From Chthoniobacteraceae bacterium (GTDB lineage: Bacteria > Verrucomicrobiota > Verrucomicrobiia > Chthoniobacterales > Chthoniobacteraceae): a stretch of DNA of 64,000 nucleotides. The stretch is taken from positions 1-64,000 of the forward strand of contig JANNWY010000278.1 of NCBI GenBank assembly GCA_031409335.1, read 5' to 3'. Below, piece by piece: positions 1-64,000 of this stretch; the stretch's first letter is position 1, and each line of letters begins with the position of its first letter. The notes beneath the pieces were generated by a model. It saw nothing but the letters and a program-made list of their open reading frames with translations. It made no database searches and was not told the origin of the DNA. A program made the translations under genes and the position numbers.

Positions 1-1
1 T

Positions 2-832
2 CAGACCGGCGAAGCGGACCGCAACGAACTCGACCTGCAACTGGTCGCGCCGAAGTTCGACCTGCCGCTGGAGAACATCACCTGGCGCGTTTACCTGAAC
101 GAAAAGTGGAAGCTCACCAAGTGGACCGGCTCGCTGCAAAAGCAGCGCGATCAAGTCGTCTCGCGGGCCGCGGCGATCGACGTGCAGACCTATCTGCAAA
201 GCGAGGCCACCCAGCAACGCGAGAAAACCAAGGCCGCCGAGCAGATGCTCGCCCTCGGCAACAGCGCCTTGCAACAGGGCGATCCGCAGCAAGCCCGCCG
301 CGCGTTTAACTCCGCCTACGGCCTGAGCCAGCACGACAACGCCTTCAACGAAGACGCCCGCGTGCAACTCCACAATCTCAAGCTCCAGCAAGCCGTCGTT
401 GGCCTGAACGTGCGCAACGGGATCGTCGCCCGCGAGCCCGACGCACTAACTGGTAAACTTCGCGCGAGCGGCAATAAGGATGCGAACTACACTCAACAAG
501 AAGCGAAGCAACTCATCGACCTCAACGAACCTGCCGACAACGCCGCCTTCACCAAACTGGCCGAACGCCTCATCCAGCAACAAGACGCCGCGGTTTCCAA
601 CCCCACCACAATCCAAACCAGCATTCCCCAGCAAGGCCGCCTGCTCACGTTCAGCCGCAGCGTCGTTGTGGATCCAAATTGGGCAGACCTGAAGATCGGC
701 CTCGAGGCGAAAGCGGTTTCATCCGCGGGGTGGTTCAAACGCCTGCTAATCCTCGCCAGCACCGCGTTGGTCCTCGGGATCTTCGCGAGCTTTGCGGGCG
801 GGTTTCGCCGGAAACAACCGGCGGGCAATTAG
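2..832 (+). CDS. Hypothetical protein, 3' part (runs in from the left edge); TPR-like helix and C-terminal TM segment
   Basis: The frame of ORF 182..832 is open back to position 2 (QTGEADRNELDLQLVAPKFDLPLEN...); hydrophobic LLILASTALVLGIFASF near the C-terminus. Confidence 0.7.
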   Translation, partial: QTGEADRNELDLQLVAPKFDLPLENITWRVYLNEKWKLTKWTGSLQKQRDQVVSRAAAIDVQTYLQSEATQQREKTKAAEQMLALGNSALQQGDPQQARRAFNSAYGLSQHDNAFNEDARVQLHNLKLQQAVVGLNVRNGIVAREPDALTGKLRASGNKDANYTQQEAKQLIDLNEPADNAAFTKLAERLIQQQDAAVSNPTTIQTSIPQQGRLLTFSRSVVVDPNWADLKIGLEAKAVSSAGWFKRLLILASTALVLGIFASFAGGFRRKQPAGN

Positions 833-978
833 TCGCGACAGAACCTCTCAGGAGATGATCCCGGCGGGTTTCAGCGCGCCGGTGACGACGCGCGGCGAAG
901 CGCGGAAATGTAGGTGACAATTGGAAACTGTGCGTTCATCGTGCCGCACCCTCTCTCGAGCCAAACCCTCAGCACACC

Positions 979-2268
979 ATGGCAAAATACGAATACATCG
1001 CACTCGACGCCCGCGGCCAGGAATCACGTGGCGTGATCGACGCATCCAATCCCAACGAAGCCGTCGGCCAGTTGCGCCAGTCCGGCTTTTTCCCGACCAG
1101 CGTGGTCGAGGAGGGCAAGGGCGCTCCGGCAGGGAAACAGACGAAGAAAGTGCAAAAGGCGATGAAGGCCGCTTCTGCTCCGAAGGCGAAGGGCGGCATC
1201 CAGCTTTTCACTAAGAAGACGGTGAAAAGCAAAACGCTCATGATTTTCACCCGCCAGCTCGCGACACTGATCGACGCCGGCCTGCCGCTGCTCCGCGGAC
1301 TCACCGTGCTCGCGAAACAGGAAAAGGATCTCGTCTTAAAAAACACGATCAACTCGCTCGCCGACGCCGTGCAGGGCGGCTCGACCTTCTCGGAGTCGAT
1401 GGCGCAGCACCCGCGCATCTTCAACAAACTCTACATCAACATGGTGAAGGCGGGCGAACTCGGCGGTGTGCTCGAGCTCGTGCTGAACCGTCTCGCGGAA
1501 TTCCAGGAGAAGGCGCAGAAGATCAAAAACAAGGTCCTCTCCGCGATGGCGTATCCGGTCATCGTGCTCATCATCGCGATTGCGATCATGATGTTCCTGC
1601 TGGCGTTCATCGTGCCGAAGTTTGAGCAGATTTTCAAAGACATGCTCGGCGGAAAGCCGCTGCCGGCGCTCACGGAATGGGTCATCACGGCGAGCCGGGT
1701 GGTGCAGTCGCAGTGGTATTGGATCTTCGGCGCGCTCGTCGCGATCATCGTGGTTTACCGGGTCATCGCGCGCACGGAGCGCGGCCGGGTATTGCTCGAC
1801 AAGATCCTGCTGCGCGCGCCGCTCTTTGGCGACCTCCAGAGGAAAAGCTCCATCTCGCGATTCAGCCGCACGCTCGGCACGCTCGTGACGAGCGGCGTCC
1901 CGATCCTTCAGGCGTTGAATATCACGCGCGATACCGCCGGCAACGCCGTCGTGGCGGAAGCGGTCACCAAAGTTCACGATGCCGTGAAGGAGGGTGAATC
2001 CATCGTCGCGCCGCTCGAGGCCAGCGGCGTATTTCCGCCGATGGTGATTTCGATGGTGGATGTCGGCGAGGAAACCGGACAGCTCCCGGAAATGTTGTTG
2101 AAGATCGCCGAGGTTTATGACGACGAAGTGGACAACGCCGTGGAAGGCCTGACGTCGCTGCTCGAACCGATCATGATCGTCTTTCTCGCGCTCATCGTCG
2201 GCACGATCGTCATCGCCTTGTTCATGCCGCTGATCGAGATCATCAAGAACATGAACAACTCGCAGTAA
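979..2268 (+). CDS. pilC: Type II secretion/type IV pilus inner-membrane platform protein (GspF/PilC family)
   Basis: FTRQLATLIDAGLPLL, AGELGGVLE, VGEETGQL, LLEPIMIV motifs; two T2SSF repeats. Confidence 0.92.
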   Translation: MAKYEYIALDARGQESRGVIDASNPNEAVGQLRQSGFFPTSVVEEGKGAPAGKQTKKVQKAMKAASAPKAKGGIQLFTKKTVKSKTLMIFTRQLATLIDAGLPLLRGLTVLAKQEKDLVLKNTINSLADAVQGGSTFSESMAQHPRIFNKLYINMVKAGELGGVLELVLNRLAEFQEKAQKIKNKVLSAMAYPVIVLIIAIAIMMFLLAFIVPKFEQIFKDMLGGKPLPALTEWVITASRVVQSQWYWIFGALVAIIVVYRVIARTERGRVLLDKILLRAPLFGDLQRKSSISRFSRTLGTLVTSGVPILQALNITRDTAGNAVVAEAVTKVHDAVKEGESIVAPLEASGVFPPMVISMVDVGEETGQLPEMLLKIAEVYDDEVDNAVEGLTSLLEPIMIVFLALIVGTIVIALFMPLIEIIKNMNNSQ

Positions 2269-2302
2269 CCGGACGGTAACAATCGCCGGTTAAGTTCAGC
2301 GT

Positions 2303-2956
2303 ATGAAAATCGAAAACTCGTCCGAGTCAGGCTTCACCCTCATCGAGATGCTCACCGTCATGGCAGTCATCGGGATCCTCGCGGGGCTCATTGTGGGGGT
2401 GAATGCGTTTGTGCAGAGAAAATCAGCGATGGTGCGCGCCACTGGCGAAATCAAGACGATGGAGGCCGCCTGCGAAAATTACAAAGCGGACGCCGGCGAC
2501 TATCCGCGCGACGTGGGTGGCGGCATCTCCTCGACCGATGACTTGGATCCGCGCATCGATGGCGATCCAACCATCGAGAAATACCGCAAAGCGTCGCTGC
2601 TGCTTTACAAGGAACTCAGCGGCGACAAGGACGCCGACGGCAAATCGAAGGACAAGCCGTATTGCGAATACAACCCCAATCAGCTCCAAAAGAACTCCTC
2701 CGGCGAAATCAAGTTCATCAAAGACCCATTCGGCAACTCCTATGGATACTCCACCGCCGGCAGGTTGCTGGAGGAAACGTATCGCGAGGCATTGCTGCGC
2801 GATCCATCGACGAGCCGTCCATCGGGATCGGACCTGAAAGGGTTTAGCCCAAACTTCGACCTCTGGTCCACCGGCGGCGTCATCTCGAAGACCGGAACCT
2901 CCGGCAGCGCGACCTCGTTGAATTCCGAGCGGAAGCGCTGGGCGAAGAACTGGTAG
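2303..2956 (+). CDS. Prepilin-type N-terminal cleavage/methylation protein (GspG-like pseudopilin)
   Basis: GFTLIEMLTVMAVIGILAG signal; DPFGNSYGY and FDLWSTG GspG-like motifs. Confidence 0.88.
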   Translation: MKIENSSESGFTLIEMLTVMAVIGILAGLIVGVNAFVQRKSAMVRATGEIKTMEAACENYKADAGDYPRDVGGGISSTDDLDPRIDGDPTIEKYRKASLLLYKELSGDKDADGKSKDKPYCEYNPNQLQKNSSGEIKFIKDPFGNSYGYSTAGRLLEETYREALLRDPSTSRPSGSDLKGFSPNFDLWSTGGVISKTGTSGSATSLNSERKRWAKNW

Positions 2957-4639
2957 TCACCCCGGATTTCCGGGAGCGCGCACCAGCGCGCGCAGATTCG
3001 CCAACGTGTCCGCCTCGGCCGGATTCTTGTCCGCGCGCCTGCGATTTATCCGTGGAAAACGCACCGCGAGGCCGGCCTTGTGCCGCGCGGATTGCTGCAC
3101 GGCTTCAAACGCCAGCTCGAACACAAGTTCCGGGCGCACCACGCGGATCGGGCCGAATCTATCGACCGTGTTTGCGCGCACGAACGCATCGACTTCGAGA
3201 ATCTCCGCGTCGGTCAGGCCCGAGTATGCCTTTGCGACCGGCACGAGTTTGCCATCGTCCCAAAGGCCAAACGTGTAGTCGGTGAAAAGGCTCGCGCGGC
3301 GTCCGTGGCCGAGCTGCGCCTGGATGAGCACGGCATCGAGCATCAGCGGATCGATCTTCCATTTCCACCAATCGCCGCGCTGCCGCCCGACGCCATACGG
3401 GGAATCGAGCCGCTTCAGCATGATGCCTTCGACCTGTCGTTCGCGCGATCCGGCCCGCAGCGCCGCGAGCGCTTCCCACGATCCCGCCCGCAGCGTTTCC
3501 GAAATCCGCAGAGGCGAAAGTGCGCGCGGCGCGCCGCCGAAATCGAACAGATCCAGCGTCTCGCAGACCGCACCCGGCGCCGCCGCGAGTGGTCGTTGCG
3601 CCGCGGCCTGCAATTCCTTTTCGAGAAAGGTGCGCCGTTCACGCAGCGGTCGCGCGCGGAGATCATCGCCAGCTTTTTCCAGAAGATCGTACGCGACAAA
3701 CACGACCGGAAACGCCGCCCGCATCCGCGCGCTCACGATCTTGCGACCGAGCCGCCGTTGCAGGCTGGCAAAGGGTTGCGGGGTGTCGCCCTGCCACGCA
3801 AGGATCTCCCCATCGAGCACCGTGCCGTCCGCGAGCGTGCTGCCCGCCTCGGTGATTTCGGGGAAACTTTCCGTCACGATTTCATCGCCGCGCGACCAGA
3901 TCAGCACTTCCCCACGCCGCCGGATCACCTGCGCGCGGATGCCGTCCCACTTCCACTCCGCCTGCCACGCCGCGACTTCGCCCAACGCCGCCGGCTCGCC
4001 TTCCAACTGCGACGCGAGGAAGAACGGATAAGGCCGCGCGACTTCGCCAGCGCCCACGTCGCTCTCGTGCAGCAGCCGCCAAAAATCCTCCGCCGTTGGC
4101 TGCCATTTGCCGAGCAGCCGATGCGCCATGATCGCCTGCTCCACGCCCGCCACCGCCGCCAGCGCGCGCACCACCAGCGTCTGCGCCACGCCCACGCGAA
4201 AGCCACCGGTCATCATTTTATTCCACACCAGCCGCTCGATGCCGCTCAATTCACGCCACGTCCGCAGCAGCAACTCCTTCTTCACCGGCTCCGCCGCGTC
4301 GCGCATCGGCAGCAGCCGCTCCGAGATCAAAGCGTGCAACGGCAAAGCAAGCGTGGAAGCCGATTCCGGGAGCAGCAGCGCCACCGTCTCCGCGAGATCG
4401 CCGACCGCTTCATAACACTCCTCGAAGAGCCACGTCGGCAGCCGCGCCTCCTCGCCCGCCCACCCGCGCAGCAGCGCGGAAGTGATCGCGCGCGGCACTT
4501 TCCGACCGCTCAGAAAATGGAGCGCCCACGCCGCATCGGTCGCATCCGCTTCGCGAAAATACGCCTCCAGCGCGGCGACTTTTTCGCTGGTGCGATTCGT
4601 TTCATCCAGCGCCGTGTAAAGCTGCGCGAACCGCCTCAT
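2957..4639 (-). CDS. ATP-dependent DNA ligase
   Basis: EWKWDGIRAQ (KxDG), LDGEI, EGIMLK, WWKWK, AVRFPRI motifs. Confidence 0.95.
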   Translation of the reverse strand: MRRFAQLYTALDETNRTSEKVAALEAYFREADATDAAWALHFLSGRKVPRAITSALLRGWAGEEARLPTWLFEECYEAVGDLAETVALLLPESASTLALPLHALISERLLPMRDAAEPVKKELLLRTWRELSGIERLVWNKMMTGGFRVGVAQTLVVRALAAVAGVEQAIMAHRLLGKWQPTAEDFWRLLHESDVGAGEVARPYPFFLASQLEGEPAALGEVAAWQAEWKWDGIRAQVIRRRGEVLIWSRGDEIVTESFPEITEAGSTLADGTVLDGEILAWQGDTPQPFASLQRRLGRKIVSARMRAAFPVVFVAYDLLEKAGDDLRARPLRERRTFLEKELQAAAQRPLAAAPGAVCETLDLFDFGGAPRALSPLRISETLRAGSWEALAALRAGSRERQVEGIMLKRLDSPYGVGRQRGDWWKWKIDPLMLDAVLIQAQLGHGRRASLFTDYTFGLWDDGKLVPVAKAYSGLTDAEILEVDAFVRANTVDRFGPIRVVRPELVFELAFEAVQQSARHKAGLAVRFPRINRRRADKNPAEADTLANLRALVRAPGNPG

Positions 4640-4642
4640 CGT

Positions 4643-5653
4643 TCACGCCGCCTGCGGTTCATCGCGCCCTTCGCTCGCCTCACCGACAAATCGCGTCGCC
4701 AGCACATCCGCCTTCCAGCCATTCTCGCGCAGCCAGCGCACCAGCACGCCAGCCGAGCCATGCGTCACCAGCACGCGCTCCGCACCGGTCGCGCGGATCG
4801 ACGCGATCAGCCCATCCCAGTCCGCGTGATCTGAAAGCGCGAACCCGCGATCCAACGCCTGTCGTCGGCGCGCCCCGCGCACCATCATCCAGCCGGAAGC
4901 AAACGCCTTCGACGTCTCGCCAAACCGCCGCAACCACGGCGTGCCATCCACCGAGCCCGGCGCGATCACCAGCCCGCGCCCTGCCAAGGCGCGCGCAGAT
5001 TCCACCGCCTCGATCTCCGGCAGCGCCACCCCCGCCGCCGCGTAGTGCGGCAGCAATTTTGCCACCGCACCATGCACAAAAATCGGGCCGATGGATGCGT
5101 CCACACCCGCCAGCACGCGCTGCGCTTTCCCCAGCGAATACGCGAACAGCACGCTCATCCGCTCTGCCGCTTGATTCCCGCGCCACCACGCATTGATGTC
5201 CGCGAAAATCTCCGCCTGCGGCCGCCAGCGATAGATCGGCAGGCCGAAGGTCGATTCGGTGATGAACGTGTGACACCGCACCGGCTCGAACGGAGCGCAA
5301 GTCGCCTCCGCCTGCGTCTTGAAATCCCCGCTCACCACCCACACCTCGCCGCGATACTCCACGCGCACCTGCGCCGACCCCAGAATGTGCCCCGCCGGAT
5401 GCAACGAAATCGCGACGCCATTCCGCGTCACGCACCCGCCGTATGGCAGCGTCTCGATCCGCACGCACGCCCCGAGCCGCTCCTGCAAAACGCCGCGGCT
5501 GCTTTCCGCCGCGAGATAGCAAGCCGATCCCGCCCGCGCATGATCGCTGTGCGCGTGCGTCGTCACGGCAAAATCGACCGCCTTCCACGGATCGACATAA
5601 AAATCCCCCACCGCGCAGTAGAGCCCGCGGGCAGTGACATTCAGCAGCGTCAT
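4643..5653 (-). CDS. Ligase-associated DNA damage response exonuclease (MBL/beta-CASP fold)
   Basis: THAHSDHA, AGHILGSAQ, FITESTFGLP, YSLGKAQR, LSDHADW; directly upstream of the ligase. Confidence 0.92.
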   Translation of the reverse strand: MTLLNVTARGLYCAVGDFYVDPWKAVDFAVTTHAHSDHARAGSACYLAAESSRGVLQERLGACVRIETLPYGGCVTRNGVAISLHPAGHILGSAQVRVEYRGEVWVVSGDFKTQAEATCAPFEPVRCHTFITESTFGLPIYRWRPQAEIFADINAWWRGNQAAERMSVLFAYSLGKAQRVLAGVDASIGPIFVHGAVAKLLPHYAAAGVALPEIEAVESARALAGRGLVIAPGSVDGTPWLRRFGETSKAFASGWMMVRGARRRQALDRGFALSDHADWDGLIASIRATGAERVLVTHGSAGVLVRWLRENGWKADVLATRFVGEASEGRDEPQAA

Positions 5654-5725
5654 TTGGAGAATGGAGTGAAACGAATCGCGCTTTTGCGCGGGCGAGTGCG
5701 CGGCTCACGACCCTCTACTTCCCCC

Positions 5726-5947
5726 TCAGTCCAGCTCCTCGTCCGGTCCCCAGAGATGCTCCTTGGTCCACTTTTTTTCGTAGAGCTTGCAGAGCCCGAT
5801 GGCACACGCGACGCCGCCCGTGTAGCTCGCGGCGGTCGTGTATTGTTTGTCTTCGTCGTAGGTGCCGACCGCGATCACCACATGGTCGAAGTGTTCGCTT
5901 AGGATTTCAAAAACGCGGTCGATCGCTTGTTGCTGGGCCTCGTGCAT
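5726..5947 (-). CDS. Small hypothetical protein (73 aa)
   Basis: ATG-started ORF with protein-like composition filling the intergenic space. Confidence 0.55.
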   Translation of the reverse strand: MHEAQQQAIDRVFEILSEHFDHVVIAVGTYDEDKQYTTAASYTGGVACAIGLCKLYEKKWTKEHLWGPDEELD

Positions 5948-6003
5948 GTCGGCAAATCAGCATGGTGCGGCGGGTTTGTCCACGCATTGCGGCTGCGCGC
6001 CGA

Positions 6004-6483
6004 TCAGGAAAAAACTGCGGTCACATCCGCGGCGATGCCCACCGCCGGATCGATGGCCTGCTGGCCGGGGATGAAGGTATGATCGGTGCCATCCGCCGTG
6101 TAGATCGTGATGGATCGCGCAGGCGGATTCACGACCCAGCAGGTTTTCACGCCTGCTTTCAGGTAAAGCTCCACCTTTTCCATGACCGGATAGGTGCCCT
6201 GAGTCGGAGAGAGGATCTCGACCGTCATCAGCGGCGGATCCGTGCGGCGAATGATGTCGTGCCGGACATCGAGTGGTTTGCGTGGGTAAATGCTGAGATC
6301 GGGAACGAGCCGGTTTCCGTCGAGTTCGAGTTCGAGTTCGCTATGCACGCGGAATTCGCGCTGTTTCGAGAACTCGACGGCCAGATTCGTCTGAACAATG
6401 GAATGGTTGAAACTTGGCGCGGGCTTTCCTCTTTCCTCGTCGTAACTGAGCGGCTGTGGGTTCTCGCCGATGGCTGTACTCAT
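6004..6483 (-). CDS. Uma2 family (PD-(D/E)XK-like) endonuclease
   Basis: H-x3-Q, VPDLSI, PPLMTVEILSP, KVELYLKAGVKTCWVVNP. Confidence 0.88.
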   Translation of the reverse strand: MSTAIGENPQPLSYDEERGKPAPSFNHSIVQTNLAVEFSKQREFRVHSELELELDGNRLVPDLSIYPRKPLDVRHDIIRRTDPPLMTVEILSPTQGTYPVMEKVELYLKAGVKTCWVVNPPARSITIYTADGTDHTFIPGQQAIDPAVGIAADVTAVFS

Positions 6484-6525
6484 GTCCGGGAGAGTAGTCG
6501 CTGCCCTTTCGTTTGCCAGTAACGT

Positions 6526-7905
6526 TTACGCCTTGCCGAAGAACGCGAGATACGGCTTTGCCTCGTAAATCCGCTGCACGTAAAGCGCCACTTCCCGCGC
6601 GTGGTAGTCGCCCCACATCGAGGATTCGCCGCACGGGATTTTGCGGCCCGGCGGGATGTGATCCCAGCCGTTTGGCCGGTGATAAACGCTGTGCAGGATC
6701 AGGCCCTGGTGCGCGGAATCCGTGGCGAGATACGGCTCGTCGAAAACCGTGCTGAGGACGGTGAGCCCGGCGGAGAAATAGCGTTCACCATCCTGCGCGT
6801 GCCCGTGCTCTTTGAGATAGGTGCCGAGCCTTAACAAACCCTGCGCGGCGATCACCGCGGCAGAGCTGTCCACGGGCTCGTGGTCGTTGAAAGGATCGGC
6901 GGGCCGGTGCAGAAAATCGCCGAGCCGCGCGAGCCCAGGCGCTCCCGTGTCCCAGTATGGCACGCCGTCGGTCGGAGTATTTTCGATGTAAAAATCGCAC
7001 GCGGCGCACGCGGCGCGCAGCATCATGGATTCGATCGCGTCCCGCCCGCCGATCCTTTCCAGCTCTTGATCTCCGAGCGTCGCGATCCATTCGAGCTGTT
7101 CGGCGTAGCCGCACATGATCCACGCCAGCCCGCGCGTCCACGTGGTGAAAGGCGACCAGCCCTGCTGCGAATTCGGGCAGCGATACGAGCCGTCGTTCAC
7201 ATTAAAAATACTCTCGTGCGCGACCCGCCCGCGGACATCGTTCGCATCGCGACCTTCGCCGTAAAAGACCGCGCATTCCGCGGTCGAGCGCGCGTGCGCG
7301 ACGAGCCGGCGCAGCAGCGAAATATTCTCATCGCGCTCGCCCATCAGCACATGCCCGAGCTGGTGGGAAAGCGCGAGCGAACGCAGCGAGCGGATGGTGT
7401 CCGCGAAGAGCGAATGCGGGCCGTTGAACGAATGGATGAAGCCCTCGCCGTTCGCCGTATTCGTCCAGCGCGCGGCCTGCACCGCACCCGAGCATTTCAG
7501 CGCCAGCTCGTAGAAATCGCGCTCCGGTTTCACTTCGGGAATGCGCCCCTCGCCCATGAGCCGCCACAGATTTCCGTACGTGCTCACGTTGTTAAAACCG
7601 TGGTCGTGAACGCCGGTATGCGTCACGTGATGCGCCATGCGCCCGACCGTCCGCTCGCGACCGAGCCGCAAAAATTGCGAATCCCAAAACGCATCGAACT
7701 GCAAAATCGCCGAGCCATACACGAAGCCCTGCGTCCACTCCGTCCAGCCGCGCGCCGTGTATTTTCCCCGCACGGTATAGACCGGCGTCGCCGCGCCAGG
7801 CACTTCGTCGTGGTCGATCGACAGGATCTTTTCAGCCGAAACGGCCCACAGCCGCTCGATCTTTCGCTTCAGGTCCACGGGTTTGATTTGGGGCAAAATT
7901 TTCAT
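6526..7905 (-). CDS. Glycoside hydrolase, GH88-like (unsaturated glucuronyl hydrolase family)
   Basis: WTQGF, HDHGF, TTWTRGLAW, VPYWD, DSSAAVIAA, WGDY motifs. Confidence 0.8.
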   Translation of the reverse strand: MKILPQIKPVDLKRKIERLWAVSAEKILSIDHDEVPGAATPVYTVRGKYTARGWTEWTQGFVYGSAILQFDAFWDSQFLRLGRERTVGRMAHHVTHTGVHDHGFNNVSTYGNLWRLMGEGRIPEVKPERDFYELALKCSGAVQAARWTNTANGEGFIHSFNGPHSLFADTIRSLRSLALSHQLGHVLMGERDENISLLRRLVAHARSTAECAVFYGEGRDANDVRGRVAHESIFNVNDGSYRCPNSQQGWSPFTTWTRGLAWIMCGYAEQLEWIATLGDQELERIGGRDAIESMMLRAACAACDFYIENTPTDGVPYWDTGAPGLARLGDFLHRPADPFNDHEPVDSSAAVIAAQGLLRLGTYLKEHGHAQDGERYFSAGLTVLSTVFDEPYLATDSAHQGLILHSVYHRPNGWDHIPPGRKIPCGESSMWGDYHAREVALYVQRIYEAKPYLAFFGKA

Positions 7906-7910
7906 GCGGT

Positions 7911-8690
7911 TCAGATCGTCCGAAGGTGAAAGCCGCCGTCCACTTGAAAAACCTGCCCGGTCGAATAGGGGAAATGCCCGAGCGCCACGGCGACCACGGC
8001 CTTGCCCACGTCGTCCGGCTGGCCCCAGCGACTGATCGGCGCGAGCCCGCTCGCGAAAAGCGCGTCGTATTTCGCCTGCACCGGCCCGGTCATATCCGTC
8101 GCGATCACGCCCGGCTGGATTTCAAAAACGCCGATCCCAAACTCCGCGAGCCGCACCGCGTAAAGCTGCGTCATCATCGCCAGCCCGGCCTTGGCGATGC
8201 AGTAGTCCCCGCGATTCACCGACGCGGTGAACGCCGAGATGCTCGTGATATTCACGATCGCGCGCGGCAGGTCCGCGAGTGGCGCGGAATCCCGCATCAG
8301 CTTTGCCGCCGCCTGCGTCAGAAAATAGGGGCCTTTCAAATTGATCGCGATCAGCCGGTCGAACGACGCCTCATCGGCTTCGAGAATATCCGCGCGCACA
8401 TTCGGCGCGACGCCCGCGTTGTTCACGAGCAAATCCAACCGCCCAAATTTCGCGCCGACAAATCCGATCATCCGCGCGCGATCCGCCGCGCGTGAAACGT
8501 CCGCCTGCACGATTTCGACGCGCACTTTTCCCGCCGACTCCGCGAGGCACATCTCGCGACATTCGCGCGCGGCGTTTTCGTTGTCGGCAAAGTTGATCAC
8601 CAAATCGTGCCGCCCCGCTTTGGCGAGCGCGAGCGCGATGCCGCGACCGATGCCGCGCGACGACCCGGTGATGAGCGCGACGGGATTCAT
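7911..8690 (-). CDS. SDR family oxidoreductase (3-ketoacyl-ACP reductase-like)
   Basis: [17 protein letters not shown]; start at 8690 chosen because it avoids overlap with plsC. Confidence 0.88.
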
Positions 8691-8694
8691 GCCA

Positions 8695-9315
8695 CTATGG
8701 GCGCTCAAATTTTATCGCGGAAATCCGCTCCATCACGCGCTCACTCAGGCGCTGGTAAAGCTCGCGCCCATCACCAGCGAAATCTTCATCGGTGAAGCGA
8801 AACGGCTCGCCGACGACGAGCGTGATCGGTGTGAAAAGATGCGGACGACCGCCGCGCGGGAATGCCTCGCGCGCACCGAAAATTCGCATGGGGACAACCG
8901 GGCAGCGGGTCTTTGCGATCACCAAACCAAGGCCGGGCAGCGCGGGAAGAAAGTTGCCATCGAGCGTTCGCGAGCCTTCCGGAAATACCACCGTGCAGTG
9001 CCCGGCTTTTATGAGGCGGATTACCGTCTTCAGCGCGGTCATGTCGGCGCGTTCCTGATTGACGGGAATGACGTTCATCCGAGGAAAAAGCGGGCCTAGG
9101 ATGGGCCAGTCGAGCAGGGTCTTGCGGGCGAGATAGTAGATTTCGCGACGGCACGAAATGCCCGCGAGCGGCGGATCGAGATAACTCTCGTGATTCATCG
9201 CGAGGATCGCCCCGCCCTCCTCGATGATGCGCTCGCTGTGGACCGTCTTGAAGCGGAAGAGCGTCCTCGCGATGACGCGGGCAAGCTGTTTGTGAACGGC
9301 GTAGGTGAAGCCCAT
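8695..9315 (-). CDS. plsC: 1-acyl-sn-glycerol-3-phosphate acyltransferase
   Basis: NHESYLDP and FPEGSRT motifs; follows cmk. Confidence 0.88.
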
Positions 9316-9323
9316 CGGGAAAG

Positions 9324-9358
9324 TCGGAAATCAGAAATCCTGATTCTTGAATCCTAAC
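9324..9358. repeat. Degenerate 7-bp tandem repeat between cmk and plsC
   Basis: TCGGAAA TCAGAAA TCCTGAT TCTTGAA TCCTAAC. Confidence 0.5.
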
Positions 9359-9362
9359 ACCT

Positions 9363-10037
9363 TCACCGCCGCGCCCAGACGTGCTCGACATCGAGCCCTT
9401 TCATTTTCAGGCGACCGATGATTTCTCCCACGACTCCGTCGATGGTGAGGCTCGAACTGTCGATCACGTGCGCGTCTTCGGCGATGATGAGTGGGGAATT
9501 GCGACGCGTGGAATCGACCTTGTCGCGCTCGGTGATGGAATCCTGCAAACCCTGGCGGAGTCGGCGAAGGGCGCGGACTTCGGCTGAGGCTTCGATGTAA
9601 AACTTGTAGTCGGTATTGGGAAAAACGACGGAGCCGATGTCGCGGCCTTCCATCACCACGTCGTGATCGGCGGCGTAAACACGTTGTTTTTCAACTAGCA
9701 TTCGGCGGACTTCGGCGATGCCCGAAACGGCGGAAACATTCGCGTTCACCTCCGCGGAGACGAGGTGCGGCGCGGGGTCCGTGCCGTCGATCGTGATGGT
9801 CGATGCGCCATCCGTGAGTCCGCAGCGGATTTCCGCGAAATGCAGGAGCTGCTGAACGCGACCAGCATCGGCGACGGGGACGCCGTGCGAGACGATGTAC
9901 CAAGTCACCGCGCGGTACATCGCGCCGGTGTTCACGTAATTGAATCCGAGCCGCGTCGCGAGCGCGCGGGCGACGCTGCTTTTTCCGCTCGCGGCGGGAC
10001 CGTCGATGGCGATGACGATGTGCGTGGGCGCGGGCAT
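9363..10037 (-). CDS. cmk: Cytidylate kinase
   Basis: IAIDGPAASGKSS, TGAMYRA, VMEGRDIGSVVFP. Confidence 0.95.
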   Translation of the reverse strand: MPAPTHIVIAIDGPAASGKSSVARALATRLGFNYVNTGAMYRAVTWYIVSHGVPVADAGRVQQLLHFAEIRCGLTDGASTITIDGTDPAPHLVSAEVNANVSAVSGIAEVRRMLVEKQRVYAADHDVVMEGRDIGSVVFPNTDYKFYIEASAEVRALRRLRQGLQDSITERDKVDSTRRNSPLIIAEDAHVIDSSSLTIDGVVGEIIGRLKMKGLDVEHVWARR

Positions 10038-11372
10038 CTATTCGCTGTTTGGCAGACCCTGGATGACCGGCGTCCCAGGCTCATCGGAATCCTTGATGAC
10101 TTGCTCGAGCTGTTTGTAAAAGCCGGGGTAGGACGTGTTCACGCAATCGACATCCTGAACCACCGTTTCGCCTTCGGCAAAAAGCCCGGCAACTGCGAAC
10201 GCCATCGCGATGCGGTGATCGCCGAAGCTCTGCACTCGCGCGCCTTGCAGCCGCACGCCGCCGATGATTTCGAGCCCGTCTTCGCGCTCGGCGACCTGCG
10301 CGCCCATCGCGCGGAGATTCGTCGCGATCGCGCTCAGTCGGTCGGTTTCCTTCACCCGCAATTCTTTTGCATCGCGGATGATCGTCTGCCCGTGTGCGAG
10401 CGCCGCGGCCACGGCGAGGATCGGGATTTCGTCGATGACGTTCGGGATTTCGCGGCCCTCGATCACGGTGCCTTTCAGGCGCGCGCCCTTGATTTCGAGC
10501 GTGCCGAGCGGCTCCGCTTCGTCGTTTTGCACCGCCTCGCGCACGTGCGCATTCATGCGGACGAGCACGTTCACGATGCCAGTCCGCGTTTTGTTGAGGC
10601 CCACGTTTTTCACCAGCAAATGCGAGAACGGATTCGCGGCGGCGGCGACCATCCAAAAGGCCGCGCTGGAGACATCGCCGGGCACCTGGAAATCGCGCGA
10701 CTCCGGCGTGAAGCCGCCGTGGATCGAGACGGTGAGATCCTGCTTTTGCGGGCGGATGAGAAAGTATTCGAGCATCCGCTCCGTGTGATCGCGGCTCTGG
10801 CTCGGCTCGGTGACGCTCGTCTTCCCGTGCGCAAACATGCCCGCGAGCAGCACGGCGCTTTTCACCTGCGCGCTGGCGACGGGCGAGATGTAGTGGATCG
10901 GCGAGAGGCTGCCGCCTTCGATCACGAGCGGCGGACGGTGGTTTTCGCCTTCGGCGGAAATGTTCGCGCCCATCTGCCGCAGCGGTTCGATGACGCGCTT
11001 CATGGGCCGCTGCGAGAGCGACGCGTCGCCGGTGAGCCGGCTGCGAAAGGGCTGCCCTGCAAGGATTCCGGCCAGCAGGCGCATCGTCGTGCCAGAGTTT
11101 CCGCAGTCGATGTCGCCGGTCGGCGCGGTGAAGACGCGGCGCTTTCCATGCACGATCAGCGTCTCATCGTCGGGCCGCTCGATCTCGATGCCGAGCGCGC
11201 GGATCGCGCCGACGGTGGCGAGGCAGTCCTCGCTCGCGAGGAAGCCGCGGATCACGCACGGCCCGTTGCTCATCGCCGCGAGCATCACAGCGCGGTGTGA
11301 AATGCTTTTGTCGCCTGGGACGGTGATTTCGGCGTTGAGCACCGGGGCGCGGCGGATTTTCCAGTCAGACAT
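10038..11372 (-). CDS. aroA: 3-phosphoshikimate 1-carboxyvinyltransferase (EPSP synthase)
   Basis: PGDKSISHRA, CGNSGTTMRL, SAQVKSA, ELRVKETDR, DHRIAMAF. Confidence 0.97.
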   Translation of the reverse strand: MSDWKIRRAPVLNAEITVPGDKSISHRAVMLAAMSNGPCVIRGFLASEDCLATVGAIRALGIEIERPDDETLIVHGKRRVFTAPTGDIDCGNSGTTMRLLAGILAGQPFRSRLTGDASLSQRPMKRVIEPLRQMGANISAEGENHRPPLVIEGGSLSPIHYISPVASAQVKSAVLLAGMFAHGKTSVTEPSQSRDHTERMLEYFLIRPQKQDLTVSIHGGFTPESRDFQVPGDVSSAAFWMVAAAANPFSHLLVKNVGLNKTRTGIVNVLVRMNAHVREAVQNDEAEPLGTLEIKGARLKGTVIEGREIPNVIDEIPILAVAAALAHGQTIIRDAKELRVKETDRLSAIATNLRAMGAQVAEREDGLEIIGGVRLQGARVQSFGDHRIAMAFAVAGLFAEGETVVQDVDCVNTSYPGFYKQLEQVIKDSDEPGTPVIQGLPNSE

Positions 11373-12219
11373 CGGGATTCGCGGGGCGCAGGCCGTCGCG
11401 CAGAGTTTTGGCTTGGTTGAGGAATTCTTTCATCGGTTCTTCGCGGTCGAGCAGTGTGGTGATTTCGCGCAGCTTTTCAATCATCGCCTCCGCACTGGCG
11501 CGGACGGCAGTGCGATTGGTGCGCAGGATTTCAGCCCAGAGCTCGGGCTGGCCGGCGGCGACGCGCGTGGTGTCGAAAAAACCAGGTCCGTGAAAGTCGA
11601 ACGCGGCGGGGTTTTGCGCGGCGACGGTATTGACGAGCGTGGCGGCGAGCAGGTGCGGCAGGTGGCTGATGAGCGCGACGATTTCATCGTGCGCCGCGGG
11701 CGAAAGCGTGCGCACCGCGCAGCCGAGCGCTTTCCAAAACGCGGTCGCGTCCTCGATCGCATCGGGCGCGCTCTCGGCATCGGGCGTGACGATGCAAACG
11801 CGGCCATCGAACAATTCCGCGGATGCGAATTCGTGGCCCGCCTTGTCCGAGCCGGCCATCGGATGACTGCCGATGAAACGCCCGCGCTCGCGGAAAATCG
11901 CGCTGAGTTCCGCGACGACGCCAGCCTTCACGCTGCCGACATCGGTGACGAGCGTTCGCGGCGAAATGCGCGTCACAATTTCGCGCGCCAGCGCAGGCAT
12001 CGCGCCGACCGGGACGCAGAGAACGACCGTATCCGCGTGGGCGACCACTTCGGCGAGATCGCTGGAAACCACGTCCACGATTTCACGCGCCCGCAATTCC
12101 TCCACGATCGCGGGTCGCCGCGCCCAGATGGAGACGTGCGCGAGTGGAGCGCGCATCGCCGAGAGGGCGATGGACGTGCCGAGCAGGCCGGGGCCGACGA
12201 TGGCGATGCGATCCAACAT
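11365..12219 (-). CDS. tyrA: Prephenate/arogenate dehydrogenase
   Basis: GPGLLGTS, TDVGSVK, HPMAGS, HD...SHLPH; ATG at 12219. Confidence 0.92.
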   Translation of the reverse strand: MLDRIAIVGPGLLGTSIALSAMRAPLAHVSIWARRPAIVEELRAREIVDVVSSDLAEVVAHADTVVLCVPVGAMPALAREIVTRISPRTLVTDVGSVKAGVVAELSAIFRERGRFIGSHPMAGSDKAGHEFASAELFDGRVCIVTPDAESAPDAIEDATAFWKALGCAVRTLSPAAHDEIVALISHLPHLLAATLVNTVAAQNPAAFDFHGPGFFDTTRVAAGQPELWAEILRTNRTAVRASAEAMIEKLREITTLLDREEPMKEFLNQAKTLRDGLRPANPDV

Positions 12220-12224
12220 GACGT

Positions 12225-12271
12225 GAAAGAAAAGCCCGGCCCGAAAACACAAACGCTTTCAGGCCGGGCTT
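12225..12271 (-). terminator. Intrinsic terminator-like hairpin
   Basis: Minus strand reads AAGCCCGGCCTGAAA...TTTCGGGCCGGGCTT followed by TTCTTTC. Confidence 0.65.
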
Positions 12272-12293
12272 CGGGGATCGGGGGGCGCGTGCC

Positions 12294-12683
12294 TTATGGG
12301 ACGAGGAAAATTTTTCCGGTGTACGGATCTTTTACTTCAGTCGCGGGGCCGAAGCCGCGCACATCCACGTATCCGGCAGCCGGCGCATACGGGCTGGTGA
12401 CGAAACCGGGTTTCCCGGGGACCGGCTTGCCGTATTCGTAATTCTTGGGTCCCTGCGGCTGCGTCGTTGGCGGCGGGTTGTCGTTGGTCGGGTTGTTCGG
12501 CTCGTCATTCTTCGGCGCAGGTTTTTCATCCGGCTCTTCGTCCCGCGTGTCGCGCGTCGGCGGAGGCTGCGGAGGCTGGTGAAAACCACCCTTTTTTTGC
12601 GGCTTCGGCTCCTGCTTGGGAGCGCAGGCGGTCATCGAGACGACGCAGAGTGCCGTGGCTGTGAGAAGAAAGTATCGCTTCAT
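12294..12683 (-). CDS. Putative lipoprotein with a Pro-rich linker and a compact C-terminal domain
   Basis: Signal peptide with lipobox-like MTAC; C-terminal [15 protein letters not shown]...[11 protein letters not shown]. Confidence 0.75.
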
Positions 12684-12874
12684 AATTCTTCGAGTGGATT
12701 AGTGGAATCAGTGGGGCGTGACAACGGAAATCTCCCGGCATCTCAGCGCTGACGCATCAAAACGAGTTGCCATTTCGACCGAAGCGCAGGCGGAAAGGTG
12801 GGCGGAGCGTAGTGGAGAAATAACAGCTTTTGGATTTGAACTCTTGGCCTTGCCCGGCTTCTCCACCTTGCGCC

Positions 12875-13927
12875 TCAAAACTCCAGCCCGACGATTCCGC
12901 TGCCAGGCTGAATCTCGCCGATCACGCGCCCTTTCGTCCGCCGGACGACTTCCGCAGCGTCCTTTTCCGCGACGATGATCGTCATGCCGATTCCCATGTT
13001 AAACACTTGGAACATTTCCGCGTGATCCACCTTCCCGCCTTTCTCGATGTGCTGGAAAATCGCGGGCGTCTTCCACGCCAGCGTGTCGATCACCGCGTCG
13101 CACGTCTTTGGCAGGACGCGCGGAAGATTATCGACGAGCCCGCCGCCAGTGATGTGCGCGAGCCCTTTCACCAAGCCCGCAGGCAGGCTCGCGAGCAGCG
13201 GCTGGTAGTTGCGATGCACCCGGAGCAATTCATCGCCAAGCGTCTTCGCCACCCCCGCGAGCTTCGCGGCAGGCGCGAGTTTCATCTTCTCGAAAAGCAC
13301 CTTTCGCGCGAGCGAGTAGCCGTTGGTGTGCAGACCGTTTGACGCGAGACCGACGATCAAATCGCCGGGTTTGATGCGCGCGCCGTCGATCATTTTCGGC
13401 CGATCCACGACGCCGACGATCGTGCCGGCGAGATCGTATTCGCCCGCTTTATACATCCCCGGCATCTGTGCCGTCTCGCCGCCGACCAGCGCGCAGCCCG
13501 CCGCTTTGCAGGCTTTGGCGAAACCCTTGAGCAACTGCGCGAACACGCGCGGCTCCAGGTTTTCCGCGCCGATGTAATCCAGAAAAAACAACGGCCTCGC
13601 GCCAAGCACCGCGATGTCATTCACGCAATGATTCACGAGGTCCTGCCCCATCGTGTCATGCCGGTCGAGCGCGAACGCGACCTTCAATTTCGTGCCCACG
13701 CCATCGACGCTCGAAACCAAAACGGGATCGCGCATTCCCTTGAAATTCGGACGAAACAGCCCGCCAAATCCGCCGATTTTCCCGAGCACTTCCGGCCCGT
13801 GCGTCCCCTTCACCAGCGCATGGATGCCGCTCTTCACGCGATTCCCCAAATCCACATCGACGCCGGCAGCCGCGTAGGCTTTTTTGGATTGCGGACTATG
13901 GATTGCGGGTTGCGGATGGGAAGCCAT
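12875..13927 (-). CDS. purM: Phosphoribosylformylglycinamidine cyclo-ligase
   Basis: YAAAGVD, DGVGTKL, GGETAQMPG, SNGLHTNGYSL, HITGGG, FNMGIGM. Confidence 0.97.
   Translation of the reverse strand: MASHPQPAIHSPQSKKAYAAAGVDVDLGNRVKSGIHALVKGTHGPEVLGKIGGFGGLFRPNFKGMRDPVLVSSVDGVGTKLKVAFALDRHDTMGQDLVNHCVNDIAVLGARPLFFLDYIGAENLEPRVFAQLLKGFAKACKAAGCALVGGETAQMPGMYKAGEYDLAGTIVGVVDRPKMIDGARIKPGDLIVGLASNGLHTNGYSLARKVLFEKMKLAPAAKLAGVAKTLGDELLRVHRNYQPLLASLPAGLVKGLAHITGGGLVDNLPRVLPKTCDAVIDTLAWKTPAIFQHIEKGGKVDHAEMFQVFNMGIGMTIIVAEKDAAEVVRRTKGRVIGEIQPGSGIVGLEF
13886..13920. repeat. 7-bp tandem repeat in the 5' end of purM
   Basis: GGATTGC GGACTAT GGATTGC GGGTTGC GGATGGG. Confidence 0.55.
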
Positions 13928-13982
13928 GGAAACGAAGGGCCGCGAGGCTACCGCCGGTCCACGCGAGGTCAAGGCGCGCGTT

Positions 13983-14705
13983 CTACTTCGCGCGGGCGAT
14001 GGCGATCAGGCTCTGGCCGATCGGCGGGCGGACGAAGGTGGATTCGAGGAAATGCACGGCGGGAAAAATCATCCGGTCGTAAAAACGCACCTTGCCCACT
14101 TCAAAGATGCGCTTCTTCAGCACGCGAAAATTCAGCCACCACGCGAAGTAGCCGACGAAATTGAAGTAATAAAGTTGCACCACTTCAAAACCTGCCGTCT
14201 CCAGTTTGCCGCGCAGTTCGGGCCGCGTGTAGCGGCGGAAATGGCCGAAGTCCTGGTCGATGGGTGCGTAGATTTCCGGTCGCGCCGGGACGAGCACGCA
14301 GAAATGGCCCGAGCGTTCGCGCAGCAGCGCGGAGTAACGCGCGAGTTCACGCGCATCGCCCTCGATGTGTTCGAGAACGTTGATGCTCAAAATCGCATTC
14401 CACGCGGCCCCGGGCGGCGCGTTTTCGATCGTGCCTTCGTAGAGTTCGTGCCCGGGAAATTGCGCGCGATGCTGCTGGCTGAGTCGCGCCTCCGGCTCGA
14501 TCGCGATGAGTCGCGAGATGCCGCGCAGTTCGCGCAGATGCGCGGTCATTTGCCCGATGCCCGCGCCGATTTCGATGACGTTTCCGGCGAGGTATTTTCG
14601 GAACTCATGAATCAGCGCGTTGCGATAGTTCGCGGCTTCGCGCAAGGCATCGAACTCGAAGTCCGCGCTGCTCGCCGCGGCGTTGGGGACAGGCTCGGGT
14701 TTCAC
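13983..14705 (-). CDS. Class I SAM-dependent methyltransferase
   Basis: IEIGAGIG, NVLEHIE, GHFRRY. Confidence 0.88.
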   Translation of the reverse strand: MKPEPVPNAAASSADFEFDALREAANYRNALIHEFRKYLAGNVIEIGAGIGQMTAHLRELRGISRLIAIEPEARLSQQHRAQFPGHELYEGTIENAPPGAAWNAILSINVLEHIEGDARELARYSALLRERSGHFCVLVPARPEIYAPIDQDFGHFRRYTRPELRGKLETAGFEVVQLYYFNFVGYFAWWLNFRVLKKRIFEVGKVRFYDRMIFPAVHFLESTFVRPPIGQSLIAIARAK

Positions 14706-15424
14706 CGCAGGAAGTTATATTTGACGATGCAGCGGATGGCGCTAACGCCATCGCGCCAGCCGATTTTTTTCCCATCGGCGTAAGTCCGCCCATAGTAGGA
14801 AATCGGCACCTCATAAATGCGCACGCCGAGCCGCGCGATCTTCGCCGTGATCTCCGGCTCAAAGCCGAAACGCGACTCCTCGATGGTGATGCTTTGCAGC
14901 ACCTCGCGCCGGAAAACTTTGTAGCAAGTTTCCATGTCGGAAAGGTTCAGATTGGTCGCCATATTGGAAAACGTGGTGAGCGCCCGATTGCCGACGGAGT
15001 GCCAGAAATAAAGCACGCGGTGCGCGCCCGCCCCGGCGAATCGCGAGCCGAAAACCACATCGGCGCGCGCGGAAAGAATCGGCGCGATGAGCGTTTCATA
15101 TTCATTCGGATCGTATTCCAAATCCGCGTCCTGGATGAGCACGAGCGCGCCGCTGGCCTGGCCGATGCCCGTGCGCAACGCCGCGCCCTTCCCCTGATTC
15201 ACGGAGTGGCGCACGGTCTTGATCCGCGGATCGAGGGAAGCCAGCTTTTCAAGCGCCTGCCACGAGCCATCCGTGGAGCAATCATCGACGACGATGAGTT
15301 CGCAGACGCAGGGTTGTTTGAGCACCACCGAGACGACATCCGCGACGGTCGCCGCTTCATTGAAGACCGGCATGACGATGGAAACACAAGCGGAAGTCGA
15401 TGGCACGGTAGCAAAGCGAAGCAA
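14702..15424 (-). CDS. GT2 glycosyltransferase (polyprenol-phosphate sugar synthase-like)
   Basis: MPVFNE, VDDCSTDGS, NQGKGAA, QDADLEYDP, DMETCYK, FGFEPE. Confidence 0.92.
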   Translation of the reverse strand: MLRFATVPSTSACVSIVMPVFNEAATVADVVSVVLKQPCVCELIVVDDCSTDGSWQALEKLASLDPRIKTVRHSVNQGKGAALRTGIGQASGALVLIQDADLEYDPNEYETLIAPILSARADVVFGSRFAGAGAHRVLYFWHSVGNRALTTFSNMATNLNLSDMETCYKVFRREVLQSITIEESRFGFEPEITAKIARLGVRIYEVPISYYGRTYADGKKIGWRDGVSAIRCIVKYNFLR

Positions 15425-15466
15425 AAACCCTTCCCTAAGTCCACGACTCCCGCTGCTGCGCGGGAT

Positions 15467-17272
15467 TCATCGCAATTCTTGCGGCTCGCACTGGAAAATG
15501 CGGACATCCTTTTCCTCATACACCAACCGCCCCGCACCTGTGGCTGGCCATGAGAAGCCGCTGCCATGGAAGTTCAGGTCAAAGACATGGGTGACGCCAA
15601 GTCTGGGTATCGCCCCCACCGCGTCCGCCACGGAATGAATGTCGGCGTGAGGCTGTACACCGAAGCGCCCGATCGCCACGGTGTAAGGCTTTTTCAGGTA
15701 GTAGGCGGTCGAGAAAGGATGGCAGAAGAACACTTTTTTCACTTCCGGTTGGGAGTTGAGATACTCAAATGCGTCATGATGCGGCACGCCTTCCCGGAAA
15801 CGTTTTTCCGCATGAGTCGGCGAGATCACCGAGTGCAACCGACCCTTGCGGCTTGAAAACGCGTGGGCGCTGCCGAGCGCGAGGGAGATGCCGATCGCGG
15901 TGAAAGCGGGCCAGCGGCTGAGTTTTCTCCGCTCTCTCAGGAGCGCCTCCGCACCCACTCCGGCGAATGCGCTAAAGATTCCGACGGCAGGATCGAGGAA
16001 GCGGAACTCCTGATCCGAGTAGAACCAAAACATCGTGAGCATGGCTCCCAAAGTGGCCCACGCCGCACCCGCGCGTTGTTTCCACAGCATCGCGAGAGCG
16101 ACCGGTCCGAACGCGAGCGGTGCCAAACCGATGCCACCACCGCCGTGAAACCACGCGGTCCAATAGGTCAGGCGAAATGGCAGCAGCAATAAATCATCAA
16201 GACTTCTCCCAAAGCCCGCCCCGCGCTTGACGAGCGTGGCGGTGAGTTCTTTGGACGCTTCGAGGGGGAAAGTCGGTGTTGAGAAGAAATGCCACGTTAC
16301 TGGCGGCGGCGGATAGATGGGATTGCCCAGCACCAGCCAATTCCGCACATACCACGCACCGCCCGCGACGGCGGAGGCCATTGCAAACGCGAATGCAAGC
16401 CGCAAGCGAGAAGCTGCGTTGCCAGTTTGAAAAACCACGATCAGCAACGCGATCAGCATCGTCGCCGGCAGGCCGAAATACTTCGTCCCCGCGGCAAACC
16501 CCGCGAACATCCCAGCCAGCATCGCCTGCCGCGGCTGCAAACCCTCGAAAGCCAGTCGCGCAGCCGCGAGAACGAACGCCGCATAAGGGATATCGACGAA
16601 GCATTTATCCACCGTGGAAGTCACCGCCGGCATCCCGGCAATGAACGCAGCCGCCAGATCCCCGCCGAGCACACCACTGCCGAGTCGGCGAGCCAGCCCC
16701 CGCACTTGCAGGACAAAAACTCCAAAAAATAGCGCGCCGAGTGCCCCTGGTGCGTTGTCGTTTGAGATCACACTCACGAGCCCGCACAATACCTCGATAG
16801 TGGCGGGAAAGGACGTGAGCGATTCCTCCAGAACAGGCGCGATCCGCTGCTCCCGCAGCCAGATCGGTGGCCCCAGCAAATGATAGGAAATCTCGTCCGC
16901 ATCCGAGTCTCCGACCGGTCTTGCAAAGCCACTGATGACGCAGAGAAGGACAATCAACCCCGAAAACGCGAGCCAGGGTGATACGGAAAGTCGCCAGGGT
17001 GGGCGCCACCGAAATCGAAAGTTCAGCAGGCTGGCAGCCACCAAGATCACCACGCAGGTGGACACGGAGAAATAGAGCATGCCCGCAAGAAAAACAAAAA
17101 GTCCCAGCAAACCCGCCCCACCCAGCAAACGCAGTGCGGCGAACTCCGAGTCCAGCAAGTTTCCCGTCTCACTCAGGTGTCGGTGAAAGAAACCGCCAAT
17201 GCCCCACGCGGCAATCACCGCAAAAATCACTGCCACCGCAGCCAAGACAATCTGCGTGTAGTGGTGAATCAT
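15467..17272 (-). CDS. Polytopic membrane protein, probable GT-C fold glycosyltransferase
   Basis: More than 10 TM segments; D-x3-YHL luminal loop, AGTKY, WYVRNWLVLGNPIYP; start codon uncertain. Confidence 0.7.
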   Translation of the reverse strand: MIHHYTQIVLAAVAVIFAVIAAWGIGGFFHRHLSETGNLLDSEFAALRLLGGAGLLGLFVFLAGMLYFSVSTCVVILVAASLLNFRFRWRPPWRLSVSPWLAFSGLIVLLCVISGFARPVGDSDADEISYHLLGPPIWLREQRIAPVLEESLTSFPATIEVLCGLVSVISNDNAPGALGALFFGVFVLQVRGLARRLGSGVLGGDLAAAFIAGMPAVTSTVDKCFVDIPYAAFVLAAARLAFEGLQPRQAMLAGMFAGFAAGTKYFGLPATMLIALLIVVFQTGNAASRLRLAFAFAMASAVAGGAWYVRNWLVLGNPIYPPPPVTWHFFSTPTFPLEASKELTATLVKRGAGFGRSLDDLLLLPFRLTYWTAWFHGGGGIGLAPLAFGPVALAMLWKQRAGAAWATLGAMLTMFWFYSDQEFRFLDPAVGIFSAFAGVGAEALLRERRKLSRWPAFTAIGISLALGSAHAFSSRKGRLHSVISPTHAEKRFREGVPHHDAFEYLNSQPEVKKVFFCHPFSTAYYLKKPYTVAIGRFGVQPHADIHSVADAVGAIPRLGVTHVFDLNFHGSGFSWPATGAGRLVYEEKDVRIFQCEPQELR

Positions 17273-17672
17273 TTCCCCATCAGGCTCCGCAAAGTCGCCG
17301 AACCCAAAACGGTGAAAACGAAATAGCCGACAAGCACAGCAACCACCCACCAATCTGCGAAATGGATGCTGGATTTCGGCGGTCGTCTATCGTCCATGAT
17401 ATCGCGCAAATGGGTCGATCGCCGCGGTAAAACGATCTCGGCCGCCAAGTTCCGTCACGCTAAAGAACATTCTGAACATTTGGATGGAATCGTGTGAATT
17501 TGATAATCGGAGGCATCTCACACCGCAAGCAAGGACATCATCAGGACGTGCAAAGACTCCGCAAAGTGGGTGCCTGAAGGCGAACCAACCGCGCAGGCCG
17601 CATTGGATAATGGCTTGATTCCGAACGGCTCAATCCGAAAGCTCGCCCCGAAACAACTCTCCTGCCTCATCA

Positions 17673-18722
17673 ATGCCCACCAGACCTGCCGGAGAACTGC
17701 AAGCACTCACTGGTCTGCGGGGCATCGCAGCGCTGACCGTATTCATCGCCCACGCTCGATTCTATGAGATGGCACCCGTTTTGCGACCGGCGCTGATTTT
17801 TTTTGAATGGCATGCTCTTGCCGTCGATTTGTTCTTCATGCTCAGCGGCTTCATGCTGGTTCATGTCTATTCGACCAAGCTTGGACCGAAGCTCGGAAAA
17901 AGCTGGAAGTCCTACTTCGCCGCCCGGTTTGCGCGAATCGTCCCGCTATATCTGGCAACCCTCATGGCGTGTTTGGGCATCTTTGCCGCGGGAAGCCTTA
18001 TCCTTGGCAGATGGCCTGCTCACGTTACCTGGGACGTTGTAGTCACCAACTTGTTCTTACTCCAGGGCTGGCCAGGGCTTTATCACATGAGCCTCAACAC
18101 TCCGTCTTGGTCACTGAGTGTAGAGGCGTTTTGCTACATCTTTATGATGCCACTCGCCTTGCTGGCTGATCACCGTGTGAATCGAAAATGGATCGTCACG
18201 CTAGTGGTTGTTTCGCTTGTCATCTGGCGCGCAAGCATGTCTGGCAGCGATTCCGGATGGATCGGGTTGTTCCGTGGCATTAGTGGGTTTCTCGCTGGCT
18301 CCTTGATCCACAAGCTCTATCCACTGAAAAATCCTGGGACCACGAACTTGACGACGAGTATCGCGATCGTTCTTTTCTTGGTTTCGCAATCGCTTGTCGC
18401 CTGGGGAGGGTTCCCAAAGATCTTGCCGCTGTTTTCCTTCCCATTCCTGATCCTTGGCTTGGCGAGCAATGCCCGCAGCGTGTCGCATGTTTTCTTCAAG
18501 AGCCCGGTCATGCTCTGGCTCGGCGATATCTCCTACTCGGTGTATCTTTGGCACGGCGCGGTTTTCCTAGCCACCCACAATGTCATCCGACCAAAGTTGA
18601 TGACGATGTCCACGCCCGTTCACGTAGCATGGATCATGTTTGAGTTTACATTTGTACTCTGGATTTCGCATATCTCGTTCCATCGGTTCGAGCTCCCGAT
18701 GCGAAAGGCGCTGAGATCGTGA
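17673..18722 (+). CDS. Acyltransferase 3 family O-acyltransferase
   Basis: LTGLRGIAA, AVDLFFMLSGF, RFARIVPLY, WSLSVE, LGDISYSVYLWH. Confidence 0.92.
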   Translation: MPTRPAGELQALTGLRGIAALTVFIAHARFYEMAPVLRPALIFFEWHALAVDLFFMLSGFMLVHVYSTKLGPKLGKSWKSYFAARFARIVPLYLATLMACLGIFAAGSLILGRWPAHVTWDVVVTNLFLLQGWPGLYHMSLNTPSWSLSVEAFCYIFMMPLALLADHRVNRKWIVTLVVVSLVIWRASMSGSDSGWIGLFRGISGFLAGSLIHKLYPLKNPGTTNLTTSIAIVLFLVSQSLVAWGGFPKILPLFSFPFLILGLASNARSVSHVFFKSPVMLWLGDISYSVYLWHGAVFLATHNVIRPKLMTMSTPVHVAWIMFEFTFVLWISHISFHRFELPMRKALRS

Positions 18723-18846
18723 ATGAAATACCATGACTTCACAGTGCTTCTGAGTGGACAAGACTTGACGGCTTTTCGTGCGAGTCACACGTTGAGCATT
18801 TCAATTTCGCCATGCACCGCTCTCGATTCTTCAACGAGCTATCACC

Positions 18847-19773
18847 ATGAGTTCTGCCGTTTGCACGCTGTTTGAAGGCGACTACCACCATGGTCTCGCT
18901 GGGTTGGTGAACTCTTTGCATCGGCACGGCTACCGGGGCAATCTTTGGGCTGGTTATCGCGGTGCGTTGCCGCCATGGGTCTGCGATATGAAGGGAAAGG
19001 ATGGGGATCAGGCGTTCGAGGCTGCGGAGGGCCTGACGATTCGATTTCTCAAAGTCGAAACTCAGCGGCACTTCACCAACTACAAGCCTGAATTCATGAA
19101 CCACCTGCGGCTGAACCACGCGAAGGATTTGGGCATGATGTTCTATTTTGACCCGGATATAGTTCTAAAGACGAAATGGAAATTCATCGAGCAGTGGGCG
19201 GGCTGCGGAGTGGCCTTGTGCGAGGATGTTAATTCACCCATGCATTCCACCCACCCGATCCGGATGCGGTGGAGCCGTTTCTGCGCTTCGCATGGCTTCA
19301 CGGTCGCGCGGGTGTTAGATGTCTATGTGAATGGTGGCTTCGTCGGTGTGTCGCAAGGCGACTGGGAGTTTGTCGAAACCTGGAAGCGTTTGCTGGACCT
19401 GATGGAATCGGAGGCAAGCGGCCTTTCCAAGTTGGGGATCAGCGATCGCAGTCACCTCTTTCACAAGCCGGATCAGGATGCGCTCAATATCGCGGCGATG
19501 TTTTCCCACAGGCCGGTTAGCATTGTTGGCCGAGAGGGTATGGACTTCATTCCGGGAGGCTATCTCCTGTCGCACGCGCTGGGGACTTGCAAGCCGTGGA
19601 GAAAGTCGTTCGTCCGTGAAGCCTTGCGAGGCTATCCGCCAACGATGGCGGATCATTCGTTCATGCAGCATACAGCGTCTCCTATCAATCTCTTCACGCC
19701 CGCGGTGCGATGCTTGAAACAACTCGACCTCCAAATCGGTTGCGCCATCGGCCGCTTCTATTCCCGGCAATGA
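18847..19773 (+). CDS. Putative GT-A fold glycosyltransferase (GT8-like)
   Basis: YFDPDI (DxD), YVNGGF, DQDALN, H...KPW. Confidence 0.65.
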   Translation: MSSAVCTLFEGDYHHGLAGLVNSLHRHGYRGNLWAGYRGALPPWVCDMKGKDGDQAFEAAEGLTIRFLKVETQRHFTNYKPEFMNHLRLNHAKDLGMMFYFDPDIVLKTKWKFIEQWAGCGVALCEDVNSPMHSTHPIRMRWSRFCASHGFTVARVLDVYVNGGFVGVSQGDWEFVETWKRLLDLMESEASGLSKLGISDRSHLFHKPDQDALNIAAMFSHRPVSIVGREGMDFIPGGYLLSHALGTCKPWRKSFVREALRGYPPTMADHSFMQHTASPINLFTPAVRCLKQLDLQIGCAIGRFYSRQ

Positions 19774-19786
19774 GCAATCTTCTACT

Positions 19787-20806
19787 ATGAGTGTAACTAC
19801 GCGCATCTTAGTCCTAAAGCTCGGCGCACTTGGTGATGTCATTCGGACTTCCTACATTCTCCCCGGTCTTCATGAAAGATTTGGAGCCGGAACATTCGTA
19901 ACATGGGTCACCGCGGCCTCCGCCCTGCCATTGCTGCGATTCAATCCTTACGTTGCCAGCCTGCTTTCGGTGGATCGCTGCGCGGGCGGAACATTGCCTC
20001 CCGAGCTTGCCGATGAGGAATTCGACTGGGTTCTCTCATTTGACGATGAAGCAGAGTCTTGTGGGTTGGCTCATCGGGTTCGTGCCAAAAAGATTTCAGG
20101 AGCATACTCCGCGGAAGGCTGCATTCGTTATACCGACGACACCGGTGCGTGGTTCGATATGGGTTTGGTTTCCTGGTTTGGAAAGGAGAAGGCGGACCAA
20201 TTGAAACTCGTCAATCGACTATCCCATGATGAAATCTTCGCGAGGATGCTCGGGATCACAATTGCGCGACCGATTTTCTTCAACGATCCGCTGGCCGAAG
20301 AGTCTGCCCGTTCGCTTGCGGATTTACCTGCACCGCGACGGATCGGGCTGAATCTCAGTGCGGGAAAACGGTGGCCGAGTAAATCGCTCCGGCTGGACGA
20401 AGCGATTCGGCTGGTCGAACAGTTGCGGAGTGTTGACGCAAATTGTCTCCTGCTGGGTGGCGTCGCTGACGAGGAATATCTGGAGGTGGTCGCTAAGAAG
20501 ACAGGGTTGCCATTCATTTGCCGACTATCGCTGGAAAGCTTTGCGGGGCTGGTGCGCCAACTGGATTTGTTGATTACTTCGGATTCGCTGGCGCTTCACT
20601 TGGCGATTGCCCAGCGGGTGCCGAGTGTTAGTTACTACGCGCCTACCTCCGCGGCTGAAATCAATACTTTTGGGATGGGTGCCAAGATTGCCTCCACCTC
20701 GCCGGATTATTGTAGTTACCGCCCGGATGCGGACAATTCCACGATCACGGCTGAACGCATCCTTATTGAAGCAAAACGGCTGCTAGCAGTTCCTCGTGTC
20801 GAGTAA
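19787..20806 (+). CDS. GT9 family glycosyltransferase (heptosyltransferase-like)
   Basis: KLGALGDVIR, GKRWPSK, ITSDSLALHLA. Confidence 0.88.
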   Translation: MSVTTRILVLKLGALGDVIRTSYILPGLHERFGAGTFVTWVTAASALPLLRFNPYVASLLSVDRCAGGTLPPELADEEFDWVLSFDDEAESCGLAHRVRAKKISGAYSAEGCIRYTDDTGAWFDMGLVSWFGKEKADQLKLVNRLSHDEIFARMLGITIARPIFFNDPLAEESARSLADLPAPRRIGLNLSAGKRWPSKSLRLDEAIRLVEQLRSVDANCLLLGGVADEEYLEVVAKKTGLPFICRLSLESFAGLVRQLDLLITSDSLALHLAIAQRVPSVSYYAPTSAAEINTFGMGAKIASTSPDYCSYRPDADNSTITAERILIEAKRLLAVPRVE

Positions 20807-21977
20807 TCCCGTGAAGGCTCAATCGTGCTGCCTCGTCTCCCATACTCTTCAGGAGGGTGTGGGCCCCGCGGATGCAAACCGGCTGCTGGCTGCGGAATTC
20901 GCAAAGCGAGGCTGGCAGGTTTCAGTTTGCGGCCTGAATGACCCTCGGATTTCCTCGCCGCGAGCTGACGCGATCGATGTCTATGGCCAGCGCGTTCCCG
21001 CTTGGCATATCCCGCAAGCGATCGGCTGGCGGGAACGCTGCGCTGCGCTCCAAGAATACCTGGAACGACAGCAACCCAGCCACGTCATTTTCCGATTCAT
21101 TCCGTATAGCCTGAATCCGAAAGGGATCGTTTGGGCGGCGGCGACCAGCCTTCCCGATGCGCTGCGAGGATACCCCACGGTTTGGCTGATGGATGAAATC
21201 TGGCTGGGTGAGGGACCGACAACCCTCAGACACCGGTTGGTCGGAAGACTCCAGCGTTACAGCATTCTGCGAATGCTTGATGGGGTGAAGCCGATCCACA
21301 TTTTTACGAACAATGGATTTAACACCAGTGCACTCCGACGGCGCGGGGTGAACGCCGAGACGCTGCGGCTGTTTGGCAATATCCCGGTGGTCGCAGCGGA
21401 TGGTGGCGCGTGGCTTTACCAAGAGTTTGAGAAGGCCGGGATACCAATCACTTCCGCAAATCGCGGGCAGTGGCTGGTATTGGGAAATTTTGGCCTGTTC
21501 CATTCCGATTGGAAACCTGACGTGTTCCTTGGCAGGTTGCGGGAGCTTGCCGGGCGGCAGGGCAGGCGCGTGTGCATCGCGGGCATCGGCTCGCTTGGTT
21601 CGTATGAAGCCCACTGGCGGTCGGTTGCCGGAAAGTGGGGTGATGACTTTACGTTCCATCATTTGGGCCGCCGGGAAGATTTTGAGGTGTCTCATTTTCT
21701 CCAGAGTGTTGATCTCGGCATCACCACGAACCCCTATCACCTGGTGGGCAAGAGCGGGACATGCATGGCGATGCTGGATCATGGTTTGCCACTTCTGATT
21801 CCAAGGATTTCGGGTGACGACGATCAGACAGAATTCGCCGCCGGGCAGTTGATTCGTTGCGGAGAACAAGTTGGAGATGAAATTTTCTCGGTCCGGCTGA
21901 AGCGGCACCCGGAGCCGCAGCTCACGCGCGCAGTGGACGTTTTGGAGGCGGCGATGTCGGGCGCGCTGGAAGTTTGA
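20796..21977 (+). CDS. Putative GT-B (GT4-like) glycosyltransferase
   Basis: FGNIP, NFGLFH, KSGTCMAMLDHGLP; located in the glycosylation cluster. Confidence 0.6.
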   Translation: MSSNPVKAQSCCLVSHTLQEGVGPADANRLLAAEFAKRGWQVSVCGLNDPRISSPRADAIDVYGQRVPAWHIPQAIGWRERCAALQEYLERQQPSHVIFRFIPYSLNPKGIVWAAATSLPDALRGYPTVWLMDEIWLGEGPTTLRHRLVGRLQRYSILRMLDGVKPIHIFTNNGFNTSALRRRGVNAETLRLFGNIPVVAADGGAWLYQEFEKAGIPITSANRGQWLVLGNFGLFHSDWKPDVFLGRLRELAGRQGRRVCIAGIGSLGSYEAHWRSVAGKWGDDFTFHHLGRREDFEVSHFLQSVDLGITTNPYHLVGKSGTCMAMLDHGLPLLIPRISGDDDQTEFAAGQLIRCGEQVGDEIFSVRLKRHPEPQLTRAVDVLEAAMSGALEV

Positions 21978-22092
21978 CGGCGGATCGACGCCGCTCACGG
22001 CCGGGTCCAAAATTGTGCCCGAGCGTATTTCGGAATCCGAGAATCCGGTTGGCAAAGTGAGAACGGCTGCTATCCTCGGCGTCGCATCAAAT

Positions 22093-22168
22093 GGTGGCCA
22101 TAGCTCAATGGTAGAGCTCCAGATTGTGGTTCTGGCTGTTGCGGGTTCGAGTCCCGTTGGCCACCCCA
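22093..22168 (+). tRNA. tRNA-His (GTG)
   Basis: 8-bp acceptor stem GGTGGCCA/TGGCCACC including G-1, anticodon arm CCAGA-TTGTGGT-TCTGG, GGTTCGAGTCC T-arm, encoded CCA. Confidence 0.97.
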
Positions 22169-22244
22169 TTTTCGCTCAAGGCGAAAGTGACGCGCTTTTT
22201 TTCAAAGCGATTGGGCGTCACTGGTGTTACTACTGCGCACCTCC

Positions 22245-22985
22245 ATGAACCCACTGGAACAGCGGATCAAATACAAGTTTCGGAATGCCCTCCTGCTCGC
22301 GGAAGCGCTCACCCACCCGAGCGTCGGGCACGAAGCGCAGCGCCATCATTTCGACAATCAGCGCCTGGAGTTTCTTGGCGATGCGGTGCTGCAGTTGATT
22401 TTCACGGAGTATCTTTTTGAAAAATATCCTATCGCTAGCGAAGGCCAGCTTACGAAACTGCGCGCGCGCATTGTTTCACGCGATGGGTTGAAGATTCATG
22501 CGGAAGCGCTCGGGCTGGGAAAGTTTTTGATGATGGGGAAGGGCGAGGAATCGAGTGGCGGGCGTGAGCGGAGTTCGGCGCTTTCGGATGCGTACGAGGC
22601 GCTGGTGGGCGCGCTTTATTTGGATTCGGATTATGTGACGGCACGGCGCATCGTGATCACGGAGGCGCGTGAGTATTTGGAGACGCTGGGTTTGGAAATG
22701 ACGGACCAGAATCCAAAGGGACGTTTGCAGGAAATCCTCCAGGCCATTTCGCCGCAGAGTCCGCATTATCCGATCGTGGATTGCTCCGGGCCGGAGCATC
22801 AAAAACACTTTTCCGCAAAGATCGTGTGGTGCGGGAAAGAGCTTGGTTACGGTGCGGGCCGCAGCAAAAAGGAATCGGAAGTCGCCGCGGCGCAGGACGC
22901 GCTGAGCAAACAACTGTGGAAGGAAACGGCACCGGCGGCGCAGCTTGCCGACAACCTGCCAGCAACTGCGAACAGCGGGGCATAA
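22245..22985 (+). CDS. rnc: Ribonuclease III
   Basis: NQRLEFLGDAVL signature, DAYEALVGA, C-terminal dsRBD (NPKGRLQE, GPEH, SKKESE). Confidence 0.96.
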   Translation: MNPLEQRIKYKFRNALLLAEALTHPSVGHEAQRHHFDNQRLEFLGDAVLQLIFTEYLFEKYPIASEGQLTKLRARIVSRDGLKIHAEALGLGKFLMMGKGEESSGGRERSSALSDAYEALVGALYLDSDYVTARRIVITEAREYLETLGLEMTDQNPKGRLQEILQAISPQSPHYPIVDCSGPEHQKHFSAKIVWCGKELGYGAGRSKKESEVAAAQDALSKQLWKETAPAAQLADNLPATANSGA

Positions 22986-23029
22986 ACATGGTGCCGCGCG
23001 TGTTGTTGAATGCTGTCGGTGTGATTCTG

Positions 23030-23170
23030 GAAAGTTGTTCGCGCGGTTTTGCACACGTGGAACTCCGCATCAGCAAATGAAGAACTGGATTTCGGGCACT
23101 TGTTCACACGCTTAAGAAGAAGAGAGAATGCTTCCAAAATTTCTTTCTTCAATCAGAGCAGTGAACAACT
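23030..23170. promoter_or_regulatory. AT-rich intergenic region with DnaA-box-like 9-mers
   Basis: TTTTGCACA (23047-23055), TTGTTCACA (23100-23108), AGTGAACAA (23160-23168, reverse orientation). Confidence 0.4.
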
Positions 23171-23215
23171 GCGCGGCGTTGACAGCGTGTGCCGTTTGTC
23201 GCTTTGCTGCACGGC

Positions 23216-23767
23216 ATGAAAACAGTCTCCAAATTCCTCATTGCAATGTGTGTCTCGTCTAGCTGCGCGATGGCTGCTGAATCTCCGCTCTATGCGATTC
23301 CGCTGAAGGACATCGAGGGGAAGGCGGCTTCGTTGAAAGCGTATGAGGGAAAGGTGATGCTGATCGTGAATGTCGCGTCGAAGTGTGGGAACACGCCGCA
23401 GTATGAAGGGCTCGAGGCGCTTTGGCAGAAGACTCGCGAGAAGGGGCTGGTGGTGCTGGGTTTTCCGTCGAACGATTTTGGCTCGCAGGAGCCCGGCACG
23501 GAAGCGGAGATCAAGGAATTCTGCTCGGCGAAGTTCAACGTGACCTTTCCGCTTTTTTCAAAACTTCATGTCAAAGGGCCGGAGCAGCATCCGCTTTACG
23601 AGGCGTTGTCTGGCAAGAATTCGCCGGTGGCCGGGCCGGTGAAATGGAACTTCGGGAAGTTTCTCGTCGGTCGTGATGGGAAAATCATTGCGCGATTTGA
23701 TTCCGGCGTGAAACCGGATTCGGAGGAGCTTTCCAAGGCGATCGCCGCGGCGATCGCGGCGAAATAA
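23216..23767 (+). CDS. Glutathione peroxidase family protein (Cys-type, with signal peptide)
   Basis: NVASKCG, LGFPSNDFGSQEPG, KWNFGKFL. Confidence 0.93.
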   Translation: MKTVSKFLIAMCVSSSCAMAAESPLYAIPLKDIEGKAASLKAYEGKVMLIVNVASKCGNTPQYEGLEALWQKTREKGLVVLGFPSNDFGSQEPGTEAEIKEFCSAKFNVTFPLFSKLHVKGPEQHPLYEALSGKNSPVAGPVKWNFGKFLVGRDGKIIARFDSGVKPDSEELSKAIAAAIAAK

Positions 23768-23770
23768 CGC

Positions 23771-25513
23771 TCAGGATTCCGACGGATCGAAGCGGTCGAA
23801 TAACCTGCCGAGCCAGACCACGCCCATGCCGGCTTCGACGGCGAGCGTCAGGGCTGCGATCGCAGTGCCAGCGAGGGGCCCCCAAGCTGTGGCAGCGAGC
23901 AGGTGAGCGGACATCCACGCGACGCCACCGAGGATGGCTGCGGGTGCCAGCGCGAGGCCCAGGGCGAGAAATTGGCCGAGCGCCATGATGATGCGGAGAC
24001 CCATCGTTTCCATGCCGCCTGACACGGCTTCACCTGGCTTGAACCACGCCGGGAAGAGGAGGGTGGCGGCGGTCGGGATGATCATGAGCGTGAGATTGAT
24101 CGCCGGTGTGAGCATTGCGACGCAGACGAAGATCATGGGCGGCAAGCGGTGGAACTCGGGCGGGAGATCAGCGATCGACGAGACGCTGGCTGCGGCTGCG
24201 GCCAGCGAGACGATTTGCAAGGCGGTGCCGGTGAAGACCGGGCCGAGCAGTTCGCCGAGAATGATTTTCCAGCCGGCAATCGGGAACGTTTTCAGCGAGT
24301 CGATCGACATCAAATCCTGGCGGACGGCGCGGGCACCGACTGCGGCATTGGTGAAAGTGACCCAGATGAAAATCGCGGATGCAATGGTCGCGACCGCCAC
24401 CGCGAAGAGCGGCCACTGGCTGAAAGCGGGAGCTGCGACGGCCGCGGCGAGAAGAATCGCGCTACCACCGATACAGTAGAGCAATGTGCGGCGGCCACCG
24501 ATCGCGAGCAGGTGTTTCCAGATGAAGGCGACCGGCTCGAATCCCGTCGCGCGCAGGCGAAACGCGGGGACGTTTGCCGCGCGCGGCGCCTGAGTGACGC
24601 GCAAATCGCCGCTGCGCCGGGCGGAGAGGTAGGCTGCGCGCCGCTGCGAGAGCGCGACTGAGGCGTCCTCGAACGAAACATGGGCGCGCACGACCCAGAT
24701 GTAATGCAGTGTCATGAGCAGGAGAGCGGCAGGTAGCGCGGCGAGGAAAGCGGAAAAGTCTGTCGCGAACCACGGCTGCACGAGCAGGCGGAACGGAAGC
24801 AGCAGCCACGGCGCGGGACCGGCGTGGAGAAATGAACGCAGCCACGTCACGAAATCTTCCGCGCGCGCCGCGTCAGCGATCGCGTGTGGCGGCGCCGGTG
24901 TGGAGATTTTCCAAAAGTAAACCGCGGCAGCCAGCGCGAGGACGCCGACGAGAACGGCCAGCCGCCGTTTCCAGTCGGACAGGCCGCGCGCCAGCAGGCG
25001 TTGCCGCGCAAACGACGCGCCGAGGCGATGCATCTGGAGCGTCGAGAAAACGATCCACCAGCCGACGAGGTGAATCAGCGCGAGTGAACCGAGCGCCGCG
25101 CGTCCGCTGATGAGCGTCATCACGCACGACAGGAAAAGCAGGCCGAGCTGGGACTTGAGGAGCTTGAATCGGATGAGCGTCGGACGATCCAACGGCGCTG
25201 GAAAAAGCCAGGCGATTTCCGCTTCTGTAAAATGCAGGGCGGCGCGCGAACCAGCCCACAGCCATGAAAAGACGAGCACGACCACGAACAAAATGAGCGC
25301 GGCGATTTCCACGCCCAGATCGCCGATCGGAAGGACGGGACCGGTGCCCGCCGACTGCGTGCCGCGAAAGAGAAACTGGAAAAAGTAGAAGTAAAAATAC
25401 AGCGCGCCGAACACGGCGCCCGCGAGATATTTCGGCTGTTTCAGGCGGCGCAGGCGATGCAGCACCGCATTTGCAACCGAGCGCGAGACGAGGAAGAACA
25501 GCGCGCGGCTCAT
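23771..25513 (-). CDS. Putative ABC exporter permease
   Basis: Polytopic; start MSRALFF overlaps the stop of the ABC ATPase (ATGA); FTEAEIAWLFPAP. Confidence 0.8.
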   Translation of the reverse strand: MSRALFFLVSRSVANAVLHRLRRLKQPKYLAGAVFGALYFYFYFFQFLFRGTQSAGTGPVLPIGDLGVEIAALILFVVVLVFSWLWAGSRAALHFTEAEIAWLFPAPLDRPTLIRFKLLKSQLGLLFLSCVMTLISGRAALGSLALIHLVGWWIVFSTLQMHRLGASFARQRLLARGLSDWKRRLAVLVGVLALAAAVYFWKISTPAPPHAIADAARAEDFVTWLRSFLHAGPAPWLLLPFRLLVQPWFATDFSAFLAALPAALLLMTLHYIWVVRAHVSFEDASVALSQRRAAYLSARRSGDLRVTQAPRAANVPAFRLRATGFEPVAFIWKHLLAIGGRRTLLYCIGGSAILLAAAVAAPAFSQWPLFAVAVATIASAIFIWVTFTNAAVGARAVRQDLMSIDSLKTFPIAGWKIILGELLGPVFTGTALQIVSLAAAAASVSSIADLPPEFHRLPPMIFVCVAMLTPAINLTLMIIPTAATLLFPAWFKPGEAVSGGMETMGLRIIMALGQFLALGLALAPAAILGGVAWMSAHLLAATAWGPLAGTAIAALTLAVEAGMGVVWLGRLFDRFDPSES

Positions 25514-26232
25514 CGGTCCGCGTCTTCGCCGACGAGGCGCATGATGACTTCCTCGAGGCTCGCATCGCCATGCTGCGCGCGGATTTCGGCGAGGGTGCCG
25601 AGCGCGACTTTTACGCCGCGTTTCACGATGAGAACGTGCGAGCACACTTCCTCCAGCAGATGCAGCAGGTGCGAGCTGATGATGATCGCCGCGCCCTCTT
25701 GCGCGCGGCGCACGATGATGTCCTTCGTCCGGCGGATCGCGAGTGGGTCGAGCCCGGTGAGCGGCTCGTCGAAAAACATGACTTTCGGCGAATGCAGAAA
25801 GCCGCAGGCGAGGGCGACTTTTTGTTTCATGCCGCGCGAGAGTTCGCCGGGAAGGCGATTGGCGCGTTCGGTCATTTCCAGTTCGTCGAGCAACTGAAGC
25901 GTGCGTTCGCCGACGTCGGCGACTTGGTAAAGGCGGCCGATGAATTCGAGATGCTGGCGGACGGTGAGGTAGTCGAAGAGGCGCGGTTCGTCGGAGAAAA
26001 AGGCGAGGGCGCGCTTTGCGGCGATCGGGTCGGCGGCGATGTCGCATCCAGCGATGCGGATCGCGCCTCCGGTCGGCGGGATGATGCCAGCGAGACAGCG
26101 CAGTGTGCTGGTTTTTCCCGCGCCGTTCGGGCCGACCAATCCCATGATTTCGCCCGGGTGGACCGTGAAAGAGAGATCGGAGACGGCAGCGAAATCGCCG
26201 TAGAGTTTGGTGAGGGCGGTGACTTCGATCAT
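25510..26232 (-). CDS. ABC transporter ATP-binding protein
   Basis: GPNGAGKTS, LSRGMKQK, FFDEPLTGLDP, SSH. Confidence 0.95.
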   Translation of the reverse strand: MIEVTALTKLYGDFAAVSDLSFTVHPGEIMGLVGPNGAGKTSTLRCLAGIIPPTGGAIRIAGCDIAADPIAAKRALAFFSDEPRLFDYLTVRQHLEFIGRLYQVADVGERTLQLLDELEMTERANRLPGELSRGMKQKVALACGFLHSPKVMFFDEPLTGLDPLAIRRTKDIIVRRAQEGAAIIISSHLLHLLEEVCSHVLIVKRGVKVALGTLAEIRAQHGDASLEEVIMRLVGEDADR

Positions 26233-27758
26233 TCGGGTTTGGGATCGGGAGGCAGCCAGAGCGTGCGATGTTTGCCGAATTTTACGGGGATGAAATGATG
26301 GACGCGGCTGTATTCGACGAGTGGTTTTTCGAGACTCGATTCTTCGACTCCAGTCAGGATTCCGCCTGGCGGGTGCGCGGAAAAGAGCTTCATAAGATCA
26401 TCTGGTGCAACGAGATGGAGCGCATCACGGCGTTCGATTGCGACAAAGGGCGCGCTTTTCCAGGCAAAGGGTCCGGAGGAAAACTCGGGGTAGGTTTTGA
26501 GGCCGGCTTCCATCGGGTAGATCGGGGCAAGCGTGAGGATCGTGCCTTGGGGAGATTGGGCGGCGATGTCGTGTGCGATGGTGGCGACGCGGTTTGGGAA
26601 CCAATCGCGGACAGGGCCGGGAAGGATGTCATCGTGGGATTTGTAAGTGAAATGGCATAAGGAGAATAAGAACAATATCGGGGCCAGGATGAGAGCCCAT
26701 TTTCTCGGGGATGAGATGGTCGATATTCCAAAAACCACGCCGAGGATGAGCAGTGGGATGATGATGAAATAGTGCTGATACTGGTATCGCGAAGGTGTGA
26801 AACAGCCGATCAGCGCGAATGGTAGAATGGCGAGGACTAGCGTCGGAGCGAACAGGTTGGTCGCGCGAGTTCGGAAGAATTTCGCTGCCGGAGCGATGGC
26901 GAAGGCGAGGAAGGCGAGGAAAAGCGGGAGGCTGGGGATGGCGACTTCTTTGAAGAAAAAGCGGAGTTTGCGGAGGGGGTGCATCGTTTTTCGGATGCGC
27001 TCGTTTTCGGGATCGAGGAGGCGGAGGCGCGGAAATTCGAAATTTCCAAACAGGAATGAGTCGGTATATGCAGCCAGGTAAAAGAGCGACGGCGCGAGGG
27101 CGGCGGTGGCAGTGCCGACGTAGATGAGGGCGATGAGGGCGCGGCGTCGAATCGGCGCTGGGAAGAACCAGATGGAAAGCCAGAGCGGGATGAGGATGGG
27201 TGCGACTGTGAGGCGGATTCCGGCGGCGAGGCTCGCGCAGATGGCGCTGGTGATGGCGAGCGGGACGGAGTTTTCGCGCGCCGCTTTCACCTGAAGGATG
27301 ATGGCGAGGACGATGAAGAGGGCGGTGCTGTCGTGATTCCACGCGCGTCCGGTCGTGAAGAAAAAGAGCGGATCGAGGACGAGGAATAGCGCCGTGGCCG
27401 CGGCTGCGGCGAATCGCCAGCGGGTGAGGCCGAATGGCGGGCGGTGCCAGCATTCCCGAAAAATGAGGGCGGCAGTGGCGAATGCGCAGAACACCGAAAC
27501 GCATCGGGCGACGAGGAATGGGTGATCGAAGACGCGGAGAAGCGCGGCGTAGAGGAAGACGAGATTTGGGAGGTGGAAGAGCGGGAAGTCGCGGTAGGGC
27601 TGGAGGCCGTCGCGGGCGAGGAGCACGGCTGGGGCGACGAATTGGTGCTCGTCGTGGTTGAGATTCCGCGCCATCGAACTGGCGAAGAGGAACGCGAGGA
27701 CGGCGGCGAGGAACAAGGCGACGCCCGCTCTTGCCGCGGTGCTGGTGGGAGCGGTCAC
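26229..27758 (-). CDS. Membrane protein, probable GT-C (ArnT/PMT-like) glycosyltransferase
   Basis: NHDEHQF, PYRDF, multiple TM segments; GTG start overlaps the mnmG stop. Confidence 0.65.
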   Translation of the reverse strand: MTAPTSTAARAGVALFLAAVLAFLFASSMARNLNHDEHQFVAPAVLLARDGLQPYRDFPLFHLPNLVFLYAALLRVFDHPFLVARCVSVFCAFATAALIFRECWHRPPFGLTRWRFAAAAATALFLVLDPLFFFTTGRAWNHDSTALFIVLAIILQVKAARENSVPLAITSAICASLAAGIRLTVAPILIPLWLSIWFFPAPIRRRALIALIYVGTATAALAPSLFYLAAYTDSFLFGNFEFPRLRLLDPENERIRKTMHPLRKLRFFFKEVAIPSLPLFLAFLAFAIAPAAKFFRTRATNLFAPTLVLAILPFALIGCFTPSRYQYQHYFIIIPLLILGVVFGISTISSPRKWALILAPILFLFSLCHFTYKSHDDILPGPVRDWFPNRVATIAHDIAAQSPQGTILTLAPIYPMEAGLKTYPEFSSGPFAWKSAPFVAIERRDALHLVAPDDLMKLFSAHPPGGILTGVEESSLEKPLVEYSRVHHFIPVKFGKHRTLWLPPDPKPE

Positions 27759-29614
27759 GCCTTCTTGGACTGGAGAAAGACGGAAAGGATCGCGACATCC
27801 GCGGGCGTGACGCCGCTGATGCGGGCGGCCTGGCCCAAAGTCTCGGGGCGAATTTTGGTGAGTTTCTGGCGGGATTCGGGGCGCAGGCTGGGCACGGCGG
27901 CGAAGTCGATGTCGCTCGGGATGCGTTTGTCTTCGCGCAGGCGGAGTTTCTCGATGTCGATCTCCTGGCGCGAAATGTAGCCGGCGTATTTGAGATCGAT
28001 CTCGACGGATTCCCAAAGATCGCCGGGGAATCCGGCGCGGATCGACTCGGGTAACGCGGTCGCCGAGTTTTCGGGGCGTTTCAGCCATTGATTGATCCGC
28101 ATTCCGTCAAATGAGGTGGCTTTGCAGAACGTGCGCAGTTGCTCGAGCGCGGCCTCTTTTTCCTGAAAACGCAGCCAGCGATGGTCGTCGATGAGACCAG
28201 TCGCGCGGGCGAGCCGGGTGAGGCGGAGGTCCGCATTGTCGTGGCGGAGCAGGAGACGGTGCTCGGCGCGGCTGGTGAACATCCGGTACGGTTCGGGCGT
28301 GCCTTTGGTCACGAGATCGTCGATCAGCACGCCGATGTAGGCATCGGAGCGGGAGAGCGTGAATGGGGCTTTACCCAATATCTTGAGTGCCGCGTTCGCT
28401 CCAGCCACAATACCTTGTGCTCCGGCTTCCTCGTAGCCGGAAGTTCCATTGATCTGGCCGGCAAAGTAGAGGTGCGGGATGCGCTTCGTTTCGAGCGTGT
28501 GGAAGAGCTGCGTCGGCGGGAAGAAGTCGTATTCCACGGCGTAACCAGGCCGCATGATTTCGGCGTTTTCCAGGCCCGCGATGGATTGGATGAACGCATG
28601 CTGAACCTCGATTGGAAGGCTGGTCGAGACACCGTTGACGTAATACTCCTCGGTATGGCGGCCCTCGGGTTCGAGGAAAATCTGGTGCTGATCTTTCTCG
28701 GCGAATTTCACGACTTTGTCTTCGATCGAGGGACAATAGCGCGGCCCGACGCCTTCAATGCGCCCGGCGTAGAGTGGCGACTTGTCGAGATTCGCGCGGA
28801 TCAAATCGTGGGTGCGCGGATTCGTATAGGTCGTCCAGCAAGGGAGCTGTTCCACGTGGAACAGCGCGCCGTCCCAGTGATTCAACGAGAAGATGTCGTG
28901 ACGCGAGTGGGCGAGATACTCGGTCATGAACGTGAACGGTTTCGGCGGATCGTCGCCCGCTTGCGGCTGGCAGCGCGTGAAGTCGATCGTGCGGCCATGC
29001 AGTCGGCAGGGCGTCCCGGTTTTGAAACGTCCCACTTCAAAACCGAGTCCTTTCAGACTATCGCTCAATGTGGACACGGCATCCGCCATGCGTCCACCAG
29101 GTTGATTTTGGAGTCCGACATGCAGCAAGCCGCGCATGAAAGTCCCCGTCGTCACGACCACCGCGCGCGCCATGATTCGCATTCCGAGGCTCGTTTCGAT
29201 CCCGGCTGCACCGTCATCATCGACGAGAATCCGGTCGATGTTGCCTTGCTTCAGATCGAGGTGCGCTTGCCGTTCAATGATCGCTTTTGCCCGAAACTGA
29301 TAAGCCTTTTTGTCGCACTGCGCCCGCGGCGAGCGGACGCTTGGACCTTTCTTCGCGTTGAGCATGCGAAACTGGATACTCGTCGCGTCCGTGTTCAGCG
29401 CCATCATCCCGCCTAACGCGTCGATCTCGCGGACCATCTGACCTTTCGCCTGGCCGCCGATGGCGGGATTGCACGACATCTGGCCGATCGAATCGAGATT
29501 CTGCGTCAGGATCAGCGTCTCGCAACCAAGCCTTGCACTGGCGAGCGCAGCCTCGATCCCGGCGTGGCCGGCACCGACCACGATCACGTCATAGCGTTTC
29601 GGATGGGTGAACAC
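27755..29614 (-). CDS. mnmG: tRNA uridine-5-carboxymethylaminomethyl synthesis enzyme MnmG
   Basis: GAGHAGIEA, MSCNPAIGG, GPRYCPSIEDK, AGQINGTSGYEEA, EPYRMFTSRAE. Confidence 0.98.
   Translation of the reverse strand: MFTHPKRYDVIVVGAGHAGIEAALASARLGCETLILTQNLDSIGQMSCNPAIGGQAKGQMVREIDALGGMMALNTDATSIQFRMLNAKKGPSVRSPRAQCDKKAYQFRAKAIIERQAHLDLKQGNIDRILVDDDGAAGIETSLGMRIMARAVVVTTGTFMRGLLHVGLQNQPGGRMADAVSTLSDSLKGLGFEVGRFKTGTPCRLHGRTIDFTRCQPQAGDDPPKPFTFMTEYLAHSRHDIFSLNHWDGALFHVEQLPCWTTYTNPRTHDLIRANLDKSPLYAGRIEGVGPRYCPSIEDKVVKFAEKDQHQIFLEPEGRHTEEYYVNGVSTSLPIEVQHAFIQSIAGLENAEIMRPGYAVEYDFFPPTQLFHTLETKRIPHLYFAGQINGTSGYEEAGAQGIVAGANAALKILGKAPFTLSRSDAYIGVLIDDLVTKGTPEPYRMFTSRAEHRLLLRHDNADLRLTRLARATGLIDDHRWLRFQEKEAALEQLRTFCKATSFDGMRINQWLKRPENSATALPESIRAGFPGDLWESVEIDLKYAGYISRQEIDIEKLRLREDKRIPSDIDFAAVPSLRPESRQKLTKIRPETLGQAARISGVTPADVAILSVFLQSKKA
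28848..28863. promoter_or_regulatory. parS site (ParB binding) inside mnmG
   Basis: Perfect palindrome TGTTCCACGTGGAACA, extending to 20 bp (28846-28865). Confidence 0.85.
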
Positions 29615-29619
29615 AAAAT

Positions 29620-29635
29620 TGTTCTACGTGGAACG
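29620..29635. promoter_or_regulatory. parS-like site overlapping the cdd stop codon
   Basis: TGTTCTACGTGGAACG, 14/16 match to the site at 28848. Confidence 0.65.
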
Positions 29636-30028
29636 CGGCTGGTCGAGAATCCCCGCTTTGGCGCGCGGCAGCAGATCGCGCAGATTCGCGCAATATTCGT
29701 CGCCTTGCAGATTCACCGAACGCACTTCCAAATCGTCGGCAAATTCCGCCAAAACCTGCCGACACGCTCCGCACGGCGTCACCGGCTCCCGCGAATCCGC
29801 GACAATGACAATCCGCGCAAACTCCCGCTCGCCCGCCGCCACTGCGGCGAACACCGCATTCCGTTCCGCGCAAATCGTCAGGCCGTAGGAAAGATTCTCC
29901 ACATTGCATCCCGTGAACACTTTCCCACTCCGCGTCTCCAAAGCTGCGCCGACCGCGAACTTGGAGTATTTCGCGTAAGCCGCAGCGCGGGTGTGGATTG
30001 CCTGTGCGAGCAAATCATCGGGATTCAT
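29624..30028 (-). CDS. cdd: Cytidine deaminase
   Basis: YSKFAVGAA, GCNVEN, CAER, PCGACRQ. Confidence 0.95.
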   Translation of the reverse strand: MNPDDLLAQAIHTRAAAYAKYSKFAVGAALETRSGKVFTGCNVENLSYGLTICAERNAVFAAVAAGEREFARIVIVADSREPVTPCGACRQVLAEFADDLEVRSVNLQGDEYCANLRDLLPRAKAGILDQPRST

Positions 30029-30103
30029 TTGAAAGGAAATTCTGTAATACGTTGATGGAGAAATACTTGAAATAAAATCTGCAACTGGATATTTACCATT
30101 GCA

Positions 30104-30814
30104 TTGTCGCAGAGATTCTTCAAAATTCACGGCTTGGTATCCTCAGCCCGCAATTATTCAGGAAAACTCATCGCTGTCGAGGGTTTGGATGGCTCTGGCA
30201 AGTCCACCCAAATCTATCTCGTCAAGCGTTGGCTTGAATTGGAGGGATACCGCGTCTTCTTCACGGAGTGGAATTCATCGGTCCTCGTGAAGAAATCCAC
30301 GACCAAGGGAAAAAAGCGGCAACTCCTTACGCCCACGACGTTTAGCCTCATCCACTGCACCGATTTCGCGGATCGTTACGACCGTCAAATCCTGCCGCTG
30401 CTGCGCGCCGGCTACATCGTGCTTTGCGATCGTTACATCTTCACGGCGCTCGCCCGGGATGCCGTGCGCGGGGTCGATCGCGAGTGGGTCGAGCGCCTTT
30501 ACAGCTTCGCGGTGCATCCCGACCTCACGATGTTTTTCCGGGTGCCGCTCGAGACTTCACTCCAGCGCATTCTCGAAGGTCGCCCGCAACTGAAGTATCA
30601 CGAAGCCGGGCTTGACATGGGCTGGAGTTCCGATCCCTACGAGAGCTTCCGCATTTTTCAGGGAAAAATCCTCGCGCAATATGAAGCGATGATCGAGCCG
30701 TTCGATTTCACCGTGATCGATGCGTCCAAGGAAATCCACGTGCAGCAGGCGGAAGTGCGCAGCCTGATCTCGCAGCGGCTCGATTTGCCCGCATTTCGGA
30801 GGAGGCCGGAATGA
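30104..30814 (+). CDS. Thymidylate kinase-like protein (first of a tandem pair)
   Basis: EGLDGSGKST P-loop, CDRY, TEWNSS. Confidence 0.85.
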   Translation: MSQRFFKIHGLVSSARNYSGKLIAVEGLDGSGKSTQIYLVKRWLELEGYRVFFTEWNSSVLVKKSTTKGKKRQLLTPTTFSLIHCTDFADRYDRQILPLLRAGYIVLCDRYIFTALARDAVRGVDREWVERLYSFAVHPDLTMFFRVPLETSLQRILEGRPQLKYHEAGLDMGWSSDPYESFRIFQGKILAQYEAMIEPFDFTVIDASKEIHVQQAEVRSLISQRLDLPAFRRRPE

Positions 30815-31548
30815 TCGCGGAGAAGAAGTTTTTTGGACGCCGTCCGCCGGAAGTGCGAGACGCGAAATTCCCCGGCAAACTGATCGTCATCGAAGGCGCG
30901 GACGGTTCCGGGCGATCCACGCAGATCACGCAACTCACGCACTGGCTGGAGGCAAATGGTTTCGCCGTACGCCACATGGGCTTGCGCCGCTCGCATTTGG
31001 TCAGCGAGGAGCTGGAGGATGCGAAACAGGGAAACGTCCTGACGCATACGACGCTCTCGCTTTTTTACGCGACGGATTTTTTCGATCAACTCGTCCACGA
31101 TCTCATCCCCGCGCTGCGCGCCGGATTCATCGTCCTGGCGGATCGCTACGTTTACACGCTGATGGCGCGCGATCTCGTGCGCGGTGCGGATCGCGAGTGG
31201 ACGCGCAATCTTTACAGCCCGGCGATCGTGCCCGATGCCGTGTTCTATTTCAAAGTCGGCGCGCGCCCGCTCATCGAGCGCAATTTTCAAAAGAACTCGA
31301 CGCTCGACTACTGGGAAAGCGGGATGGACCTCGGGCTGTCGCGCGACATGTTCGATTCGTTCGTGCGCTACCAGCGCATGTTGCAAAATGAGTTCCAGCG
31401 GATGCACCAGGAGTATGATTTCCAAGTGCTGAACGGGAACCTGCGCATCGAAAATCTCCAACGCCAGCTCCGCACGAAAATCGGGGCGATGCTCGGCATC
31501 GGGGCGGCGGATCTGGCTCCGCTGGAAACGCCGGACGCGGCGTCCTGA
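30811..31548 (+). CDS. Thymidylate kinase-like protein (second of the pair, variant P-loop)
   Basis: EGADGSGRST, ADRY, YWESGMDLG; ATGA overlap with the first gene. Confidence 0.85.
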   Translation: MIAEKKFFGRRPPEVRDAKFPGKLIVIEGADGSGRSTQITQLTHWLEANGFAVRHMGLRRSHLVSEELEDAKQGNVLTHTTLSLFYATDFFDQLVHDLIPALRAGFIVLADRYVYTLMARDLVRGADREWTRNLYSPAIVPDAVFYFKVGARPLIERNFQKNSTLDYWESGMDLGLSRDMFDSFVRYQRMLQNEFQRMHQEYDFQVLNGNLRIENLQRQLRTKIGAMLGIGAADLAPLETPDAAS

Positions 31549-31634
31549 GCGGAAATTTCCCGCGAGTCGTCTTGATTTGTTGCGCGAACGTCACCGCGCC
31601 GTTAAAGCTACCGCGAATTTTTAACGCCAAACTT

Positions 31635-32711
31635 ATGGAAACAGCCGTCAAATCGATCGATCACGCCCTGGCCCCCATCAATCAGGCGCTGAAGCCTGAA
31701 GACAAGATCAACTTGCTGCGCGACATGCTGCGCATCCGGCGATTTGAGCAGCGGGCGTTGAATGAATACACGAAGGGAAAAATGGGTGGATTCATGCACC
31801 TTTATATTGGCCAGGAAAGTGTCGCAGTCGGTGCGTGCTCACTGATGGGCGATGATGATCACGTCATCACCGCGTATCGCTGCCACGGCCACGCGCTCGC
31901 CGTGGGAATGAGCATGAATGAATGTATGGCCGAGCTTTACGGGAAAGTAACGGGCTGCTCGAAGGGCAAGGGCGGCTCGATGCACTTCTTCGCGCCGGAC
32001 AAGAATTATTGGGGAGGCCACGGCATCGTTGGCGGTCAGACTCCGCTCGGTCTCGGTCTCGCGTATGGGCTGAAATACAAGGGCCTGAAAGGCGCGGCAC
32101 TTTGTTTTCTGGGTGATGGCGCGGTCAATCAGGGCTGCTTTTACGAGTCGCTGAACATGGCGGCGCTGTTCGACTTACCCGTCATTTATATTATAGAAAA
32201 CAACGGCTACTCGATGGGCACCAGCCTTGAGAGATCGTCCGTCATCAAGAATTGCCTCGCCCAACGCGGCGAGGCTTTTTGTGTCGATTGGGCTCAGGCA
32301 AACGGCGAGGACATTTACGAAGTTCGGGCTGCGACGCAGAAAGCCATCGACCGCGCTCACAACGAGTCCAAGCCGACCATCCTCGAACTCGACACTTATC
32401 GTTACTACGGTCACTCCGTCGCCGACTCGAAACACAAAGGCGGCTACCGGCCCGAGGAGGAAATCGAGAAATACAAACGCGAACACGATCCCATCCAGCT
32501 TTTCAAAAAGCGGCTGATCGAAGAAGCGGTGCTTACGGAAGCGCAGTTCGAGGAAATCAGTGACGCGGCGAAAGCGGAGGCTGAAGCGTCCGCCCAATTT
32601 GCCGAAGAAAGCCCGCTGCCGACCGACGCGAATATTTTCGAGGACGTCTATTTCGAAGTGGATCGGCAGACCGAATCGGGCCGCACGGGCAAACACTTTT
32701 TTCACGACTAA
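31635..32711 (+). CDS. pdhA: Pyruvate dehydrogenase E1 alpha subunit
   Basis: HLYIGQE, GKGGSMH, GDGAVNQG...ENNGY, TYRYYGHS. Confidence 0.92.
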   Translation: METAVKSIDHALAPINQALKPEDKINLLRDMLRIRRFEQRALNEYTKGKMGGFMHLYIGQESVAVGACSLMGDDDHVITAYRCHGHALAVGMSMNECMAELYGKVTGCSKGKGGSMHFFAPDKNYWGGHGIVGGQTPLGLGLAYGLKYKGLKGAALCFLGDGAVNQGCFYESLNMAALFDLPVIYIIENNGYSMGTSLERSSVIKNCLAQRGEAFCVDWAQANGEDIYEVRAATQKAIDRAHNESKPTILELDTYRYYGHSVADSKHKGGYRPEEEIEKYKREHDPIQLFKKRLIEEAVLTEAQFEEISDAAKAEAEASAQFAEESPLPTDANIFEDVYFEVDRQTESGRTGKHFFHD

Positions 32712-32717
32712 CCGACC

Positions 32718-33692
32718 ATGCCACTGATCAGCTACCGCGAGGCACTGCGCCACGCTTTCGACGAAGAAATCCAACGCGATCCGAATGTTGTCCTGATCGG
32801 CGAGGAAGTCGCGCAGTACGACGGCGCTTACAAAGTCACGGAAGGCCTCTGGAAAAAACACGGCGACAAGCGCGTCGTCGATACGCCGATCTCGGAAGCC
32901 GCCTTCATCGGCATGGGCATCGGCGCTTCCATGCTCGGCCTGCGCCCCGTCATGGAGCTGATGTTCTGGAGCTTCGCCACCGTCGCCTATGATCAAATTG
33001 TCAACAACGCCGCCCAAGTCCGCTACATGTCCGGCGGCCTCATCAATTGCCCCATCGTCATCCGCGGCCCAGCGAATGGCGGCACGAATGTCGGCGCGAC
33101 GCACAGCCATTGCCCGGAAAACTGGTTCGCCGCCATCCCCGGCCTCAAAGTCGTCAACGCCGCTACGCCTTACGATGCGAAGGGTTTGATGAAAACCGCC
33201 ATCCGCGACAACGACCCCGTGCTCTTCATGGAAAGCACGCTGCTTTACGGTGAAAAAGGCGAAGTGCCCGAGGAGGAATACCTCATCCCGCTCGGCAAAG
33301 CGGACATCAAACGCGAAGGCACCGACATCACGCTCATCGCGCACGGTCGCGCCGTCCTCACCGCGCTCAAAGCCGCCGAGTTGCTCGCCGCCGAGCACGA
33401 TGTGAACGCCGAAGTCCTCGACCTCCGCAGCATCCGTCCGCTCGACGAGGAAGCCATCCTCGCCAGCGTCCGCAAAACGCACCGCGCCATCTGCATCGAG
33501 GAAAACAAACCCTTCTGCGGCATCGGCGCACAGATTTCCTCCATGCTGATGGAGAAATGTTTCGACGATCTCGACGCGCCAGTCCTTCGAGTCACCTCGC
33601 TCGACGCCCCCGCGATCTACAGCCCGAAAGTCGAGCCCCGCCAGCTTCCAAGGCCGACGGATGTGGTGGAGAAAGTGTTGAGCATCTGCTGA
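32718..33692 (+). CDS. pdhB: Pyruvate dehydrogenase E1 beta subunit
   Basis: GEEVAQYDGAYKVT, DTPISE, DLRSIRPLD. Confidence 0.92.
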   Translation: MPLISYREALRHAFDEEIQRDPNVVLIGEEVAQYDGAYKVTEGLWKKHGDKRVVDTPISEAAFIGMGIGASMLGLRPVMELMFWSFATVAYDQIVNNAAQVRYMSGGLINCPIVIRGPANGGTNVGATHSHCPENWFAAIPGLKVVNAATPYDAKGLMKTAIRDNDPVLFMESTLLYGEKGEVPEEEYLIPLGKADIKREGTDITLIAHGRAVLTALKAAELLAAEHDVNAEVLDLRSIRPLDEEAILASVRKTHRAICIEENKPFCGIGAQISSMLMEKCFDDLDAPVLRVTSLDAPAIYSPKVEPRQLPRPTDVVEKVLSIC

Positions 33693-33709
33693 AAAGCAGG
33701 CGTTCTTGC

Positions 33710-33811
33710 GCCGAAGGCTTTGGGACTGCGGCGATTCCTTCGCAGCTTTTCCGATGACGCGCGGCATCCCGAGAGCGGTGAAGGAATCACCGCAGTCCAA
33801 GAGCCTTCGGC
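33710..33811. repeat. REP/MITE-like palindromic element, copy 1
   Basis: GCCGAAGGCTTTGGGACTGCGGCGATTCCTTC...GAAGGAATCACCGCAGTCCAAGAGCCTTCGGC between convergent genes; related copy at 63896. Confidence 0.85.
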
Positions 33812-33812
33812 T

Positions 33813-35216
33813 TTAAGCAAACACTTCCATCACTGGCTTCCCATCCGCCAGTAGCACCGGACGATTCGCCGCCGTCTTCATTTCCGTGTGCGGATCGATC
33901 CCGAGCGCGTGATAAATCGTCGCCGCGAGATCATCGGGCCGCACCGGATTTTCCGAGGGATACGCCCCGCTCTTATCCGAAGCCCCATGCACAAAACCGC
34001 GCTTCACCCCGCCGCCCGCGAGCAGCGTCGTGTAACACTGCGGCCAGTGATCGCGGCTCGCGCTCTTGTTGATGTTCGGCGTGCGCCCAAACTCACCCAT
34101 CCACACCACGAGCGTGTCTTTCAGCATCCCGCGCTCTTCCAAATCGATGAGCAAAGTCGGCAGCGTCTGTTCCGTCATCGGCAGGTGATATTTCTCGATG
34201 ATCGGATACATCCGCGTGTTGTTAAAACCATGAGTGTCCCACCCGCCGCGATCCGTCTTCTGGCCGCCGATGTTGTCTGAAAAATACACCGTCACAAACT
34301 TCGTCCCCGCCTCGACGAGTCGCCGCGCCAGCAGACAGCTCTGCCCGTAAGTCGAGCGCCCATAAGCCTCGCGCACCTTCTCCGGCTCCGCGCTCAGATT
34401 GAACGCATCGCGCAACCGCGGCGATTGCAGCATCGCCATCGCGCGCTCGTAGTACCCATCCATCCCACGCGCCTGCGCCGAGAAATCCATTAGCCGCGCC
34501 TGCGCATCCACGAGCTTCTGCAACTCCCGCCGCGCCTGCATTCGCTCGATCGAAATCCCCTCCGGCAAACTCAACTCCGGCAGCGCAAACCCCGATGAAT
34601 TCGGATCCTGCAACACAAGCAGCGGGTCGTGCTTTTTTCCCAGAAAACTCGCGTGCTGCCCCGGCGTGATCGACCCATCACTGATGACGTGCGGATACGA
34701 AACCGCCGTCGGCATTTCCCCGCTCCCCGGCGCGAACGCATCCACCACCGACGAATATCCGGGAAACAGATCAAGCGAATCCCGCAGCCGCTGATCGTCG
34801 GTCGGCGGCGCGTGCCCGGTGAGCGCGTAATAGCCCGCCGAGTTGTGATTCTTCATGTCGTGATGCATCGACCGAATCAGCGTCACCTTGTCCATCACCT
34901 GCGCTGTCTTGGGAAGATGCTCGCTCACCTGGATGCCATCTGCCTTCGATGAAATCGGCTTGTGCGGCCCGCGAATCCCCTCCGGCGCATCCGGTTTCAT
35001 ATCGAACATGTCGATGTGCGAAGGCCCGCCCCATTGAAAAAGAAAAATCACCGACTTCGCGCGAGCCTTGATTTGATCAACCTTCGCGAGCGCCTCCGCC
35101 CGCAGCAGATTCGGCATCGAAAGCCCGAGCAAACCGAGCCCGCCGACTTTCAGTGCGGCGCGGCGCGACATCGCGCTGTGAAAATTCGGGCAGGCAAAAC
35201 CGGCGCTCATGGGCAT
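33813..35216 (-). CDS. DUF1501 domain-containing protein
   Basis: Tat-like SRRAALK, GGPSHIDMFDMKP, LLARRLVEAG, GWDTH, GEFGRTP, RDHWP. Confidence 0.92.
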   Translation of the reverse strand: MPMSAGFACPNFHSAMSRRAALKVGGLGLLGLSMPNLLRAEALAKVDQIKARAKSVIFLFQWGGPSHIDMFDMKPDAPEGIRGPHKPISSKADGIQVSEHLPKTAQVMDKVTLIRSMHHDMKNHNSAGYYALTGHAPPTDDQRLRDSLDLFPGYSSVVDAFAPGSGEMPTAVSYPHVISDGSITPGQHASFLGKKHDPLLVLQDPNSSGFALPELSLPEGISIERMQARRELQKLVDAQARLMDFSAQARGMDGYYERAMAMLQSPRLRDAFNLSAEPEKVREAYGRSTYGQSCLLARRLVEAGTKFVTVYFSDNIGGQKTDRGGWDTHGFNNTRMYPIIEKYHLPMTEQTLPTLLIDLEERGMLKDTLVVWMGEFGRTPNINKSASRDHWPQCYTTLLAGGGVKRGFVHGASDKSGAYPSENPVRPDDLAATIYHALGIDPHTEMKTAANRPVLLADGKPVMEVFA

Positions 35217-35276
35217 GAATCATCCAGCAGACTTCTTGAAAGACAACCCGGCAATTCCGGCGCAAACGATGATAAC

Positions 35277-37901
35277 CTACCGCCGCGCCTCATAGTAGTA
35301 AGCGCGATGGGTCCCATCGATTTCAAAGGTTCCGTCCGCAGCCACAGTCACGCTCCTGCCAGCCATCGGCACGCCGTGCGGATCGCATGGCGTGATACTC
35401 TTTGCCATTGCGCCCATGAATCGCAGCGAAGCCTGCACGGGTTCCAGCAGCAGCGGCGGAGTGCCCGTCGCTTCGAGGCGAGTGCCGTCGGCGTTGTAGC
35501 GCGCGCCGGTTTGTTTGTCCTGCGCGAGCGCGGTGATGAGGATGTGTTTGCTCTCCGCGAGCGGTGCGTCGTCGAGCGGGGTGAAAATGAGCGAGACGAA
35601 TTCCGTGCGGACGGTGGCGGTGACGCCGGGGAGCACGATCGCGTCGGGACCGGGCCGACCGATGACCGCCTGCGTCTTCGGCCCGCGCAGCAGCACGCGC
35701 TCGCGGGCGTAGTCCCACACGAGTTCCCCGGTCGCGGCAGTGAGCGTTTTGTTTTTCTCGTCCCAAAATTTCGCGAGGTCCGTCACATCGCTTTTCCCGC
35801 CGTCGAACGCAGTCGTCACACGCCCGATCGCGAACGTTTCGGCGGGCGTCGCGAGGGATTTTGCGTCGTCGTTTCCGCTGAAAATTTCATCCGTCGTGAA
35901 ACGGCGCGCGGCGGCGACCGGCGCTTCTTTCACATGCCCGCGATACAGCGCAAAGGCGAGCGCGGGGAATTGGCCGAGGTAGTGCGGCGTGTCGCTCGCG
36001 TACGCGCTCATGTGCGGCCAGCCGTCGCCGAGGCGCGTGCCGCTTTGCGCGAAATGCCACGAGCCATCCCAGCCCTGGAGGCCGAGCGCGTAGAAAGCCA
36101 TCAGCGGCGCGCATTCGAGCTTCCAGCGATTCGGCGGCGATTGGCTCCACTCCGTCATCGCGAAAGGGCGGTTTTCCACCACGCGGAGATTGCGCGAAAA
36201 AATGCCGAGGCCGGGCCGCGTGAGATGCGACTGCCAATCGACCCGGCCTTCCTCGATACCGTGGCGGCCTTCGCCGCCGCCGAAATAATCGTGCCGGTCG
36301 ATCATGTCCGCGGCGGTATCCGTCCACAGATTCGGCAGCTCGCCGAGCCCGCTCCCGGCCTGCCACGCGGTCGTGATCGTCACGCCGCGAAAACCCGCGC
36401 CGCGCATCGCCTGCTCGCACACGGCATGATTCGCGCGCTGCATCTCCGCCAGGAAACGCAGCACATCACCCGCGCGCCGCGTCTGACCCGCGAAAGCGCC
36501 GCGGATACCCTCGCCATCGAGATCCCACGGACTCATCAGCCGCAGCTCGCGCGCATCGACGCTGTCGCCATTTTTCAGCGCACCCCACGCGGCCTTCAGC
36601 GCATCGTCCGTTTTGTAGCGCGCCTTCACCCACGCGGCGAAATCCGCGCGGAGTTGCTGCGCGTGGCGCGGCCATTTCTTGTCGCCCGCCGCGAGATCGC
36701 CGAGCGGGTTCCAGAAAAAGATGCTCTCCTCGTTATTCATCTCGACCGTCGCGAGCGCAGGATCGTCCACGTAGCGCAGGCCGGTGTGCGGATTTTTGTG
36801 CGTGAGCAGCTCCACGAGCACGCGCGTGCGCCGCTCCCAGAGCTTCGGCGCGGCGGCCATCACGCCGTAGGTGTCGCGCAAAGTCGTGCCTCTCCCCTGT
36901 GGCAGATCCTCGAAGAATTCATAGCCCGCGTCCGGCCCGATGCGCCAGTGGTAGAAGACGCTCCACGCGGAGTAAATGCCGTGCCTTTTCAACTCGGCGA
37001 ACCACCAGTCGTAGGCATCGAGCTTCTTCGCGTCGATGCGCCCATCGGTCGTCACATCGTCCCAGAGCGGATGCTGGCGCACGATGTTGCAGCCGAATTT
37101 TCGCAGATACTTCGCGCGCTGCGTGAGCTGCTCGCGCGTGTACTTCCCCGGATCGACATTCGCGCCGACGCCCCACAGCTTCACGGGATTCCAATCACCA
37201 GTTAGGAGATGGTTCTCGAAAACCAGCTTGTCGCCAACTGCCTTCAAGAAACCGAATTTTCCCGCCGGTGCCAGCACGAGCCGCGACATATCGATGATAC
37301 TGCGCGGATCGAACGTGTCCTCATCCGCCATGAGCGGAAACCAATCGCCCGGCCCTGCCGCTCCCGCGCGCGCGCTCGCGCCCGGCTTCATCGTCCCCTG
37401 CGGCACGAACGGATCGGTCGTCAGCACGAAGCAATCAAGCCCGCCGCTGTTGGACTGTCCGCCCTCGAAGTGGAACGCGATCTCGTGCTTGCCTTTCGCC
37501 AGCGTGAGTTTCCCGATTTTCACCCATGCGATGAAGCGGTGGTCGAGCTTTCCGTCGCCCGCGATGTTCTGCTGCTGCTGCACCGTGCCCTTCGTCACCG
37601 CCGTCCACGCGCCGCCATCGAGCCGCCACTTCGGCTCCGATGCCACGGGATTCAGCCGCGCGAAAAACGAGTAGTCGCCCGCTTCCGCGATCTCAATGCT
37701 GTAGCTGCACTCACCCGGCTTTTCGCCGTAGTGGGAAAGCCACCCGCCACCCGAAAGCACATCGCGCTTCACAGCATCGTACCAGCCGTGTTTCTGCATC
37801 GTCGATGTTGCGGGCGCTTCGCCCTCGACCCAAATCGAACCAGCGTGTGAGCGGGTGTAAAGTAGGAGCAAGGCGATGACGAAGGTGGCGTGAAGGCGCA
37901 T
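35277..37901 (-). CDS. Secreted glycoside hydrolase-like protein (clan GH-A-like TIM barrel with an N-terminal beta-sandwich)
   Basis: Signal peptide; GCNIVRQH, HKNPHTGLRYVDDP, EMNNEES acid/base-like motif, AMTEW nucleophile-like motif. Confidence 0.65.
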   Translation of the reverse strand: MRLHATFVIALLLLYTRSHAGSIWVEGEAPATSTMQKHGWYDAVKRDVLSGGGWLSHYGEKPGECSYSIEIAEAGDYSFFARLNPVASEPKWRLDGGAWTAVTKGTVQQQQNIAGDGKLDHRFIAWVKIGKLTLAKGKHEIAFHFEGGQSNSGGLDCFVLTTDPFVPQGTMKPGASARAGAAGPGDWFPLMADEDTFDPRSIIDMSRLVLAPAGKFGFLKAVGDKLVFENHLLTGDWNPVKLWGVGANVDPGKYTREQLTQRAKYLRKFGCNIVRQHPLWDDVTTDGRIDAKKLDAYDWWFAELKRHGIYSAWSVFYHWRIGPDAGYEFFEDLPQGRGTTLRDTYGVMAAAPKLWERRTRVLVELLTHKNPHTGLRYVDDPALATVEMNNEESIFFWNPLGDLAAGDKKWPRHAQQLRADFAAWVKARYKTDDALKAAWGALKNGDSVDARELRLMSPWDLDGEGIRGAFAGQTRRAGDVLRFLAEMQRANHAVCEQAMRGAGFRGVTITTAWQAGSGLGELPNLWTDTAADMIDRHDYFGGGEGRHGIEEGRVDWQSHLTRPGLGIFSRNLRVVENRPFAMTEWSQSPPNRWKLECAPLMAFYALGLQGWDGSWHFAQSGTRLGDGWPHMSAYASDTPHYLGQFPALAFALYRGHVKEAPVAAARRFTTDEIFSGNDDAKSLATPAETFAIGRVTTAFDGGKSDVTDLAKFWDEKNKTLTAATGELVWDYARERVLLRGPKTQAVIGRPGPDAIVLPGVTATVRTEFVSLIFTPLDDAPLAESKHILITALAQDKQTGARYNADGTRLEATGTPPLLLEPVQASLRFMGAMAKSITPCDPHGVPMAGRSVTVAADGTFEIDGTHRAYYYEARR

Positions 37902-38087
37902 GTGTTGTCTCGGCAATCGCGATCAGAGCCTCGTCTTAGCTGGACGCGCGGGTTCGCCTTTTCGGCGCGATGAAAATTGGCCATCGAACGCCGCCCGCAG
38001 CGGGTCATCAGCGGCTTCGTTCCGCGCGGTGAGTCAATTGGATCCGCGATTGCGCGGGGGCGGGCGGCTGTCTTGAATCCGCAGCCC

Positions 38088-39344
38088 ATGCCGCTGACGG
38101 AAAAAAAATCCGCTCTCGTGGCCATCGCTGCGCTGGCGTTGGCTGGCGGGCTCGCGTGTGCGTGGGATTTGGCGCTGATTTGGGATGGCGGGGCGCAGTT
38201 TTGTTACACACTTTTCCATGGGTGCGGATACGGATACGCCGCGCGTTTTTTCACGGCGATCCTGTGGCAGCCGGTGATTTGGGCGGCACACGTCACGGAT
38301 GATCTGGCGATCCTCCGCGCGCTCTACGGACTGCCGCTGTGTCTCGCGCCAGCGATCAGCGCGGCGCTTTCGTGGTGGATGGTGGCGCGCTCGCGGCCCG
38401 GGCTTTTTCCGTGGGCGTTGCTCGGCATCTGCGCGGCTTCGGCGCCGGTGCAGGTGTTCGCAATCAATGAGAGCATCTTTCAGCTCAACCTGTTCTGGCC
38501 CGTCTTTCTCGGGCTGCTCGTGCCGCTGAATCCCGCGCGCTGGCTGGTGATCGGGCTGTTGCTCGTGTTTCAGTTTTCGCATCCGCAAGGGCTGCTGCTG
38601 CTCGCCGGCGCAACGGTTGCGCTCGTCGCATTGCGCGATCGGAAGCGCGCGATTTTCATGGCGGCTCTGACTCTGCTCTGTCTGTTCCGCGTCCTGCTTT
38701 TTCCCGATGCGGAAGCGGCCGAGCAGGCGAGCTTGGGAAAGGCGTGGGCGCTGTTCCGGCAGGGTGTGCTCGGCTGGCCGCTGGCGGGCTGGCTGTGTGT
38801 GGTAGGTGCGGCGTGGACCCGCTCCGATCGTGTCGCGAAACGGCTGCTCTGGCTCGCGGCGGCGCTGTGGATTTGGTGGGCGATCGAGCCGGCGCGCTGG
38901 GCGAAGGCGATGGATGCGCGGCGATTTGTGATCGTGTTCGCGGCCCCGTTTTTCTTTGGCGCGTGGCGCTCCCTCCGGCTCCCGGCTGCGCCGGAAATGC
39001 ATCGTCGCGCGCTGGCCGTGGCGCTCATTTTTGCCTGCACACTTTCGCTGCAAACGAATGGCTGGCGCGGCCTGATGGCGCGTGTGATTGCCCAAGCCGA
39101 GGCCGATCCGCGGCGCGTGATTCCGTCGGAAGATTTCGCGTGGACGCGCGGTGGGCCGGCGGAGCATTGGGGCCTCGGGCCGCAGGTGATCGCGAAGCTC
39201 GGCGGGCGGAAACTCGTGCTCGGCCTTGGCGCGCGCGAGGCTCTGCGGAGCGATCCGCCAAAGGTGGAGCTCGGCTACGACGCGTGGGTTCCGCCGGAGC
39301 CGGGCATACTCGGGTGGTTCGACTTTCGTGACACGGTGCGGTAG
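38088..39344 (+). CDS. Polytopic membrane protein of unknown function
   Basis: About 10 hydrophobic segments; ATG at 38088. Confidence 0.65.
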   Translation: MPLTEKKSALVAIAALALAGGLACAWDLALIWDGGAQFCYTLFHGCGYGYAARFFTAILWQPVIWAAHVTDDLAILRALYGLPLCLAPAISAALSWWMVARSRPGLFPWALLGICAASAPVQVFAINESIFQLNLFWPVFLGLLVPLNPARWLVIGLLLVFQFSHPQGLLLLAGATVALVALRDRKRAIFMAALTLLCLFRVLLFPDAEAAEQASLGKAWALFRQGVLGWPLAGWLCVVGAAWTRSDRVAKRLLWLAAALWIWWAIEPARWAKAMDARRFVIVFAAPFFFGAWRSLRLPAAPEMHRRALAVALIFACTLSLQTNGWRGLMARVIAQAEADPRRVIPSEDFAWTRGGPAEHWGLGPQVIAKLGGRKLVLGLGAREALRSDPPKVELGYDAWVPPEPGILGWFDFRDTVR

Positions 39345-39353
39345 CACTCGCGC

Positions 39354-40067
39354 ATGTCTCCCGCCCGCTCCCAATTTGGCGATACGCGCTGGAGCGTCGT
39401 GCTCGCGGCGCAGTCGGGCGACGAGGCGGATGTGCGCGCGGCGCTCGCGGAATTGTGCGGCGCGTATTGGTATCCGCTCTACGCATTCGTGCGGCGGAGC
39501 GGACACGCGCCGGAGGAGGCGGAGGATTTGACGCAGGAATTTTTCGCGCGGCTGCTGGCGAAGGACTGGCTCGCGGGAGTCGATGGCGCGAAGGGACGCT
39601 TCCGCGCGTTCCTGCTCGCGGCGATGAAACATTTCCTCGCGAACGAATGGCGTCGCGCGCAGACGCAAAAGCGCGGCGGCGGCACGATCGCGGTGCCGCT
39701 CGATGCGGAAGAACGCTACGCCTGCGAACCCGTGGACGCTTTCACACCCGAGACGCTGTACGAACGGCGCTGGGCGCTGACGGTGATCGAAAACGTTTTC
39801 GCCGCGCTGCGGGCCGAGATGGAGCAGGCGGGAAAGCGCGAAGTTTTCGAGACACTGAAAGATCTGCTGTCGCCCGATGCGCGACACATTTCCTACGCGG
39901 AAGCCGGCGCGCGGCTCGGGCTGAGCGAGGATGCGGTGAAGATGACAATTTACCGGCTGCGCAAACGCTACCGCGATCTGCTGCGCGCGCACATCGCGGC
40001 GACGGTCGGCACGAGCGGCGAGATCGACGCGGAGATTCGCGATTTGTTCCGCGTTTTCAGCGCATGA
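39354..40067 (+). CDS. ECF sigma factor of the kinase-associated type
   Basis: TRWSVV, YWYPLYAFVRR, AEDLTQEFF, GRFRAFL, QKRGGG, C-terminal HTH. Confidence 0.9.
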   Translation: MSPARSQFGDTRWSVVLAAQSGDEADVRAALAELCGAYWYPLYAFVRRSGHAPEEAEDLTQEFFARLLAKDWLAGVDGAKGRFRAFLLAAMKHFLANEWRRAQTQKRGGGTIAVPLDAEERYACEPVDAFTPETLYERRWALTVIENVFAALRAEMEQAGKREVFETLKDLLSPDARHISYAEAGARLGLSEDAVKMTIYRLRKRYRDLLRAHIAATVGTSGEIDAEIRDLFRVFSA

Positions 40068-40125
40068 AAAATTCTCGTTACCTTTCGCGCGGAACCGTTC
40101 TGGAAGGGGTGAAACCAAATACGCC

Positions 40126-42165
40126 ATGAACGAATCCAAAACTTGTCCACAATGCGGAGCCACCATTCCCGCCGATGCGCCGGAGGGCGTTTGTCCCGCT
40201 TGCGCGCTGGGGCGCGGGCTGGGAGTCACGCAGATGCAGGCGGAGGAGGCGGAGTTTCGGCGGGCGGAATTGGCGACGCTCGGGGCGGCGTTTCCCGGGT
40301 TTGAATTGATCGCACTTCTCGGGCGCGGCGGGATGGGCGAGGTGTACAAGGCGCGTCAGAAAAAGCTGAACCGGCTCGTGGCGATCAAGATTTTGCCGGA
40401 GCCGTTTGGGAAACTGGATGAATTCACCGAGCGTTTCCGCCGCGAGGCGCAGTCGCTGGCGCGCCTGAACCATCCGAACATCGTGACGATCTACGATTAC
40501 GGCGAGGCGAACGGGCTGTGTTATCTCGTGATGGAATTCGTCGATGGCGTGGATTTGCGGCAGACGATCGAGGCGAAAACGCTCACCGCGGAAGAGGCGC
40601 TGCGCATCGTCCCGCAGGTCTGCGACGCGCTCCAATTCGCGCACGATCAGGGCATCGTGCATCGCGACATCAAGCCCGCGAACATTCTCCTCGATAAAAC
40701 AGGTCGCGTGAAAATCGCGGATTTCGGCCTCGCGAAAATCGTCGGGAAAAGTCCAACCGATCTCACGCTCACGGCAATGGGCGACGTGATGGGCACGCCG
40801 GAATACATGGCGCCCGAGCAGCGCCGCGCGTCACAGACGGTCGATCATCGCGCGGATATCTATTCGCTCGGCGTGGTCTTCTACGAAATGCTGACGGGCG
40901 AAGTGCCGATGGGACGCTTCGAGCCGCCGTCGCACAAGGTCACCATCGACATTCGCCTCGACGACGTGGTGCTGCGAACGCTGGAGCGCGAGCCAGGGCG
41001 GCGTTATCAAAAAGTCAGCGAGGTAAAGTCCGGCGTGGAGACCATCACCGCCGCGAGTCGGCTGCGCCCGATGAAAAAGGAACGCCGTTTTCCGCTCGGC
41101 TTCACCGCGCTGTGGACGCTGCTCTCCGCGCTGCTCTGGTTTTTCCTCGGCGAATTCTGGCGCTGGGAAGGGAAAGGCGTCATCGCCGGTGGCTTCGTGC
41201 TCGCCGCATTCATAGGCCTCGCGCTCTACACGGCGCGGCAGCGTTTCCCGATCATCGCGGAACGGTGGCGCGCGGAGAGCTGGCCGTGGCGGGCCTTCCG
41301 CGTCGCGGGCTGCATTACGCAGTCCATCGTGGTCGTCGCGCTCGTCCTCAGCGCAACCCTGAATCTCGCCGAGCGGACCCGCTGGCCACACTCGTATCTA
41401 AAAGGCGAAAAATTCGCGGCCCAATACAAGGGCGAGGAATACAAGCTCCTGCGCGAACTGAAGGCCTACAAAACCGAAATCCCGAAGGCAGAACTGGCCG
41501 GCCAGGAACTCGGTTGGAACGCCGGTATCGCGTTCCTCGGTACGTCCCCGCCCAATCACCGCTATTTCTCGACCTTCAGCATCCTCGCCCAGCTTTTCCT
41601 CGCGCTCATCCTCCTCGCGAATTCCGTAAACGCGCTCGTGGCCACCGATCAGTTCCGGCTGCGCGTCGATCCGCACTGGCGGCGGACCATCTGGCCGATC
41701 GCCGTGCTGAGCTTCGCGCTCTGCGCCGGCTGGTGTGCCAAGCATTTCGTCGTCTTCCTCCGCGACGTCGCGGCGATGGGGGCGACGATGCGCCAGGGGC
41801 GCGCGTCGGTCGCGGTGCCCCTCGCGGACGTGGAGAAAACGCTCACTGCGAAGCTCAAGTCGGAGGGCTTCCGCATCGGCGAGAGTCGGCAGTGGAAGCT
41901 GATGTCCGTGCCGGAAGGCCGCGATCTCGGCGGGGTGCGGATCGCCAATTTTTGGAAACCCTCGCCCTTCGACCGCTGGGCGTGGCACCGCGGCTGGCTC
42001 GTGCCGATTTCGCCGTTGATCTCGGTGCGCTACCTGGCGAGCGAAAAACCGCTCGAGACCCAGGTGGAAATCACCGTCACCCCGCGCCGCAGGCAGGATG
42101 ATCCCGCATCCCAAGCACTCCTCCAGAGTCTCAAAGCCACCGTCGAGTCGGCCACGAAGCAGTGA
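40126..42165 (+). CDS. Membrane Ser/Thr protein kinase with an N-terminal Zn ribbon
   Basis: CPQC...CPAC, GRGGMGEVY, VAIK, HRDIKPAN, DFG, GTPEYMAPE; C-terminal TM segments. Confidence 0.95.
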   Translation: MNESKTCPQCGATIPADAPEGVCPACALGRGLGVTQMQAEEAEFRRAELATLGAAFPGFELIALLGRGGMGEVYKARQKKLNRLVAIKILPEPFGKLDEFTERFRREAQSLARLNHPNIVTIYDYGEANGLCYLVMEFVDGVDLRQTIEAKTLTAEEALRIVPQVCDALQFAHDQGIVHRDIKPANILLDKTGRVKIADFGLAKIVGKSPTDLTLTAMGDVMGTPEYMAPEQRRASQTVDHRADIYSLGVVFYEMLTGEVPMGRFEPPSHKVTIDIRLDDVVLRTLEREPGRRYQKVSEVKSGVETITAASRLRPMKKERRFPLGFTALWTLLSALLWFFLGEFWRWEGKGVIAGGFVLAAFIGLALYTARQRFPIIAERWRAESWPWRAFRVAGCITQSIVVVALVLSATLNLAERTRWPHSYLKGEKFAAQYKGEEYKLLRELKAYKTEIPKAELAGQELGWNAGIAFLGTSPPNHRYFSTFSILAQLFLALILLANSVNALVATDQFRLRVDPHWRRTIWPIAVLSFALCAGWCAKHFVVFLRDVAAMGATMRQGRASVAVPLADVEKTLTAKLKSEGFRIGESRQWKLMSVPEGRDLGGVRIANFWKPSPFDRWAWHRGWLVPISPLISVRYLASEKPLETQVEITVTPRRRQDDPASQALLQSLKATVESATKQ

Positions 42166-42168
42166 AGC

Positions 42169-43062
42169 TCAGGGAAGCGAAAAATAGTCCGCGCCCTGAT
42201 AGTTACCGTCCACGAGTTTGGCGATCTGCATGAGCACATCGTTCGCGAGCGTGCTCGCGCCAAAGCGGAAAAGATCGGGCGTCAGCCAGTCGTCGCCGAG
42301 CGTTTCGGATAGCATGACGAGATAGGCGAGCGCTTCCTTCGCGGTGCGGATGCCGCCCGCCGGTTTCATGCCGATCCGGCGGCCAGTGTCGTAGTAGAAA
42401 TCGCGGATCGCTTCGAGCATCACGAGCGTGACGGGCAGAGTGGCGGCGGGCGCGACTTTGCCGGTGCTGGTCTTGATGAAATCCGCGCCCGCGCGCATCG
42501 CGAGGTCGCTGCAAAACCGGACCTGATCGTAGCTGCCGAGTTCGCCGGTCTCGAAGATGACCTTCAGATGCGTCTCGCCGCAGACCTGTTTCACCGCGGC
42601 GATTTCATCGGCGACGCGTGCGTGTTCGCCCATGTGAAACGCGCCGCGGTCGATGACCATGTCGATTTCATCCGCGCCCTCGACGATGGCGAGCCGAGTG
42701 TCTTCGAGCTTCACACTGAGCGGCATTTGTCCGCTGGGAAAAGCCGTCGCGACCGCCGCGACATGCACCGGTGACGAGCCGAGAAAGCGGCGCGCGGACC
42801 GGACGAGATTTGGGTAAACGCAGACGGCGGCGCAGCTCGGGACGTGGTATCGCGGATCGGCAGGCTGAATGGCTTTGCGGCAGAGATAGGCGACTTTGCC
42901 GGGCGTGTCCTTCCCTTCGAGCGTGGTGAGGTCCATCATCGAAACGACCATCTTCAGTCCCGCGAGCTTCGCTCCGGTTTTGATGCTGCGTTTGGTGAAA
43001 GACGCGGCGCGTTCCTCGACCATGACCTGGTCGATGGTCGGTGAGGCTTGGATCGTTTTCAT
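42169..43062 (-). CDS. deoC: Deoxyribose-phosphate aldolase (long type)
   Basis: MDLTTLEG, GADEIDMV, LKVIFETGEL, FIKTSTGK, KPAGGIR, FRFGAS. Confidence 0.93.
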   Translation of the reverse strand: MKTIQASPTIDQVMVEERAASFTKRSIKTGAKLAGLKMVVSMMDLTTLEGKDTPGKVAYLCRKAIQPADPRYHVPSCAAVCVYPNLVRSARRFLGSSPVHVAAVATAFPSGQMPLSVKLEDTRLAIVEGADEIDMVIDRGAFHMGEHARVADEIAAVKQVCGETHLKVIFETGELGSYDQVRFCSDLAMRAGADFIKTSTGKVAPAATLPVTLVMLEAIRDFYYDTGRRIGMKPAGGIRTAKEALAYLVMLSETLGDDWLTPDLFRFGASTLANDVLMQIAKLVDGNYQGADYFSLP

Positions 43063-43069
43063 AGCGCGA

Positions 43070-44305
43070 CTATGCCGGAATGCCGATGGCTTCGACAAGG
43101 CTGCGACGATACGCGGCCCAAGTATATCTTTCCGCCGTCGCTCGAGCGGCGTGTTTCATCGCGAGGCAGCGTTCGGGGTCGCGGATCATTTCCTCCAGCT
43201 TTTCCGCGATCGCGGTCGAGGAGGCGATGGGAACGAGGTAGCCGTCGATGCCATCCGAGATCAGGTCACGCCCGGCGGTGTGCGGAGTGGCGATGACGGG
43301 AACGCCGCGTGACATCGCCTCCAAAATGACGAGTCCGAAGCCTTCAAAGAGCGATGGGAGAACGAGCACGTCTTGCTGTGCGATTTCGTCGAGGACTTGC
43401 TCGTGAGGCAGCGAAGGAATCCAGCGATAGGTTTGCACCGCGCGGTTCAGTGCCGCGCAGTTTTCCACCACCTTTCGGCCCAGCAAAGTCAGCTCGACTG
43501 CCGGGCCGAGGGATTCCACGGCTCGAATGAGATAAGACAATCCCTTCCGTTGACCCAGCGAACCGGCAAACAAAACACGCAAGGCCGCACCCGGCTTTCG
43601 AGCGGTCAAGCTCCCGTGAAACTCCGGTGCGCCATAAGGAACGACGTGGACCGGTTTGTCTCCGATATCCGCGCTTTGCAGCGTGTCGCGGGTAAAGCTG
43701 CTGGCGACGATCACCTGATCGGCCAAAGCAAGTTCGGCATCTTTGCGCGCCCGCTTCTCCTGACTATCGGAAGCACCAGTCAGCGTCACGGCCCACTCCG
43801 GCTCGCGCTGGGTTTCGCTGCGGTAGATTTCGGCGGAGACCTTCCAATAGCCGATGGGTAGCTCGTAAATGCACCGCAAGCCAAGAGACTTCGCTGCCTT
43901 AAAAGTCTCCAGCGCACCGTCTTCATAGCAATACACCGAGGCAATCCCTTTCTCCGCGCGGACCCGCCGGGCCACCCTCGCGTCGAAAGCGCGATAAACA
44001 CTGTCGATGCCAAACGGAGCCTTCTCGCCATTCACGAGGCTGCCTAACTTAAAGCCACCCGCTAAGTGGCGAACGATTTCGTGAAAAGGCGCGGTGCGGC
44101 ATTTCCGATGCAAAGGCTGCGGAGGAGTCCGGCGGTTAAGAAACTTGCTCAACGACGATGGACACACCGCGCGAAGCAGCCGATTCGGACGCCACGTGAT
44201 ACAGGTCCAAAATTCGCGAAGCAACCCCGCCGCCTCCAACGCCAAGGCCGCTTGGTACGCGTTCGCGTTGCCGGTAGGATGTGAAATGAGCATCGCGGCT
44301 TTCAT
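43070..44305 (-). CDS. GT4 family glycosyltransferase
   Basis: GQRKG, PSLFEGFGLVILEAMSRGVPVI. Confidence 0.92.
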   Translation of the reverse strand: MKAAMLISHPTGNANAYQAALALEAAGLLREFWTCITWRPNRLLRAVCPSSLSKFLNRRTPPQPLHRKCRTAPFHEIVRHLAGGFKLGSLVNGEKAPFGIDSVYRAFDARVARRVRAEKGIASVYCYEDGALETFKAAKSLGLRCIYELPIGYWKVSAEIYRSETQREPEWAVTLTGASDSQEKRARKDAELALADQVIVASSFTRDTLQSADIGDKPVHVVPYGAPEFHGSLTARKPGAALRVLFAGSLGQRKGLSYLIRAVESLGPAVELTLLGRKVVENCAALNRAVQTYRWIPSLPHEQVLDEIAQQDVLVLPSLFEGFGLVILEAMSRGVPVIATPHTAGRDLISDGIDGYLVPIASSTAIAEKLEEMIRDPERCLAMKHAARATAERYTWAAYRRSLVEAIGIPA

Positions 44306-44360
44306 GTTCCGCCTCTTGTTGCTCAATGTACTGGTTTGTCTGCCAAACTAAATGCAGGCA

Positions 44361-44711
44361 CTACCTAGTGCTGCGATGGCTGGAAATCCACTGAACAGTC
44401 TTTCCCTCTTTGAGGCCCACTTGAAAGCCGGAGAAGACAAAATCTTCCTTCGTTCCGGTCGGTGCATCTGGGAGCAAAAAATATAGGATCTCATCGATGT
44501 CAGAATTACCGTCTTCAAATTTCGGATTCTTATCAGCCGTCAGTGGCGTTCCGAAACGGGCAACAATCGCATTACGAGGAGTTCCCGAAACGATGAATTT
44601 CCGAACGTCATCTTCAGTATATGAAGGAGTCAAAGCTGACAGATTCCTCGAACACGAAGGTGAAGATAATATCCCGAGTATTGAGGTTAAGTAGAATATC
44701 TCCAGTCGCAT
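44361..44711 (-). CDS. Hypothetical exported or lipoprotein (lower GC)
   Basis: Hydrophobic N-terminus ending in Cys; G..R..IV.RFG.P resembles SmpA/OmlA-type folds. Confidence 0.55.
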   Translation of the reverse strand: MRLEIFYLTSILGILSSPSCSRNLSALTPSYTEDDVRKFIVSGTPRNAIVARFGTPLTADKNPKFEDGNSDIDEILYFLLPDAPTGTKEDFVFSGFQVGLKEGKTVQWISSHRSTR

Positions 44712-44735
44712 ACGGTCGTAAAAACATCACTGCCT

Positions 44736-45557
44736 TCACGACAACCGCACAAAATCCCTCAAGAACTGAAACCAAATAAAGAACAGCCCGCGCCACGAAT
44801 AGCGCACTTCGCCGGCGGCGTTTTTTTTGAGGACTCCGGCGGTGAGGTTGTGGGTGATTTGGGTGGTGAGGTCTTTGGCGATTTCGGCCTGCATTTTTTC
44901 GGCGTCGAGAGGTTCGAGGTCTTCGATGATGATGCCGTTATTGCGGAGGAAATCGCGGTGGCTTTCGTGCAAACCTAGAAAACTTTGGTCGCCGCGGACG
45001 CGGTTGACGCGCCATTGGGGGACTAACATGAGGCTATAACTAAAAGGGTAGTTCCACGTTGTCCAAATGCGGCCGTCTTTGGCGCGGGAAGATAGACTTA
45101 GGTAGAAGAAGGCGACGTCGTTTTGGTCGATGAGGCAGACGGCGGCCTGGGTGCGGTCGTCGGCTTTGTAGAAGAGGCGGAAGAATTGCTGGTAGTCGTC
45201 CCAGTCCCAACCGGCGTCTTCGACGTGCTCGAAACGCTCGCCTTCGATTTCTTCGGTGAGTTCTTCGAGAGCGGGGAAGGTTTGCGCGTTCGGCGGAGTT
45301 TTGTGGCGCAGGCTTTTATCGACGGGGAGGGTGAGGCGGCGGACGCGGGTGAGGATTTCGAGCCAGGGGAGGAGCAGCCAGCTCGAGCCGAGGAAGACGC
45401 CGACGATCCAGTAGCCGGTGAAGAGCCAGCCGATGAGGAAGGAGGTGGCGAGGATGCCGAAGGTGCCGATTTTTTGGAAAAAGATTCCGTTGAGCGTGCG
45501 CAGGCTGAAACTGAGCGCGCCGACGCCGAGGACGAGGAGAAGATTGGACAGCGTCAC
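44736..45557 (-). CDS. Hypothetical membrane protein
   Basis: N-terminal TM segments plus a soluble domain; start overlaps the glutaredoxin stop. Confidence 0.75.
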   Translation of the reverse strand: MTLSNLLLVLGVGALSFSLRTLNGIFFQKIGTFGILATSFLIGWLFTGYWIVGVFLGSSWLLLPWLEILTRVRRLTLPVDKSLRHKTPPNAQTFPALEELTEEIEGERFEHVEDAGWDWDDYQQFFRLFYKADDRTQAAVCLIDQNDVAFFYLSLSSRAKDGRIWTTWNYPFSYSLMLVPQWRVNRVRGDQSFLGLHESHRDFLRNNGIIIEDLEPLDAEKMQAEIAKDLTTQITHNLTAGVLKKNAAGEVRYSWRGLFFIWFQFLRDFVRLS

Positions 45558-45808
45558 GGCGTGATCGTGTGCTTCGTCATGAAAACGGCGAGTTCGTCGG
45601 GACCGAAATCGGCGAGCAATTTGCCGTCAGCAGTGACGAGCGTGGGCGTGCGGGTCTGGCCGGAGAGACGGATCATTTCATCGTAGTCCGCGCGGTCCGC
45701 CTCCACGTCGATCTGGCGATATTGGTAGCCGCGACCCCGCAGCCAGTCCTCGGCGCGCACGCACCACGGGCACCATGTTTTGACGTAGAGTTTGAGTTCG
45801 GCGGGCAT
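45554..45808 (-). CDS. Glutaredoxin family protein
   Basis: CPWC active site, SGQTRTPTL. Confidence 0.9.
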   Translation of the reverse strand: MPAELKLYVKTWCPWCVRAEDWLRGRGYQYRQIDVEADRADYDEMIRLSGQTRTPTLVTADGKLLADFGPDELAVFMTKHTITP

Positions 45809-45817
45809 CTGTTTGGG

Positions 45818-46192
45818 TTACTTCTTCGGTGTTTCGGCGGCGGGCTTCTTGGGTTCGTAAGCAGCCTTCCATTTTTCGGAGATCGATTTCACGTAGGTTT
45901 CGACGTTCTTCCTGTAAATCTTGAGACCCGCGGGGACTTCTCGCGCCTCCAGGATGCGCACTTGCTTTGTATCCGTGATGAAATTCGCGCCGGCAAGTTG
46001 GAGCACCACTTTCGTCTGCGATTCCTTGAACATCAGCACGGGAAACACGTCACCCTTGTCCATCATCCACTTGGCACCGTCCGAAAGCTCGACCGGCATG
46101 TCTTGGATCAATGCGGCGTACAATTTGTATTCGCGCGCATTTAGCCCGGCGGCGAATGCGACGGTGAAAACAAGAGCGAGAAGACCTTTCAT
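45818..46192 (-). CDS. Hypothetical exported protein
   Basis: MKGLLALVFTVAFAAGLNA signal peptide. Confidence 0.7.
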   Translation of the reverse strand: MKGLLALVFTVAFAAGLNAREYKLYAALIQDMPVELSDGAKWMMDKGDVFPVLMFKESQTKVVLQLAGANFITDTKQVRILEAREVPAGLKIYRKNVETYVKSISEKWKAAYEPKKPAAETPKK

Positions 46193-46372
46193 GCCGCCAT
46201 AGTGGCGACGGTCCGCAGGGAAATCAATGGGCGCTCTCGGGCCAGTCAAGGCCTGCCGCCGCGAGCGCGGTCATGGCGCGAACTTCCGTTCTCGTAGTTG
46301 AAGTCGCAATTTTCACTCACGATGGTGGGTGAATGGGTCGGCCCGTGACCCGGCGGCATTTCCTGCCGCGGC

Positions 46373-46678
46373 TCAAAAGTAATAATCGCAATTCTCCTCG
46401 CTCGCCGCCTTGCGCCGGATGCGGAAGACGTGCGCGGGGTTCGACAGCGGATCGAGCCGCACGAAATTTCGCCGGCCCGTCCAGAGATAGTGCGTGTCCG
46501 TGAGAAGATCGTGCGCCTGATACGTCTCGTCCTCGCCGAAACCGAAATCCACCAGCGGCACTGAGACAAACGCATCCTGCCGGTGCCACGCATCAAGGTT
46601 CAACACGACGAGCAGCAGATTGTCGCGCGCGCCCGTGGCTTTTGAGTAGCAGAGCACGAGGTCGTTGTCGGCTTTCAT
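46373..46678 (-). pseudogene. Orphan duplicate of the glgE 3' end (last 99 codons)
   Basis: Manual alignment gives 85 of 99 aa identical to the GlgE C-terminus; direct repeat 46373-46672 vs 49751-50050. Confidence 0.88.
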
Positions 46679-46754
46679 GCACGGAAGATGTTTGGGCGCG
46701 CTGCGCAGGGTCTGTTGCCCCGCCGTTACGGGCTGAAGCCCAGGACTGCTTTCG

Positions 46755-46976
46755 CTACGGCTTCGTGATCTCCACCTCGTAAAACTTCCTCGCTTCGGTC
46801 GCGGTGGGATCGGTCACGGTGCGTTCGAGGCCGTTGTCGGTGAAGGTCGCGCCGGGGAGCGTGGCCCACGTTCCGGCGGTCAGGTCGGTCTTGAACTTCA
46901 CCGTGTAAGTGCGGCCGAGGGCGAGCGGGGCGAAGATGAGCTTCCTCTGGCCGGGCGAGCCGGTGCCACTCGTATC
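46755..46976 (-). pseudogene. 5'-truncated remnant: C-terminal domain of a large secreted protein
   Basis: Open frame bounded upstream by a TGA, no ATG: ...GQRKLIFAPLALGRTYTVKFKTDLTAGTWATLPG...TVTDPTATEARKFYEVEITKP*. Confidence 0.6.
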
Positions 46977-47038
46977 TCATTTGATAATTGAACTGTCCCC
47001 TTACCCCTCCTTTCTTTATCCTCATTCTCTTCGCTACG

Positions 47039-48331
47039 ATGAGTGATTCAACGTCTCCACAACGCACGGTTCCCGAAGACAAAGCGATCCTCAGTGCGCT
47101 CAAGCGTGGTGAGAAAGCCGGCGGATCAAACGCCGACCGCGAGAAAGCGAAAGCCCTTGCTGAAAGAGCCGCGGCCGGACTGAGCGATCCGGTTCAGCGC
47201 GCGGCGTTCACCCGGCTCGCTGAATACTTCGCCACACGGACTCGGATGAAGGAAATCGGCCAGCCGCTTGTGCCGCCGCTCGCAGATATTCTCGCACTCG
47301 GTCAGGCCGGCTTCGTGCAGAGCGCTGAGTTTGCGTGGGCAAATGCGGGCGACGCCGTGCTCGATTATCCACTCCCGGAATTGCTCGCTGCCGTGCCCAG
47401 CGCACGGATGCTCGAAGCTGTGGCGCGCAGGCATCGTGATCTCGCCGCACAGGCGCTCGCGCTCGTTTTAGAGCGTCCTGAATTGGCTGAAACTTCCGCC
47501 GCATTCGACTGGGTAGCACAGCACGCGAAGCCGAAGGAACTCTCGAAGCTCGCTCCGCAAATCCTCTCAGGCCACCCGCGCCGTCGGCACCTTCCGGCGC
47601 GCGAGGAAGTGCTGCGTGTTGCATTGCTCCGCGACAAATCCGGCGAACTGCTGCGCGCTTGCCTCGCGATTGCAAAGGGGCACAGCCCTGCCTTCGACCG
47701 ACTTCGCATCGCCGTGAACACAACTCCGAAACTGCTCGTTCAGTTTATCGGCGGCCTACCCAAAACCATCTGCGGCCCGGACGGTGAAATGGCGATGCAA
47801 CTGCTGGAGTCATGGCTTCCGGCGTTTCCGAAAGCAGAACCCGCCACGCGCGAAAATCTCTCCGGCGTGCTCGCCGCGCTCGCCGGGTTGCTGCTCCGGC
47901 AACCGAAACGTAAGGACGTGCAAACGCATCTGCTTGACGCCCTCGCCCGTGCCGCGTTCCCGTGGTTGCTCGCGATGGAAGACGCGCAGGACACGTCTGG
48001 CTTTTGGCTCGTGGCTCGTGCGGACGATTTCACCAAGGCTCGCAAGCCCAGCGGAAACATTTCGCACTACGGTGCCGGCCTGCTCGCCAGCTCGATGGAG
48101 AAGGCAAAGGCCGGCTTAGCGGCGGATGCACTGCTCGAAGCTCTCGCTCTGAACCTCGGCCTGGAACAGGTCGGTGCTCGCGATGAGAGCGTGAGCTTTG
48201 ACCCGAACTTGCACGAAGATACTGTCGGCGGACTGCTCGCGAGTGACCCGGCCACTGTCAACGAACCCGGCTGGCGGCTAGGCGATCAACTCGTCCGTCG
48301 CGCCAAAGTAACCCCCGATAGCCATGCCTGA
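47039..48331 (+). CDS. Helical protein with a C-terminal GrpE-like beta domain
   Basis: LEQVGARDESVSFDPNLHE...EPGWRLGDQLVRRAKV resembles GrpE FDP.LHEA...GY.L..R..R.A.V. Confidence 0.7.
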   Translation: MSDSTSPQRTVPEDKAILSALKRGEKAGGSNADREKAKALAERAAAGLSDPVQRAAFTRLAEYFATRTRMKEIGQPLVPPLADILALGQAGFVQSAEFAWANAGDAVLDYPLPELLAAVPSARMLEAVARRHRDLAAQALALVLERPELAETSAAFDWVAQHAKPKELSKLAPQILSGHPRRRHLPAREEVLRVALLRDKSGELLRACLAIAKGHSPAFDRLRIAVNTTPKLLVQFIGGLPKTICGPDGEMAMQLLESWLPAFPKAEPATRENLSGVLAALAGLLLRQPKRKDVQTHLLDALARAAFPWLLAMEDAQDTSGFWLVARADDFTKARKPSGNISHYGAGLLASSMEKAKAGLAADALLEALALNLGLEQVGARDESVSFDPNLHEDTVGGLLASDPATVNEPGWRLGDQLVRRAKVTPDSHA

Positions 48332-49706
48332 TCTATTCTCCGCCCCTGTGCTCGGCATCGACCTCGGTGCTTCCTTCACGAAAGTCTCCTATCGACCCGG
48401 CTGGACTGGAGGCCAACATTACGACAAGCCGTGCCGCCTCGTGATGATCGAGAACCGGCCACTTGTGCCGTCATTGGTGATTCACAAAAAAGGCGCGTGA
48501 ACATCGTGGCTCTGCGGACAAGCGGCAGCGGGCTACCGATCGCTCAATGGCGATCAGGTCTTCACGAACTGGAAGGCCGATCTCTTTAGCAATGAGCTGA
48601 CGCTGAAAGTCAGCGGTTCGCTCAAGGCAGCGGGAGAGTTTTTCCGTTGGTTGCACGAGAAGATTTCCGCCGCCGGCATTGATGTGGCGGCTTGCCGCGT
48701 GAAAGTGTGTCTGCCGGCCTTTCCCGACATCGAGCGGCCCACCTCGATCCTCGGGCAGGAGATGGAGTTGTCCGGCTGGCAGAATGCCACCGTCAGCCGT
48801 GTGATGGAGCCGCGCGCGAATACCGTCGGCGTCTTCGGAGAAGGGCGTAACATGCTCTTTCGCCCAGCACCGCATGCTGACGTGAATCCACACTACGGAG
48901 TGATGTATCCGCAGGGTTCGCCTCTGCTAAATCATCTGCGTCAGTATGGCCTCTTCGACGGCCCACGCCACGCAACGATCGTGATTGCGGACATCGGTTC
49001 ATTTACTACGGACCTGAGCATCGTGGATTTCGATGCCGGCGCGGACGGCGACTTCATCGCCAACACCGAGCAGACGAGCTACAAAGTCGGCATCATTGCA
49101 GGTTTTGAAGAACCGCTGCTCGATTACTTGAGCGGGCGTCACGGATTCACAGTTGAAGGGCTGACGTTCGAGGAACGCGAGGCGATCAAGCGGGCGTTCG
49201 CGCTCGGGGAATCGTTCGTGCTCACGCTACCGGGAAGTCAAAACATCAAACTCGGCGATGCAGCCGATCAAACGGTCGCACGGCAAATCGCGGCTGAGTT
49301 GGCGAGCCGCGTGTGGGATTCCTACCGCGAGAAAACCGCGCAAAAGCATGTGAAGTATCTCATCCTCACAGGTGGCGGGAGCGTCGCACCGCTCGTCCGC
49401 GATGCGGTTCACGCGCGATTTGCCGACGCAAAGGTTGCATGGGCAGATGTGGATGGAATGGAAACCGAAAACGGTGAGGTTGGGGATCTCCGCCGCTGGC
49501 CCGATACAGGTGAGACGCTCGCACGTCTGGCAACCGCTCTTGGTGCAGCATCCGTTATCCTTGACCTTCCGGTTGGCTCTCCGCCGCACGAGGAAACATC
49601 AATCGGCCCGATCGAGTCGCCTTGGGTTCCATGCGGCTGCCAAGGAGGAAACAAAGAGTGTATGCGCTGTGGCGGACGTGGGATGTATTTGCGCCAAGGG
49701 ACGTGA
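48324..49706 (+). pseudogene. Actin/Hsp70-fold ATPase with a C-terminal Cys cluster, interrupted by an in-frame TGA at 48498-48500
   Basis: ATG 48324 gives MPDLFSAPVLGIDLGASFTK, in frame with ORF 48651..49706 (VMEP, IADIGSFTTD, LTGGGS, CGC...CMRCGGRG). Confidence 0.75.
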
Positions 49707-49750
49707 GGGAAGTTCGCGAAGGCGGGACGCCAGAGTTCCGCCGCATCGCA

Positions 49751-51955
49751 TCAGAAAAAGTAATCGAAATTCTCCTCGCTCCCCGCCTTTCGCCGGATGC
49801 GGAAAACGTGCGCGGGATTGGTCTGCGGATCGAGCCGCACGAAATTGCGGCGGCCCGTCCAAAGGTAGCGCGCGTCGGTCAGGAGATCGTGGACTTGATA
49901 GGTCTCGCTTTCGCCGAGGCCGAAGTCTTCGAGTGGCACGGACACGAACGCATCCTGCGTGTGCCACGCGTCGAGATTCACCACGACGAGCAGGAGATTG
50001 TCGCGCGCGACCGTGGCTTTGGAATAGCAGAGCACGAGATCGTTGTCGGCGTTTTGGAAGCGCAGATTGCGGAGCTGATGCAGCGCGCGGTTTTCGCGGC
50101 GGGCGCGATTCAGGCGCGTCACGACTTCCTTGATGTTGCCCGGCGCGTTCCAGTCGCGCTCTTTCCACTGATACTTTTCCGAGTCGAGATACTCTTCCTT
50201 CGCCAGCTGTTTGTAGTCCCACTCGCAGAGATTTAGGAAATGCCGCACGTCCGCGGCGGGGTCGATGCCCGCCTTCCACAGCCCCGCGTTTTCGCACAGT
50301 TCGAAGCCCGAATAGATGCCGTAAACCGGCGAGAGCGTAGCCGCGAGCACGGCGCGCACGATGAACGCGGGGCGGCCGCCGAATTGCAGGTAGCTCGGGA
50401 GAATGTCGGGCGTGTTTGGGAAAAGATTCGGGCGCATCGTTTCGGCCACTTCGCCCTGCGTCAGTTCGCTGAAATACTCGGTGAGTCCGCGCTTGGTATT
50501 CCGCCAGGTGAAATACGTGTAGCTCTGCGTGAAGCCCGCCTTCGCCAGCGCGTGCATCATTTTCGGCTTGGTAAACGCCTCGCTCAAAAACACCGCATCC
50601 GGCCAGCGCCGCTGCACGCGCGCGATCATGTATTCCCAAAACGTGACCGGCTTCGTGTGCGGATTATCCACGCGGAAAACGCGGACGCCGTGCTCGCACC
50701 AGAATTCGATCACGCTCGCGAGCTCGCGCCACATCGCGCGCCAGTCGGCGTTGTGGAAGTTCATCGGATAGACGTCTTGATATTTCTTCGGCGGATTCTC
50801 GGCGTATTTGATCGTGCCGTCGGGCCGCTTGTAGAACCAGTCGGGGTGCTCGTGGACGTAGGGATGATCGGGTGAGCAATTGATCGCAAAATCCAGCGCG
50901 ACCTCCATCCCGCGCGCGTGGATTTCCTTCACCAGCCAGTCGAAATCCTTGAGCGTGCCCAGCTCCGGCGCGACATCCTTGTGCCCGCCGCCGTTCGGGC
51001 ATTGCTGGTGACGATTCCCGATCGCATAAGGCACGCCGGGCTCATCGGGTTCGCACGTCACCGCGTTGTTGCGGCCTTTGCGCGCGGTGATTCCGACCGG
51101 GTGGATCGGCGGGAAATAAATCACGTCAAAGCCCATCGCCTTCGCATCATCCACGCGCGCGAGGCAGTCGCGAAAAGTGGAGCCCTTGTCGCCGCGGCCT
51201 TCCGCCGAGCGCGGGAAAAATTCATACCAGGCCGCGAAGCATGCAGCCGTGCGATCGACGAGGATGCGCGCGTAGTTTGGCCGGTAAGCCGACTCTTCGA
51301 CGACCGCGACTTTCTTCTTCGTCTTTGCAGCAGCGGCCTTCTTCTTCTGCAGCGGTTCGATGTCGATCGACGCAAACGTCTCCGCTGGATTCAGCGTCCA
51401 CTCCGAAGCCTCATGCCGATCCGCCCACGCCGTCATCAGGGCTTCGAGTTCGTGATCGTGCAGAAGATCGTTCACCTGCACTGGCGTCGCCGCGCGAATC
51501 CTCTCCGCAAACGCATTCAACCGCTCGGTGTCGTGTTTGCGTTTCGCGTGTTTCGCCAATTCCGCCGCCTTCGCCACGAACCCCGCGCCTTCCAGCGTCT
51601 CGCTCTGCAAGTCCTTCAAACCTGCTGCAAACTTCGTCGCAAACTCATGCTGCCACGTCCGAAAAAAATCGCCCCACGCCTCGATCGTGAATTCGTAAGT
51701 CGCGTTCTCATAAACCGAAATCGTCCCGTGCCAGCGATCCATCGTGTTTGGGATCGGCGTCATCGGCGTCTCGTTCCACTTCACTCCGCCCGCCTTCCGC
51801 CATTTCAAAACCGCCGACACGACATCGTGGCCATCCTTGTAAACATCGGCCTCCACGGTCGTATCCTCGCCAATGCAGCGCTTGATCGGATAGCGCGCGT
51901 TATCGACCAGCGGGCTCACGTTTTCAATGACGACGGTCGGTGGTCGGGGAATCAT
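49751..51955 (-). CDS. glgE: Alpha-1,4-glucan:maltose-1-phosphate maltosyltransferase
   Basis: WYEFFPRS, GFDVIYFPPIHP, AENPPKKYQD, FRVDNPHTKP, QSYTYFTWRN, NTPDIL. Confidence 0.96.
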   Translation of the reverse strand: MIPRPPTVVIENVSPLVDNARYPIKRCIGEDTTVEADVYKDGHDVVSAVLKWRKAGGVKWNETPMTPIPNTMDRWHGTISVYENATYEFTIEAWGDFFRTWQHEFATKFAAGLKDLQSETLEGAGFVAKAAELAKHAKRKHDTERLNAFAERIRAATPVQVNDLLHDHELEALMTAWADRHEASEWTLNPAETFASIDIEPLQKKKAAAAKTKKKVAVVEESAYRPNYARILVDRTAACFAAWYEFFPRSAEGRGDKGSTFRDCLARVDDAKAMGFDVIYFPPIHPVGITARKGRNNAVTCEPDEPGVPYAIGNRHQQCPNGGGHKDVAPELGTLKDFDWLVKEIHARGMEVALDFAINCSPDHPYVHEHPDWFYKRPDGTIKYAENPPKKYQDVYPMNFHNADWRAMWRELASVIEFWCEHGVRVFRVDNPHTKPVTFWEYMIARVQRRWPDAVFLSEAFTKPKMMHALAKAGFTQSYTYFTWRNTKRGLTEYFSELTQGEVAETMRPNLFPNTPDILPSYLQFGGRPAFIVRAVLAATLSPVYGIYSGFELCENAGLWKAGIDPAADVRHFLNLCEWDYKQLAKEEYLDSEKYQWKERDWNAPGNIKEVVTRLNRARRENRALHQLRNLRFQNADNDLVLCYSKATVARDNLLLVVVNLDAWHTQDAFVSVPLEDFGLGESETYQVHDLLTDARYLWTGRRNFVRLDPQTNPAHVFRIRRKAGSEENFDYFF

Positions 51956-51971
51956 GCGCGCCCAATCTGAA

Positions 51972-52859
51972 TCACGCCGGCCATTCGCGGCAAGCCTCGC
52001 CCGCCGATCGTCGCGGACGCGACTGCGCCAAACCCGCGATCCACTTTCCTTTGCGCACGACGCGCGTGATTTTGAAACCGACCCGTCGAAATGCTGCGAG
52101 CACTTCCGCCTCCTGCGTGCGGAGGATGCCGGAGAAAACAAGGTGCCCGCCCGGTGCCGTCGCCGCTGCGAGCTTCGGCGCGATTTCGATCAACAGGCCG
52201 CTGAAGATGTTTGCCGCCACGACTTCCCATGTCCGATCCGGCGTCCACTCGCGGACATCGAGCTTCCGCATCGTCGCGCTGCCCATCGCGTTCGCGCGCA
52301 CGTTTTCCTTTGCCGTCCGGACGGCGTGCGGATCGAAATCCGCGCCGAGGCATTTTCGCGCGCCGAGCACGCGGGCGGCGAGGGCGAGAATGCCGCTGCC
52401 GCATCCGAGATCGAGCATCTCCCATTTCCGCCCGGCGAGGTCGTCCGCGACATCCGCAAGCAGCCGCAGGCACGTCGCCGTGGTCGCGTGTTCACCGGTG
52501 CCAAAGGCCATGCCCGCCGGAATCACCAGCACGGGCACGCCGCGCTTCACCGCGGCGCGCTCCCGTTCGCTCGTGATGACCGCCAGTTTCCCGCGCACGA
52601 CGATCGGCGCGCGGGGTTTCGCGAGCGCGGCTGGCAGGATCTTTTTCTGCACCGAAACCGCCCCACCAAACATCTTCCGCAATCTCTCCGCCTCGGGTTT
52701 CTTGAGTTGGAAAATCTCGATGCGCAGCAGCTTCGCATTCGCCGGTTGCGTGATCGCGAGCCGGTCCGCAAAGCCCGTCAGCCGCTCCACCCACGCGTCC
52801 TCCCACTTCGCGCTCGCGAGTTTCCGCCACACGAAAACCACCCGTCCCGCGCCGGTCAT
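51972..52859 (-). CDS. prmA: Ribosomal protein L11 methyltransferase
   Basis: PAGMAFGTGEHATT, LDLGCGSGIL, VAANI, FSGIL. Confidence 0.9.
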   Translation of the reverse strand: MTGAGRVVFVWRKLASAKWEDAWVERLTGFADRLAITQPANAKLLRIEIFQLKKPEAERLRKMFGGAVSVQKKILPAALAKPRAPIVVRGKLAVITSERERAAVKRGVPVLVIPAGMAFGTGEHATTATCLRLLADVADDLAGRKWEMLDLGCGSGILALAARVLGARKCLGADFDPHAVRTAKENVRANAMGSATMRKLDVREWTPDRTWEVVAANIFSGLLIEIAPKLAAATAPGGHLVFSGILRTQEAEVLAAFRRVGFKITRVVRKGKWIAGLAQSRPRRSAGEACREWPA

Positions 52860-53581
52860 TTTTTCCGGAAAACGATGATGTGCTGGATCGGCAAAACTGG
52901 GATCGTCTCGACCCATTCGAGCGGCTGGAGCGACATCTCCTTTTTCACCTGCGCCTCGCTCATCTTGTGGACTTCCTTGATCGGCACGTTCGGGTCTTCC
53001 TTCCGAAATTCCACGAAGACGATGCGCCCGCCTTTCTTCAGCGCCTTCACCATGTTCGCGATCATCTCGTATGGCTGGTCGAACTCGTGATACACATCGA
53101 CCATGATCATCGTGTCGCACGATTCCGGCGGCAGCTTCGGATCGGTCACTTCGCCCATGATCGGCTTCACATTTTCGATGCGAAACATCGCCATTCGCTT
53201 TGCGAGCAGGTCGAGCATTTCCTGCTGAATATCCACGCCGTACACGATGCCGGTCGCGCCGACTTTTTTCGCGATGCGGCGTGAGACGTAGCCGGAGCCG
53301 CAGCCAATATCCGCGACGATTTCGCCTTCGCGAAACTTCAGCGCGTCGATCATCAGGTCGGTTTTCTCCTCCTCCTCGCGCTCAGGCCGCTCCAGCCAGT
53401 CCGCGGCTTGATGGCCCATGACGCGCGCGATTTCGCGGCCCATGAAAAACTTCCCGATGCCATTTCGATCATGCTCCGCGCGCGTCTCGTAAAGCGGCAC
53501 GGGCGGCTTGGCGAGATCGTCGGCGAGGAGCGGCGCGACGAGCGCGGCGACGAGCAGGGACGCGATGCGGAGGGCGGACAT
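52856..53581 (-). CDS. Exported class I SAM-dependent methyltransferase
   Basis: Signal peptide, MGREIARVMGH, VADIGCGSG, VDVYHEF. Confidence 0.88.
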   Translation of the reverse strand: MSALRIASLLVAALVAPLLADDLAKPPVPLYETRAEHDRNGIGKFFMGREIARVMGHQAADWLERPEREEEEKTDLMIDALKFREGEIVADIGCGSGYVSRRIAKKVGATGIVYGVDIQQEMLDLLAKRMAMFRIENVKPIMGEVTDPKLPPESCDTMIMVDVYHEFDQPYEMIANMVKALKKGGRIVFVEFRKEDPNVPIKEVHKMSEAQVKKEMSLQPLEWVETIPVLPIQHIIVFRKK

Positions 53582-53608
53582 GGACAGGAGATTGACGGTC
53601 GAGCGCGG

Positions 53609-54364
53609 TCAGTCGATCCAAATTCCGCGATAGACCCGCGGTGCGAATCGGCTGCCGCGCGGCACGGTGAAGGGCCGCGCGTCCGGCCCCGCGGTGCGGC
53701 GGGGCAGGAGCGACATCGCGCTGAGCGTTTCGAGATCGAGCCGCCCGGTCATCACGAGATTCTGCCGGCGCTGATAGCCGAGCAGCGCCTCCTCGGTCGC
53801 GGGGCCGGGATCGCCGTCGATAACCGTGCGGTAATAACCGCCGCGCGCCAGGAGACTCTGCGCCTTGCGCACGGTGCTGGCCTGCACTTCCGGCGGCGCG
53901 GACTCGTACGGAGTGCGGGCGAAAATGTGGGAGTAATCCACGCGACCGGGATCGGGCGGCGGATTCAGCGGCGCGGGCGGGCTCACTGCCGATGGATCGC
54001 GCGCGCTGCGTTCTTTCGCACTTTCCCTGCGGAGGAAATCGCGGTCGCTTTCCTCCACGGTTTCGCCGCGGCGGAGATTGATCGGATCGTCCTTTTTAAT
54101 GGGCGCGGGAGTGGCTTGCACGGGTGCCTCGTCGCCGCCGAGTCCGAGCCCTTTCAGGGTTTCCTTCGTGAGCGTGCCGGTTACTTCGTAGCCATTGCGA
54201 ATCTGGAATCGGCGGATGGCCGCCGTCGTTTCCGCACCGGCAGTGCCGTTCACTTCGGCGTAGAAAAAACCGAGTTCCTTCAGTTCCGTCTGCACATTTT
54301 TCGTAAGTGTATCGGCGCGCAGCATCGCGCTCGAAAGGAGCAGGAGGAGGAGGATTCGTTTCAT
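53609..54364 (-). CDS. Secreted protein with two peptidoglycan-binding (PG_binding_1) domains
   Basis: Q..L...G.....V/IDG..G..T..A...F/YQ....L..TG.L occurs twice; signal peptide MKRILLLLLL. Confidence 0.85.
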   Translation of the reverse strand: MKRILLLLLLSSAMLRADTLTKNVQTELKELGFFYAEVNGTAGAETTAAIRRFQIRNGYEVTGTLTKETLKGLGLGGDEAPVQATPAPIKKDDPINLRRGETVEESDRDFLRRESAKERSARDPSAVSPPAPLNPPPDPGRVDYSHIFARTPYESAPPEVQASTVRKAQSLLARGGYYRTVIDGDPGPATEEALLGYQRRQNLVMTGRLDLETLSAMSLLPRRTAGPDARPFTVPRGSRFAPRVYRGIWID

Positions 54365-54393
54365 CGGGAGTGGGCGGAAAAGTCCGACGAGTC

Positions 54394-55170
54394 TTACGGC
54401 GTTTCCATTCGACGCTCCAGCTTTGCGAGCTTCGCGGGTTCGGGCACCCGCGGCCGCGATTTCACATAGCTCATCACGCCCTCGACGATCGCCGTCGCGA
54501 GGCGCTCGCGGTATGGCGGATTCGCCACCAGGCGCGCCTCCACCGGATTGCTGAGAAAGCCGGCCTCGACCAGCACGGATGGCCCGCGCACGTGGCGGCA
54601 GACAAACAGGTCGCGACGCTTGATGCCGCGGTTTGACGCATCGGTGCGGAGGACGAGCGAAGTCTGCACGTAACCGGCAAGCGTCTCGCCGCTCTCGCAC
54701 TGCGAAGTGTCCGGCTTGTTAAAAAATCCGATCCACGTCCAGGCCGTCTCGGGCGGCACTTTCTCCGTCTCGAAAAACGTCTCCACGCCGCTCGCCGACG
54801 ACTCGGAGTTTTTGTTGAAATGCAGGCTCACAAAAATGGAATCGTCCGTCTTGTTCCCGATGGCCGCGCGATCGGCGAGGCTCACGTAGCGATCGTCGGT
54901 GCGGGTGAGCACGGTCGGAAATCCGAAGACGCGCAGCCGCTTATCCACGCGTTGCGCGAGATCGAGCGTGAGATTCTTTTCCACCAAACCGCGCCCGCGC
55001 GCTCCCTCGTCGCGCCCGCCGTGGCCGGCGTCGATGACGACCGTGGGCAGCGCGCCACCGCGGGAATTCGCGCCGCGATCCTCCCTCGTCGGGTCTTCAT
55101 CGGGAGTGATGACAAAGGTGAGGCTGCCGACGAGGACGACGAGTCCCACGCACGGCATGGTGTTCCGCAT
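54394..55170 (-). CDS. N-acetylmuramoyl-L-alanine amidase (Amidase_3)
   Basis: VIDAGHGG, EKNLTL, FVSLHFN, VLVEAGFLSN; start codon uncertain. Confidence 0.92.
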   Translation of the reverse strand: MRNTMPCVGLVVLVGSLTFVITPDEDPTREDRGANSRGGALPTVVIDAGHGGRDEGARGRGLVEKNLTLDLAQRVDKRLRVFGFPTVLTRTDDRYVSLADRAAIGNKTDDSIFVSLHFNKNSESSASGVETFFETEKVPPETAWTWIGFFNKPDTSQCESGETLAGYVQTSLVLRTDASNRGIKRRDLFVCRHVRGPSVLVEAGFLSNPVEARLVANPPYRERLATAIVEGVMSYVKSRPRVPEPAKLAKLERRMETP

Positions 55171-55243
55171 GCGCAGACCTTTGCACAGGAAGGCGCACGC
55201 GCCAAGGAATCGGCGCAGGCGGCTCGTGCGATTCCGGGCGCGT

Positions 55244-56026
55244 TTATTTCGCTTCAAGACCGGGTCGGATGTCCGCTTCGCGCAGCGCGCGCCATGTCGC
55301 GGGAAATGCGGCGCTGTGTTCCAAAACCGCTGCCTCGATCGACGCCGAGCCGAGATGTTCCGCGCGATGTTTCGCGATCGTGTCGTCGCCGGGAAGTTCG
55401 TCGTCGGAATCCTCACCGAGCGCGCGATGCCCGATTGCCCAAGCGTCGAAAGCCACGTCCAGCGCGTCATCGAGCGATTTGCCAGTGATGCTTTTTGAGC
55501 CGAGAAATTTCTCCATCAGCTTCGCCGCCCGAGCCGTCCCAGCGATCACGCCGAATTCCTCGAACGCATGTCCAAACGCGCCGCCATTCGTGTGAATGGA
55601 GCCGTCGTAATCGAGCCGCAGGAAAAGATTCGGCGCATCGCCGCGACCGAGTTCCGCGAAAAGCAGCCGCGCCAGGTAAGGCGCGCCATACACCTGCTCG
55701 AACGCGGCTTTCAGCGCCGGACTCAGCGAATAGTTCGCCAGCCGCCGCAGCGAAACATCCAGCGCCGCGCGGGCGAAACCTTCGGTGCCCGTGAGCTCGA
55801 TCGCCGCCATGCGCAGCCGCTCGATGTCGCCCGGATGCCCGATCGCACCCATCCCGATGCGATCGTAAATCTCGAACAACTTCTGCCGCTCACGACTCAG
55901 CGTGAGCAGCACGATGCCATCCCGATAAGTCAGCGCCACAATCGGGCTCCCGCCCGAAATCTGCGTCTCGATGTACTCGCGACGATTCGCGATGGCTTCG
56001 ACCCAGCGATACGGTTCTTCAATCAT
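55244..56026 (-). CDS. prcA: 20S proteasome alpha subunit
   Basis: EPYRW..AI..RREYI, GSPIV, KLFEIYDRIGMGAIG, LDYDG; same operon as the beta subunit. Confidence 0.85.
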   Translation of the reverse strand: MIEEPYRWVEAIANRREYIETQISGGSPIVALTYRDGIVLLTLSRERQKLFEIYDRIGMGAIGHPGDIERLRMAAIELTGTEGFARAALDVSLRRLANYSLSPALKAAFEQVYGAPYLARLLFAELGRGDAPNLFLRLDYDGSIHTNGGAFGHAFEEFGVIAGTARAAKLMEKFLGSKSITGKSLDDALDVAFDAWAIGHRALGEDSDDELPGDDTIAKHRAEHLGSASIEAAVLEHSAAFPATWRALREADIRPGLEAK

Positions 56027-56043
56027 GGGAAATTGTTCCTATC

Positions 56044-56634
56044 CTAAAAAATCAATCCGTTGATCAATGTGCGAGACAACGAGTCTAAGAAAGCATTTAC
56101 CCTGGGTTTCGAGGTCGCCGCAGGCTCACAAATGTAGAAGCCACCGACTGAGCCACAATGGCTTCCGATCATCTCCTGACGATATTGTGCAGGTGAAAGC
56201 GATTTAAGCCACGCTTCGTAGAAAACATCGGCCTGTTCAGCGCAAAAGTCCCGAGCTTGGACCGCGATGATATTTGCTGTGTTCACCGCGACCTCTGGCT
56301 CAACGTCAAATACCCTCAATTCCCAAATATCAGAATATCCACGGAAATCGTCTCGATACGTCTCCACAGTTTTCCATGGAGGCCACTGCCATTTGATGGG
56401 CGGTCTCTTCGCGGAGATTCGGAAATCTTTTCCAGATTTCACAGCCATCTCGCGAACCGTCTCAAGGCCATCAATGTTAAAATCTCCGGCCTTACACGCT
56501 TGAAAAACAACGGTGCCAACAGATTTTTTCGGACCAGCTTCACCGGAGTCGCTGATACCTAGACAAGCAATTCCAGCCAAAGACAGGAATGCCAGCAACA
56601 CCATTACCTGCGGTTTTCGAATAACCGAAGTCAT
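56044..56634 (-). CDS. Hypothetical membrane-anchored protein (lower GC) between prcB and prcA
   Basis: N-terminal TM segment; AT-richer than its neighbours. Confidence 0.6.
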   Translation of the reverse strand: MTSVIRKPQVMVLLAFLSLAGIACLGISDSGEAGPKKSVGTVVFQACKAGDFNIDGLETVREMAVKSGKDFRISAKRPPIKWQWPPWKTVETYRDDFRGYSDIWELRVFDVEPEVAVNTANIIAVQARDFCAEQADVFYEAWLKSLSPAQYRQEMIGSHCGSVGGFYICEPAATSKPRVNAFLDSLSRTLINGLIF

Positions 56635-56639
56635 ACGGT

Positions 56640-57455
56640 TTATGCGACCTTCTCCTTGAACATCCGCGCCAGCCGCTTCTCGGGAAGCGTGATGATGCCA
56701 TCGCCGGTCACGATTTTCACGATCGGATACACGCGACCGCGGCGGTCCACGCCGCCGGTGGCAGTGTCGGATTCGGCGGCGGTGTCGAGGGCGCGCATGG
56801 CGAGGAGGACGGCTTCCTCCTGCTTGAGTTTCGCGAGCGGCTTTTTGCCCCAGCTATTTTCGTAGTAGAGAATGCTGCGCACCGCGCCGGAACCGGAGCC
56901 GGTCGCGGCGTAGTCGGCGGCCTCGAATTGCGCGCCCATCGCGTCGTAAAAATACAGGCGCGCGACTTTCGCCTCGTGATCGTAGGTCGAGAAGATCGGC
57001 ACGACGACGCCGACGCCCTGAAGCACGAGCCCGAGATTGTCCCGCAGCAGTTTGGAAAGCGCGCGCACCTTGCCATCGAGACTCATTTCCTGGAGCTGAC
57101 TGCGCCGGTAAAACTGAAACGAATGCTCCAGCACACGCGCCATTTCCCAAGCCGTGGCCGGCACGCCCGCGATGGCCATGAGCGAATGCCGGTCGATCTC
57201 CAGCACTTTGTCCGCGCGATCGTACACCACGAGATTTCCTGCCGTGGCGCGCCGGTCGCCAGCCACGAGCACGCCGTCGGCGAATTTGAACGCGAGGATC
57301 GTGGTCGCCTGCGTCGGGTCCGGCATCGAGTGCGCGGCGGTTGCGGTGGCGGCGGGGATTTGCGGGAGCAGATTTTGCCGGCGCAGGAGCGCGGCGAAAT
57401 CCTCGGGGGCAGTGGCGCTCGTATCCGCGAGACGCAGCGGCGCGCGTTCGATCAC
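56640..57455 (-). CDS. prcB: 20S proteasome beta subunit with propeptide
   Basis: A|TTILA Ntn nucleophile, AGDRRAT.GN, DKV, ATGSGS, D..TGG. Confidence 0.92.
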   Translation of the reverse strand: MIERAPLRLADTSATAPEDFAALLRRQNLLPQIPAATATAAHSMPDPTQATTILAFKFADGVLVAGDRRATAGNLVVYDRADKVLEIDRHSLMAIAGVPATAWEMARVLEHSFQFYRRSQLQEMSLDGKVRALSKLLRDNLGLVLQGVGVVVPIFSTYDHEAKVARLYFYDAMGAQFEAADYAATGSGSGAVRSILYYENSWGKKPLAKLKQEEAVLLAMRALDTAAESDTATGGVDRRGRVYPIVKIVTGDGIITLPEKRLARMFKEKVA

Positions 57456-57631
57456 TGGCCGGTGCGCTGGCGGTAGCGGCGCGACTGGTTGGGATCGACC
57501 TTCCGCATGCGTTGCAGCAGGTCTTTGGTGTTCGGCTTGGAAACGTCGGGCGCTTTCGGCCCGTCGCCACCGCCGCCTTCATTCGGGCCCCACGGTGCGG
57601 GGCCGACCGGTTTTTGCGTCCGTTCAGGCAT
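57452..57631 (-). CDS. ubact: Ubiquitin-like protein UBact (59 aa; absent from the ORF track)
   Basis: MPERTQKPVGPAPWGPNEGGGGDGPKAPDVSKPNTKDLLQRMRKVDPNQSRRYRQRTGQ*; stop overlaps the prcB GTG. Confidence 0.92.
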   Translation of the reverse strand: MPERTQKPVGPAPWGPNEGGGGDGPKAPDVSKPNTKDLLQRMRKVDPNQSRRYRQRTGQ

Positions 57632-57754
57632 GAGCGGACACTACGTTTGACATTTGAAAAGGCAAGCGGGTGTGCGGGAAGAAACGATGATTCGGCCGCG
57701 CTTCAACTTCTCCGGCGCTTGCCACTGCGCGCGGAAAGTGAGAGCGTCCAGCGC

Positions 57755-58309
57755 ATGAGTCGAATCACCGCCCTTGTCGTTGGCGCCCTACTTTTTTCAC
57801 CCCTCACATCGTTTGCGGACGAAGCGCAGACTTTGCTGGAAATCCGCGAACTCAAGCAGCTCATGGAGCAGCAGATGAAGCGGATCGACGAGCTGACGGT
57901 GGAAGTCGGGCGGCTGCATCAGGCAGTGGAGGCGCACAAGGCAGCGATCGCGCCGGGGCCAGCGCCAAAGCGCGAGGTGGGTGCGTATCCGCCTTTCTCC
58001 GGACTTACCGACACGCTGAAGCCCGCACCTTCAAAGGTGGAGGCGCTGCGGGCGGAGCGGGCAGTGAGACCGGAGCCGGCGGCACCGGCAGCGGAAGCGA
58101 AAATCGAGGTATCCAGCGGCGTCAAACATCTCGTTGAGAAAGGTGAGACGTTGACCGGAATCGCGAAGCGATACAACGTGGTGCTGTCGGATCTGCTGAA
58201 GGCGAACAAGACCGTGAACGATCGCAAATTGCAGATTGGACAAACGCTCACCATTCCCACAACGAATCCTCCCGAAACCCCAGCCTCCGAAAAAAAGGAG
58301 AACCCATAA
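57755..58309 (+). CDS. Exported coiled-coil/LysM domain protein
   Basis: Signal peptide; HLVEKGETLTGIAKRYNV...L..AN...LQIGQTLTIP. Confidence 0.88.
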   Translation: MSRITALVVGALLFSPLTSFADEAQTLLEIRELKQLMEQQMKRIDELTVEVGRLHQAVEAHKAAIAPGPAPKREVGAYPPFSGLTDTLKPAPSKVEALRAERAVRPEPAAPAAEAKIEVSSGVKHLVEKGETLTGIAKRYNVVLSDLLKANKTVNDRKLQIGQTLTIPTTNPPETPASEKKENP

Positions 58310-58836
58310 TGGAAAACACCCAGTCTTGGTATTTGCAGAAATTTAACGACGAAACCCTCTTTGGGCCGATCCCATTCGACCAACTCAAACAGTGGGCGTT
58401 TGACGCTCAGATTTCACCGCTCGACAAAGTCTCCCATGATGGGACGACGTGGGTGAAGGCGCCGATGGTTCCCGATCTGGAGATGGATTACCTCGTCGAG
58501 GTGAGCCCGGATCAATACTACGGGCCGACGACGTTTGGGGCGATCCGCGAGTTCCTGCAAATGGGGGAAATTCACGCTGATACGGAGGTGACCAACTGCC
58601 GCGACGGCACGAAGGCGGCGCTGAAGGAAATCCCGGAATTGCAGCCCTCGCGTGATGACGATGAGACGATCCTCTCGGTCCCATTGCGGACGAGCATTCG
58701 CGTGAATTTGCAGCAGCGTATCCGCGAGCTGGAAGAGGCGCTGATGGAAGAACGCCGGGCGCGCGAGACTGCGGAGATCATGATCGACCGGCTCGAAGCG
58801 AAGCTGGCGGACATCACCCGCGCCGCCTCGCGATAA
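58309..58836 (+). CDS. Hypothetical protein with two GYF-like repeats and a C-terminal coiled coil
   Basis: WYL...FGPI...L..W and YL....YGP.....I.EF repeats. Confidence 0.7.
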   Translation: MENTQSWYLQKFNDETLFGPIPFDQLKQWAFDAQISPLDKVSHDGTTWVKAPMVPDLEMDYLVEVSPDQYYGPTTFGAIREFLQMGEIHADTEVTNCRDGTKAALKEIPELQPSRDDDETILSVPLRTSIRVNLQQRIRELEEALMEERRARETAEIMIDRLEAKLADITRAASR

Positions 58837-58936
58837 AGTAGGCGCGGTTTGCAACCGCGCACCGCGCGCGGCCTTGCGCGCCGAGCTGTCGGTTGGGAAT
58901 GGCGCTCTGAGCGAGGTTGCAAACCTCGCTTACTTT

Positions 58937-60322
58937 TTACTCCGCGATGAGGCGCTCCACTTCCTCGCAGTAGGTGTGGAACGGATTCGGCATCGCGAGC
59001 ATTTCCGAGTTTTCGACCGAGATGGAATCCCAGTTGATGATGTAGGGAAGCTCTCGCGTTTGCAGCAGCTCGACAGCGCGACCCCGCCCGCGCGCGCGGG
59101 TAGTTTGCGGGGGAATTTTCACCGCTTCCGGGAAGCGGACGAGGGCGTTCCATTCGCTGATTCTTTTGGCGGGCGTGAGGGCGTGGAAGAGTCCCCTGGC
59201 CGGGTCGATGTTGTGATATTCGAGGTCGAGGCTTTGCAGCCAGGGATCATCCCATTCGAGGCATTCCGCTTCGCGAAATGTTTCGAGCAGAAATTTTTTC
59301 GAGATCCAATCGACCCCGCCGATCAGCACCTCCGGGTTGGTGCGCAGCGCTTCGAGCGTGAATCGCCAGCTTTCCAAAATCCAATCCGTCTCCTCGTCGC
59401 GTCCAGACAGATGAAGCGTGGCGTGGGCGAGGAATTCATCCTGAATGTCGAGCGCATCGCGGGTGCGGCCATTTTCCAGCGAAACGGCGCAAGACGCGGC
59501 ACCGCCATGCGAAATCTGCCGCGTGGCGACGACGGCGTCTTCGAGGATGACATTCCCCGGCAGGCGGCCCTCTTCCAGTAAAGTGAGGACGCACGCGGTG
59601 GTGCCGACCTTCAGCGCGGTGGCAAACGGGCTGATGTTCGAGTCGCCGATGAGCAGATGCAGCCGCCGGTATTTGCGATGATCCGCGAGCGGTTCGTCAC
59701 GCGCGTTGATGATCGCGCGGTTGAACTGCACCCATTGGTAGATGTCGTTCACGATGTAATCCGCGCGCTGGCTGATCTGGAAGGGAACGGGCGACCACGC
59801 CTCCGTTTCATCCAGCCCGAACGCCACCGAGTTTGCCTGGCCGACGCGGCCCGCTCCGGTGAAAATCTGCCGCGTCGCGAGAAAGGAAAGCAGCGTGCCG
59901 ACGACCGGCGGGTTGAACTGCATGTCGCGAGTCATCAGGTAATTTTCATGGCACCCGAATGTCGCGCCGGTGTGATGATCAATGTTGTTTTTTACAAATG
60001 CGACCTGCTCGCCGATCCCCATTTGCTCGACCGACTGCTGGACGAGGAGGTCGCCCGCGAGGTCATACGCGACGATGTCCCTGAGCGTGCGGCATTCCGG
60101 CGACGAGTATTCGAGATGTCCCATGTCGAGGTAAAGCCGTCCGCCATTCAGCAAAAAACCGCCATTGCCCGGCGGTTCCTCGTAGTCGCGATAGTGCAGG
60201 TCGAAAGCGCCCGCGCGCGCTTTCTTGAACGCGTGGTTTTTCACCCGCGCCGGCCACGCATCGGACGGCTCGCCCGAGACCAGGCAGCCGTATTCCGTTT
60301 CGATGCCGACGACGCGGTTCAC
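58937..60322 (-). CDS. pafA: PafA/Dop family protein (more ligase-like)
   Basis: GIETEYG, NGGRLYLD, GCHENYL, SQRAD, IINARDEP, YRRLHLLIGDSN, DLEYH. Confidence 0.85.
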   Translation of the reverse strand: MNRVVGIETEYGCLVSGEPSDAWPARVKNHAFKKARAGAFDLHYRDYEEPPGNGGFLLNGGRLYLDMGHLEYSSPECRTLRDIVAYDLAGDLLVQQSVEQMGIGEQVAFVKNNIDHHTGATFGCHENYLMTRDMQFNPPVVGTLLSFLATRQIFTGAGRVGQANSVAFGLDETEAWSPVPFQISQRADYIVNDIYQWVQFNRAIINARDEPLADHRKYRRLHLLIGDSNISPFATALKVGTTACVLTLLEEGRLPGNVILEDAVVATRQISHGGAASCAVSLENGRTRDALDIQDEFLAHATLHLSGRDEETDWILESWRFTLEALRTNPEVLIGGVDWISKKFLLETFREAECLEWDDPWLQSLDLEYHNIDPARGLFHALTPAKRISEWNALVRFPEAVKIPPQTTRARGRGRAVELLQTRELPYIINWDSISVENSEMLAMPNPFHTYCEEVERLIAE

Positions 60323-60431
60323 GGAAAGTTGAGACTTGCGGGTTGAGTGTGGAGTGGCGTTTTCACGGACCTTTGAAGTCGGCGCGGAAATCGGTGGCAA
60401 GGCTGCGCGACTGACGCGCGCCACTCAACAC

Positions 60432-61139
60432 TCAACCTTCCGAAAAATACAGAATGCGCCCGCACTGCTCGCAATGGACGACTTCGCGCCGCCCTTTCAC
60501 GCGCACGGCGGTTTGCGTGGTCAGCTTCATGTGGCAGCCCATGCAGACTTCGTGTTCGAGCGCGACCACGGCGTTGTCGCCTTTGCTGGCAAAAAGGTGG
60601 TCGTAAGTATCGAGCAAATCTTCATCGATGCCGGTCGCCAGCTTGGTGCGATCCGTCTCGATCTGCGCGAGCTGCGTCTCGATCGTGGCGGTCTTTGCGT
60701 CGAGATTTGCGAGCTGCTGCTGCACCTGCGCCTTCACCGTCGTGTTCTCTTTTTCCGCATCGGCGATCGTCGCCTTCATCTTCTCCGCGCTGTCCATCAG
60801 ATCGAGTTCGCGATCTTCGACCAGCCGGATCTCGTCCTCGAATCGTTTGATCTCGTTCGACAGCGCCTGAAATTCCTCGTTCTTCCGTGTCTGAAATTTC
60901 TGCGCATTATACTTCGCGATCTGGTCGCGCTTTGACTGCGCCTCATTCTCCAGCTTCTTGCGCTCCACTTCGATTTCCCTGCCTTTGAGCTTCACCGTGT
61001 CGAGCTGCTGCTGCGCGGCGGCCAGCCGGGCATCGAGATCTTTGCGCTGCGTCGGAGCGAGTTTTATTTCGTGCTTCAAGGCCCGGATTTTTCGGTCCCG
61101 GTCTTGAAGTGTGAGCAACTGTTCGATCTCCTGAAGCAT
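60432..61139 (-). CDS. Coiled-coil protein with a C4-type zinc ribbon
   Basis: MLQEIEQLLTLQ..D, long coiled coil, CMGC...CEQCGRILY. Confidence 0.9.
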   Translation of the reverse strand: MLQEIEQLLTLQDRDRKIRALKHEIKLAPTQRKDLDARLAAAQQQLDTVKLKGREIEVERKKLENEAQSKRDQIAKYNAQKFQTRKNEEFQALSNEIKRFEDEIRLVEDRELDLMDSAEKMKATIADAEKENTTVKAQVQQQLANLDAKTATIETQLAQIETDRTKLATGIDEDLLDTYDHLFASKGDNAVVALEHEVCMGCHMKLTTQTAVRVKGRREVVHCEQCGRILYFSEG

Positions 61140-61217
61140 GTCGCGCAGATTGCGCGAAGCACCGCGAGCCGTCAACCGGCGTTGCGCGCGCCGATTCACC
61201 TCCCTACCAACCCAGCC

Positions 61218-62153
61218 ATGAAACTCGGTTTCGTCTCCGCAATTCTCGCCGAATTTTCCCTCGCCGAAGTGCTCGCATTCGCTGCGGCGGAGCGATTCGC
61301 GACGGTCGAGCTGATGGCCTGGCCGGTGGGAAAAGTGGAGCGCAAATTCGCGGGCGTCACGCATGTGGACGCGACGGATTTCACGCAGGCAACCGCGGAT
61401 GCTGTGCTGGCCGCAATTCGCCAGCATGGCGTGAGCGTCAGCGCCCTCGGCTACTATCCAAACGTGCTCGATCCCGACCCATCCACCTCGGCGCACTGCA
61501 TCGCGCATTTGAAAAAGGTGATCGCCGCCGCGCCAATGCTGGGCCTCGCGAATGTGAACACGTTCGTCGGACGGGACTGGACGAAAAGCGTGGACGAAAA
61601 CTGGCCGCGCTTTTTGGAAATCTGGAAGCCGCTGATCGCCTTCGCGGAAGATCACGGCGTGCGCGTCGGAATCGAAAACTGTCCGATGTTTTTCACCGGC
61701 GACGAATGGCCGGGCGGTAAAAACCTCGCGACCTCGCCGGCGATCTGGCGGCGCATGTTCGAAGATATTCCGTCCGCAAATTTTGGCCTGAATTACGATC
61801 CGTCGCATTTCGCGTTGCTGTTCATGGACCCCGTCTCGCCGCTGCGCGAGTTTGCCGGAAAGATTTTTCACCTTCACGCGAAGGACGTGAAGATTCAGCG
61901 CGATCGCCTGAATGATGTCGGCGCATTCGCGGAGCCGCTGAAGTGGCATCAGCCGCGCATCCCCGGCTTCGGCGAAATCGACTGGCCGCGCTTCATGGCG
62001 GCGCTGATGGAGACCGGCTACGACGGCCCCGTGTGCATCGAAGTCGAGGATGACACGTTCGGCAAAACCCTCGAAGGCCGGCAGCGTGCGCTGAAAGTCG
62101 CCCGCAACATTCTCAGCCCATTTTTTGAAAGCCACCATCCGCACCACCCATGA
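61218..62153 (+). CDS. Sugar phosphate isomerase/epimerase (TIM barrel)
   Basis: IENCPM, LNYDPSH, HLHAKD, PGFGEIDW, CIEVED. Confidence 0.9.
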   Translation: MKLGFVSAILAEFSLAEVLAFAAAERFATVELMAWPVGKVERKFAGVTHVDATDFTQATADAVLAAIRQHGVSVSALGYYPNVLDPDPSTSAHCIAHLKKVIAAAPMLGLANVNTFVGRDWTKSVDENWPRFLEIWKPLIAFAEDHGVRVGIENCPMFFTGDEWPGGKNLATSPAIWRRMFEDIPSANFGLNYDPSHFALLFMDPVSPLREFAGKIFHLHAKDVKIQRDRLNDVGAFAEPLKWHQPRIPGFGEIDWPRFMAALMETGYDGPVCIEVEDDTFGKTLEGRQRALKVARNILSPFFESHHPHHP

Positions 62154-62932
62154 AATACCGCTACGAAGAACTCGCCAAAATGATCGACCACTCGCTCCTG
62201 CATCCGACGATGACGGATCGCGACCTCGAGGAGGGCTGCCGCCTGGCCGCAAAATATGAAGTGGCTTCGGTCTGCATCAAACCTTACGCGGTGAAACGCG
62301 CCGCCGAACTGCTCGCGGGCAGCGGCGTGTTTGTCGGCGCGGTCATCGGATTTCCGCACGGAAATTCCTGCACCGAATCGAAGCGCTACGAAACGGAACT
62401 CGCCTGCCGCGACGGCGCTGTGGAGATCGACATGGTCATCAATCACGGCAAGGCGCTGGGTGGCGATTGGGAATACGTGGAGCGCGACGTGCAGGCCGTG
62501 TGCGACGAAGCGCACGCGCGCGGCGCGAAGGTGAAAGTGATTTTTGAAAACGACTATCTCAAAGCGGGCGGCGCGGGTTTGAGCAGCGACGATTTTAAGA
62601 AAAGACTCTGCGAAATCTCCGAGCGGGCCGGAGCCGACTGGGTGAAAACCTCGAGCGGCTACGGCTTCGTGAAACAGCCCGACGGCAGCTACAACTACAA
62701 AGGCGCGACCGAGCACGACCTCGCGCTGATGCGCGCCAGCGTCTCCGCGAAAGTGCAGGTGAAAGCGGCCGGCGGCGTGCGCGACCTCAATGGCCTCATC
62801 AAAGTCCGCGACCTCGGCGCGACTCGCTGCGGAGCCACGGCGACCGCCGCGATGATGGATGAATATCGGCGGCGTGAAGCTGCCGCGGAAAATATCGGGA
62901 ACGCCGGAACGCTCGGCGCGGGCGGATACTGA
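62150..62932 (+). CDS. deoC: Deoxyribose-phosphate aldolase (second paralog)
   Basis: IDHSLLHP, IGFPHG, EIDMV, KVIFE, VKTSSGY, VKAAGGVR. Confidence 0.9.
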   Translation: MKYRYEELAKMIDHSLLHPTMTDRDLEEGCRLAAKYEVASVCIKPYAVKRAAELLAGSGVFVGAVIGFPHGNSCTESKRYETELACRDGAVEIDMVINHGKALGGDWEYVERDVQAVCDEAHARGAKVKVIFENDYLKAGGAGLSSDDFKKRLCEISERAGADWVKTSSGYGFVKQPDGSYNYKGATEHDLALMRASVSAKVQVKAAGGVRDLNGLIKVRDLGATRCGATATAAMMDEYRRREAAAENIGNAGTLGAGGY

Positions 62933-62938
62933 CGCCGC

Positions 62939-63796
62939 TCAGTAAAGCATCGTCTCTTCCGGCGGGCCGGACTTCTCGATCTTCGTTGCCTTGAGTACGG
63001 CGGTGCGGCGTCCGTTTTCCGTGGGGAAAGTCGCGGTGCCGGTGATTTTAATCCACGTCATTTCCGGAAAGTCTGGCAGCGTTTCCACCTCCACCAAGGT
63101 CGCCACCGGGCGCGCATCCGCAGCGCAGCAAGTCATGAACATGCGCACGGCCTTGAAGCGTTTGCCGCCGGCATCGGTCGTCTTGTCGGGCATGAGTTGG
63201 CCGACGAGTTCGACCGTCTTTCCCTCGAAATCTCCGCGCAGCGTGGTGTCCTGCGCGGCGTAAAGCAGATCGAGCACTTCGGCCAGGATGTGGCCCTCGG
63301 GCGTGCGCTGGAGGTAATCGCCGGGTGACGGCTCGGGCTTGGCATCGGCCGCGGGCGGAGTCGATTCGGCATTGGAAGGAAGCGGGCTCTCGACCGGCTT
63401 GCTGACCATCTCCCGCGTTGGCGCGAGACCGAGCGCGCTCGCATCAGTGATGATCCCGCGGTTCTCGATCGCGGCCTTTCCAAAACCATCCGGCGAGAAA
63501 TACGCGGACACGGTAATCGGCAGCAGCAGGATGAGGAACGTGAGGATTTTCCCCGCGGCCATGCGCGAGAGCGGATGGCCGCACTCGGCGTCCTTGCAGC
63601 ATTCCGCGTCGGCGGATTGGAAAAGAAACAGCGCCGCCATCGCGCCGAGCACCACGCCGGCGATGACCACGTACGGGCGAAACATCGGGATCAGAAACGA
63701 GGAGATGCGCCCGCTGAAGTAGAAATACAGCAGCACGGAACTCCACGCTGCAAGCGTGGCGCACGGAAGCCAGCGGGAGAAAAGTTTGGTCGTCAT
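62939..63796 (-). CDS. DUF1980/TIGR03943-like membrane protein
   Basis: N-terminal TM segments; RMFMTCCAADARP; W..I.G. Confidence 0.8.
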   Translation of the reverse strand: MTTKLFSRWLPCATLAAWSSVLLYFYFSGRISSFLIPMFRPYVVIAGVVLGAMAALFLFQSADAECCKDAECGHPLSRMAAGKILTFLILLLPITVSAYFSPDGFGKAAIENRGIITDASALGLAPTREMVSKPVESPLPSNAESTPPAADAKPEPSPGDYLQRTPEGHILAEVLDLLYAAQDTTLRGDFEGKTVELVGQLMPDKTTDAGGKRFKAVRMFMTCCAADARPVATLVEVETLPDFPEMTWIKITGTATFPTENGRRTAVLKATKIEKSGPPEETMLY

Positions 63797-63895
63797 GGCG
63801 AGCGCAGGGTAAGCGCCGGAGTGCGCGTGGACAATTGGAACATTCGGATTTTGAAACCACGAAGGACACGAAGACCGGACGATTTGTTTCGTGAC

Positions 63896-63977
63896 GCCGC
63901 AGGCTCTGGGACTGCTGTGATTCCTTCACAGCTTTCGAGAGCTGCGGAGGAACCGCAGCAGTCCCAGAGCCTTCGGC
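63896..63977. repeat. REP/MITE-like palindromic element, copy 2
   Basis: GCCGCAGGCTCTGGGACTGCTGTGATTCCTTC...GGAGGAACCGCAGCAGTCCCAGAGCCTTCGGC. Confidence 0.85.
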
Positions 63978-64000
63978 GGCGCGGGGCGGGTGGTTTATCC

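Follow-up and report, generated by a model that had tools for sequence, protein, structure and literature searches.

A decayed gene pair at glgE points to a putative, uncatalogued sister family of the candidate system PDC-M61

Results

A two-gene unit flanked by copies of the glgE 3' end

We analysed a stretch of 64,000 nucleotides from a Chthoniobacteraceae genome (contig JANNWY010000278.1, hereafter the window), in which two overlapping genes lie between an intact glgE and a displaced copy of its 3' end (Table 1). Gene 1 runs from an ATG at 47039 to a TGA at 48329-48331 and its product of 430 aa ends in FDPNLHE...GWRLGDQLVRRAKV, while the ATG of gene 2 (48324) falls within the final 8 nt of gene 1, an overlap of 8 nt. 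With an in-frame TGA read as X, gene 2 continues for 460 codons to 49706 and contains this single internal stop. The frames 47039-48331 and 48324-49706 confirm the overlapping two-gene module proposed in an earlier, sequence-only reading of this DNA, and the actin-fold motifs which that reading listed (GIDLGASFTK, EP, DIGSFTTD and LTGGGS) are all present in gene 2 when it is read through the TGA.

Table 1. Positions of the gene pair, its parts and its boundaries in the window.
Feature	Positions	Strand	Description
Displaced copy of glgE 3' end, left boundary repeat	46373..46672	-	GLGE_C, E 1.8e-28
Start-less remnant of a C-terminal module	46755..46976	-	blastn 69-72% to C302, C21, C196
Gene 1	47039..48331	+	430-aa partner, predicted alpha-solenoid and C-terminal GrpE-like head; open frame intact
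HEAT/ARM-like alpha-solenoid (gene 1)	47069..47983	+	residues about 11-315, predicted to replace the GrpE coiled coil
GrpE-like two-helix and beta-head (gene 1)	48044..48328	+	residues about 336-430
Gene 2	48324..49706	+	stand-alone Hsp70/actin-fold nucleotide-binding domain (predicted) with Cys tail; putative pseudogene in the window genome
Premature TGA (gene 2)	48498..48500	+	codon 59; Arg in close homologues
Four-cysteine tail CxC-x6-CxxCxGxG (gene 2)	49632..49682	+	predicted single zinc site
3' end of intact glgE, right boundary repeat	49751..50050	-	ORF 49751-52141

The boundary repeat is direct, 300 nt long and 84% identical between its two copies. Third codon positions account for 33 of the 49 differences, so both copies appear to have once been under selection as coding glgE. 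The module to which the remnant at 46755..46976 belongs recurs at three other places in the genome, and we read the remnant as decayed cargo of the insertion. The earlier reading had called the pair island-borne, and the repeat that flanks it speaks for this part of the claim; against it, the 3.1-kb interval between the repeats holds no integrase and resembles its flanks in GC, with a GC3 of 0.66-0.67 versus 0.78 for glgE and deoC. A comparable arrangement is described for prophage e14, where the intact icd gene and the C-terminal fragment icdC flank the inserted DNA (PMC13626634). The window insertion is likewise bordered by a complete gene on one side and a C-terminal piece of that gene on the other but, unlike e14, is left with only 3.1 kb and no integrase, so that the mode of arrival of the pair can only be inferred.

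The DNA match of the window to its closest loci (L012) spans only the two genes (47032-49707), which suggests that the pair moves as a unit. Downstream of glgE, five related genomes carry other genes, none matching the pair, and the matches listed for 60 relatives reach the pair in G425 alone, as a truncated gene 2 at a different site. In this copy (L137:9946-10815, G425:C8), gene 2 is reduced to its C-terminal half, which is fused in frame to an unrelated N-terminal part, and a small toxin-antitoxin-like pair lies next to it. The closest named relatives of the window genome are Chthoniobacter bins. The neighbours of the pair within the window are housekeeping genes, and the PADLOC matches in the window, to 4 of its 56 ORFs, come from generic domains of kinase or methyltransferase type or, in one case, are weak. 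A match to PD-T4-6 through the kinase domain only is found at 39354-42165 (+), where an ECF-sigma-like gene precedes a membrane Ser/Thr kinase. Elsewhere, the window of this Verrucomicrobiota genome holds a proteasome-subunit-like gene (55244-56026, minus strand; Pfam Proteasome, E 1.8e-6), which has unannotated neighbours upstream.

Gene 2 is interrupted in the window genome

Codon 59 of gene 2 reads CGG and CGC (Arg) in the two nearest loci, and the position is Arg in most homologues. The TGA found there in the window, which the sequence-only reading had treated as a mere detail of translation, therefore marks this copy as a putative pseudogene. Its inactivation appears recent: of the 121 differences from L012, 81 still fall at third codon positions. 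The stop is not peculiar to this assembly, as contigs of two public runs span 48498-48500 with zero letter differences; the two do not count as independent, because both runs may be the source of the window DNA. Owing to the stop in the ATPase gene, the pair in the window genome is likely a dead copy, a decayed example that serves mainly as a pointer to its family.

Gene 2 belongs to a family with a predicted Hsp70-type ATPase domain

Searches of gene 2 against Pfam, NCBIfam and PADLOC returned nothing above cut-off, the Pfam HSP70 score being 13 bits, under the curated cut-off of 20.6. A family profile built from 34 sequences and searched against 1.84 billion representatives retrieved 235 clusters (50% identity) at E<=1e-30. 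Its best 60 matches among PDB sequences are all Hsp70s (top E 8.5e-8), and a Foldseek search with the AlphaFold model of P0003 (an intact homologue, 93%; pLDDT 89) gave, among the matches listed, only nucleotide-binding domains of Hsp70/DnaK (best E 1.2e-14, about 16% identity). MreB, ParM, FtsA and actin chains are absent both from the Foldseek matches listed and from the best 60 PDB profile matches. As modelled, the family has an Hsp70-type nucleotide-binding fold.

Across 101 family members the catalytic set is conserved almost without exception: D13 (100/101), K20 (101/101), K84 (100/101), E162, D223, D230, G350 and G351 (each 101/101), and T228 and R401 (100 or 101 of 101). They include the catalytic Asp, Lys and Glu and residues of the adenosine site, with the roles that these have in Hsp70s in general, and their correspondence to K71 and to the DxGGG motif is taken from the alignment with Hsp70s. 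Since the catalytic residues are kept in 100 or 101 of 101 members, the family members are predicted to be active ATPases. Beyond its ATPase domain, gene 2 has about 45 residues, which include the Cys knuckle; both the sequence and the P0003 model bear out the earlier observation that an Hsp70 substrate-binding domain is absent.

The phosphate-1 motif of the family is DxGxxxTK with an invariant lysine, a trait of actin and ParM, unlike DnaK. Taken singly, 43 family sequences lean in Pfam towards MreB-like_C (17), Alp7A (11), MreB (9) and HSP70 (6), all under cut-off; the matches to MreB, ParM, Alp and FtsA families are weak (best E 2.7e-4). Run on the window's own genome, the family profile scores Hsp70s at 14-27 bits versus 13 for MreB, 11 for PilM and 7 for FtsA. 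A FastTree phylogeny (56 sequences) showed three distinct groups, namely the family, M61B and the Hsp70s, with weak deep nodes. A kinship of gene 2 with Hsp70s, as opposed to ordinary ParM, MreB or FtsA families, which would have told against the first interpretation, is favoured by the Foldseek and PDB profile matches listed, all of them Hsp70s, but this placement is not firm given the mixed Pfam leanings, the invariant lysine and the weak deep nodes of the tree.

A single Cys knuckle at the C-terminus

The pattern CxC-x5/6-CxxCxGxG occurs in 41 of the 129 representatives with a placeable domain end, and each of 150 representatives has either none or one such unit, never more. The zinc finger of DnaJ consists of four CxxCxGxG repeats within a J-domain protein, and no DnaJ family appears among the Pfam matches of gene 2 or of the family sequences. 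A DnaJ zinc finger was therefore rejected for a tail that has a single unit and is missing in most of the family. The CxxCxGxG unit noted at the outset is present, but its DnaJ-like reading does not stand, and the tail is best read as one predicted zinc knuckle.

Twelve tail-bearing representatives extend further by 90-490 aa, one of them with GYF_2. A sub-branch comprising L004:7956-12913, L062:6968-12048, P0066, P0071, P0079 and others carries a conserved domain of about 330 aa behind the Cys tail, for which no match was found in Pfam, PADLOC or the PDB. In both L004 and L062, the SNF2 helicase gene that follows overlaps the stop of the ATPase gene.

Gene 1 is modelled as a solenoid with a GrpE-like head

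GrpE is a cofactor of Hsp70. The AF2 model of gene 1 (pLDDT 82) indicates a HEAT-like solenoid capped by a GrpE-type head, with the helix pair, the beta-sheet head and the motifs FDPxxH and GY/WxL..R..V of GrpE; its N-terminus is folded into the short helices of the solenoid, and the long dimerising coiled coil of GrpE is absent. When the whole genome was searched with a profile of the tail, the next match after gene 1 was the genome's GrpE (E 0.029). Both the tail profile and the structure thus support the GrpE-like C-terminus claimed in the sequence-only reading, with a structural Z of 6.3 that is middling and equalled by generic helical matches. Gene 1 has no match in Pfam, and 1 of 24 partners matches Pfam GrpE, below threshold. 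The partner proteins diverge fast, with a mean column identity of 31%.

The two genes co-occur in a rare and patchy family

To score pairing, 106 fetched loci and the window were reduced to 90 distinct ATPase genes at 95% identity, leaving out L042 (spurious) and L033 and L039 (matches lacking the N-terminal motif); three of the 90 had too little upstream DNA, giving n=87. A GrpE-tailed gene lies directly upstream of 75 of these 87 genes, 19 of the paired genes being in the training set of the tail profile and 56 outside it. Conversely, all 93 matches of the tail profile (E<0.01, 9040 ORFs) adjoin an ATPase gene. The expected co-occurrence of the two genes in homologues therefore held.

The 12 unpaired ATPase genes are ten from Gemmatimonadota together with L096 and L104. 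Partners fall into a long class (about 410-480 aa) and a short class (about 230-320 aa), and the long-partner genes form a single clade with the Gemmatimonadota solos (FastTree support 1.0). As the ten solos are nested in this clade, they have probably lost their partner, which would make the partner dispensable in Gemmatimonadota. The Gemmatimonadota loci with an ATPase alone and no GrpE-tailed partner, mostly from Longimicrobium, occupy varied sites (L064, L066-L071, L075, L081, L086, L099). In L096 (1946-8233), the gene immediately ahead of the partner-less ATPase gene encodes a lipase-SLOG-CHAT protein of 1678 aa, which might serve as sensor or effector instead.

Going by record titles, hosts belong to the Verrucomicrobiota, Planctomycetota, Myxococcota and Gemmatimonadota (four phyla, a few bin labels being doubtful). 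A sample of 400 other genomes from the window's phylum yielded no member of the family (four candidates scored per genome), nor did plasmids and viral contigs give any match to it; its distribution is rare and patchy. Split ATPase frames occur in L037, L038, L040, L056 and L058. In Verrucomicrobiales, the short-partner pair is present as a tandem duplicate (L008:5141-9263 and L009:5112-9206), with several more copies per genome.

Relatives of the window branch often neighbour defence genes

In the long-partner/Cys-tail group, to which the window belongs, a PADLOC match lies near the pair in 22 of 31 loci, a descriptive count that covers one to six chosen neighbours per locus, includes related loci that are not independent and contains some matches to generic helicases. 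This supports the defence-island context that had been expected for homologues. The pair sits between pglX and pglZ of BREX in L017, L023 and L024, and in L021 it precedes pglZ-brxL; it lies near type IIG or II RM genes (L015, L048, L053, L029, L056), near DrmD-like and NERD helicases (L002, L062, L033, L026, L034) and near GmrSD (L039), AbiEii (L019), PDC-S01 (L061), SspC (L045), DndB (L018) or ZacB/C (L004). The other 9 of the 31 loci have no clear PADLOC match, two of them standing beside conjugation genes. In the short-partner group, clear defence neighbours were found in only 3 of 20 loci (L088, L105, L106), the remaining 17 having none. In the closest kin, L001 (3016-9383) and L012 (3-3860), the pair ends an operon after a UvrD-like helicase. 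In L001 this helicase is itself preceded by an Hsp70-TPR gene (about 800 aa), so that one unit holds two Hsp70-fold genes and one GrpE head.

Comparison with known systems

The window proteins match no PADLOC model, including M61A and M61B (none at E<=1), and to this extent the earlier statement that the pair is no named system stands. However, the candidate PDC-M61 is a distant relative with the same plan: in a true M61 pair (L152; 5e-125 to M61B, 4e-48 to M61A), a helical gene A of about 490 aa with a GrpE-like end precedes a stand-alone Hsp70/actin-fold ATPase, and the two ATPases have the motifs DxGxAxxK and DxGAxTTD in common. A profile-profile comparison of the family with M61B gave a probability of 98.7% (E 1.8e-16, 383 columns, 17% identity), and M61B is weakly matched by 46 of 101 family ATPases (best 7e-8). 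For the partners, the alignment with M61A is confined to the last 68 residues (E 0.02), and M61A is weakly matched by 3 of 43 (best 1.2e-3). Unlike the window family, M61B is extended at its N-terminus by about 100 aa (the alignment starts at residue 6 in the family and at 104 in M61B), lacks the Cys tail (0/120) and falls into a separate clade (FastTree). Given a two-gene plan common to both and an identity of about 17%, sequence comparison places the pair in a distinct, uncatalogued sister family of this catalogued candidate; it is not a new principle.

The PDC set (145) comprises candidates embedded in BREX, DISARM or RM systems, and its published description does not mention M61 by name in the main text (Payne et al., 10.1101/2024.01.29.577857). 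The relatives L017, L023 and L024, embedded in BREX, resemble this definition, whereas the window copy does not. A study of Pseudomonas reports that PDC-M61 correlates negatively with the number of prophages (10.1101/2024.04.30.591980).

With DnaK-GrpE (1DKG, 4ANI, 9BLS) the pair would share the nucleotide-binding fold, the catalytic residues and the helix pair and beta-head of GrpE; unlike DnaK-GrpE, it has no substrate-binding domain or J-domain, and an alpha-solenoid is predicted in place of the coiled coil. Separate DnaK and GrpE proteins are encoded elsewhere in the genome. HSP70, GrpE and a form of HSP70 without its peptide-binding domain are described in predicted GAP1-N2 conflict neighbourhoods of actinobacteria and firmicutes, which are centred on a GTPase and include FNIII/DnaJ or TPR proteins (Kaur et al. 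2020, PMC7159879). In contrast, the window interval has no such GTPase or FNIII protein, a single dynamin-like gene (L056) was seen among the scanned neighbours, and a solenoid-fused GrpE does not figure in that description of GAP1-N2 (PMC7159879). CnuD of CoCoNuT systems combines an Hsp70-like domain with HEAT-like repeats in restriction-type defence loci; as described there, it keeps NBD and SBD, has degenerate Walker-like motifs and accompanies McrB GTPases, with no mention of GrpE in the account of CnuD (PMC11090510). The window family differs in its intact catalytic set, and no McrB was seen. HSP70-like domains are also mentioned as switches in a ParA survey (10.64898/2026.10.19.760177). 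Literature searches returned no account of the window gene pair.

Discussion

That the two proteins act together is very probable, and a defence role of the window branch seems reasonably probable. Because intact relatives often lie among anti-phage genes, we tentatively favour, at close to even confidence, a nucleotide-controlled switch in anti-phage defence made of the ATPase and its GrpE-headed partner. By analogy with DnaK-GrpE, the GrpE head would dock across the ATPase cleft and set its ADP/ATP state. More speculatively, the HEAT-like solenoid, standing where GrpE has its coiled coil, might be a sensor for an invader protein, whose binding might flip the ATPase into its active state. The ATPase would then deliver the response, either by its zinc knuckle or by the C-terminal extension that varies within the family, working by itself or together with helicases and nucleases encoded nearby; the pair itself has neither a nuclease domain nor any other known effector domain. 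We hold the exchange-factor switch in this exact form to be an equally tentative proposal.

An accessory chaperone or remodeller, which would assemble, activate or recycle a neighbouring defence protein (helicase, BREX, RM) or a full Hsp70, is suggested by the operons of the closest kin, with their UvrD-like helicase (L001, L012) and, in L001, Hsp70-TPR protein, by the SNF2 helicase gene that overlaps the stop in L004 and L062, and by the HSP70, GrpE and peptide-binding-less HSP70 of GAP1-N2 neighbourhoods (PMC7159879). We consider this unlikely, however: the neighbours change among loci (BREX, RM, Ssp, Dnd, ICE genes or none), so that no fixed client is evident, and the window matches L012 in DNA over the two genes alone (47032-49707), so that the pair appears to move as a unit. 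The missing substrate-binding domain also argues against a chaperone, but would suit a filament-forming ATPase of the ParM/Alp/MreB kind, with gene 1 as its anchor or depolymerising exchange factor and a role in defence, segregation or scaffolding. The invariant phosphate-1 lysine (DxGxxxTK) and the weak Pfam matches to MreB-like_C, Alp7A_like_C, MreB_Mbl and ParM point the same way, whereas MreB, ParM, FtsA and actin are absent from the Foldseek matches listed and the best 60 profile matches, the family profile scores Hsp70s at or above MreB, PilM and FtsA, plasmids and viral contigs gave no match, and GrpE is a cofactor of Hsp70; such a polymer is thus quite unlikely.

The broken ATPase gene beside an open partner frame in the window, the split ATPase frames of five loci, the truncated copy in G425 and the tight translational overlap of the genes could all be accounted for by a toxin-antitoxin-like addiction cassette, in which a costly ATPase is neutralised by its partner and the two travel as passengers in defence islands. 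Yet at least 10 Gemmatimonadota loci have intact partner-less ATPase genes, the split frames come from metagenome contigs and may be sequencing errors, and no toxin domain was detected, which leaves this explanation very improbable. We give just as little credence to a housekeeping or stress-response regulator with no role in conflict, found near defence genes only as the place where mobile DNA lands. The short-partner branch, mostly among housekeeping genes (17 of 20) and sometimes in several copies per genome, would fit it; three insertions inside BREX operons, the very patchy distribution and the fast divergence of the partner would not.

Returning to the nucleotide-controlled defence switch, its generalisation appears doubtful: a class of immune switch derived from the Hsp70 cycle, in which a HEAT-like sensor with a GrpE head, on meeting a phage protein, arms a substrate-less ATPase that acts through a zinc knuckle, the present family and PDC-M61 being two old branches of it. 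Among the NTPase switches of bacterial immunity, P-loop proteins (STAND, ABC, GTPases) predominate. If the proposal is right, an Hsp70-type ATPase with its own exchange factor would be a different kind of immune switch, regulated on the exchange factor, and the window branch of the class would be invisible to current defence catalogues. A sizeable family (235 clusters) escapes the cut-offs of PADLOC, NCBIfam and Pfam, and intact natural pairs make both it and PDC-M61 directly testable. Besides its main dnaK and grpE, the window genome has a second set at G000:C12:65544-67590, where a divergent GrpE-like gene immediately precedes an Hsp70 gene.
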